64,000 nt of DNA from a virus (lineage: Duplodnaviria; Caudoviricetes), in IMG/VR virus record IMGVR_UViG_3300047313_000015, positions 33,340 to 97,339 of that record; one strand, 5' to 3'. A program made the translations under genes and the position numbers. Shown in pieces: positions 1 to 64,000 of the stretch; positions within the stretch are counted from its first letter, which is position 1, and each line of letters begins with the position of its first letter. A model generated the notes under the pieces. The model saw only the letters and a list, made by a program, of their open reading frames with translations. It did no database searches and was not told where the DNA came from.

Positions 1-900
1 GGTAGCAACGTGACCGATGGTGGTTACCGTACCGGCTGCGGTCGGCTGGTAAACGCCGCCCTGAGCACCGGTCTTGACGCCGTAAGCGGTAAGCGCGGTC
101 TTAAGACCCAGAAGGGCAGAAGAACCAGTACCGGTGTGAAGCTCAGCAGCGACGAATCGCCCGATGCTCTCACCGATACGCTCACGGACGAAGGTCTCCA
201 CGTCGAACGCGGTGTCGTTGATCGCTTCGATTGAAGCCAGCGCAACGTTCGAGGTGATAGTCCAGGCATTCATCATGCCCTGACCGAACACGTAGTCCTG
301 GAATCCGAGCTGAGTACCCTGTGCGCCAACGTAGTTACCCACGATAGCGGTCGGGTCAGTGGTCGGCCATGGCATCGGGTTACCGGTTGAGGTTTCCACG
401 ATCTTCGCCACGTTCAGAAGCCCGCCGAACTGCTTCAGCGCAACCTGTAGGTTGTGCCAGAACCCCTGCGGAACCAGGAAGCCAGCGTTCGATGCGCCAC
501 CCACGGTGTACAGGGCGTTCACGTCGTTCGTAACACGCTGCTCAAGACCTGTCAGTGCACGGCGGTCCTCACCGGCAAGACCGGCAATACCGTGGCGCAG
601 GTAGTTAGAGAAGGCGCGAGCGTGCGCGTCCTTGCTCTTGGCCTCGTACTCATCACGGGACTGGCCTGCGGTGTCCGCAGCGTTCTCGCGAGCGTCGTTG
701 AGCTTGTTGAAGTCAACGATTCGCTTCAGGTCTGAGTCCAGACCACGTAGTTCCTTCTCACGCCGGTCATACTCGACCGACTCCTCGGCTGACAGAGAGC
801 CCTCCTCGTTGAACTTCTCCATCAGATCGGCCATGCCACCATAGACGGTGGCGCGCTGCTCGCGAATGCCCTTCTCGCGGGCTGACATAACTCTAGCCAT
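1..900 (-). CDS. HK97-family major capsid protein (N-terminal 300 codons; runs off the window edge)
   Basis: Not in ORF track because truncated. Reverse strand from ATG at 900 (RBS GAGGAGG): MARVMSAREKGIREQRA... coiled-coil delta domain, then GGASNAGFLVPQGFWHNLQVALKQFGGL...ETSTGNPMPWP, typical of HK97 capsids; lies downstream of protease and portal. Confidence 0.9.
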   Translation of the reverse strand, partial: MARVMSAREKGIREQRATVYGGMADLMEKFNEEGSLSAEESVEYDRREKELRGLDSDLKRIVDFNKLNDARENAADTAGQSRDEYEAKSKDAHARAFSNYLRHGIAGLAGEDRRALTGLEQRVTNDVNALYTVGGASNAGFLVPQGFWHNLQVALKQFGGLLNVAKIVETSTGNPMPWPTTDPTAIVGNYVGAQGTQLGFQDYVFGQGMMNAWTITSNVALASIEAINDTAFDVETFVRERIGESIGRFVAAELHTGTGSSALLGLKTALTAYGVKTGAQGGVYQPTAAGTVTTIGHVAT

Positions 901-1014
901 AGCTAGACCCTCCTCGGGACAGTGCCTCGTTCATTTGGACTATCCCCGGAGTGCTAACGCGGCTGCCGGGTACGTAACCCTCTTGCGGGTCTCACGACTG
1001 CAAGGGCGGGCTTT

Positions 1015-1515
1015 TTACGAATTGTGAACTATATTCCAGACCGGAGCGGTAAACTCAATCAGGATTCGTTCCACTCTATCCATGTGATCTTCAGACTCAC
1101 ATCTGAAAAACTCCACATGATTAACTTGTTCTCGCTTTACCGGGTCTGACAAATGCTTTCCCAGTCGAGCGTAGATGTTGGTGCTTTTACCGATATACAA
1201 CAAGGTGTCGCCTTCCCCAACGAGGAAGTACACGTAGCACCCGTCTACATCGGGAAGCCGGGAAGATCCGGTAAAGCGTCCTGTTCGCTTACTCAGCGCG
1301 TCAACTTCGGCAGAAGTAAGTTCGAGAGTCCGGGCTAGCACACCGGTCCACTCCTGCCTCTTCTTCCCGGCGGTCTCCCGTCCACTGAGAGCGTGGCTCA
1401 CATATTTTCGGGAGTATCCGGTAGCGGTGGCGATCTGGGCGATATTGAGCCCGCTGATCTTCAGAGTCTGGATTCGTTCGGTACGCTTCTGGATCTGGTC
1501 AGCGCTGAGTGACAT
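1015..1515 (-). CDS. GIY-YIG endonuclease with N-terminal HTH
   Basis: CYVYFL...LLYIGKSTNIYARLGKH, E and N (PVWN) GIY-YIG motifs; N-terminal GLNIAQIATATGYSRKYVS HTH. Confidence 0.85.
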   Translation of the reverse strand: MSLSADQIQKRTERIQTLKISGLNIAQIATATGYSRKYVSHALSGRETAGKKRQEWTGVLARTLELTSAEVDALSKRTGRFTGSSRLPDVDGCYVYFLVGEGDTLLYIGKSTNIYARLGKHLSDPVKREQVNHVEFFRCESEDHMDRVERILIEFTAPVWNIVHNS

Positions 1516-1629
1516 TTCACGGCGTCCTTCCGGTACGTGTGGTCCTAGCTACGGTGCCCCTGTGCGGCCCTGAGCGGGTGCCTGCGGGGATAAAACTGTG
1601 GGGGTGCCCTCAGACGAGGGACTTTCGGA

Positions 1630-3090
1630 TTACAGGTTCCTGTCGATGGCCTGAAGCCGTGCCTTGGCTTCCTCGAAACGAAGCTGCATGTTCTCTGGCT
1701 TCATCCACTCCGCGTCCGGCTCATCTTCCGGATCCGGTGCTTCAGCCTCGGCGCGAGTCAGCTCAGACAGATACGGCTCGGCTCGGTTGAGGATGGTGAG
1801 AGCGGCGTCCGTAGGCGGCAGGTTGACAGCGGCCTCATAGATGGCGGTCATGTCACGCACCGCATCATCACTGGCGACGGCACCGATCTGACCGGCTGGA
1901 CCCCAGTATTCCGGTAGGAGATCTGCCAGGCCAAGATTGCCAGCCAGATCGATAGCGGCCATGCGGGTCGGCGCGTCACACGCAGCCTTGATCGCCTGTG
2001 CCAGCTTGTTAGCGTCATCAGCTCGCACGTATGCGCCTGGACCGACCCCAAAACTCACGTCGTTCAGATCTCCTTCAGAGTCCTGCCCCTCGGTCATCTC
2101 ACGGAAGTCGCAAAGAAGCTGCCAATCCTCAGTTTTCTTCTCGTCACCGATCTTGACACCGAACTGGGTCAGAGCGGCACGGATCTTGGACTTGATGCTG
2201 GCTAGCTGCTGTGCGGTGTACTCGGCGGCGTTGTCACCCTGATTGATGTAGCTCCAGGCTGCCTTTGCCCTCTTCTTGCTGTTCAGCGGGTAACGCTTCT
2301 TGCCGTCCTTCTGGTAGCCGGGGTCAGCGTACTTAACGTCACCATATGGCTTCTTGGCACCGTTACGGTTCTCGCAGACGTGCTCCTCAGACCGGTCTTC
2401 AATTTCAGAGCCGCATGAAGAGCAGTAGTTTCCAGCAGGCTGACTTGATGACATGGGCTCTCCGCAACTTGTGCAATATTCTCCGTACTGGCTGGTGGAA
2501 CCGCATTCACCACAGGTGGCCAGGTCCCCGTATGTGGCAGCGGCAGCTCGTTCGTCCTTAACGCCCCTGGCTGAGTTGACCTGGGCGCGAGCGGATACCG
2601 TGGTATCGCCGTAAGCGGGGAAGGTGCAGACCGAGATCTCATGGACCTTCATTTCAACGATCTCACGATTGGTTCCGTCCAGCGCTGTAGCTGGGTTCCC
2701 ATCGTCGTCGGTCCACTTGTCCTTGATTACCTCAAAACCGAAAGAACAACCACCGTAATTACCCGCTCTAACGTTCTTAACAACGTCTCTGGCATAAGAT
2801 GTGTCGGTAACTTTAGCATTCCAGTCACCGCCATTTGATCCATCTGTTAGCACTAGTGTACCAGCCGACATTCTTGCCAGCGGCTGATGGGTCTGGTGAT
2901 TGTCAAGAAGCACGATGTCACCATCGTTAATGCTCTTCTTCCCGGCCCCCGTCTTAATGACTTCACGGAAGCCATAAGGGCCCTTCCCGATCATCGTTGG
3001 CGACCCATACGGCCACGCGCGGCCATGAAGGGAGTTGTCGTCACCAGCTTCAGGTGCGGCCCTGCGCATGTAGCGGTATTCTACGGTCAT
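1630..3090 (-). CDS. HK97-type prohead protease fused to double zinc ribbon and a DUF6582-like domain
   Basis: LHGRAWPY, FREVIKTGA, LLDNH, GCSFGF, EISVCTFPAY protease motifs; CxxC pairs; YADPGYQKDGKKRYPL...AAWSYINQ domain. Confidence 0.9.
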   Translation of the reverse strand: MTVEYRYMRRAAPEAGDDNSLHGRAWPYGSPTMIGKGPYGFREVIKTGAGKKSINDGDIVLLDNHQTHQPLARMSAGTLVLTDGSNGGDWNAKVTDTSYARDVVKNVRAGNYGGCSFGFEVIKDKWTDDDGNPATALDGTNREIVEMKVHEISVCTFPAYGDTTVSARAQVNSARGVKDERAAAATYGDLATCGECGSTSQYGEYCTSCGEPMSSSQPAGNYCSSCGSEIEDRSEEHVCENRNGAKKPYGDVKYADPGYQKDGKKRYPLNSKKRAKAAWSYINQGDNAAEYTAQQLASIKSKIRAALTQFGVKIGDEKKTEDWQLLCDFREMTEGQDSEGDLNDVSFGVGPGAYVRADDANKLAQAIKAACDAPTRMAAIDLAGNLGLADLLPEYWGPAGQIGAVASDDAVRDMTAIYEAAVNLPPTDAALTILNRAEPYLSELTRAEAEAPDPEDEPDAEWMKPENMQLRFEEAKARLQAIDRNL

Positions 3091-4436
3091 TGCTGCTTTC
3101 CTCCGATGCCGTTTCCTCCGACGCCTGCCGGTGCTTTGGGTTGCATGGGTGATGCTGGTACTGCCTGCTTCGCGGGAAGTGCTCCTGGCTGCATATGCTC
3201 AAGATCTCCTGGTCCCATGTTCAGTGCGATGATCGGCTCATCCAGACCGTCAAGTGGCTCCATGTTTTCCTTGGTCCTTGCTTCGTTACGGGTCAGCCAC
3301 CCGGCTGAGATGCCCTGCGTGTAAGCGGCGAATCTTTCGGTCATGCTGCCCCGCAGCAGATGGTCAAGGTCGAACTCACTGTACTGCTTGCGGATGTTGA
3401 TGATCTCCCGGCTGACCCGCTGCTCAATCCTGTTCGTCCAGCCTGCTACGGTATAGCTGACGAAACCGGTGTTCTGGGTCTCGATACCAGTACCCCAGGA
3501 GGTTGACTTCTCGACATCGCCCACAAGGTGCGGTGGGATACCGAAGATACGGGCGATCTCGTTGGTCTGCCATCTACGTGACTCAAGGAACTGCATTGCG
3601 TCAGGGTCGATGGTCAGCGGCTGGAATTCAGTTGCTGCATCCAGGACGCCAACCTCAGCGGCGTTACCTACGCCGCCCATCTTCTGAAGCCACTTGGCAC
3701 GAATAGAATCGGCCTGCGTCTGGTTAGCCAGCGGGGCCTTGACCTTGATGATACCGCTCAGGATGGAACCCTTTGAGAAATACCGGGCAGCCAGCTTGTC
3801 ACCGGCCATAGCGGTACCGAATGTCCTGGCCGCCCACATGATAGGGCTAAGACCCTTCAGTCCGTCATAGCCCAGACCCGGGATGTGCATAACCTCGAAG
3901 TCAGTGAAAATAATAGGGCGCATATCCGTAGGCTGCACATCTTCCGGGAAGACCCGCTTCACCTCGAAGATCTTATTGCCTTCACGGTCACGCTTGACAT
4001 CCACGCGATCCGGGTAGATCGGCTGCAAGTCCACGATCTGGTCCGTGAGCGGGTTCCTGATCTTCCGGATGTATGCGTTGCCCCATAGGCAAAGATGGAC
4101 AACTACCAGCTCCCACAGCTCATACTGAGTGTAAGCCATCTCGTTGTTGCCACGGTCAAGCAGCGCGGGGAAAACCTCAATCTTGCCAGGGTCACGGTAG
4201 GTACGGATCGGGCAACCGGCGATAACCGTCCCCAGCAGGCCCACGCAGCGGAACACGGTCGGCAGGACCATGGAGTTCTCGGGGGTGACAGCCTCACCGG
4301 AGTCGGTGGTGGTCATGCCGCCGAAGATGTTGTCAAGACCGACAGAAGTCAGCGGGAACGCTGGATTTTCAAACGGATTGAACGTGCCACCGAATCCACT
4401 GGAACGCTGCTCGGTACGTGCGTTGAACAACGTCAT
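3087..4436 (-). CDS. Phage portal protein (HK97 family)
   Basis: VFRCV..., LWGNAY, VMHIPG..GLKGLSP, QFLESR...EIARIFGIPPHLVG, GWLTRNEAR..ENMEPL. Confidence 0.95.
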   Translation of the reverse strand: MTLFNARTEQRSSGFGGTFNPFENPAFPLTSVGLDNIFGGMTTTDSGEAVTPENSMVLPTVFRCVGLLGTVIAGCPIRTYRDPGKIEVFPALLDRGNNEMAYTQYELWELVVVHLCLWGNAYIRKIRNPLTDQIVDLQPIYPDRVDVKRDREGNKIFEVKRVFPEDVQPTDMRPIIFTDFEVMHIPGLGYDGLKGLSPIMWAARTFGTAMAGDKLAARYFSKGSILSGIIKVKAPLANQTQADSIRAKWLQKMGGVGNAAEVGVLDAATEFQPLTIDPDAMQFLESRRWQTNEIARIFGIPPHLVGDVEKSTSWGTGIETQNTGFVSYTVAGWTNRIEQRVSREIINIRKQYSEFDLDHLLRGSMTERFAAYTQGISAGWLTRNEARTKENMEPLDGLDEPIIALNMGPGDLEHMQPGALPAKQAVPASPMQPKAPAGVGGNGIGGKQQ

Positions 4437-4439
4437 GGA

Positions 4440-4709
4440 TTACTGCCTTTCTGCCACCACGATGGCTCCGATACCGCCGACGACAAGAGCAACCGGCGCC
4501 GAGAACAACAGGGCAAGCCCGACAAGAGCCATAGCCGCACCGGCTGTCTGGAGAGCGGTCATCCTGAGGCTCTTGTGGGCTACTACGAAAAGCGTGGTAT
4601 TCAGGCTGGCAATTTGCAGTCTCTTCCTGATTACTACAAATCTATCACGCCAATTGTTAGGCTCCTCAGGAGGTCCCTGGGTCAGAGCCACTGGCCGTAT
4701 ATCAGACAT
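4440..4709 (-). CDS. Small membrane protein between terminase and portal
   Basis: C-terminal hydrophobic hairpin; in operon position. Confidence 0.7.
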   Translation of the reverse strand: MSDIRPVALTQGPPEEPNNWRDRFVVIRKRLQIASLNTTLFVVAHKSLRMTALQTAGAAMALVGLALLFSAPVALVVGGIGAIVVAERQ

Positions 4710-4720
4710 GCCGCCTCAAA

Positions 4721-6304
4721 TCAGTAGACAAAGCCGATCTGACTGACCGGCTTACTGTGCTCATTGCCTTCCTCGTCCTTCCAGGTATAGACAGGCTCAT
4801 CAAAGATTTCCTGAGTAAGCCAGTACCCGGCGCGGTCTGTAGCCATGACGCCTGCGACGGCGAGGTCAATCTTCCTGGGGGACTGGCGTGCGTCCTTCAT
4901 CAGCCTGGACCCACGGGAGTCAGTCTTGAGCTGGGCGTTCTCCAGATGACGGGCCAGTCTCGGGTCACCATCATGGGAGATCTTCCTGGTAGAAACCATC
5001 TCGTAAAAACGTTGCGTGGCCGGTCCCATTCTGCCCAGCGTCTGCGGGAACACAACGACCGGCAGTCCCTCATCTTCTAGATCCTCCGCCGCGTCCAGCC
5101 ATAGGTATTCGTCCCAGGCGATCTCACGTACACGGTAGTCCCGGCAGGCCTGGCGGATAGCGTCCTTGACAACACCTCGGGGCACGCGCCAGTCCGCATC
5201 ATCGGATGGTTTCTCCCACAGGCCTATAACTTTGATTCTCGGGTCCGACTCGATGGTGACCGCGACAAGAGCAGTGCAGTCCCCGTTCTTCGAGCCGTCG
5301 AATCCGAGAACAACACCCTTACGGGGCTGTACGAAACCACGGTCGGAATCACGGCAGGCTTCCCAGCTTCCCTGCGGGAGCCATGCCTTCGCCTGGCTGA
5401 CCCACTGGTTGAGTCTCTTGGTCCTGAACTCGTTCTCATGAACCTTCCTGACAACGGAGGAGAAGTCCTCTGGATCGATAAGATCCCCGTAACCCGGATT
5501 TGCGGCTTCCCAGACGGCGGGGTCACGGTGGTCTGCGCCTTTCGGCGCCCCGTACCACACCATGAAGAACGTGGGGTCTGTCTCTTCGCCATTGGCGATC
5601 TTCTCGCCGTGCTGGAAACGGCGGTAGCAAATGGAGTCACCACCGGTCTGGTCCGTTTTTACCCCGGCGGTTGTGATGATGATCAGCAGCGGGTCCTTGC
5701 GGGCTCCGAAAGCCTGTACCATAACGTTGTACAGCTCGTCGGTGGGCGCTGCGTGAAGCTCGTCGTAGATGACTACGGAAGGGTTAAGACCTTCCTTCGT
5801 GAAAGCCTCGGAAGAAAGAACCTTATAGATGGAACCGTTCTCCGTGTACTCCAGTGCGTCCCGGTAGATCTTGATCATGCCACCCTGGGAGGCGTCCAGC
5901 TCCGGGTCCAGTTCCACCATCCTGCGGGCGACGTTAAAAACGATCCTGGCCTGGTCCTTGTCCGCAGCACAGGAATAGACCTCTGCGCCAGGGTCACTGC
6001 CAATAAGACCGTAGAGGCCATAGGAGGAACCAAGAGCGCTCTTTCCGTTCTTACGGGGAAGGCCGATCAGTGCCTCACGATGACGAAGCCTGCCATCAGG
6101 ACGCCTGGCAAAAACACGGGCGGTATCGATGGACTGCCATGGCCGCATTCGCAGCAGCGTACCGGCGGATCCTCCCCAGGACTCCTTGGTAATCCGGCAG
6201 TAGGACTCTATGAATTCCGTGACAATGGCACCTTCGCCGCGCTCGATATCAGCGTCGGGCACCGGGGTCATGATCAGAGGAACAGCAGACATTTCAGAAT
6301 TCAC
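4721..6304 (-). CDS. terL: Terminase large subunit (Terminase_1 type)
   Basis: LPRKNGKS Walker A, VIYDELH Walker B, IITTAG coupling motif, WEAANP, GFDGS nuclease Asp, KIDLAVA. Confidence 0.95.
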   Translation of the reverse strand: MNSEMSAVPLIMTPVPDADIERGEGAIVTEFIESYCRITKESWGGSAGTLLRMRPWQSIDTARVFARRPDGRLRHREALIGLPRKNGKSALGSSYGLYGLIGSDPGAEVYSCAADKDQARIVFNVARRMVELDPELDASQGGMIKIYRDALEYTENGSIYKVLSSEAFTKEGLNPSVVIYDELHAAPTDELYNVMVQAFGARKDPLLIIITTAGVKTDQTGGDSICYRRFQHGEKIANGEETDPTFFMVWYGAPKGADHRDPAVWEAANPGYGDLIDPEDFSSVVRKVHENEFRTKRLNQWVSQAKAWLPQGSWEACRDSDRGFVQPRKGVVLGFDGSKNGDCTALVAVTIESDPRIKVIGLWEKPSDDADWRVPRGVVKDAIRQACRDYRVREIAWDEYLWLDAAEDLEDEGLPVVVFPQTLGRMGPATQRFYEMVSTRKISHDGDPRLARHLENAQLKTDSRGSRLMKDARQSPRKIDLAVAGVMATDRAGYWLTQEIFDEPVYTWKDEEGNEHSKPVSQIGFVY

Positions 6305-6341
6305 CTTTTAGTATACCAGCCATGATTGTTACCGGCGTCAT

Positions 6342-6677
6342 TTATGTAACTTTTGGCATAGGCCCGGAGTCATCCCCGTTAGCCTGTGACCTCCTGCGGA
6401 GCCTGATGTTCTCTCGGTTGAGCCGGATAATCTCATCGTTCTGGTCAGTGAGCTGGCTGCCCTGACGCTGGACTTCCCGCTCTAGCTGGTCGATGGTGCC
6501 CTCATAGATGGTTTTCGCACGGCCCCATGCGTCATTGTCCACCGAACGGAAATATGACCCAGGATCCTGCTGAGTCACCTGAGTAGATACGGCACGGGTA
6601 GACGCCATCCAGATAACAACTGTGATTGCAATTCCGATGACACCGATGATAAGAGCTACGAGAGTTCCTGGGTCCAT
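6342..6677 (-). CDS. Membrane protein with coiled coil (holin-accessory-like)
   Basis: N-terminal TM helix then coiled coil LEREVQRQ...LNRENIRLRR. Confidence 0.6.
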   Translation of the reverse strand: MDPGTLVALIIGVIGIAITVVIWMASTRAVSTQVTQQDPGSYFRSVDNDAWGRAKTIYEGTIDQLEREVQRQGSQLTDQNDEIIRLNRENIRLRRRSQANGDDSGPMPKVT

Positions 6678-7082
6678 TTACCGATCCTCCACCTTAAATC
6701 TTCTCTGCTCAGGCCAGAAGGAAACGATGCCGGTCAGCATGGCGAAGCCCAGGAAAACCGTGGCGGTAATCCACCCGTAGGGGTTGGAGCCATTGAACCA
6801 GGCCACGAACATCTGCATTCCCCAGAGGAACTGAATAAGAACGGACAATGAGAAAGCCAGCCTGTCCCAGATTGCAAAAGCCTCCACCAGGCATATGACC
6901 CCCGCCATAATCCACGCAATGCCCCATGCCAGAGATGACGGGAAAAGGTGGATAACAGCGAGTGCAGGATTGGTGATCGAGATCAGTGACCACCCGTAAA
7001 CAAAATCAATCAGGGCGAGGAACAGAAGAAAGCTTCCTCTCCGCCCCACGCGGACTACCAGTCCCCTCAGCTTGTTCAGCAT
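6678..7082 (-). CDS. Four-TM membrane protein (possible holin)
   Basis: GRRG-FLLFLA start and four hydrophobic segments, a pattern common in actinophage lysis-associated membrane proteins. Confidence 0.55.
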   Translation of the reverse strand: MLNKLRGLVVRVGRRGSFLLFLALIDFVYGWSLISITNPALAVIHLFPSSLAWGIAWIMAGVICLVEAFAIWDRLAFSLSVLIQFLWGMQMFVAWFNGSNPYGWITATVFLGFAMLTGIVSFWPEQRRFKVEDR

Positions 7083-7591
7083 CAGCTTGCCTTTCCCTTG
7101 CGTTTTTCACTTATCTTTTTCTGGAGACCGGCCATCTTGGACTGACGCTCAATTTCGGCCAGGCCAAGACGTGCCCTGTCAGTGGGACTGAAGCCTATGG
7201 TTGAAAGGCATTTACGGATCACTGCTTCCGCGTCACGGATCTCACGGAGCAGCGGGTTGGCGGCCATATGACCGGCGTACCCCTTTACGATAAGGCCGGT
7301 CTTATCGATCTCCTCGCGGAATGCCGTGATGTCGTCATAGGCCCGGGAGACCATTTCCACCCAGTGGTAATCCTGGTCCGGGTGCAGCCATATTCTACCA
7401 GCGGTCCATACCTTGTGCCATTCCTCGACTCCCCTGGGGCCAAGGCCATCCGGAGGGTCTGGAGTTACCGCTACCACTTTCCCGGTGACTACCATATCGG
7501 TGCCAGGGCGGTGACCGCCCGGGAGCAGGCCGTCTCCCCGGGCTGATATCTCCCGGCGCTCTCTCGGGATTGGCGGTCGTCCTGCTGGCAT
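7082..7591 (-). CDS. terS: Terminase small subunit (P27 family)
   Basis: GRPPIP start, PPDGL...EEW, GLIVKG...ANPLL, IGFSPTDRARLG. Confidence 0.9.
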   Translation of the reverse strand: MPAGRPPIPRERREISARGDGLLPGGHRPGTDMVVTGKVVAVTPDPPDGLGPRGVEEWHKVWTAGRIWLHPDQDYHWVEMVSRAYDDITAFREEIDKTGLIVKGYAGHMAANPLLREIRDAEAVIRKCLSTIGFSPTDRARLGLAEIERQSKMAGLQKKISEKRKGKAS

Positions 7592-7932
7592 TAAACCCTC
7601 TTAATGATCTCTACCGGATTGGAAGTGTTACCGAAATCGAACCACTCCCCGTCCGGGCGGATTCGTTCACGGGAGAAATGCTTATGCAGCCAGTCCTCAT
7701 ACTGAAAGGAGTCAGGACGGTACATGATCGCCTTCACTTCCAGCCGCCACGGGCATCCCGTCTGAAGAGTAGCCAGCCGCTTTTTAAGATCCTTCGTAAC
7801 GCCGATCTTGACGATACCGTTGAAATGAGGATCCTCGAAGCCGATGATATAGAGGCAAAGGCTGGATGCCGGTTCCCTCCTAGTAGTCGTCGTCCGGCTG
7901 CTCGATCTGAATAGTATGTCTCGTAGTGCCAT
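7591..7932 (-). CDS. GIY-YIG-like T5orf172/MUG113 domain protein
   Basis: LYII...VKIGVTKDLKKRLATLQTGCP...E..LH..F...RI.GEWF. Confidence 0.85.
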   Translation of the reverse strand: MALRDILFRSSSRTTTTRREPASSLCLYIIGFEDPHFNGIVKIGVTKDLKKRLATLQTGCPWRLEVKAIMYRPDSFQYEDWLHKHFSRERIRPDGEWFDFGNTSNPVEIIKRV

Positions 7933-8230
7933 TACCGTTGCCTCCCGATATCTTATGACTAATTATAGTGGCGGAGATCACCTGGTTCCCTTCCTGGGCT
8001 TTTGTCAGCGCGCCTTCAAGAATCTTCCAGCTTGTCACAGTGTCCAGCCGAATGCGAAGAATGAACCCGAGGGCTGTAACGAACCCGGTAGCCATGCTGA
8101 TAACGGCAATAGCAAGAAGCATCAGGATAGATCCCTGGAATATCACCGCTACGATTGAGGCGACAGTGATTCCCAGAACCAGTCCTATCACGCTAGCGGT
8201 GATGGTCAGCCTGGATATTATCTTACGCAT
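7880..8230 (-). CDS. Two-TM membrane protein downstream of tra
   Basis: Two hydrophobic helices; translationally coupled to neighbours. Confidence 0.6.
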   Translation of the reverse strand: MRKIISRLTITASVIGLVLGITVASIVAVIFQGSILMLLAIAVISMATGFVTALGFILRIRLDTVTSWKILEGALTKAQEGNQVISATIISHKISGGNGNGTTRHTIQIEQPDDDY

Positions 8231-10019
8231 TCTCGTACCACCTCATGATGCCGTCCTTCGGGTAGATGTGAGGTGCCCTCGGCCCGTTCCCCCTGCGTCC
8301 CACCGACTCGGGGAACTTACCGTCCATTGCGGCTACGCTCCTGTCTCTTGCCTTCCGGATAGCAGCCAGGGTCTTTCCTGAACATAGACGCTGAGCCTCC
8401 GCCAGGGTTACTGTCTCCAGCGTTGGGACTACCTTAACGTCGTCCTTAACGATCTCCCCGGTGATCACCGGTATCGCGGGAAGTGGATCACTTACGACAG
8501 CAGGCACTGATGTCCATGTCGGGAAGGGGGTGACGGTTCCATTGCTGGCCAGCTCCCTGGCCTCCGCCCCGGTCAGGTAGGCCACCTGGCACATCTGGAT
8601 CTTTGATGTCACGACCTGAACCCGGCCAGGCTTCATTGACCTCGGTGGCATATCATGCTCGGGGACCAGCATCTTCCAGGCATTGCGGGTATAACGGCCG
8701 AGAATACGGATGCCCATATTCTCACGGGCTGCTCCTGAGCCTGCCGCGAGTGCCGTCATCATCTGCGCTACAGCGAACATGTTGATTCTCACCTGACGGC
8801 CCATGAAGAGCGCGCCCTCCAGGGCCTCGATAGCCGGTGACTTCTTCCCCTCATCCTTGGCCCGGTTGTCCGTCCAGTAGCGACGGAGCCTTGCCATTCC
8901 CTCGTTCATCTCCTCCGCGATAACCAGGATTCTCGGTCCTACGTTAGCATGGACTTCACCTTCAAGGTCCACACCTACATCGGCCACCTGGGTACGGCGG
9001 TTAATCTCATGCTCCAGCCATAGAAGTGCGTCATGAATCTCCTTGATAGAACGTGCATAGCGGACGTTCGGAAGATCTCTGGCCCAGGTATGGGAAAGTC
9101 GCTTGATGTCGAGGATCATGACGATACCGCCATTGTGGAGGATCTGTGCTGCGGCAAGACGGGCCAGTTGTGACTTGCCTCCGCCTGCTGCGATGGATAG
9201 GCCGAAGTGGGGCGAATCCGCCGCGATGCTTACCCTTACCACTTCGTTACCACGGCCAAGTCCAAGCACCACACTGTCCTGGGTGCTGGCCTCGATAGCC
9301 GGAACGATGTCGGCCAGGGAGACCTTCTCCGGTGGTGGCTCCTGGGACTTCACTTCCACCCAGGATGAGTTGTCTTTCAGGTTCCAGACTACGGCGGAGT
9401 CATCAGCCATTCCCACCGTTTCCCTGATTATGTTCGTGATCTTGGTTCGGTCACCGTCACCAGGATGGAAGTTCTTGGGCAGGAGGGCGCGAACGGTGTT
9501 GCGGTCAGAGGAAACATTGATCCACTGCCTCGGCTTGGCATTCAATGGGACACCCACTACCGGGGCCAGTGTCTTGTGGAGAGGCTTGGCCACAGTCTTA
9601 TCGTTCTTGAACCGGACCCGGATCTTCGTCACTCTCCAGACGAACTCGCCAACGATCATAAAGACACAAGCCACAAGAAACAAATCCCATCGAAAAGCAA
9701 AGGTGGACCCGGGAAGGTACACGTTAGCTAGCCAGGTGAAGAGGGCGACTGGCGGGCCAAGGGTCCATCCTGTACGCTGGAGCGCTTTGTGCACACGGAT
9801 CTTAGCCTCGTAGCCCCCCTGGTTAGGATCATAGACCGCCTTATAGCGGTGTTTGTTATCCTTGCTGATACCGTGGTGCTGCCGCCCGGAGAACCAGCGG
9901 TAGAGAACAGGCAGAAGCCCATGACGGCGCACATGCGCCCGGAAGGACTGGTACAGTCCAGCGATAACGATCATGATCACGCCTAGCAAGATCAACGCCG
10001 CAAGGATCATGAGACACAC
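8223..10019 (-). CDS. traB: FtsK/SpoIIIE-family conjugative DNA translocase, pIJ101 Tra (TraB)-like
   Basis: N-terminal TM helices; SPHFGLSIAAGGGKS Walker A, ILVIAEE Walker B, GRQVRINMFAVAQ, GAAREN; C-terminal VTLAEA...FPESVGRRG...W wHTH-type domain as in Streptomyces plasmid Tra. Confidence 0.8.
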   Translation of the reverse strand: MCLMILAALILLGVIMIVIAGLYQSFRAHVRRHGLLPVLYRWFSGRQHHGISKDNKHRYKAVYDPNQGGYEAKIRVHKALQRTGWTLGPPVALFTWLANVYLPGSTFAFRWDLFLVACVFMIVGEFVWRVTKIRVRFKNDKTVAKPLHKTLAPVVGVPLNAKPRQWINVSSDRNTVRALLPKNFHPGDGDRTKITNIIRETVGMADDSAVVWNLKDNSSWVEVKSQEPPPEKVSLADIVPAIEASTQDSVVLGLGRGNEVVRVSIAADSPHFGLSIAAGGGKSQLARLAAAQILHNGGIVMILDIKRLSHTWARDLPNVRYARSIKEIHDALLWLEHEINRRTQVADVGVDLEGEVHANVGPRILVIAEEMNEGMARLRRYWTDNRAKDEGKKSPAIEALEGALFMGRQVRINMFAVAQMMTALAAGSGAARENMGIRILGRYTRNAWKMLVPEHDMPPRSMKPGRVQVVTSKIQMCQVAYLTGAEARELASNGTVTPFPTWTSVPAVVSDPLPAIPVITGEIVKDDVKVVPTLETVTLAEAQRLCSGKTLAAIRKARDRSVAAMDGKFPESVGRRGNGPRAPHIYPKDGIMRWYENA

Positions 10020-10517
10020 CTCATCTGGAGGAGGCCTTCTGTCATGATGTTTCTTGGTATGTTTCGGTTAGTTTGCCTCATGGTTAGTTCTAAGCCCTCT
10101 CGCCTCTCTCACGCTGGCAAAAGCCATTAGCCAGGCTAATGAGTCTTGCTAACTAAGCCATTCTTTTCCGGCTGCAAAAACCATTAGCACGGGTAACTAC
10201 CGCCGGTTTGACTTCCGGGGCTCCAGCGGGTAATCTCTAGGTATGAATACCGCACCGAGGATCACAGCCCGCACCTGCAACGGTCACCTGCATGTCAGGG
10301 TCCGGCACGGCTGGATAGACGCCGAAGGACTGACCGCAGTGATCATTATTATCATTATAGTGGCCGCACGAATCGCGCGGGCGCTTGTGCTCATGATGAC
10401 CAGGATAACCGTCCGTGCCATCATGCTCATCGTCCCGGTGGCCGCGCGGCTGGTCAAGATCGTTACTATATGGTCTGCCCGCCATCTGGCCGGTATCGTT
10501 CTGGCCTTCCGCGCTTT

Positions 10518-11066
10518 CTACGTGCCGTAGTGGTTATCGAGGATGAATTTCTCCCAATCGGCCGGAGTGACATGCCGGTAATCCCTCGGTGACGGGCACG
10601 GCAGATTAGCCCGGTCATACCCGTATGCGGCCAGTGAGCTGCACACGATATGGCCGGGCAGTTTGCCGTCCACCTTCTCATGCCAGATATCCGCCAGCCC
10701 GAATTTACGGGAGAATATCTGCCCGCCATCCTCAGCTATAGCAGCCCAATCGTAGGCCGTACCTATCATCGCTTCCATGATGACGGCAATGGACATTCTG
10801 GCCTCATCGGTAATCGCCTGGCTTGTGTTGGCAACGGTCAGCGGGTGAGCGATGTATTTGGCGCAGTCCACCCATCCAACACCCCCTGGGCGGCCCTCTA
10901 TGCCCCACAGAACGCCGTTGGGCGCGATGTGGTGGACTACTGCCACATGATGCGCTGCGGGCTCACCGTCGAATACAGCGCCGATCTCGATCGACTCAGC
11001 GACGACAGAGGATCCTCCGCAGATCACCAGAATGCTGGCGGGTTTGAGGTCTTTGGTGTTGATCAT
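10518..11066 (-). CDS. Permuted papain-like NlpC/P60 (YiiX/YebB-like) protein
   Basis: HHVAVV His motif before IGTAYDW and IVCSSLAAYGY Cys motif, ends VTPADW; likely start MINTK at 11066. Confidence 0.75.
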   Translation of the reverse strand: MINTKDLKPASILVICGGSSVVAESIEIGAVFDGEPAAHHVAVVHHIAPNGVLWGIEGRPGGVGWVDCAKYIAHPLTVANTSQAITDEARMSIAVIMEAMIGTAYDWAAIAEDGGQIFSRKFGLADIWHEKVDGKLPGHIVCSSLAAYGYDRANLPCPSPRDYRHVTPADWEKFILDNHYGT

Positions 11067-11740
11067 GGTTTTACTCCCTTGCGGATATTGCATCCCAGAT
11101 GGGCCGCTTGCACATTATCCCAGACATGCCCACCACCCCTGGACATGGCAATAATGTGATCAATGGAACCGTATCCCGGATCCGGGTATTTGACATCTCT
11201 CCTGATCACGGGAAAGTCACAGCCAAGCTGACATAGCCAATTGTCACGGTCTAGGACATCCTCTCTAGTGATAGATCGATCGAACGGGACACCAAAGCGT
11301 TTGGCACGGGCACGGTGGTTTTTGGGAAGTGGAATGTAGTCTGCCCATTTGATCCGATTGGCTTCACCCGCGCCGCGAGACGCCCTTTTCTGGGCGCATG
11401 GACGGCTGCATGTCATAGCTTGGTTCCGTTTTGCCATGAATATTTCGCCGCATTCGGGACAGATTTTCTCGTATTTGGCTATTTCATGATCATGACGCCA
11501 TGTATTCCGGCAGATTCGAGAACAAAACCGTCCTACAGGGTTTCCTCGGGTGTAAACCGACCCGCACCGGTCACAATTTCTAGTTTGGGGTCCTCTGTAA
11601 CCTTTCCGGATTCGCTCTTGTTCTTGCCGTGCTGTTTTTCGGCATACGTCCGAGCAATATCGGGTCGGGCGACCCGCTGATGCAATGACCTGCTGAAACT
11701 CTGCTTCGCAGTAGCCGCAGATCAATACCTTTATCTTCAT
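11063..11740 (-). CDS. HNH endonuclease with N-terminal zinc-finger repeats
   Basis: Repeated CxxC..YCSxxC; RDNWLCQLGC, SIDHIIAMSRGGGH.WDNVQAAHLGCN; leaderless TG-TATACT promoter 6 nt upstream. Confidence 0.9.
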   Translation of the reverse strand: MKIKVLICGYCEAEFQQVIASAGRPTRYCSDVCRKTARQEQERIRKGYRGPQTRNCDRCGSVYTRGNPVGRFCSRICRNTWRHDHEIAKYEKICPECGEIFMAKRNQAMTCSRPCAQKRASRGAGEANRIKWADYIPLPKNHRARAKRFGVPFDRSITREDVLDRDNWLCQLGCDFPVIRRDVKYPDPGYGSIDHIIAMSRGGGHVWDNVQAAHLGCNIRKGVKP

Positions 11741-11989
11741 AAATGCAGTATATCAGCGGTGATGGGAGTGGGGAGGTGGGTGCATAACTATGCAGGTCAG
11801 GACCATGATCATCTAAAACCGGGAAACATACGGCGCAAAGTGTACAGACTGGCGAAGCACGGGTCCGTAAGGCCATTGTTTGGCGACTTTTGACCCCCCT
11901 ACCCCTGCCATTCCCCTATTGGTATGCAAATGACTGCATAACTATGCACAGTGCCATTGTATCTGCCTGCCTGATGAATGGCACGTGAT

Positions 11990-12620
11990 AGGCACGGGCA
12001 CGGCACCCTATTGGCAGGTCATAGGCACAGTGGCCACGGTGCCCGGTCACCATCCCTACTGGCATTGGGCACGGCTGAGTGGTGACCATGGCAAGCATGC
12101 CTATTTACCTCCGCTATGCATGGTCACTGATGACCATGGTTGTTAGCTAGGCTAATGGCATGCTATGCGCATATAGGGACTGCCCGCCTATGCATAGGGA
12201 CTGTCACCCCATCACCAGTGGCCAGCCTGCCTGCTATGCACAGACCATGGCCACGTATGGGCACAGTGCCAGGCCACTAGCTGGGCACGGTGCGCACTGG
12301 TGGCCAGCCTGCCTGCCCTACTGCCTGCCCGGCCCGCTAGCTACGGCCAGCCTGCCTGCCCTGCGTGCTAGCTGCGCGGCCCCACATGCCACGGTGGCAG
12401 CCTGCCAGCCTGCCCGGGTGCACCGGCCCTAGGTCGGTAGCTAGTCCGCTCTGCCTGCCCCGTGGTGGGCATGCGCGACCAGGTAGCACACATGAGAGTG
12501 ACTCTCACTTACATAAGGCCTGGTCAGGGGGCCGCCGGGATAGCTGTATCTCGATATTCAGTGGCCAGCCTGCCGCTAGCCTGCCCTCCCACGTATATGC
12601 AGGTCAGAGGGCATGCTCAC
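11990..12620. repeat. Low-complexity non-coding region with GCCTGCCTGCCC, GGGCAC and CTATGC short repeats
   Basis: Many copies of gcctgcc/ggcacgg/ctatgc; no credible ORF; lies between divergent late and early units. Confidence 0.5.
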
Positions 12621-12765
12621 TATGCGGTAGTTAGTTAGCAGCAGTAACGACTGAACCGGACATATGGGTGCATAATCAAGATCAACAAATAAAGTTTCAA
12701 GATTCTTTAGCGGACGTTTCCGCAGGTCAGACGGGGTGATACCCGTGGAATCGGACATATCGGTG

Positions 12766-12794
12766 TTGACTCTGCCCAGATATCTACTTAAGCT
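12766..12794 (+). promoter_or_regulatory. Sigma70-type early promoter
   Basis: TTGACT-17 nt-TAAGCT upstream of the plus-strand island. Confidence 0.45.
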
Positions 12795-13121
12795 CAGCGT
12801 AGCTTCACAGAACGGCAGCAAGGCAAGGCGGTTGGAACAGCCGCCGGGTTCGCGGGTAAGGCCCCGATTCACGGGCACGCCAGCACCGGCCAGACTTTCA
12901 CCGCACCGGGGCTACAACTCCCATGCAAAACGCGAGTATGGGATCCCCCGCCACAAGGGCAATGCCTGAAAATGACACCCCTCTTGCTAACTGGCACATC
13001 GTGAGATTCCGCCTCTGTTCAGCGCGTGACCGTTCGGGCTATCTGCCCTGGTCCGCATGCGCAACGTGTGCACGGGAATCTCTTCCGAACTAACGTTTTA
13101 CCGCTTTTCCAGATAGTTTCA

Positions 13122-13297
13122 CCGATCACAACCTAGGAAGATACAGCGCACCCAATCCGGCAGACTTAACCGTCTGGTGGATTGCTAGCCTGTTGATTGC
13201 CTGGCACGGTTCGCGACCGATTGTGATCGCTACGGCAACGCTGCGCATGGTGGCCAGCGGATGATAGCCCGTGACGGTTCGATTCCGTCCGTTGCCA
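13122..13297 (+). ncRNA. Two tandem tRNA-like elements
   Basis: CGATCACAA/TTGTGATCG stem with CGG-TTCGCGA-CCG T-like arm; then GGCAACG/CGTTGCC-A acceptor with GACGG-TTCGATT-CCGTC T arm (64 nt). Confidence 0.55.
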
Positions 13298-13320
13298 CGT
13301 AAGGCAGAGAATCACTTGAG

Positions 13321-13376
13321 CTAGTGCTCTTACTGGCGGATAGGCACCATGCCTATCCGCTCGGTATGTCCGCTAG
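13321..13376 (+). repeat. Early intergenic stem-loop repeat, copy 1 (CTAGTGCTCT...TGTCCGCTAG)
   Basis: Same flanks at 15034-15087 and 15392-15486 around different hairpins. Confidence 0.8.
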
Positions 13377-13398
13377 ACCAACCAAGCGAGGGGCAAAA

Positions 13399-13680
13399 AT
13401 GGACATCACCGTCAACGTCTATGTCGGGGCGGATAACGCTACCGGCACAATCGACACTGACAAGATCGCTGCAATTGCCGCACGCAGGCACGATGGCTTC
13501 ACTATCCTGCCCGCGCTTGGCTACTGGCAGGGACAGTCCGAACCGTCCGTCATGATCGTTATCGCTGACGACAGTGACAAGATCTCTGCCACCGTCAGCG
13601 ACCTGGGCCGCGAATTGGCGCAAGACGCCATTGCAGTTCAGACCGTCAACCCACTCACTTTCGTGAGCGATTACCGCTAG
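13399..13680 (+). CDS. Hypothetical protein
   Basis: RBS GAGGGG, ATG 13399; DGFTI...GYWQGQSEPS motif. Confidence 0.75.
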   Translation: MDITVNVYVGADNATGTIDTDKIAAIAARRHDGFTILPALGYWQGQSEPSVMIVIADDSDKISATVSDLGRELAQDAIAVQTVNPLTFVSDYR

Positions 13681-13751
13681 CTGATTTGTCCGGGCACGGT
13701 GCGAACCGTGCCCGTTCATGTTCGCTAGACCCAACGATGAAAGGTACTGAC

Positions 13752-14087
13752 ATGACATTCCGCACCGGCGACCGTGTATGGTCCGCTAACGGCAATCTCG
13801 GCACCGTGACCAACGTTTCCGACGGTAGCCTGCTGGTCTCTGTCCTGCTGGACACCGGGCACACCGTTACCTGCCTGGCCAGGCTGTGCACGGTTGCGCC
13901 ATACGTGATCGATCCCGCCAACCTCACCGATGCGGAGATGGCCGCCGGTATCCAGCGCGGACTGTCGGACGGTTCGCTCATCGACGCAGCCGACTGGATG
14001 GCGGCGAACGCGCCGGAAAGCCACCCATTCAACGATGATGGCAGCGATCCCGGCAACTGTGCCACGTGTCATTTCTTCCACAAGTGA
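13752..14087 (+). CDS. Hypothetical protein (N-terminal SH3/KOW-like FRTGDRV)
   Basis: RBS GAAAGG before ATG. Confidence 0.6.
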   Translation: MTFRTGDRVWSANGNLGTVTNVSDGSLLVSVLLDTGHTVTCLARLCTVAPYVIDPANLTDAEMAAGIQRGLSDGSLIDAADWMAANAPESHPFNDDGSDPGNCATCHFFHK

Positions 14088-14363
14088 GGATAGACGCCAT
14101 GCGTAAGCCCACCAGCGTTCAGCTAGCAAACGCTCGCAGGTCCATTCCTGTGCATCACCCGGCAACGCCGGACTTGCGCGAGTCATGGTCCGTGGATAAC
14201 CCGCACGGTGCGGAAATCCACTACCCAACGCACGATGAGGCAGCCGCAGCGGCGCGCACCGGTATTTACTGACCGGTAGTGAGCACGGCGCACAATCTCC
14301 CGGGAATGTGCGCGGTGTCCTTTACCGGACCAACCAAAAATCCTGCACATGAGAGGCCCTAAA

Positions 14364-14915
14364 ATGAACACCAATCGAATCGCAGAAATGACGGCACGAT
14401 TGCACACCGCATGGAATGCCGCCACTGATGACCAGATTGCACGCGGGCGGGTATGGTATCCAGTCGCGCATGACCTGGCAGAAATGATCGGCAACGGCGA
14501 TGTCCGTACCGGTGCCGGTATCATCGCGGCACTGTCCCCCCGCATGCAGTGGGACCGTAACGCGCGGCTGGCCATCGATGCTGGCAACGGCAACGTGCAC
14601 GGCGCGATGGGAGCGAGTCTGACAAAGGTCCAGCGCATCATAGACGGTGAGGATCCGGCCGATGTTCTGCCCGCCGACGCCAAAACCGGGCACTTTTTCC
14701 AGAACATCCTGAACCCGGCCGACCCTGCCTATGTCACGATCGACGCGTGGGCATATCGCGCCGCTACCGGCGACTGGTCCGCAGCCGGGCCCAAGAATGC
14801 GCGTGACTATGCGGAGGTTGCCGCTGCCTACATCGCATTCGCTGATGACATTGGCGAGATTGCCAGCGTTGGCCAGGCCGGTGTCTGGATCTGGGCACGG
14901 GAGACCAAGCACTAG
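14364..14915 (+). CDS. Hypothetical protein, possible HhH-GPD glycosylase-like fold
   Basis: GRVWYP, IIAALSP..W.RN, KT..F, VTIDAWAYR, QA.VW pattern. Confidence 0.55.
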   Translation: MNTNRIAEMTARLHTAWNAATDDQIARGRVWYPVAHDLAEMIGNGDVRTGAGIIAALSPRMQWDRNARLAIDAGNGNVHGAMGASLTKVQRIIDGEDPADVLPADAKTGHFFQNILNPADPAYVTIDAWAYRAATGDWSAAGPKNARDYAEVAAAYIAFADDIGEIASVGQAGVWIWARETKH

Positions 14916-15033
14916 AGAGGAGCATCATGAAGCGATCAACCGTCCGCGCGTTTGCCATCCTGGCACTTATCGCTCTTACCCTGGTTATCATCGCTATTCT
15001 GGCATTTCTCGCCATTAGCATAGCGCTGGTGAT

Positions 15034-15087
15034 CTAGTGCTCTCAATCGTGATCAGCCTCACGGCTGATCTCGGTTGTGTCCGCTAG
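15034..15087 (+). repeat. Early intergenic stem-loop repeat, copy 2
   Basis: CTAGTGCTCT-CAATCG..GATCAGCC/GGCTGATC..CGGTTG-TGTCCGCTAG. Confidence 0.8.
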
Positions 15088-15110
15088 GTCGAAATGAAAG
15101 GACAGAAACA

Positions 15111-15395
15111 ATGGCCAGCACCGAACTATGCAGGCGATTCCCCTCACATCAGGGATTCGCTACCAAGTATGACATCCCTACCAACACTGACCTGACATCA
15201 TATGCGCTTACCGCGCATATGGACGGACGGCTAAGTGATCACCGGCTGGCGCTGATTCTCACGTCATTCCGGTTGTATGCCGATAACGATCACTGGGCAT
15301 CGATCGGAATCCGTGATCGCGCGCTACTCATGGCGGACGGTATGGGATATCAGGCTGAGCTAATCCGGATTGAGGCCACTGTCCGGCAGAGCTAG
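15111..15395 (+). CDS. Hypothetical protein
   Basis: RBS GAAAGGA, ATG 15111. Confidence 0.6.
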   Translation: MASTELCRRFPSHQGFATKYDIPTNTDLTSYALTAHMDGRLSDHRLALILTSFRLYADNDHWASIGIRDRALLMADGMGYQAELIRIEATVRQS

Positions 15396-15486
15396 TGCTC
15401 TGCATGGCAACCTAGGTAAGCACGGTTATAGACCGTGACAAGTAGGCGACATATTGCCTAGCCTAGGTTGCCGTGCTGTCCGCTAG
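15392..15486 (+). repeat. Early intergenic stem-loop repeat, copy 3
   Basis: CTAGTGCTCT-GCATGGCAACCTAGG...CCTAGGTTGCCGTGC-TGTCCGCTAG. Confidence 0.8.
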
Positions 15487-15528
15487 GTCCGTCAGCGATA
15501 ACCGCTGGCATAATGAAAGGATACGGAC

Positions 15529-16428
15529 ATGTCCGCAGAGGGTCAGGACAAGATCTATACCATGATCACCGACAAGATCATGGACGCACTGAAGAATGGC
15601 ACCGTGCCATGGCGTAAGCCCTGGACCGCTGGTGGATGGCTGCCAGTGTCGATGTCCAGCCGTAAGCCGTATCGTGGCGTCAACATATGGCTACTGGCCA
15701 TGGAGGCCGCAGAGCGTGGATATGACTCACCGTTCTGGGGCACATTTAAGCACATTGCGGAACTGGGCGGCCAGGTCCGCAAAGGCGAAAAATCGTCAAT
15801 CGTGGTTTTCTGGAAAAGAATCATGGTGGATGACAAGAATGCGCCTGACGGCAAGAAGGCCTTGTTCATGCTCCGCTACTATCGCGTGTTCAACGCCTGC
15901 CAGGCTGACGGTCTGCCGGATCGGTTTTACCCGGCTAAGGACAGTCCAGACAAGCCCGTAGAGGTGCTGGATGACGCGGAGGCCATCGTCAAGGGCTATC
16001 TGTCCGGTGACGGCCCTAGGCTGGTCAAGGTGGTTGGTAACCGTGCATTCTACACACCCGCTACGGACACGATCACGCTGCCAGAAGATGGGCAGTTCAG
16101 TTCAGCGGGCGGACGGTACTCGACCGTATTTCATGAGTGCGCCCATTCCACGGGTCACGCATCCCGGCTGAGCCGTCCCGGACTGACCGATTTTGATCAC
16201 TTCGGTTCCGGTCAGTACGCGCAGGAAGAACTAGTGGCTGAAATGACTGCTTCCTACCTGGCCGGTGTCTGCGGTATTGACACCGAACTAGACCAGAGTG
16301 CGGCCTATATCGCTAGTTGGCTCACGAAACTAGCGAACGATCACAAGATGGTCATCAGGGCCGCTGCGCAGGCACAGCACGCCGCCGACCTTATCCGTGG
16401 AATCAGTCACACGAATAACGAGAGCTAG
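15529..16428 (+). CDS. ardC: ArdC-family ssDNA-binding antirestriction protein with zincin-like domain
   Basis: ITDKI...GTVPWRKPW, YRGVN, WGTFK, VRKGEK, YYRVFN..Q, AFY.P..D.I.LP, HECAHSTGH..RL.R, YAQEELVAE, AAYIASWL. Confidence 0.92.
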   Translation: MSAEGQDKIYTMITDKIMDALKNGTVPWRKPWTAGGWLPVSMSSRKPYRGVNIWLLAMEAAERGYDSPFWGTFKHIAELGGQVRKGEKSSIVVFWKRIMVDDKNAPDGKKALFMLRYYRVFNACQADGLPDRFYPAKDSPDKPVEVLDDAEAIVKGYLSGDGPRLVKVVGNRAFYTPATDTITLPEDGQFSSAGGRYSTVFHECAHSTGHASRLSRPGLTDFDHFGSGQYAQEELVAEMTASYLAGVCGIDTELDQSAAYIASWLTKLANDHKMVIRAAAQAQHAADLIRGISHTNNES

Positions 16429-16784
16429 AGGGGTTTGATCGGGGCCAGCCCTGACGGTACAGCCTGGACTAGTTCTGTGCGGCCCTCAGCGTGGAGCTGA
16501 GGGCTTCGCAGTGCCAGCCCTAGGTCATCACAAGGGTTCGCAGATCGATCTTGTCAGGATCGCTTACAGAGACGGGAGGTGGGCACAGTGCACGCTGTGA
16601 AGGAGGCAGACAAGAAATTCCGCTGGCAGGTATGCCCACTGGACGGCTGCGGCAAGCGATACAAGCAATTTGCCGGTGCGCCGCTGGGCGCATGCGATGA
16701 ATGCCTAGGTCGCTTGTGCGATGAATTCTGGATGGTCTACAACCGGAACCATCCAGCCAAGCACTCAACAGAGGGAGCAACGTA

Positions 16785-17198
16785 ATGCGCCTGGTCAGAA
16801 ACCATGTCCGTGTCGTCACGATTTTTGGGGCGGTATTCTCCAGTGCTGCGGCAACGCTGGCCGCGCTGGCCGCTATCGGCGTAATCGCGCCTCCGGCCGG
16901 TGCAGCCACCAGCCCGAAGCTTCCGGAATGGGTGCAGGTGGAGCACTACCGCTACAAGTCCAGTGGTGAGGCTTGCGTCCTGGTCGGCACAGCCGGGCAC
17001 AAGCACGTTGGCGCGGTCTGCCGCGATGGCAGCGCACACCGGCTGCCGGACAGTACGCCGCATAACGCGCTCATCTCACCAAGTGCGCTGCCGCCCTGGC
17101 TTCACTCCTGGGGTGGTGGCCGGGTGATCGTGATCGGTGGCGGTAACGCTGACAGCACTCTGCGCCTCCGGGTGACCGGAGGTGTGGCTGAGAGCTAG
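16785..17198 (+). CDS. Secreted or membrane hypothetical protein
   Basis: Signal-like N-terminus. Confidence 0.55.
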   Translation: MRLVRNHVRVVTIFGAVFSSAAATLAALAAIGVIAPPAGAATSPKLPEWVQVEHYRYKSSGEACVLVGTAGHKHVGAVCRDGSAHRLPDSTPHNALISPSALPPWLHSWGGGRVIVIGGGNADSTLRLRVTGGVAES

Positions 17199-17224
17199 AC
17201 ACTGCCTATCGGGGTGGTCCGGAC

Positions 17225-17246
17225 TGTCGGACCACTCTGGTAGAGT
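17225..17246 (+). promoter_or_regulatory. PafBC-type (RecA-NDp) promoter
   Basis: TGTCGG-N10-TAGAGT matches TGTCRG-N10-TANNNT. Confidence 0.6.
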
Positions 17247-17315
17247 GTGCCTAGATAAGCACACCGGCTAAGGCAGCAAGCATGATGCCGCTGCCAGGAA
17301 GAGAAGAGGAATGTC

Positions 17316-18407
17316 ATGTCAAAGGAATTTCTGGGCGAGGTCAAGGTCTGCCGCAGCGCCTACGCTGTGGACCGTTCGGAGCCGCTGTTCATTTACCTCG
17401 GCGTGTGCACCGTGCATAACCGGCCGGTTCGGGTGGACATGAACCGGAACTTCGGTTCATTCACACAGATCCCGTGCCCGGAAGGCGACACGGTGAAGGG
17501 TGAGCGGCTGAACGCGGTCACCACTACGCTGGAATGCGACGGATCATGCCGTTCCGCATTTCACTCCGAGTGCGTCTGCGGCTGCGGCGGAATGAATCAC
17601 GGGCTGTCATTCCTTAACAAGCTGATCGCGGAGTCTGGTGGCACTCATTTCGTTACCGGTGCGGTGCTGGATGAGCAGCACGTCACCGATTCCGCGCTGG
17701 CCACGTGGCGCGTTCGCCGCCAGAAGGTGGAAGAGAAGCGCGTGCAGCGGCAGGCCGCAAAGGCTGACCATGCGCGTGTCGCCTTTGACGAGTGGGCGGA
17801 AGTGCACAGCGATGTCGTCCGTGCCCTGGACGGCTGGCATGAGCACCGTACCGACACGGCGTGGCAGGACGCTACCGGCGTTAAGTGGGGTGCCCACATT
17901 CTGGTGGACTTCGCTATCCAGACTCACGGCGGCTGGAACGGCAAGCCCAAGCCGCTGACTGAGAAGCAGATTGCCCTGGCATTCAAGCTGCTCGGTGAAG
18001 GTGCGGAGCGCGTGTCCAAGAATGCTGCACGGGCCGCCGACGCCAAGCCCGCACCGGAAGGCCGCGTCACGATTGACGGCACGATTGTCAAGGTCACGGC
18101 CCGTGAGGGATTCAGCTACGACCAGATTCAGCATCAGATGATCGTTTCGAGTGACGGATTCGCTGTGCTGATGACTCTGCCTACGGCGATAGCGCAGGAG
18201 GCCTACCGGCTGAGCACGTCCAGCACTCTGCGGGATTCTTACGACGGTCCCGATTACGAGGCCATCGGCGCGCGGCTGACCGGCGTTCTGAAGGGTGCTT
18301 TCATCCGGGTTACCGTGAATGTCGAGCGATCCCGCAAGGATGAGTCATTCGGCTTCGGGAAGCGTCCCAGCGTCGTTAGCTGGGAACTGCCTGGCAAGCA
18401 GAACTAG
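17316..18407 (+). CDS. Hypothetical protein with CxCxCGGxNHG zinc motif and OB-like C-terminus
   Basis: ECDGSC...CVCGCGGMNHG; strong RBS. Confidence 0.75.
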   Translation: MSKEFLGEVKVCRSAYAVDRSEPLFIYLGVCTVHNRPVRVDMNRNFGSFTQIPCPEGDTVKGERLNAVTTTLECDGSCRSAFHSECVCGCGGMNHGLSFLNKLIAESGGTHFVTGAVLDEQHVTDSALATWRVRRQKVEEKRVQRQAAKADHARVAFDEWAEVHSDVVRALDGWHEHRTDTAWQDATGVKWGAHILVDFAIQTHGGWNGKPKPLTEKQIALAFKLLGEGAERVSKNAARAADAKPAPEGRVTIDGTIVKVTAREGFSYDQIQHQMIVSSDGFAVLMTLPTAIAQEAYRLSTSSTLRDSYDGPDYEAIGARLTGVLKGAFIRVTVNVERSRKDESFGFGKRPSVVSWELPGKQN

Positions 18408-18459
18408 GCGGTAAGGTGGCCGGGTGCAATGCCCGGCCACCTCGATCAGAGGGGAAGCA

Positions 18460-18930
18460 ATGAGAGACATCGATCACTACCGGCAATGGAACCGGGCATT
18501 CGATAGTGCCCGCGCCGCTGCGGCGGAAACTCTCGCCAATGACAGTGCGCTGGTCCTGCGATCAATACACGCCGGGCTCCAGAGTCATCTGTCGGAGAAC
18601 CCGAACGACGCTCGCTCGCTGGGCTTGTGCGCCGGTATCACTGACGTGCTGGATCAGAGAGTGCAGCAATTCGAGCCGGAAGGGCCACAGGAGCCGGAGC
18701 GTGTTTACTACGTTCAGGTGAAAGCCAGCCCGCGAAGTCACACGCTCACTTACAAGGGCCCTTTTTTCATCCCGGTGGGGAGTACGGTAACGCTCCCGCC
18801 ACTTCCGTGGATGAACCACGAATGGACCGCCGAGGTTATCGGCACCGATAAGGGTGAGGGGTACAACGGCGAGGGGTACAACGGCGATATCAAGTCCGTT
18901 CTTTCCGCTACCTTCAAGCAGCGGAACTAG
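18460..18930 (+). CDS. Hypothetical protein
   Basis: RBS GAGGGG before ATG 18460. Confidence 0.6.
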   Translation: MRDIDHYRQWNRAFDSARAAAAETLANDSALVLRSIHAGLQSHLSENPNDARSLGLCAGITDVLDQRVQQFEPEGPQEPERVYYVQVKASPRSHTLTYKGPFFIPVGSTVTLPPLPWMNHEWTAEVIGTDKGEGYNGEGYNGDIKSVLSATFKQRN

Positions 18931-19319
18931 TTCGTAAGGCACGTTACAGATACCACGTCCGTGTCCGGGGCTTGGGGATAGTGCCAGCACGCTACGCGAC
19001 TGGCACGGTTACCGGTACGTAGTTGCCGGTAACTGATTCACCTGGGAGGTTTCGCAATGCCAGGCCATTAGGTGCCTGGTAAACAGCGGCCGGTAATGTG
19101 GGAGTGCCTGTTCTCGATAATTCAGCAAACGGAAGGAATGTGGAAAATGACACACCCAATCGTCACAATTGACAGTTTCAACCGTACGTGGGTCGGCGGC
19201 CGATTGCTGACTGCGGATGAGGCCCGGCGTTACTGGCTGGACCGGGACGCCGACCGCGCGAAACTACGCTAGGAGAGAGTGTCAGGGGGTGCCGGTACAC
19301 TGGTGCTGGCACCCTTCAC

Positions 19320-19398
19320 GGGACTGGGCGGTATCGACGGATAAGGAAAACCGCACGCGGACCTTATCCGGACCTGGGTTCGATTCCCAGCAGTTCCA
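19320..19398 (+). ncRNA. Miniature tmRNA-like RNA (tRNA-like domain only)
   Basis: GGGACTG/CAGTTCC-A acceptor with G3-U70, unpaired D loop GGCGGTATCGAC, helix GGATAAGG/CCTTATCC, GGAC linker, T arm CTGGG-TTCGATT-CCCAG. Confidence 0.85.
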
Positions 19399-19412
19399 CG
19401 TAATTGCATAAA

Positions 19413-19677
19413 GTGTGTGCCCTGTTGAGGGTGTGCGTGCGGGCTAGCGAAAGCTAGCGGGGCCAGAAGCAAGCGCAAGACGCCTGGTCGCGCCGGATTT
19501 ATCCGGCCCATGGTGGGGAGAAGCCCGAAAGGGCCTAATCGCATGTAAAGGCTGCATGCAGATCCTTTGGCAACGTCAATAAGACCATAGGTACGACGGG
19601 TTGGCCGGATTTGTGTGGCGGTAAGGTCTACTGCCCTGTCCCACGTGCCGCACGTACAACCCCATCGGGGCACACGT
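19413..19677 (+). ncRNA. Unknown multi-branched structured RNA (~265 nt)
   Basis: 28-bp closing helix (3 mismatches), GAAA-capped hairpins GCTAGC-GAAA-GCTAGC and GCCC-GAAA-GGGC. Confidence 0.65.
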
Positions 19678-19701
19678 AAACCAATGAGAGAAGGAAACGG
19701 C

Positions 19702-20124
19702 ATGACCATTATAGAGATACGGGCTCAGCTAGACGCTCAGATCGCCGAGCCGGTTAACATCAGGGGCATGACCCGTGACCAGCGCCGGGCGGATATGGAC
19801 CGCTGGCTGGCGGACTGCCTGGCACAGAGCGAGCGGCTGGATGAGGAGCATTTGCTCCTCGGGATCGGCCGTACTGCTGCGGTTAACATGACGCACGAAC
19901 TCATCTGGGAATGGCAGTATGCCACATCCTCCAGGTGGTTCCTGGCTCTTCCTGAGCGTTACATGACTCCCGATAGTATGTCTCGCCCGGACTGGGATCA
20001 CAGCCACTACCCCCACGACGAGCACGGGAACATTGGCCGGGTTGCCACTCTTCAGCGCCCAGAGACCGCCGAGGATCGACGCGCTGCGGAGATGGTCCGC
20101 GCTGCGCTTGCAAGTAACGACTAA
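19702..20124 (+). CDS. Hypothetical protein
   Basis: RBS AAGGA before ATG. Confidence 0.55.
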   Translation: MTIIEIRAQLDAQIAEPVNIRGMTRDQRRADMDRWLADCLAQSERLDEEHLLLGIGRTAAVNMTHELIWEWQYATSSRWFLALPERYMTPDSMSRPDWDHSHYPHDEHGNIGRVATLQRPETAEDRRAAEMVRAALASND

Positions 20125-20756
20125 GCGCAACCGCGCTCTACGGAATCAGAAAGGTCAGGTCATGATTCTTACCTTCACCGAAACACCACTCAGTCCCGAA
20201 GATGCTTACGCCGCGCTGCGGGCGCTTGGATACGGCAGTAGGTTCGCCGGGCAGGCTGTCGCGGAGGCTGAGGCTGAGGGACAATTCTACGGCCCCGATC
20301 TCGAAGTCACCTCAAGTGACGCCGGGATCATGTTCACCGTTCGCAGCATTTAGGGAGGCAGCATGAAGGTACGTGTGGTCCTGGTGGTCGAGCTTGACCC
20401 GAAGGCCTGGCAGGAAGAGTACGGCGTGACCGATGTCCGCGAGGATGTCCGCGAGTACGTGCTGAACATGGCACAGAGTGAGATAGCACGAACCGGCGTT
20501 AGCGTTACGTTGGGAGGGTGACTGACGATGATAGCCCTAGGGCATTTCATCCTGGTCCTGATGGCGATATCCTTTGTGGCCGGTATGGCACATGAGATCT
20601 GGACTAAGATCCAGGCTGCTAAGGTAGCAAAGGCAGAAGCGGCAGAGCGGGACACCGAAGAGAGCACCCGGTGACCAGCTACTGCCCCCGGTGCCACCGC
20701 CCCTATGTGGACTGGGACCGGCACCTGAAGATCTGCACGGGAAGGAAGAGGTAACG

Positions 20757-21113
20757 ATGGCCGGGTGCACTTGCGCGATGGGCCAGGGTCAGTGCGGGAT
20801 CAACGCCTGTCACTGCACTACGACAATCATGGACTGCATTGTCCATGGCACAAGCGAGATCGCGCAGCGGGAGCGTGAGCTAGCTGAACCCGCACTGGTG
20901 CTGGTGATCGCTCACGACTACCGGGATTACGTGACCTGGTGCCGGGAGAACCCGGATACCTACCGGGACTGCCGCGTTATCTATGCCCGGGACGAGCGGT
21001 CATTGCAGGGCCTGGTGGGACCGGCTGAGGTAATCACGACTATGCGCGGCTACTTCCGGCGGGACATTATGGATATCCGCCGCGCCGTCCGTGTCGTTCA
21101 GCAGCATGCATAA
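20757..21113 (+). CDS. Hypothetical protein, last of early island
   Basis: RBS GAGG, followed by terminator. Confidence 0.55.
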   Translation: MAGCTCAMGQGQCGINACHCTTTIMDCIVHGTSEIAQRERELAEPALVLVIAHDYRDYVTWCRENPDTYRDCRVIYARDERSLQGLVGPAEVITTMRGYFRRDIMDIRRAVRVVQQHA

Positions 21114-21118
21114 CAGAG

Positions 21119-21149
21119 AGGGCCGCCCCGAGAGGGGCGGCCCTTTTTT
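21119..21149 (+). terminator. Intrinsic terminator ending the early island
   Basis: AGGGCCGCCCC-GAGA-GGGGCGGCCCT then T-run, at the convergence of two units. Confidence 0.85.
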
Positions 21150-21290
21150 ACTGTCTGAAACTAGTTGCTGATCGGCAAGCAAGGATCGCGGCCCTGAGAG
21201 CCCCTGTAAGCCCCGTAAATTCTGGACCCACCCGATCACCCCACCCCGGTGCCTTCAGGCCGTCTCCGTGGATCTGGGGGCCGGGAAGAG

Positions 21291-21636
21291 CTATCTGTGT
21301 CGTCTGCGCCAGGCTGAGTTGCACTTGAAAGTGAGCCGGGGCCAGATTACCTAGATCATTCCCACCCCCAAGGCGTTTGGGCACCAGATGCTCGGCAGTG
21401 ATCATCTCTTCCAGCCCGAACGGCTGGCCGCAGATCACGCACGGGCGGCCGGTCTCCCTGGTATGCCTGACCATGGCACGGCGATTCTGGTCATACTCCG
21501 CGTCATACCCGCGAGCCTGCCGGGACGGACGGTTAGCCGGTTGCCTCCGCTGCTGTGGCGGGCGCAATGCCAGGCACGTATCGCACATCGAGGCCCGTAC
21601 CGGCGTGCCACATACGAAACATGGCCGCTTAAGCAT
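21291..21636 (-). pseudogene. Terminase-associated (HK97 gp74-like) HNH endonuclease with +1 frameshift in the HNH motif
   Basis: PCFVCG...SRQARGYD...CVICG...TAEH...GGGNDLGNLAPAHF; canonical KCNSAWRRRHR-stop continues in +1 frame. Confidence 0.7.
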
Positions 21637-21968
21637 TAGCTCGCCTTGATCGTCAGAGGCCCGTAGAACACGACGAAAATCGCGTTATTGGTATCGGTGA
21701 GAGTGAGTTTCCACCATTGCACACCTGAAGTTGTAACGTTGGCGTGCGGGATAACAAGCTTAAGCTGACCGAGTGCAGAACTTACGATTGTCAGCCCGGA
21801 ACCCACCTGGTAAAGAGTGGCCCCGCTGTCGAGCGCGTCCTTGGTGGCTTTCTGGTATGCCTTGGGAGTAAAACCTGTCAGCGGGAGAATTGCACCGTTC
21901 AGTGTGACATTAAGATTGAACGCGGTGTCACTGTTGGCCAGAACCATCAAAGGGAAGTATTGCGACAT
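21636..21968 (-). CDS. Small beta-rich virion-associated protein (BppU-like)
   Basis: LPLTGFT...GLTIVSSALGQLKLVIP...YGPLTI pattern. Confidence 0.55.
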   Translation of the reverse strand: MSQYFPLMVLANSDTAFNLNVTLNGAILPLTGFTPKAYQKATKDALDSGATLYQVGSGLTIVSSALGQLKLVIPHANVTTSGVQWWKLTLTDTNNAIFVVFYGPLTIKAS

Positions 21969-24053
21969 CTAGGTTTTCGCCCCTCCCAATCGGTCAGTAG
22001 TAATTGTCCCGCCGTGCCTGTCGGTTGCTATCTTCCCGCCGTAATTTACCGAGGCCGTATCGATAGAGCCCGCGAAACTATCATGCGAGATCGTGCCTGA
22101 GTAGTGGTCGGCCTGTGTGATCGTCCCGCCGAGGCCGGTGGTCAGCGTAAGGATAACCCCGACCACGGCAGCCAGCGTGTCTGCGCCTGCACCGGTATCA
22201 GCCAGGAACACGTGCACGGCCAGCGTCAGGATGTCCGAGCCCGCACCTGCCTCTGCCAGCGGCACAGCGGCACTGGTAGCCAGCGATGAGGATCCCGTCC
22301 CGGAATCGATTAGCTGTATGCCGGGTGTCAGTGTGTCCGCGCCGGAACCGCTATCAGCGAACGATACAGTCACCGTGACGGTAAGCGTGTCAGTCCCGGT
22401 GCCCGTATCCGCCAGGCCTGCCGTTGCCGTAACGCTGAGAGCGTCTGTACCGGTGCCGGAATCCGGGAGAGCCACCGGAGTACCGGTCGCTACTGAAAGG
22501 CTGTCAGATCCAGCCCCAGCGTCGGCCAGGGCTATGGCCGCGTTCGTGCCCAGCGAGTCGGTGCCTGTACCTGCATCAGACAGACTGACCGTTACAGTCA
22601 GCAGATCCGTGCCGGTGCCGGAATCGGTCAGGAAGGTTGTCAGGCCGGTGGTGAGCGAATCGCTGCCAGTGCCAGAATCAGATAGCGGAATACCGATCTT
22701 AAGAGAATCGGATCCCGAACCAGAATCCGTCAGTGGTGCGGTGGCTGTCAGTGACAGCGCGTCAGATCCTGCACCCGAATCAGTTAGCTGGACAGTAATA
22801 GCCAGCGAGTCGGTGCCTGTACCTGAATCAGATAGCAAGGTCTGCTGACCGGATAGCAGGATATCGCTACCTGTACCGGAATCAGAGAGTGCTATCCCGA
22901 TGATAAGGGAATCTGCACCCGCGCCGCTGTCCGTTAGCTGGACCGAAGCCGAGGTGGTAACCGCGTCGGTGCCAGTACCCGAGTCAGATAGCCGGTTGGT
23001 TATTGCCAGCGCATCTGCGGCAGTGCCTGAATCGGTAAGTGATACCGCTGCACTTACCGCAAGGGCATCGGAGCCAGAGCCGCTATCTGTAAGGTTTACA
23101 GATACTGACAGTGCGTCCGTACCGGTGCCGGTATCTGCCAGCGGAACAGCGACCGATACCGTTAGCACATCGGAGCCGGTTCCCGCGTCGATCAGTGATT
23201 GTGCTGCCGCCGTGCTAAGTGCGTCTGTTCCTGCGCCTGAATCGGAAGTCCCAATCGCCGCATCGGCGGCTAGCGCATCAGCGCCCGTACCCGAGTCAGC
23301 AAGGGAAATGCTGGACGTGCCGTTAACGGCATCCGGAATGACCGGAGTAAGTCTCTTGCGTCCGCTTCGGTTCTGTCGCCAGTATTTACCCCCGTGCGGA
23401 ATCGGGTAACCTGGGGGAGCCGCAGCCGCGCCCAGTACCTCGACCGCGACAATACCCCAGAAGTCCGAGTTAGACTCGGAGAATCCAGTAGTTACGGTTC
23501 CGCCGGTAGTAGTCCAGGTGCCACCGGCTGTGTTGTCGGCGGCAGTATTTCCGTCGCCACCCTGACTCCAGCGGGTAGTAGCCCCAGTGCCAGTTGCAGA
23601 TATAGATCCGGCTAGGGAACCAACGCTGGCCGTTGCTGCTATCAGGTTGCCGCTGGTCGTACCGGTAACGTTGACCGATACCGAAGTACCCGACGTGAAT
23701 GAAGTGAATACGGTGCCGAACCCGGAAGCACCGGTAAAGGTGATCGAGCCACCGGTAACATGGTTAGCACTGACATCAGAAAAGGTTACCGATACCGTGT
23801 TAGAACCTGTCGGCAGCGTATCTGATTTCAGTCCCCAGAAATCGATACCGCCAGGACCGACATTGTTAGCTGCTATCTGGCCCAGCCGGGAGAGCGCAAC
23901 ACCGCCATAGGAAACGGCGGTAACGGTAGAGCTTGTGCCGGTTCGGTAGTTGACGCCAACTACAATTGCATTACCAGCATTGGAATGCAGCCAGGTGCCG
24001 GGGCTAGTGGTTATCGCGGCGCCGGAAGCAGTAACGGCATCGAAGGCGACCAT
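21969..24053 (-). CDS. Repeat-rich protein (about 25 LxDSGTGxDxL repeats), probable virion fibre or decoration
   Basis: N-terminal beta domain (VAFD...DFWGIVAVEV) then tandem ~19-aa repeats. Confidence 0.75.
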   Translation of the reverse strand: MVAFDAVTASGAAITTSPGTWLHSNAGNAIVVGVNYRTGTSSTVTAVSYGGVALSRLGQIAANNVGPGGIDFWGLKSDTLPTGSNTVSVTFSDVSANHVTGGSITFTGASGFGTVFTSFTSGTSVSVNVTGTTSGNLIAATASVGSLAGSISATGTGATTRWSQGGDGNTAADNTAGGTWTTTGGTVTTGFSESNSDFWGIVAVEVLGAAAAPPGYPIPHGGKYWRQNRSGRKRLTPVIPDAVNGTSSISLADSGTGADALAADAAIGTSDSGAGTDALSTAAAQSLIDAGTGSDVLTVSVAVPLADTGTGTDALSVSVNLTDSGSGSDALAVSAAVSLTDSGTAADALAITNRLSDSGTGTDAVTTSASVQLTDSGAGADSLIIGIALSDSGTGSDILLSGQQTLLSDSGTGTDSLAITVQLTDSGAGSDALSLTATAPLTDSGSGSDSLKIGIPLSDSGTGSDSLTTGLTTFLTDSGTGTDLLTVTVSLSDAGTGTDSLGTNAAIALADAGAGSDSLSVATGTPVALPDSGTGTDALSVTATAGLADTGTGTDTLTVTVTVSFADSGSGADTLTPGIQLIDSGTGSSSLATSAAVPLAEAGAGSDILTLAVHVFLADTGAGADTLAAVVGVILTLTTGLGGTITQADHYSGTISHDSFAGSIDTASVNYGGKIATDRHGGTITTDRLGGAKT

Positions 24054-24069
24054 AGGTTACCGCCTTCTG

Positions 24070-24672
24070 TTAGTTCTCCCCATAGAACTTGTACCGGTCC
24101 ATGCGGATAAGGTTGGCAGCGTTGGACGTGTTGCAGGCTACGCCAATGTGCAGGTCGTAGGTTACCGACTGCGAATAGTTGGTGATCGTGTTGGTGGATA
24201 CGTTGTTGTCAGGCAGAGTTGCGAAGAAGGGGGAGATAAATCCCTTAGGTGATTTGATCTCTCCGAATGTGGTGAACTGAGATGTACCAGTAGCACCGCT
24301 GTCCTCATTGACGTTATCCATCCACATGTCCAGCTCCAGGCTATATGGATCCAGAGTTTGTGACGCGACCATTTGGAGTGTTGCGAAAGTTCCCAACAGC
24401 AAACCACCGCCCGCGCTGAATGCCGTACCGTGCGCAAATAGCCGGGGAGTGATCGTGAAGATAGGGCCGGTAGTGGTCGAGCCCATCTTGCCCCACGCCT
24501 TGAACTTCAGGGTACGGCCAACGGAAGTGTTGTTAAAGAAGTAATAGGCCGGAATCTTCGGGATCAGAATACCACCCATCAGGCTGGCTTCGGTGGTAAA
24601 GGTTGCCAAAGTAGTTCCAGCAGCGATAGACGCCGATAGAACTTCGTTCTTAGTCGGGGTGTAATCACTCAT
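24070..24672 (-). CDS. Hypothetical beta-rich virion-associated protein
   Basis: Operon position, Thr/Gly-rich. Confidence 0.6.
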   Translation of the reverse strand: MSDYTPTKNEVLSASIAAGTTLATFTTEASLMGGILIPKIPAYYFFNNTSVGRTLKFKAWGKMGSTTTGPIFTITPRLFAHGTAFSAGGGLLLGTFATLQMVASQTLDPYSLELDMWMDNVNEDSGATGTSQFTTFGEIKSPKGFISPFFATLPDNNVSTNTITNYSQSVTYDLHIGVACNTSNAANLIRMDRYKFYGEN

Positions 24673-24675
24673 GGT

Positions 24676-24951
24676 TTATCCCGGAAGAAAATTGATATCT
24701 AGGTGTGGATCGAGAAGTAGGTCTCGAAGAAATTGTGCGATGGCCTCCCGAATAGCCTGATCGGAATCTCCATAGTGCAATGGCACTGCCATACTTCCGG
24801 GATTGGCACCGTTGTCTGGTAGTGTAGCCAATGTATCATCAGGCCGCAGGATCAAAAATGACACAGATAGACCCACTGGCTGGATGTCCGGAATATCTGT
24901 TCGCCACCCAGCGTCCATAATTTGCACATATGCCTTATTGTTCTGTGTCAT
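24676..24951 (-). CDS. Hypothetical protein
   Basis: RBS GGAAGGA, operon position. Confidence 0.6.
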   Translation of the reverse strand: MTQNNKAYVQIMDAGWRTDIPDIQPVGLSVSFLILRPDDTLATLPDNGANPGSMAVPLHYGDSDQAIREAIAQFLRDLLLDPHLDINFLPG

Positions 24952-24965
24952 GGAATTCCTTCCGA

Positions 24966-25610
24966 TTAGGTAAAGCTAAGGGTTGCGGTAGCGGTCCAGG
25001 TTCCGCCTGCCTTGGTTCCTGCGCCAATGTTGGTCGAATGGTTCATCATCGGTGCGGTAGCGGTAACAGTCGGGCCTGCACTGGAGGTTCCCTGATCAAC
25101 AGCGAATTCATTCCATGCGCCAACGGCATCGGTTGCACCGAAGGTGGCAACGAATACCACCGTGCCGGGGGTAGCTGCGGAGGTAACGGTCGGGAGCGCG
25201 CCGCAGAGCTTCCAGTTGTTACCGGTAAGGCTGGCTACCGAGCCCAGAGCGGTATCTGTCGCTGCGGCTGCGGAGACTGACGTACCGATCCCAATACGGC
25301 CCACGGTGGCTGAGAACAGCGTTGGGGAGCCAACCGTAACGGCCTTGAACAACTGACCCCAGCCAGCCTGGGTGATCAGGTTGCCATTATAGGTGAACTC
25401 CTCATACGGCTTAACACCCGCCTCCGCGAAATGATGCGGCTTAAGTATGATTGAATTTACTGGGATGCCGAATCGCATAAAAGCCCAGTTGGTCTGCTCC
25501 TCATCCCACTTCTGGACTACCAGCTTAGTGCGTTCACGGCCACTATCCACCATGGGAGCGGTCGCCTGGATCGCCATGTGGTCGAATCCAAACCCCTTGT
25601 CGATTGCCAT
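24966..25610 (-). CDS. Minor structural protein (fibre or whisker-like)
   Basis: GNLITQAG, IGIGTS..AA.ATDTAL, FVATFG...A..AWNEF, GTK...TW...ATL motifs of phage structural proteins. Confidence 0.65.
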   Translation of the reverse strand: MAIDKGFGFDHMAIQATAPMVDSGRERTKLVVQKWDEEQTNWAFMRFGIPVNSIILKPHHFAEAGVKPYEEFTYNGNLITQAGWGQLFKAVTVGSPTLFSATVGRIGIGTSVSAAAATDTALGSVASLTGNNWKLCGALPTVTSAATPGTVVFVATFGATDAVGAWNEFAVDQGTSSAGPTVTATAPMMNHSTNIGAGTKAGGTWTATATLSFT

Positions 25611-25621
25611 GTGTTCCTCTC

Positions 25622-25963
25622 CTAAATGGATGTGGGCGTCCAGCCCGATGCTTTTAGTACGGTATAGAGAACCTGGCTAGCGCCAAGCGAGAAGTTTACC
25701 GGGAAGCTGTGAACCTCTATGAATGGCAGACCCTGCACCCGGATAAAACAGGTCCACAAAAGCTGACCCGCACTGAAGTTGTCGGACGCCAGCAAGGACG
25801 CGGAAAGGATACCGGTTCCTCCGGGCATATTGTTTCCCCGGATAATAGGGGTAACAATTGCCGCGCCGGTATCATCCGCCAGTGTGCCGCCAGCCACGAA
25901 CAGCCAGTCGGCCGGTACGCCCGAGCCGAAGGCCTCAGTGAGAGTGACCAGATTGGCAGTCAT
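25622..25963 (-). CDS. Small structural-type protein, paralog of 31050-31409
   Basis: D.TGA.IV.P, LLASD, W...V.GLP shared with 31050-31409. Confidence 0.6.
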   Translation of the reverse strand: MTANLVTLTEAFGSGVPADWLFVAGGTLADDTGAAIVTPIIRGNNMPGGTGILSASLLASDNFSAGQLLWTCFIRVQGLPFIEVHSFPVNFSLGASQVLYTVLKASGWTPTSI

Positions 25964-26886
25964 TAGGCTAGCCCGCTGTCAATCTCCCACTGCTGGATAG
26001 CCGCTGCCAGGTTTCTGTCCCGGTGGCTGTAGTGGTAACGACCGGCCCATGGGCCAGCTACCGTGTCCAGCGTAACGTCCTTCAGCAGCGGGCCTGACGG
26101 ATCCGGAGTCGGCGTAGGGTCAGGCGTAGGAGTGGGGTCTGGCGGGACCGGAGTCGGCGCAGGAGCGGTTACCGGAACCGGGACGGTGCAATCGCCCTCC
26201 TCGGCCAGCAGGCGTTCCATGGTGGCGTAGGAGAAGCTGAAGGTGCCATTCAGTCCCCAGGATTCTCCCCAGGAGTTTACCGCATAGAAAACCTTAGCCT
26301 CGGGATCTATGCCAAGAACCTCGACCTCATGGCCGCCACGGACATATGCGCTCTTGCCAATGGCCACATAACCGTTAACATCCGGTACGTCGAAGCTGGA
26401 ATACCAGTTCATCCCGATTGCGGTTGGGCCATTCTGAAGAGCCAGCTCCATTGTGGCAATGTCGGTGCAGTGCGTATATCCGGATAGCATGCCCATCTGC
26501 ACAGCAGCTTTGCATCCGTCGATTCCGTCCGAGCCGGTGTCGTTCGGCGGGTATGCGCCCGGGTACGGGTCGAGGGTAGTGGCCAGCGAATAGACCTTGA
26601 CCGCCAGCGCCTCGTCCAGCACCGGATGATCCTTCAGCAGGTTCTCAAATACCGGTGTCGTACCTGTACATCCAACCACCGCATTACCGACACAGGATCC
26701 GCGATTACCCTGATCCAGCACGGGAATGCGGCGTGTCCATGCCTGAGCCACAATTCCACCGCGAGGTACTTTCGCCTGGAATGGGTAAAACGCACTGCGG
26801 GAGTCAGTATGGACATGACGGCCGAGTGGCATCCCGGCGATCTTAATCTCCGGGATGCGGCGGCGATAAATTGTTACGGTGGCCAT
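25963..26886 (-). CDS. Papain-family (C1) cysteine peptidase
   Basis: LDQGNRGSCVGNA (Gln, Cys), GGHEV (His), NSWGESWG (Asn); Pro-Thr linker. Confidence 0.9.
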   Translation of the reverse strand: MATVTIYRRRIPEIKIAGMPLGRHVHTDSRSAFYPFQAKVPRGGIVAQAWTRRIPVLDQGNRGSCVGNAVVGCTGTTPVFENLLKDHPVLDEALAVKVYSLATTLDPYPGAYPPNDTGSDGIDGCKAAVQMGMLSGYTHCTDIATMELALQNGPTAIGMNWYSSFDVPDVNGYVAIGKSAYVRGGHEVEVLGIDPEAKVFYAVNSWGESWGLNGTFSFSYATMERLLAEEGDCTVPVPVTAPAPTPVPPDPTPTPDPTPTPDPSGPLLKDVTLDTVAGPWAGRYHYSHRDRNLAAAIQQWEIDSGLA

Positions 26887-26895
26887 TGGTTATTC

Positions 26896-27021
26896 CTATC
26901 GGGCGATGGTAAAGATCAGGAAGATCAGGACGACGATGAACAGAATCCACAGCAGGTGGATGCTGAATCCGCCAAAGCCGAATAGCATCAGCAGCAGGAT
27001 GAGGACTAGAATCAGGGCCAT
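26896..27021 (-). CDS. 41-aa hydrophobic protein
   Basis: MALILVLILLLMLFGFGGFSIHLLWILFIVVLIFLIFTIAR, RBS GGAAATAGG. Confidence 0.6.
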   Translation of the reverse strand: MALILVLILLLMLFGFGGFSIHLLWILFIVVLIFLIFTIAR

Positions 27022-27024
27022 TAC

Positions 27025-27504
27025 CTATTTCCTTTCCTTATTTGCGGACCTATCTTTCGCGCATTGCTTACACTGACGCACTTCTTTTCCATTCCTCATC
27101 CGGGTGTAGAAGTCAGCATTGCTGTCCAGCCGATGTTTTCCGTTACCGCACAAGTGAGGAAGGCTTTTTCGTATAACTGCGTCGAATTTTCGGTGGCAGG
27201 AGGCACACATGGATACATATTCATCTTTGTCGCCCTGTTCACCTATTCGGTGCGCCCATTCATAAGGCCCTTCATGACCCCATGGGCAAGAGTTGGCGTT
27301 ACCTAGAGCACGGTATACTCTGCCGTGCAGAGCACCGTATCCTGCATTATCGCCCTTCCAGACTGGATTAGCGTTTCCAAGTCGGGAACAGGTGCGAGAG
27401 CAGTACGTTCTTCTAACCTGGATCCATTTACTAACCGTACAAGCAGGACAGGTCTTGATTTCGTAGGGATGATGGGTGTCCCCATCAAAATATTTGTAAG
27501 TCAT
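27025..27504 (-). CDS. HNH homing endonuclease
   Basis: NPVWKGDNAGYGALH..V, YEWAH, MCASCHRKFD; leaderless TG-TATAAT promoter. Confidence 0.8.
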   Translation of the reverse strand: MTYKYFDGDTHHPYEIKTCPACTVSKWIQVRRTYCSRTCSRLGNANPVWKGDNAGYGALHGRVYRALGNANSCPWGHEGPYEWAHRIGEQGDKDEYVSMCASCHRKFDAVIRKSLPHLCGNGKHRLDSNADFYTRMRNGKEVRQCKQCAKDRSANKERK

Positions 27505-27533
27505 GGGTACATTATACCACCCGTATGCGTGAC

Positions 27534-27725
27534 CTACTGACCTCCTTTTTGTTGATACCCCTTTACAAACGCTTCCGCATTAGGCTCAAGAACCGCATCG
27601 ATTTCGTCAAGGAGGTCATCGACATCCTCGGTTAGCTTGTCGTTCTGGATATTGGCTACCTTGTCATCGGTCTTTTCGGGCTGCCTGGTTTTCTGGACCT
27701 GAACTTGCTTCTGCTTCTGGTGCAT
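27534..27725 (-). CDS. pup: Prokaryotic ubiquitin-like protein Pup
   Basis: 63 aa, RBS GGAGGG; KLTEDVDDLLDEIDAVLEPNAEAFVKGYQQKGGQ-stop matches the Pup C-terminal signature. Confidence 0.95.
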   Translation of the reverse strand: MHQKQKQVQVQKTRQPEKTDDKVANIQNDKLTEDVDDLLDEIDAVLEPNAEAFVKGYQQKGGQ

Positions 27726-27825
27726 AACCCACCCTCCGCGTACAAAAAGGGGACGGGACCGGATGGTCTCGCCCCTTGGCACAATTCCAGACTTTTCCCT
27801 TCACTCAACAGTGGTGAACTTTTAT

Positions 27826-27901
27826 TGGCTGCTGGAGCTGGACTCGAACCAACATTGTCCTGACTCAGAATCAGGAGGGCTACCGATTACCCCACCCAGC
27901 A
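27826..27901 (-). tRNA. tRNA-Gln(CTG), CCA encoded
   Basis: Cloverleaf, loop TT-CTG-AG. Confidence 0.9.
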
Positions 27902-27975
27902 TTGGAGGTGTTTCGTATGGAGTCGAACCAAAGAGAGAACCGCAGAACTCCTGCCGATTTAGTACGGCCCATAGC

Positions 27976-28050
27976 TGGCAAGTGGCGGATCGAACACCTT
28001 GAGCGCGGGGTTGGAAGCCGCGACCGGCCCAGCCGGTTTATCTACTCACC
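27976..28050 (-). tRNA. Atypical tRNA, Trp(CCA) or Gly(TCC)
   Basis: GGTGAGT/ACTTGCC acceptor, 5-bp D stem, 9-nt loop CTTCCAACC, 4-bp T stem. Confidence 0.5.
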
Positions 28051-28086
28051 ATTGAGAGAGCTGATTTTCAGCTCTCTGTCTTACTG

Positions 28087-28266
28087 TTAGCCGAACAGGC
28101 GCTTGGTGGCTTCGCGACGTGCCGCACTGTAGGCGTCACGTGCTACCTGCAAGTCAGCCGCTGCCGCCTGTACTGCCGGGTCTGCGCTGATCTCGGCTGC
28201 CGGGTTCGTATGAGCGGCATCCCACTCTGCACTAGCCCGTGGACTGAGGGTGTCCTTAAACAGCAT
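28087..28266 (-). CDS. 59-aa hypothetical protein inside tRNA array
   Basis: RBS AGGAG, MLFKDTLSP...KRLFG. Confidence 0.55.
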   Translation of the reverse strand: MLFKDTLSPRASAEWDAAHTNPAAEISADPAVQAAAADLQVARDAYSAARREATKRLFG

Positions 28267-28330
28267 TTTCTCCTCCTATCAACCGGTCTGCGACCGGTAA
28301 CGTTACGGCCTGTTTTGGCCGTACCATTTG

Positions 28331-28402
28331 CTGACCTAGCTGGATTCGAACCAGCACCTTCCGGATTAACAGTCCGACGCTCTGCCGTTGAGCTATAGAT
28401 CA
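28331..28402 (-). tRNA. tRNA-Asn(GTT)
   Basis: Cloverleaf, loop CT-GTT-AA. Confidence 0.92.
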
Positions 28403-28971
28403 TTATTGCGGGAGTACCCTTCCCGCTCCAGGGCGACAAGTTACCACCGGTTTCCCGGCCGCTCCCCTTGCTCCCCCAGACAGCGCGCGTTCTGCCTGGG
28501 CTACCCTGCCCGAGTCTCTGATGATTCGATGATACGTTTAACTAATCATTCTGGTCACGACGAGTGGTGGTGCCCTGCATCCGGCACGCAATTCCACGTG
28601 TCATCCTGCGTCAGGTGGCTATGATACTCGGCGTGCTGGTGAGCCGGGCAGTGATCGGAACCCCTCGTACCAAGCGGACTGCATCCACCACCACCAGATA
28701 CCAGGGCCACCCCAGCGGCCACCGCTGCCAGCTTCATAACGATATGGTGCCTCAGCCACATCTCAGTTCCTCTCGTAGGGTCTGTGCGGCCCTCAGATCG
28801 TCTGTAAGGCCCTGAAACTCGCTGGGCTAGGGAATCACCCTACCCCGGGTTCTACAAGTCGCCAGCGGCCAGCTCAAGCCCGCGCAGCCACCATGGAGAG
28901 CCTTCGGGGTTCTCGTCCATCAGTTCCCAGCCTCGCTCTTTCCATGCTTCCATGCTTGCCTCCCTCTTACG

Positions 28972-29060
28972 TGGACCTGGCGGGATTCGAACCCGCGAGC
29001 ACCACAGCGTTCAGGCGAGGGGTCTCGCTTCACCGCTGACGACTAGTCGGTTTCAGGCCC
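28972..29060 (-). ncRNA. tRNA/TLD-like RNA with G3-U70 and no anticodon loop
   Basis: GGGCCTG/CAGGTCC-A acceptor, canonical T arm, extended helix CAGCG..GCGAG-ACCC-CTCGC..CGCTG. Confidence 0.7.
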
Positions 29061-29064
29061 TTAG

Positions 29065-29147
29065 ATGCGGAGGCGGGATTTGAACCTCTTAGCTGCGATC
29101 TCCAGATTATGAGTCTGGCGAGGACGACCGAACTCCTCTACTCCGCA
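29065..29147 (-). tRNA. tRNA-Met(CAT) with 7-nt insertion in T stem
   Basis: Loop CT-CAT-AA; GCAG-CTAAGAG-G-TTCAAAT-CCCGC. Confidence 0.75.
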
Positions 29148-29180
29148 TTGATCTTTCACTGCTTAGTATACCAGCAGTAG

Positions 29181-29251
29181 AAGCCCCAGCCGGGTTCGAA
29201 CCGGCGTAACCTGGGTTGCAGCCAGGCACCTCACCACTCGGCCATGGGACT
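29181..29251 (-). tRNA. tRNA-Cys(GCA)
   Basis: Cloverleaf, loop CT-GCA-AC, U73. Confidence 0.9.
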
Positions 29252-29254
29252 TAG

Positions 29255-29313
29255 CCTGCCTACCGTAGGTGCGGGGCTGATCATTGTCAGCCGTCTAACT
29301 GGGGTAGGTCAGG
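29255..29313 (-). repeat. Dual-spacer stem-loop unit A
   Basis: CCTA-CC-CCA-GTTAG-AC-GG-CTGA-CAATGA-TCAG-CC-CCG-CACCT-AC-GG-TAGG. Confidence 0.85.
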
Positions 29314-29473
29314 ACCTTTCGAAAAATACGCTGATCGGAGTTCCCGCCATCTGATCAGGAGCAGCGGCCACGGCAGTGACCACGGGTTGCTGTGAACGGG
29401 CTCATACGAGCTATTACCGTTCCGCGTAATCAGGTCTGCCGACCTGTCTCGTGAGGTCCCCTGGACCTCTTAG

Positions 29474-29550
29474 CGCGGGTGATGGGATTCGAACCCACAT
29501 GCATCCAGTTACCTTTTCGACTGTTTAGGAAACAGAGAGGATACACCCGT
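29474..29550 (-). tRNA. Non-canonical (rewired D arm) tRNA-Arg(CCT)
   Basis: Acceptor, T arm and loop TT-CCT-AA present; no D hairpin, TATCC pairs with GGATG 3' of anticodon arm. Confidence 0.75.
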
Positions 29551-36852: not shown

Positions 36853-37044
36853 TCAGGAGTGCAGGATCGAAGGGTAGCCGTCAAACAACCAGAACCCCTG
36901 AGCCTTCCAGTCATCCCGGGCTTCCAGAAGCCGTAGCAGCTCTTCTAGTTCCTCATCGGTTGCCCTGCCCTCGACCACTCTGGTCTCTACCCAGCGCAGA
37001 CGGCCTGGCCAGTTCTGCCTGTACTCACCCCAGTTGATGTCCAT
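36853..37044 (-). CDS. Hypothetical protein (leaderless)
   Basis: TG-TACACT 6 nt upstream of ATG. Confidence 0.55.
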   Translation of the reverse strand: MDINWGEYRQNWPGRLRWVETRVVEGRATDEELEELLRLLEARDDWKAQGFWLFDGYPSILHS

Positions 37045-37061
37045 GCGGCCAGTGTATCACA

Positions 37062-38840
37062 TCAGGCGTGGTGCACGTCCACCAGGCCAACGGCCCACCA
37101 GTCAGACTGCGCGACTGGCCATGTCATCGTAACAGAGGATCCGGTGCCCGGTGCCGTAGCACCCGCCGAGTTGCCTGCCCCCGTGTTCGCGTTCACGTTC
37201 TCCAGCAGGCTGTGCACCGCCGGTACAGCCGGTGCCTGGAGGCTGTTGCCTGCCGCAGCGAACCCGGCGATCATGTCGTTCGCACTGGCTGAGCTGATCG
37301 CAGCATGGGCCGAGCTGGAGAAGCCCACCGCAGACGCGACCGCTGAGAACGGGCTCACCTGGTCAGCCCCGGTGAACGACTCAGACACAGCAGACAGCGC
37401 AGGACTTGAGCAGCCACTCACGGTCATCGAGAAGCTGTTCGCACCTGATGCCGGTGCTACCGCGCTCCACAGGTCCATGAACCCGGCGTGCTGGTTGTTC
37501 GTATGGAACACGCCCAGCTTGGTCATTGTCACGCCGTTGAGCTTAACGGTCTGCGTGCACCCGTTGTCATTGCTGGTGCCGACAGTGCTCTCCACCAGGA
37601 CCGCACGGCCTGCTCCTGCCCCGATGTTCTGAGTCCAGTTCAGCGGAGTCGTGCCGGTCTTTTTCCCGCCCGCCTGCGAGTCGAAAGCAACCGCTGAACC
37701 TCCACCCGCAGGTGAGGTGGTGAAGGTCTGGTCATTGCCAAATGTGGTTCCGGTAGCGTTCGTGGCCTCCACCCGGAAGTGGTACAGGGTGTCCGGCAGA
37801 AGTCCGGTCACATTATCTGGCTCACTCACCCCGGTGCTTCCGGAACCGGCGCTGCCCGAGCCTGTAGAGGTCCCATAGGCGTTCGTGGTGCCGTAGTCGT
37901 ACTGGAAGGTGGTCGCTGCACCTTCGGGGTTCACCGTCCCGTTCAGCGTTGCGCTGGTGTCAGTCACAGCGCTGGCCGGGTCGGTGCTGACCGCTGGCGC
38001 CTGCTGTGTGTTACCGCCACCGTTGACCACGGTCGAGTAGTTGCTCACGCCGTAGGTCTTAGCACCGGAGCCAGTAGCGCAGATCTCCAGCCCGTAGTTA
38101 AGCTGGTCGATACCGAAGCTCGCGGTGTTCAGGTAACCCTGCGATACCAGGTAGTTATAGAACCCGATCCGGTCCAGTGATCCCGATACCGAGTTGACCT
38201 TACGGACAAAGGAAACGATGTCAGCGTTGCTGCTGACGGTGGTGGATCCAGTGTTGACCCATACCTCCCACTGAGTACCAGCAGCGTCGGTATACACATT
38301 CCCGGTGTCGCGACCGGCAGGCACCTGACCATGGGTGTCAGTCCAGACCATCATCTCGAAGTCGTTTGTCCATGAGTTCTGGTTCGGGTTTGCCAGCCAG
38401 TCATCGATAGCGTACTCATAATCCTGGCCGGTGCCTGATGGTTCCAGGTTGGTGTAGTTGCTGATCAGCGATGTACCGAAGGTGGAGACCGGTTCCGGCT
38501 TGCCTGCGGTAGTCGTATAGGTGACCTGCGTAGCCGGGTAGCTCTTCACCGAAGTTTGATCTTGCTGTGCGTGAGCGTCAGCGGTGACGGTCCAGCTCGT
38601 TGAGTCCTGCGCGGTCAGGGTCTGCGGGATAGCCGAGAAGTCGTTCTGCGTAACGAGATCGGTGGCGTTCGCCGTGCGGAATACGGTGGGGTCCTGATAG
38701 GGACCGCAGTTGCCGCTCGTACTGGACGTGGTACAGGTAGCGGCGAGCGCTGATGGCGCTGCGGCTACGGCTACGGCTGCTGTGCCTGAGAATGTCAGCA
38801 GTCCTGCTGTCAGGACAGATACCAGTTTTCTGCGGATCAT
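37062..38840 (-). CDS. Secreted GH12-like glycoside hydrolase with FN3 and C-terminal beta domain
   Basis: Signal peptide; VKSYP, YAIDDW, FEMMVW (nucleophile Glu), YGLEIC (acid/base Glu); SATLNGTVNP...GLLPDTLYHFRVEA FN3. Confidence 0.85.
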   Translation of the reverse strand: MIRRKLVSVLTAGLLTFSGTAAVAVAAAPSALAATCTTSSTSGNCGPYQDPTVFRTANATDLVTQNDFSAIPQTLTAQDSTSWTVTADAHAQQDQTSVKSYPATQVTYTTTAGKPEPVSTFGTSLISNYTNLEPSGTGQDYEYAIDDWLANPNQNSWTNDFEMMVWTDTHGQVPAGRDTGNVYTDAAGTQWEVWVNTGSTTVSSNADIVSFVRKVNSVSGSLDRIGFYNYLVSQGYLNTASFGIDQLNYGLEICATGSGAKTYGVSNYSTVVNGGGNTQQAPAVSTDPASAVTDTSATLNGTVNPEGAATTFQYDYGTTNAYGTSTGSGSAGSGSTGVSEPDNVTGLLPDTLYHFRVEATNATGTTFGNDQTFTTSPAGGGSAVAFDSQAGGKKTGTTPLNWTQNIGAGAGRAVLVESTVGTSNDNGCTQTVKLNGVTMTKLGVFHTNNQHAGFMDLWSAVAPASGANSFSMTVSGCSSPALSAVSESFTGADQVSPFSAVASAVGFSSSAHAAISSASANDMIAGFAAAGNSLQAPAVPAVHSLLENVNANTGAGNSAGATAPGTGSSVTMTWPVAQSDWWAVGLVDVHHA

Positions 38841-38868
38841 CGTTGGTTCTCCTCATTGTTGATCTCAC

Positions 38869-38943
38869 TGGTCAGTGTGGCGTGAGTCGAACACGCTGCA
38901 TCTCCCGTCCGAGGGGAGTAGGCTACCGTTGCCCTACACACTG
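38869..38943 (-). tRNA. tRNA-Pro(CGG), CCA encoded
   Basis: Loop CT-CGG-AC. Confidence 0.9.
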
Positions 38944-39189
38944 TTAGTTGGTGCCCTTGTACTCCGCGTAGGCCTCACGTGATGATTGCAGGAACCCGAC
39001 TTCCTTACGGCGGGCAGACAGCTTGTCCTTGTTGTAGGCGGTGTGCAGACGAGCGGCCTCACCAGCATGCTGTATACGAGCGGCCTGTACTCTGGCAGTA
39101 CGCTTGGACACGGCTTCCTGGTGCTTATGGCCGTTGCGAACCACCGATACGGCGATGATGACCAGCAGCAGGAAGATAAGGAATGCGAA
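38944..39189 (-). CDS. Small membrane protein
   Basis: MFAFLIFLLLVIIAV TM; RBS AAAGGAG. Confidence 0.65.
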   Translation of the reverse strand, partial: FAFLIFLLLVIIAVSVVRNGHKHQEAVSKRTARVQAARIQHAGEAARLHTAYNKDKLSARRKEVGFLQSSREAYAEYKGTN

Positions 39190-39206
39190 CATCGAGGTAA
39201 CTCCTT

Positions 39207-40154
39207 TCAACTGTCTATTATAGACGCCGTTATCATTTGCGGGGGAAAATCTATTTGTTTCGGGATGTACTCCACACCCTGTGGCAGTACCATGACTCCC
39301 ATAGCGTTGTTCTGGGCGGTCTCGTACCGCTCTTTCATCACCTCGACAGCTCGGGCCAGATCCTCAGGTGAGGCAGCCTTGACCAGACCGATATTAGGGA
39401 CGAACTCCTCGCAGGCTCCGGAAGGCTCCAGCAGTTCCCTCGCCTGCTTCCACATCTTATCTCGTTTCTCTCGCATGAGCTTCTGACCGGCCGGAACCAT
39501 CCTTCCCCCGCTGAGGATGGCATCGATCGAGTTGATCTGCGCATTCAGGCGGTTGAACTCGAACTTCTCCGCCGGGCTCATGGTTCTGGTGAGGACTTTA
39601 TCCGCTTTAGATGGCTCAAGGAACGGACGTGGGACGCCATCACGGATCTCAATAGGCAGGCCGAACAGGTACTTCGGGTCCTGTACCAGCATCGGTGGCG
39701 TCCAGACGAGGCGGCCACTGCCGTCAGTCATGTTTCGAAGTTCGTAAAAATGAGCGTAGCTGAAAACCCAGTGCATGTTCTGAGTACCACCAGCAGGTGC
39801 CTTCGAGTAGACACGAAGAATTTCATCGTACAGGGGAGAAATACCCGACTGCTCCCTGATCTCGTTGAGGGTCAGGGCACCCCGGCTAGCGTTCCTCACT
39901 CGCGCCTGGTGGGCCGGGTCATGATCGTAGAACTCATCCACCGCTGTCTGCTCGGCCTGTGAGATCAGCTCCAGGACCGACGTGGCGAACACGTCCTGCT
40001 CCAGTCGATAGATGCTGGTGCGCAGCCTGGCGTCACGCAACCACGGGCTGGTCCGGCGAAGCGGCAGGAAGTAGAGCGAGGCATAATAAACGACGACTAC
40101 GATGGCCAGGAACATGAGGAATATCATCATGCCTACCATCGTAGCCGCCGTCAT
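39207..40154 (-). CDS. Membrane-anchored mosaic of capsid-like and portal-like fragments
   Basis: N-terminal TM; GALTLNEIREQSGISPL (portal), WVFS..F.ELRNMTDGSGRLVW.P...LFGLPI (capsid), KERYE..QNNAMGVMVLPQGVEY (portal). Confidence 0.65.
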   Translation of the reverse strand: MTAATMVGMMIFLMFLAIVVVVYYASLYFLPLRRTSPWLRDARLRTSIYRLEQDVFATSVLELISQAEQTAVDEFYDHDPAHQARVRNASRGALTLNEIREQSGISPLYDEILRVYSKAPAGGTQNMHWVFSYAHFYELRNMTDGSGRLVWTPPMLVQDPKYLFGLPIEIRDGVPRPFLEPSKADKVLTRTMSPAEKFEFNRLNAQINSIDAILSGGRMVPAGQKLMREKRDKMWKQARELLEPSGACEEFVPNIGLVKAASPEDLARAVEVMKERYETAQNNAMGVMVLPQGVEYIPKQIDFPPQMITASIIDS

Positions 40155-40178
40155 CGCGAGCCGAGGTCGGATCAGACC

Positions 40179-40781
40179 TTAGAAGCTCCACCTCTTGTAG
40201 AAGCTGGTGTTGAACCAGCTCACGGTAGACAGCGAGACACCGAAGGTGTTGGTAGATGCCAGCACCCGCAGGTCGTCCAGCCGCTGCGTCTCCGCCCGGT
40301 TGATCCACACATCATGACCGCCACTCGTACCGTGACCCCATACCGTGGCTGTACCGTTCGTGCAGCTCGCGGTCGTTACGGCACCCAGGTCACCCGAGTA
40401 GCACAGGCCGGGATGACCGGTCAGGTGCAGCAGCCCGGTGTTGTACGTGTGCGTGCGGAACGTGAACGTGTTGCCGTTCCCCACGAACTTAGTATCCTCC
40501 GCAGGTCCCGGTGTCTGGTTCCCGGAGAACATCACCGACCCTGCCGAGTCGCTGTTGTTGGTGTCCCGGGCACAGAGCAGTGCGTCACTGGTCTTGCACA
40601 GCGGACGGGGTGAGATGTCCGGCTCAATAGTAACCGGATCCGGGTACCCGTCCGAGGTATCAGCGGATACCGCCGCATGTGCGGGTGCGGTCTGGGCTGC
40701 CATCGCTGGCGCCCCGCTCGTAACCGCCAGGGCCAGGATACTGAACCCGGCTACTGCGGTATTGCGAATGAACTTATGCAT
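40179..40781 (-). CDS. Secreted ricin-B/beta-trefoil-like protein 1
   Basis: Signal peptide; CARD.NN, GLCY...TASC..GTATVW. Confidence 0.7.
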   Translation of the reverse strand: MHKFIRNTAVAGFSILALAVTSGAPAMAAQTAPAHAAVSADTSDGYPDPVTIEPDISPRPLCKTSDALLCARDTNNSDSAGSVMFSGNQTPGPAEDTKFVGNGNTFTFRTHTYNTGLLHLTGHPGLCYSGDLGAVTTASCTNGTATVWGHGTSGGHDVWINRAETQRLDDLRVLASTNTFGVSLSTVSWFNTSFYKRWSF

Positions 40782-40801
40782 GTTCTACCTCTCCGTTGTT
40801 T

Positions 40802-41356
40802 TTAGCCCTGGCCGGTTGCTGGTGACCAGCGCTGGAATCCGTTGCCATCACTCTCGAATGATAGCTGACCAGAGTTGCCGCTGCCGGTAACGAACTGGTT
40901 GCCGTCGAGGGAGTTAGAATACAGCCGCGACTCGAACTTCGGTGCACCGTTGACGAACACTTCCGCCACAATGGTTCCGGTACCGGTGTCGCACGCCTGC
41001 GTGGTGATGAAGCCGCCTGAGGTGGATCCGACGCAGCGGTTAGAGTGCTGGAGAAGGAAGATCTCCCCGTTCTCCCGTGTAACACCGTTGTAGTTCGACT
41101 GCGTGCCCAGATCCTGCCACTGGAAGTCGGTGGCTGACCCGAACACGCCCTTGGACCCCTCTACCACCGGATTGCCGGTGTTCTGGGAGTCGTTGGCGTC
41201 CCGCATGGCGAAACTGCCGGAGGTTTCATTCAGGACATGGATGGTGGACCTGCGAGCAGGCTGTACCGTGCTGGCACTGGCCGCCAGTGGTGCGAATGGG
41301 GCTGCCATGGCCACGACGGCGAATGCAGCCATCAGGATTGATGATACGTTTTTCAT
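40802..41356 (-). CDS. Secreted ricin-B/beta-trefoil-like protein 2
   Basis: Signal peptide; DFQW, RCVG...QAC, FQRW. Confidence 0.7.
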   Translation of the reverse strand: MKNVSSILMAAFAVVAMAAPFAPLAASASTVQPARRSTIHVLNETSGSFAMRDANDSQNTGNPVVEGSKGVFGSATDFQWQDLGTQSNYNGVTRENGEIFLLQHSNRCVGSTSGGFITTQACDTGTGTIVAEVFVNGAPKFESRLYSNSLDGNQFVTGSGNSGQLSFESDGNGFQRWSPATGQG

Positions 41357-41371
41357 TTACTGCCTCTCTTG

Positions 41372-41905
41372 TCAGACGGAGTGGAGGAACACCTGGCGCC
41401 AGCAGCCGCAGCCACTTGGCCCGAAGGTTTTCCACTGAGTTCCGTTGGAAGCACCCAGCGGAAGTCCCAGAGCGATGTTATCATGGGTTCCTGCTTGCTG
41501 ATCACAGTACCGGTTGATCAGCAGGAAACCACCTGCGCCCAGATCATGAAGAGCCCATACCGTTCCGTTACTCGTAGAGTCGCTTTTTATTGTGACTCCG
41601 GAACAGGAATTGTTGGCTGCCATGAAGTTACCGTTACTCAGGGTGAACTCCCCGGCGTCATCACTGAAATAGAACGTGTGATCATTGAAGTGCAAGTTGC
41701 GAGCCCGCCCGCTGCTTACACCAATGATCATTGTCCCAGCGTTAAGATCGTCAGATCCCACATACTGAAGTGAGTCGCCCGTAAGCTGGATCTGGTATGG
41801 TCCCGACACTGAAGCCGGTACTGCCGGTCCAGCCATAGCCGGGGCCGACAGTCCAACGACCATGACGATACCCGCCAGGACCGCGCCGATCTTGCCTCTT
41901 ATCAT
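41372..41905 (-). CDS. Secreted beta-trefoil-like protein 3
   Basis: Start MIRGKIG; signal peptide; NGTVW..LINRYCD. Confidence 0.6.
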   Translation of the reverse strand: MIRGKIGAVLAGIVMVVGLSAPAMAGPAVPASVSGPYQIQLTGDSLQYVGSDDLNAGTMIIGVSSGRARNLHFNDHTFYFSDDAGEFTLSNGNFMAANNSCSGVTIKSDSTSNGTVWALHDLGAGGFLLINRYCDQQAGTHDNIALGLPLGASNGTQWKTFGPSGCGCWRQVFLHSV

Positions 41906-41945
41906 ATTATTCCTTCCTTCGCCCGCCACCCTGGCAGACAAGTTT

Positions 41946-42551
41946 TTACCGGAACTCGTAACGAACGAATCCGGCGTGGTTATTATACGAAACAATGATC
42001 ATGCTGGTGACGCTGGCACCGGGATCGAACCCTTCCAGCACCTCATAGTCTCCCGGATCCGGGTTGAGGGTCTGCTGTGCCAGCCGGTTGATCCATATAT
42101 CGGCGCCATTTGCCCTGCCATGCAGCCAGATGGTGCCACGGCCACCAGCACATGGCTGTGTTACCAGCTCGCCCTGAGTGGACCCGGTGCCCGTGCCGAT
42201 ACACAGGTTGGTATGGCCCGTGAACTTGAGGGTGCCCTCCTGGAATACAGTCCCGTTCACGTTCAGGTGGCTGCCATTGCCGAGGAACCTGGAGTTCTCC
42301 GCAGGGCCGGTGATCTCGGTCCCGGTGACCACGAAGTTTCCGGTGGTGTCCAGGTTGTTCGCGTCACGGGCACAGCCGGTGCCCGATGCCTGGCACATCT
42401 GAAGCGGGACATCCGGGCTGGTATCACCATCGGGAGCAGCGGTGATCGGAGGCTGGCTTGCCTGCGCTGGTGATGCGAAATGCGCCGGTGCGATCAGGGC
42501 GATCACCGCAGCGAGAACCGTAAGCCTCCCGGCTGTTTTTCTGCTGATCAT
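41946..42551 (-). CDS. Secreted ricin-B/beta-trefoil-like protein 4
   Basis: Start MISRKTAG; closely similar to 40179-40781 (CARD.NN.D, GPAE, FLGNG, GH..LC, D.WINR). Confidence 0.7.
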   Translation of the reverse strand: MISRKTAGRLTVLAAVIALIAPAHFASPAQASQPPITAAPDGDTSPDVPLQMCQASGTGCARDANNLDTTGNFVVTGTEITGPAENSRFLGNGSHLNVNGTVFQEGTLKFTGHTNLCIGTGTGSTQGELVTQPCAGGRGTIWLHGRANGADIWINRLAQQTLNPDPGDYEVLEGFDPGASVTSMIIVSYNNHAGFVRYEFR

Positions 42552-42598
42552 GCTAACTCCTCGCTGAATTAGGTAGTTTAGGTAGTTCGTTAGCAGGT

Positions 42599-43951
42599 TT
42601 AAATGATCTGCCAGAACACCTGGCAGTCTGCCGTGGCCGCCCTGATGCTGAACGTGCCTGTGCCTCTGCTGGTAACGAACACGGTGCCAGGGCTGGTCGT
42701 GTTGATCGCTGTCAGCAGGATTCCGCTGGATGACCAGCACCACGGAGTGCTCACTGTAGCAACCTGACCGGAGGTGGTGACGAACCCGGATCGTTCTTTG
42801 ATGCTGGTGCCCTGGTAGCCGCCAACCTGAACAAGATTGGTGCCCAGTTTCAGGTGGTCCGCGATGGAATGGTTGTGAATGGCTTCGCCGCTCTGGCCGG
42901 TGGAGTAGTTGAGGATCCCATCGGACCAGGAGACCAGCTCAGCCTGACGGGCGCCTGTGCCAGCCTGCTGGAGGTACAGCGCATACTTCGGTGAGCCGGT
43001 GGCGCAGTCGAGGTTGTTCACCGCTGAGTCGGTGCCTGTGATCTTGACCCGGTTCCTGCCCTGGACCCTGATGGCCGCGAAGTCACCGCCGAGGCCGTTG
43101 TTGTGGCCGTCGCCCTCGAAGCAGCAGCCGGTAATGTTGACCGGTACTCGCCAGTCACCGCCAGTGGGTGAGCTGTTGGTGATCAGCACGCCATCTTCCG
43201 CGTTACGTTCGGTTGAGCAGCCGATCATCTTGATGTCGTCGCCAAAAGCGCCATTGTGGTCGAGCACGTAGCCGCAGCCGAAGGAAAGGTCGGCACGGCA
43301 GCCAAGAAGGGTGGAGTTACCGCCTGAACTAGGTGAGGAGAAGAACCCGCTGCCTACGCCGTCCACATAACCCGCGTACTGGGTGTGCACGTCTCGCAGG
43401 GTGGAGTCGGGTGGCCAGCGGTGAACCGCGTTGAACCCGGGCTGCTGCACCATGACGGTGTCCATCTTGCAGGCGTCTCCGTCTACCCCGTCACTGCCCT
43501 GGAACCATGCGATGCCATGGCCGGTGACAAGGGCAATGGAGACCTCTTGCAGGTTCAGCCCGTTCACGTTTCGATGACAGGCGATACCTTCCACATTGGC
43601 TGGCATGTTAGCGTCCCCGCAGATGCCGATCTTCCGGATCGCCAGGTTGCAGCTACCGTCCAGCACGTCGATGACAGCACCGCCGCCACTGGCAGCGAAT
43701 GATGTCCCGCAGCGGAGGTTGGTGCCGCCGGGGAACTTGCTGGACCTGCCGTTGATGCCGCCGTGCTGGCCGGTGATGGTGAAGCCGGTGAGGAAGGCGG
43801 TGGAGATCGGCTGTGACAGGTAATAGTCGCCTACATCAAAAACGATCTGGCCCATGTCACCGGCTGCGAGGAGTGCTGCGGTGATGGTGGCGGAGTCGGT
43901 AACTCCGGTGAGATCACCTGATGGCGGGCCTAGTGCTACTGTTGCTGGCAT
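42599..43951 (-). CDS. Right-handed beta-helix protein (tailspike or depolymerase-like)
   Basis: GD.TGVTDSATITAAL..GDYYLSQPI pectate-lyase-3-like start, repeated G/C/N beta-helix rungs. Confidence 0.8.
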   Translation of the reverse strand: MPATVALGPPSGDLTGVTDSATITAALLAAGDMGQIVFDVGDYYLSQPISTAFLTGFTITGQHGGINGRSSKFPGGTNLRCGTSFAASGGGAVIDVLDGSCNLAIRKIGICGDANMPANVEGIACHRNVNGLNLQEVSIALVTGHGIAWFQGSDGVDGDACKMDTVMVQQPGFNAVHRWPPDSTLRDVHTQYAGYVDGVGSGFFSSPSSGGNSTLLGCRADLSFGCGYVLDHNGAFGDDIKMIGCSTERNAEDGVLITNSSPTGGDWRVPVNITGCCFEGDGHNNGLGGDFAAIRVQGRNRVKITGTDSAVNNLDCATGSPKYALYLQQAGTGARQAELVSWSDGILNYSTGQSGEAIHNHSIADHLKLGTNLVQVGGYQGTSIKERSGFVTTSGQVATVSTPWCWSSSGILLTAINTTSPGTVFVTSRGTGTFSIRAATADCQVFWQII

Positions 43952-43953
43952 AA

Positions 43954-44355
43954 TTAGCTGTTCTCCTTCAGTTCAAACACGCGGAGGGCATCTCTCAGAG
44001 AGTTCTTGGGTGTGGCTACCATCATCTTCTGGACGATGGAGTAAAACCTTCCGTCGGAATACCATGACCAGGTGGGTGCGACGGAGTACGTAATGATGAT
44101 GGAAGATCCTTGCGGCAGAGAGAAACTTCCGCTGGTTCTGCCAGTGACGCCGCCGTTGATCTGAACCTGGGACACTGTGCCGCCGTTGATGGTGATCTGC
44201 TCGGGCCAGAAGTTGCTGTTGGTCACTGATACACCGGAGGCAGGGAGGGCAGGGGTGCTGCCCTTGTAAATGGTTCCCACAGCACCCTGCTTTGCCTGGT
44301 CGGTGTTTACGACCTGCCATTGACCGGGGCCGTGGGACTGTGCCTTCAGTGTCAT
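43954..44355 (-). CDS. Hypothetical protein containing a tail-fibre-like beta segment
   Basis: TPALPASG..VTN...ITINGGTVS.V.ING...ITYSVAPTW.W. Confidence 0.6.
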   Translation of the reverse strand: MTLKAQSHGPGQWQVVNTDQAKQGAVGTIYKGSTPALPASGVSVTNSNFWPEQITINGGTVSQVQINGGVTGRTSGSFSLPQGSSIIITYSVAPTWSWYSDGRFYSIVQKMMVATPKNSLRDALRVFELKENS

Positions 44356-44651
44356 TCCGACATTTCCTTCTCGCTGAATCGTCTTGCGGTCTCGCGAAGG
44401 GTTTCCAGCTCGGTGCCGTTGATCACCTGGTGCTCGTTACTGTCCGCTACGATACTGGCGAACGCGCCGCAGTCCTGGCCCTCGCAGCAGCCCTCAAGGT
44501 CCGGTCCCCGTCGTGGCTGCGGATCTTCGTCGGCGCGGAAGGTTAGGCGGCCATTCTCCACGGACCAGTGGCCTGAGACCTCGGAACGGAAACGGCAGTG
44601 GCCACAGGAAAACGAAGGAGGCTCCAGCAAGAGCACCGTGTCAGCGGTCAT
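44352..44651 (-). CDS. Small zinc-ribbon hypothetical protein
   Basis: CGHC and C...CG motifs; RBS AGGAGG. Confidence 0.6.
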   Translation of the reverse strand: MTADTVLLLEPPSFSCGHCRFRSEVSGHWSVENGRLTFRADEDPQPRRGPDLEGCCEGQDCGAFASIVADSNEHQVINGTELETLRETARRFSEKEMSE

Positions 44652-44676
44652 GCCAGAGCCTCCTGTCGTTGTCAGG

Positions 44677-44791
44677 GTGTCACCGTGCAGTCGGGGCTGA
44701 TCTTGTCAGCCGTGCTAACGGGGTAACTACCCTGGTTTTTGGCAGCCGTTGCTGCGGGGTAACTCTTGGTCACCGTCACACCGGGGCTGCT
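44677..44791 (-). repeat. Dual-spacer stem-loop units D and C, downstream of Tas-like gene
   Basis: Two copies of stem-CC-CCG-N5-AC-GG-hairpin-CC-CCG-N5-AC-GG-stem. Confidence 0.9.
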
Positions 44792-44800
44792 CTGCTTCTA

Positions 44801-45715
44801 CTATACTGGCCGTACCGAACCGTAGGCGCGGAACGCCTTGATCAGCACCCGGACCAGCTTGTCGAACTGTGCGCGCTCTTCCGCATCGCATTTGTCGCCC
44901 CAGCGTCGGCCAACCGCCCGCAGCGCGGCCCGCATCGGGTTACCCGGCGCCCTTGATCCCGTGCCGGTCATCATCCCGTTGAGCCCGATGATCCTGCGCA
45001 CGATGAAGTTGGTGCCCCATGGCCTGCCCTTGTACGTGCGGAGCTGACCAGTACGCGGGTCGTAAACCGCCACGGCCACTGCCGCGATACGCCTCAGGCT
45101 GTTCACCTTCGGCATGGTTTTCTTCAGGTCGAACAGCGCTCGCTCGTCCTTACCCAGTGCGTGCCATGCGATGTTGACGATATCCTCACCGAACGGTGAG
45201 TCGTAGCCGCCCGTGTTCTGCAACCGGAGGAAGTCCCGGACCACTACCTCCCGGTTAAATACATCCCGGCCGTATTTGCCTGATGCTACGGGATCGAGGA
45301 ACGAATTGTCGCCCCTGACGCCCCGAACCTCATGACCGGAGTCGAATGACCCGTACATCTTGACGATCTTGTCGGCGTGGATCCAGAGAGCCAGTACCGC
45401 GTCAGCCTGCTCCATGTCGTACCGGTGGTAGAGCACCTTGGCCAGACGGTTCGGGATGGTGATGGCCCGGTAGCCACGGCGGTTCAGCTCCGCGAGGAAA
45501 TAGTCAAGATCATCCTGGCTCTTCCAGCCGAACTGCGACACTGAGTATTCATTCTGTACCGCCCAGGCGTTACCGTCCCCGATCACGAGACCTGGCCCGG
45601 ACGGCAGAAGATCCAGGAACTTGAGGAACGTGTCCACGTTCAGGGTTTCCTGGATCTCGCCATCTCCCGTGAAGACCAGGGAGTGATCTTCCTGGTCTAT
45701 TGCGAAGATATTCAT
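44801..45715 (-). CDS. IS110/Tas-like protein (degenerate RuvC-like N-terminus plus Nop/Tnp20-like C-terminus)
   Basis: IFAID, LVIGD, ITIPNRLAK, QADAVLAL parallel the IS110 DEDD domain; IIGLNG..TG....GNPMRAAL parallels GLxP..SG...GNxxLRxAL. Confidence 0.7.
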   Translation of the reverse strand: MNIFAIDQEDHSLVFTGDGEIQETLNVDTFLKFLDLLPSGPGLVIGDGNAWAVQNEYSVSQFGWKSQDDLDYFLAELNRRGYRAITIPNRLAKVLYHRYDMEQADAVLALWIHADKIVKMYGSFDSGHEVRGVRGDNSFLDPVASGKYGRDVFNREVVVRDFLRLQNTGGYDSPFGEDIVNIAWHALGKDERALFDLKKTMPKVNSLRRIAAVAVAVYDPRTGQLRTYKGRPWGTNFIVRRIIGLNGMMTGTGSRAPGNPMRAALRAVGRRWGDKCDAEERAQFDKLVRVLIKAFRAYGSVRPV

Positions 45716-45770
45716 GCTGTGCCTCTCTGTTGATGCCGCTCTTCCTGTGAGCGGCTACCGGTGTTGTGCG

Positions 45771-45877
45771 CCAGCCGTAGGGTCGGGGATGATCATGTCA
45801 TCCGGCTCATCGGGGCTGGTCGCTGGTGTGACCGTGGGTCCGGGGTAGATCTATGTCTACCGTCCTAGCGGGGTCAC
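45771..45877 (-). repeat. Dual-spacer stem-loop units F and E, upstream of Tas-like gene
   Basis: Same motif; TG-A-TACACT promoter (45885-45893) positions the transcript start at unit F. Confidence 0.9.

Positions 45878-64000: not shown

Follow-up and report, generated by a model that had tools for sequence, protein, structure and literature searches.

The window analysed here, a stretch of 64,000 nucleotides, forms the right-hand part of an IMG/VR virus record of 97,339 bp, which is 87% complete according to CheckV. The source of the record is a soil metagenome and the phage is uncultured. On the minus strand, positions 39207..40154 hold an open reading frame of 315 aa, referred to below as the mosaic, which ends with a TGA stop codon at 39207-39209. 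The true start of the protein is probably Met6 (position 40139), which gives a product of 310 aa, because the N-termini of the homologues read MVSM and the Atlas record begins at residue 6. Residues 1-32 (40059..40154, minus strand) form an N-terminal membrane helix with a Kyte-Doolittle value of 2.81, modelled with a pLDDT of 84-94. No Lys or Arg lies ahead of the helix and five are found in the next 15 residues, a pattern identical in 10/10 family members, and a second hydrophobic segment is absent from all 10 full-length members. The positive-inside rule predicts an N-out/C-in topology, in which the helix would serve as a signal-anchor and the body of the protein would lie in the cytoplasm. 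A membrane location, as expected of a superinfection-exclusion protein, is predicted from sequence for all members through this single N-terminal hydrophobic helix. A scan for promoters and terminators returned a site count no higher than in shuffled sequence. No RNA dataset is listed as containing the stretch, which occurs only in the probable source soil metagenome.

The mosaic gene is located in an accessory cassette, 35 kb from the head genes, and is thus outside the head block, where a capsid gene would be expected beside the portal and protease genes. The real major capsid gene (1..900, minus strand; Pfam 148.5 bits) runs off the window start, the whole gene being placed at C1:32887-34239 of the record. 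The real portal gene (3087..4436, minus strand) scores 282 bits with Pfam and aligns with the HK97 portal 8cez at E 5.8e-50. The order of the cassette is conserved in five related loci. It begins with a beta-helix protein of ~450 aa (K1-lyase-like), followed by two to four secreted proteins of ~200 aa each, the mosaic, a small membrane partner of 81-89 aa with a basic tail behind its N-terminal membrane helix, and a secreted GH12/FN3-type protein of 600-890 aa. The resemblance of the ~200-aa secreted proteins to ricin-type lectins is to be taken as a lead only. In this phage, the partner gene (38944..39192, minus strand) encodes 82 aa, with a membrane helix at the N-terminus and a tail that is basic and helical; it begins 17 nt past the mosaic stop, is preceded by an AAGGAG ribosome-binding site, and has orthologues of 37-58% identity directly downstream of the mosaic in 5 related loci. 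The secreted GH12-like protein downstream of the mosaic is not a recognised endolysin, and a probable lysis pair, read from N-terminal sequence only, consists of a GH25-like protein and a 92-aa membrane protein at C1:13057-14280. Like this pair, the head and tail genes are located away from the cassette. Pup, DUF1707 and the relatives of the lectins suggest an actinobacterial host.

The capsid module of the mosaic, cap, covers residues 101-181 (39612..39854, minus strand) and corresponds to the A-domain core of HK97-fold major capsid proteins, with the C-terminal family signature GLPxxIRDGxxxPxLE. The Pfam profile Phage_capsid (PF05065) matches the mosaic at E 7.8e-8, with 32.5 bits against a cut-off of 24.2, and aligns residues 107-182 with profile positions 146-218 of 280. 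The same cut-off is passed by the homologues P0004, P0006, P0007, P0009 and P0010, and PHROG 10 (major head protein) likewise matches the mosaic. A cap profile built from 14 relatives finds residues 257-320 of the RcGTA capsid protein (E 5.9e-9) and, by hhalign, residues 312-379 of the lineage's own capsid protein (P 1.1e-12, probability 97.8%). Within the family, the invariant residues of the module include W/G/G/P/L/E. The region matches the core of the A-domain, which in HK97 gp5 is the stretch around ...VLNPRDW...GLPVV.... AlphaFold (AF2), supplied with a module-wise alignment, models cap residues 101-180 with a pLDDT of 85-96 as an A-domain-sized alpha/beta unit at residues 107-181. The best Foldseek matches of the model in the PDB and BFVD are HK97-fold capsids, over 62-90 columns with an rmsd of 2-5 Å. 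The model of the mosaic holds neither P-domain- nor E-loop-like parts, so a complete HK97 fold is absent from it. Cap is a genuine copy of the HK97-type capsid A-domain, comprising nearly the whole core. It is an old copy, as its identity with the capsid protein of the same phage is only 24.7% over 97 aa. That the pieces arose by recent duplication of head genes within this phage was considered and is ruled out by this 25% identity in cap.

Three further modules resemble other sites of the head proteins, each resemblance being below threshold when a single sequence is used. These were assigned by comparing family profiles, one per module, with alignments of the lineage's real portal and capsid proteins. 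Module p1 (aa 86-113; 39816..39899, minus strand), which carries a TxNExR motif, resembles the conserved C-terminal motif of the portal. Its profile matches residues 375-397 of the lineage portals with an hhalign P of 2.6e-4 and a probability of 43%, against a P of 0.22 for the capsid protein as control. When its HMM was run against the 2,229 ORFs of all fetched loci, nine lineage portals were among the top non-family hits, with individual E-values that are non-significant. Module p2 (aa 257-310; 39225..39386, minus strand), with the core MVLPxGxEY at aa 287-296, resembles a mid-portal segment. Its profile matches portal residues 252-279 (P 3.7e-4, probability 36%), the control against the capsid protein giving a P of 0.12. 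The Pfam profile Phage_portal (PF04860) finds p2 at its positions 163-209 with E 2.4e-3 and 17.6 bits, below the cut-off of 39.1, and profile positions 160-213 are matched again in 5 homologues at 12.9-17.3 bits, also below the cut-off. A search of the p2 profile against PDB sequences returned no portal and just chance ENL hits. By alignment with the HK97 portal, p2 lies just ahead of the conserved FG(V/I)PPHL stretch and p1 near the C-terminus; going by the usual order of portal domains, p2 and p1 would be the stem/clip and crown regions. Module sc (aa 190-253; 39396..39587, minus strand) is an antiparallel helical hairpin, with model helices at residues 194-215 and 221-242, and resembles the N-terminal delta (scaffold-like) region of the capsid protein. 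Its profile matches capsid protein residues 35-63 at P 4e-4, with a control P of 0.4 against the portal. In the search of the 2,229 ORFs, ~14 capsid-protein N-termini rank right after the family, their individual E-values being non-significant, and a wide structure search with VIA-align of residues 189-246 returned generic helical hairpins only. The delta and portal origins of sc, p1 and p2 are accordingly probable, not proven.

The last two modules are specific to the family. Module H1 (aa 59-89; 39888..39980, minus strand) is a helix shared with P0006, P0010 and P0021, and a link between it and head proteins was not found. Module E (aa 244-276; 39327..39425, minus strand) is a beta-hairpin followed by a helix (SPExLxRAVE) and is the best-conserved module, with 39-48% identity across the family and 7 invariant columns. 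No counterpart of E was found among PDB sequences, the comparison with the portal gave a P of 0.19, and its HMM finds nothing among the 2,229 ORFs.

The original prediction had described the product of this gene as capsid and portal fragments joined into a membrane-anchored chimera. This description is borne out by the N-terminal helix, by cap above its Pfam cut-off and by p1, p2 and sc at P ~3e-4. The delta site and the two portal sites that it quoted are precisely those matched by the family profiles, with negative cross-controls. Of the segment-wise Pfam matches that it anticipated, the one to Phage_capsid was obtained, while that to Phage_portal stayed below the cut-off. The assertion that the pieces are too short to fold fails for cap, which is confidently modelled, superposes on solved capsids and exists as a stand-alone protein of 79-130 aa. 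Neither of the two outcomes named as contradicting the prediction, an absence of portal or capsid hits and a fold as one unrelated domain, was observed. The roles that it proposed, a decoy for defences sensing the capsid or portal or an inhibitor of rival head assembly, would be compatible with the rapid divergence of the mosaic, with the indifference to module order and with the binding of the capsid A-domain by Avs proteins.

The mosaic belongs to a small family in which the modules are shuffled. When 1.84 billion representatives were searched exhaustively with HMMER, 22 hits were obtained, nine of which are anchored proteins of 237-437 aa with reordered modules. With TM denoting the membrane helix, the mosaic of this phage reads TM-H1-p1-cap-sc-E-p2. 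The order in P0003 is TM-cap-E-p2-sc, and in P0007 and P0005 it is cap-p1-p2-sc, P0005 being a record without its N-terminus. P0004 and P0009 share TM-cap-sc-p1-p2-E, and P0012 has TM-cap-p1-p2-E. P0006 and P0010 follow TM-H1-p1-E-cap(-sc), with neither p2 nor sc in P0010. Cap is absent from P0021 (TM-H1-E-p1-p2-sc), and P0016 consists of TM-cap with a Cys-rich tail. Altogether, ~10 metagenomic relatives retain the anchor and display at least four different module orders, which agrees with the earlier claim of a scrambled order and with its expectation that homologues with shuffled segments exist. Three of the orders each recur in two or three independent samples, and therefore they are not assembly artefacts. 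Chimerism of the metagenome assembly was examined as a source of the architectures and is ruled out, as three of them recur across independent samples and assemblers.

The composition of the protein fits a set of beads on a string, with modules that would act independently rather than as one integrated fold. Such a reading follows from the variable order, from the linkers, which are rich in Pro and Glu, and from a low pTM despite good local confidence. The AF2 model of the whole mosaic has a mean pLDDT of 78.6 and a pTM of 0.42. It was built on the composite alignment A8, the alignments A6 and A7 having been dropped for sc rows, and in A6 also p2 rows, misplaced on cap. The single-sequence AF2 model, made without an alignment, has a pLDDT of 44.

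Relatives of the full architecture are hard to find outside this family. A word-indexed search of 5.8 billion proteins recovered the mosaic itself only, and the family alignment as a query added little. In GenBank phages, tblastn with the mosaic and two cap-only proteins found no counterpart, save one real capsid gene. Neither a pattern scan across the genomes of 185,579 bacterial species nor a single-protein scan of viral contigs found a relative. The Atlas feature search gave no usable hit, and the low-confidence Atlas model matches capsid clusters weakly. The literature consulted, including a 2026 review, describes no protein class of shuffled head-protein fragments on a membrane anchor. 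The family is probably an undescribed, fast-evolving mimic of phage head proteins, with a putative function in decoying or interference.

The cap module also occurs alone in other phage lineages, as proteins of 79-130 aa which end directly after the ...PHLE signature. In L011 such a protein is encoded downstream of the head genes, ahead of a methyltransferase/glycosyltransferase cluster, and in the high-GC phage L034, which also has a variant with a Zn-ribbon insert, between the portal and terminase genes. In L035 it lies between a tail protein and a GH12-like gene, and in L032, a phage of 69 kb related to this one, it follows RtcB and precedes a small multi-pass membrane protein. The cap-only proteins are rare, with ten stand-alone hits among 5.8 billion proteins. 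Two of them score only 23.6 bits (L011) and 13.5 bits (L034) against the carrier's own capsid, compared with 88-111 bits against the family. As the L011 and L034 modules are unlike the carrier's capsid but close to the family, cap appears to spread as a family and not to be re-copied from each carrier's capsid gene. In the lineage of the mosaic, the capsid proteins nearest to the cap profile are the phage's own, at 46-52 bits.

The rate of evolution sets the mosaic apart from its surroundings. Orthologous cassettes share 73-79% identity in the beta-helix protein, 43-82% in the GH12-like protein and 37-67% in the partner. For the mosaic the figure drops to 23-30%, with rearrangement, so that no other gene of the cassette evolves as fast. 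Its evolution is also much faster than that of the head proteins to which it is similar, the portals of the lineage being 73-80% identical and the capsids 78-91%. Fast evolution of this kind is the usual signature of a conflict gene, and it means that the modules do not track the slowly changing head proteins of the phage itself. Searches for an integrase or a resolvase in the 97-kb record (87% complete) were negative, and no family member was found in the 185,579 bacterial species genomes; because of these two results, the mosaic probably acts during lytic infection.

The free order of the modules, their turnover between relatives, the rapid divergence and the predicted cytoplasmic display of the most conserved head-protein surfaces together point to separate binding surfaces of the conflict type, and speak against a constant component of head assembly in this phage. 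The best explanation, which is held tentatively, is a membrane-tethered mimic that would titrate factors recognising conserved surfaces of head proteins, most likely host immune sensors. It is in the same degree possible that the mosaic works as a multi-epitope decoy, in which the shuffled A-domain, delta and portal copies would bait and neutralise several receptors that sense monomeric head proteins. A decoy is favoured since the modules match named head-protein sites with negative cross-controls, and since the predicted topology places them in the cytoplasm, where both the head proteins and the sensors are present. The anchor would display to the cytoplasm a string of small independent modules, namely the capsomer-forming A-domain, the delta/scaffold-like hairpin and the two portal segments, joined to two family-specific modules. 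Each module would bait whatever recognises the matching surface on free (monomeric) head proteins, and the anchor would hold the captured factor and the bait away from the phage's assembling heads and from DNA. The most likely targets would be sensors that detect the capsid or the portal, such as Avs-type STAND NTPases and similar systems. Avs7, Avs8 and Avs10 have been reported to bind the A-domain of the capsid on the face that forms capsomers, and many further defences are triggered by capsid, scaffold or prohead proteins (2026 review, PMC13728456). The carrier of the decoy would be a virulent actinobacterial phage, the set and order of the modules would be reshuffled in an arms race, and the stand-alone A-domain proteins would be its single-epitope form.

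Several observations run against a decoy. Binding of a bait would normally activate an Avs-type sensor, and it has to be assumed that tethering silences the bound sensor rather than fires it. The envelope-directed neighbours in the cassette fit a role at the cell surface or in superinfection exclusion better, and the three weaker homologies rest on a P of ~3e-4 each. The core activity may also lie elsewhere in the protein, because module E, the best-conserved one, has no head-protein counterpart; E may carry the real activity of the mosaic.

The main alternative, for which the odds are put rather low, is interference between phages or superinfection exclusion. The tethered pieces would here be dominant-negative and would capture the capsid, scaffold, portal or terminase of co-infecting phages, blocking the assembly of rival heads at the membrane. 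In HK97-type phages, capsomers form through the A-domain face, and the delta region and the portal segments likewise serve as interfaces in assembly. The cassette, with four secreted ricin-like proteins, the GH12-like protein and the beta-helix protein, resembles functions of exclusion by masking or destruction of receptors. The poor match of the cap-only proteins to the carrier's capsid (13.5 and 23.6 bits, against 88-111 bits for the family) would be expected of a foreign target, and the fast evolution of the mosaic also speaks for this alternative. Capsomer interfaces are specific, however, and a module only 25-35% identical to any known capsid is unlikely to co-assemble. Capsomers are held together by contacts of the E-loop, the N-arm and the P-domain, all of which are missing from a lone A-domain. 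Moreover, within the lineage of the mosaic, cap is nearest to the capsids of the phage itself (46-52 bits), which would require some means of avoiding self-poisoning.

This last similarity, in which the cap profile scores highest with the capsid proteins of the lineage, speaks for a role in the phage's own morphogenesis or its timing, which is improbable on the whole. The mosaic would in this case be a membrane platform on which portal and capsid subunits of the phage itself are nucleated or parked, or, jointly with the small membrane partner, a sensor that couples head assembly to events at the envelope such as lysis or secretion; T4 gp40, which serves the membrane-bound gp20 initiator, offers an analogy. 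The tight coupling to the conserved small membrane protein and the conservation of the mosaic across the lineage agree with such a role. It is opposed by the position of the gene in an accessory cassette 35 kb from the head genes, by an evolution far faster than that of the capsid and portal it would bind, and by modules that are lost or reordered, as in P0021 without cap and in P0010 without p2 and sc. The probable lysis pair, read from N-terminal sequence only, also lies elsewhere, at C1:13057-14280. The short pieces, the scrambled order and the rarity of the family might finally suggest a non-functional mosaic, that is, recombination debris of head genes that has stayed open, which is very improbable. 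Intact ORFs of 237-437 aa are found in ~10 independent metagenomic lineages, with the anchor conserved in each. In addition, the modules have invariant residues (7 columns in E; W/G/G/P/L/E in cap), synteny and translational coupling are conserved, and the capsid module is confidently folded in the model.

The tentative reading as a decoy and its main alternative differ in what they would mean. Bacterial immunity recognises folds that are conserved among phage head proteins, and several receptor families share the A-domain face of the capsid as a target. If the mosaic is a decoy, it would be the first natural countermeasure that mimics a trigger, beyond point mutations; if it is aimed at other phages, it would represent a new kind of exclusion at the level of assembly. 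Under either reading, pieces of essential structural genes have been recruited as accessory modules. The mosaic also supplies an autonomous A-domain of 80 residues, usable directly in binding assays with capsid sensors.

In comparison with known systems, the mosaic is neither a capsid protein, as it holds the A-domain only and lies outside the head block, nor a portal, as its match is below the cut-off and its predicted structure shows no portal fold. With HK97-fold capsids (PF05065; RcGTA 6TBA/6TB9, HK97 gp5 2FT1) it shares homology and the same predicted fold in residues 101-181. It differs from them in having only ~70 of the 280 profile positions, without the P-domain, E-loop, N-arm and spine helix, and in the fusion of cap to an anchor and to unrelated modules outside the head block. 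Two short segments resemble the two best-conserved motifs of HK97-family portals (PF04860; 8CEZ), at P ~3e-4 each, but together they span less than 60 of the 450 aa of a portal and do not preserve the order that they have there. The Gol peptide of T4 gp23 is a short capsid stretch recognised by a host factor (Lit). Like Gol and the capsid triggers of CapRel, Avs7/8/10 and Thoeris, cap is a short conserved stretch of capsid, which would act alone as the element recognised by a host factor. Those triggers are parts of a real capsid and activate defence, whereas the mosaic is a separate, anchored and fast-evolving product of the phage. T4 Imm/Sp, HK97 gp15 and T4 gp40 are proteins of superinfection exclusion or of membrane-bound head initiation. 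They are small phage proteins of the inner membrane made during infection, as the mosaic would be, yet they share no sequence similarity with it, and none of them is built from fragments of head proteins.

The cap module of the mosaic, the membrane-anchored protein built from capsid- and portal-like modules in scrambled order, ends at window positions 39612-39640 (minus strand), and this end was compared with the portal gene (3087-4436, minus strand). In most relatives the module, a copy of the HK97-fold capsid A-domain, is closed by the signature G-x-G-P-P-H-L-E, which is weaker in the mosaic of the window (PRPFLE). The real portal carries FGIPPHLVGD directly after the segment resembled by the mosaic module p2. 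The terminal signature may add a very short fifth element of portal type to the mosaic, or its likeness to the portal motif may have arisen by chance.

A basic membrane-anchored protein of 82 aa (38944-39192, minus strand), translationally coupled to the mosaic, is kept in five related loci with 37-58% identity and is a possible physical partner of the mosaic. At L032:1432-1940 (plus strand), in a relative of this phage measuring 69 kb, RtcB is followed by a stand-alone cap-module gene and then by the gene of an 86-aa multi-pass membrane protein. Here, the bait (the cap module) and the anchor (the membrane protein) may be divided between two genes.

The conserved cassette begins with a 450-aa protein preceded by a 133-aa protein (42599-44355, minus strand), both 73-79% identical to their relatives. 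The former has a weak beta-helix match, and its 449-aa counterpart on a different contig, with a weak match to Pfam K1-lyase_C, adjoins a stand-alone cap gene; the latter matches the C-terminus of the tail-spike PHROG 11182. Four paralogues, each about 200 aa long and secreted by way of a signal peptide, lie side by side at 40179-42743 (minus strand), and every related cassette has orthologues of them, 2-4 per locus. Their Atlas features suggest a relation to the ricin-type beta-trefoil lectins of Actinomycetota. The secreted 592-aa protein (37062-38840, minus strand) is orthologous to the GH12+FN3 proteins of related phages, at 43-82% identity. A tail-like protein of 694 aa (21969-24053), a probable receptor-binding protein, shares 31% identity in its N-terminal part (residues 3-210) with the last 200 aa of this secreted protein. 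Such sharing of a domain by a secreted glycanase and a probable receptor-binding protein is unusual in a phage.

Two proteins with GH25-lysozyme-like N-termini are encoded outside the window, at 13057-14280 and 5400-6005 of the whole viral contig. One adjoins a 92-aa membrane protein where the tail genes end, and the pair is probably the true lysis cassette, judging from N-terminal sequence only.

Another phage encodes both a canonical cap-only protein of 85 aa (L034:7980-8237) and a 121-aa variant (L034:12393-12758, minus strand), the A-domain motif of which is interrupted by a zinc-ribbon-like CPxCP insert. A further stand-alone cap-module gene (L011:7655-7906, plus strand) is flanked by head genes on one side and by a methyltransferase and three glycosyltransferases on the other, surroundings which recall the virion-glycosylation clusters of actinophages.
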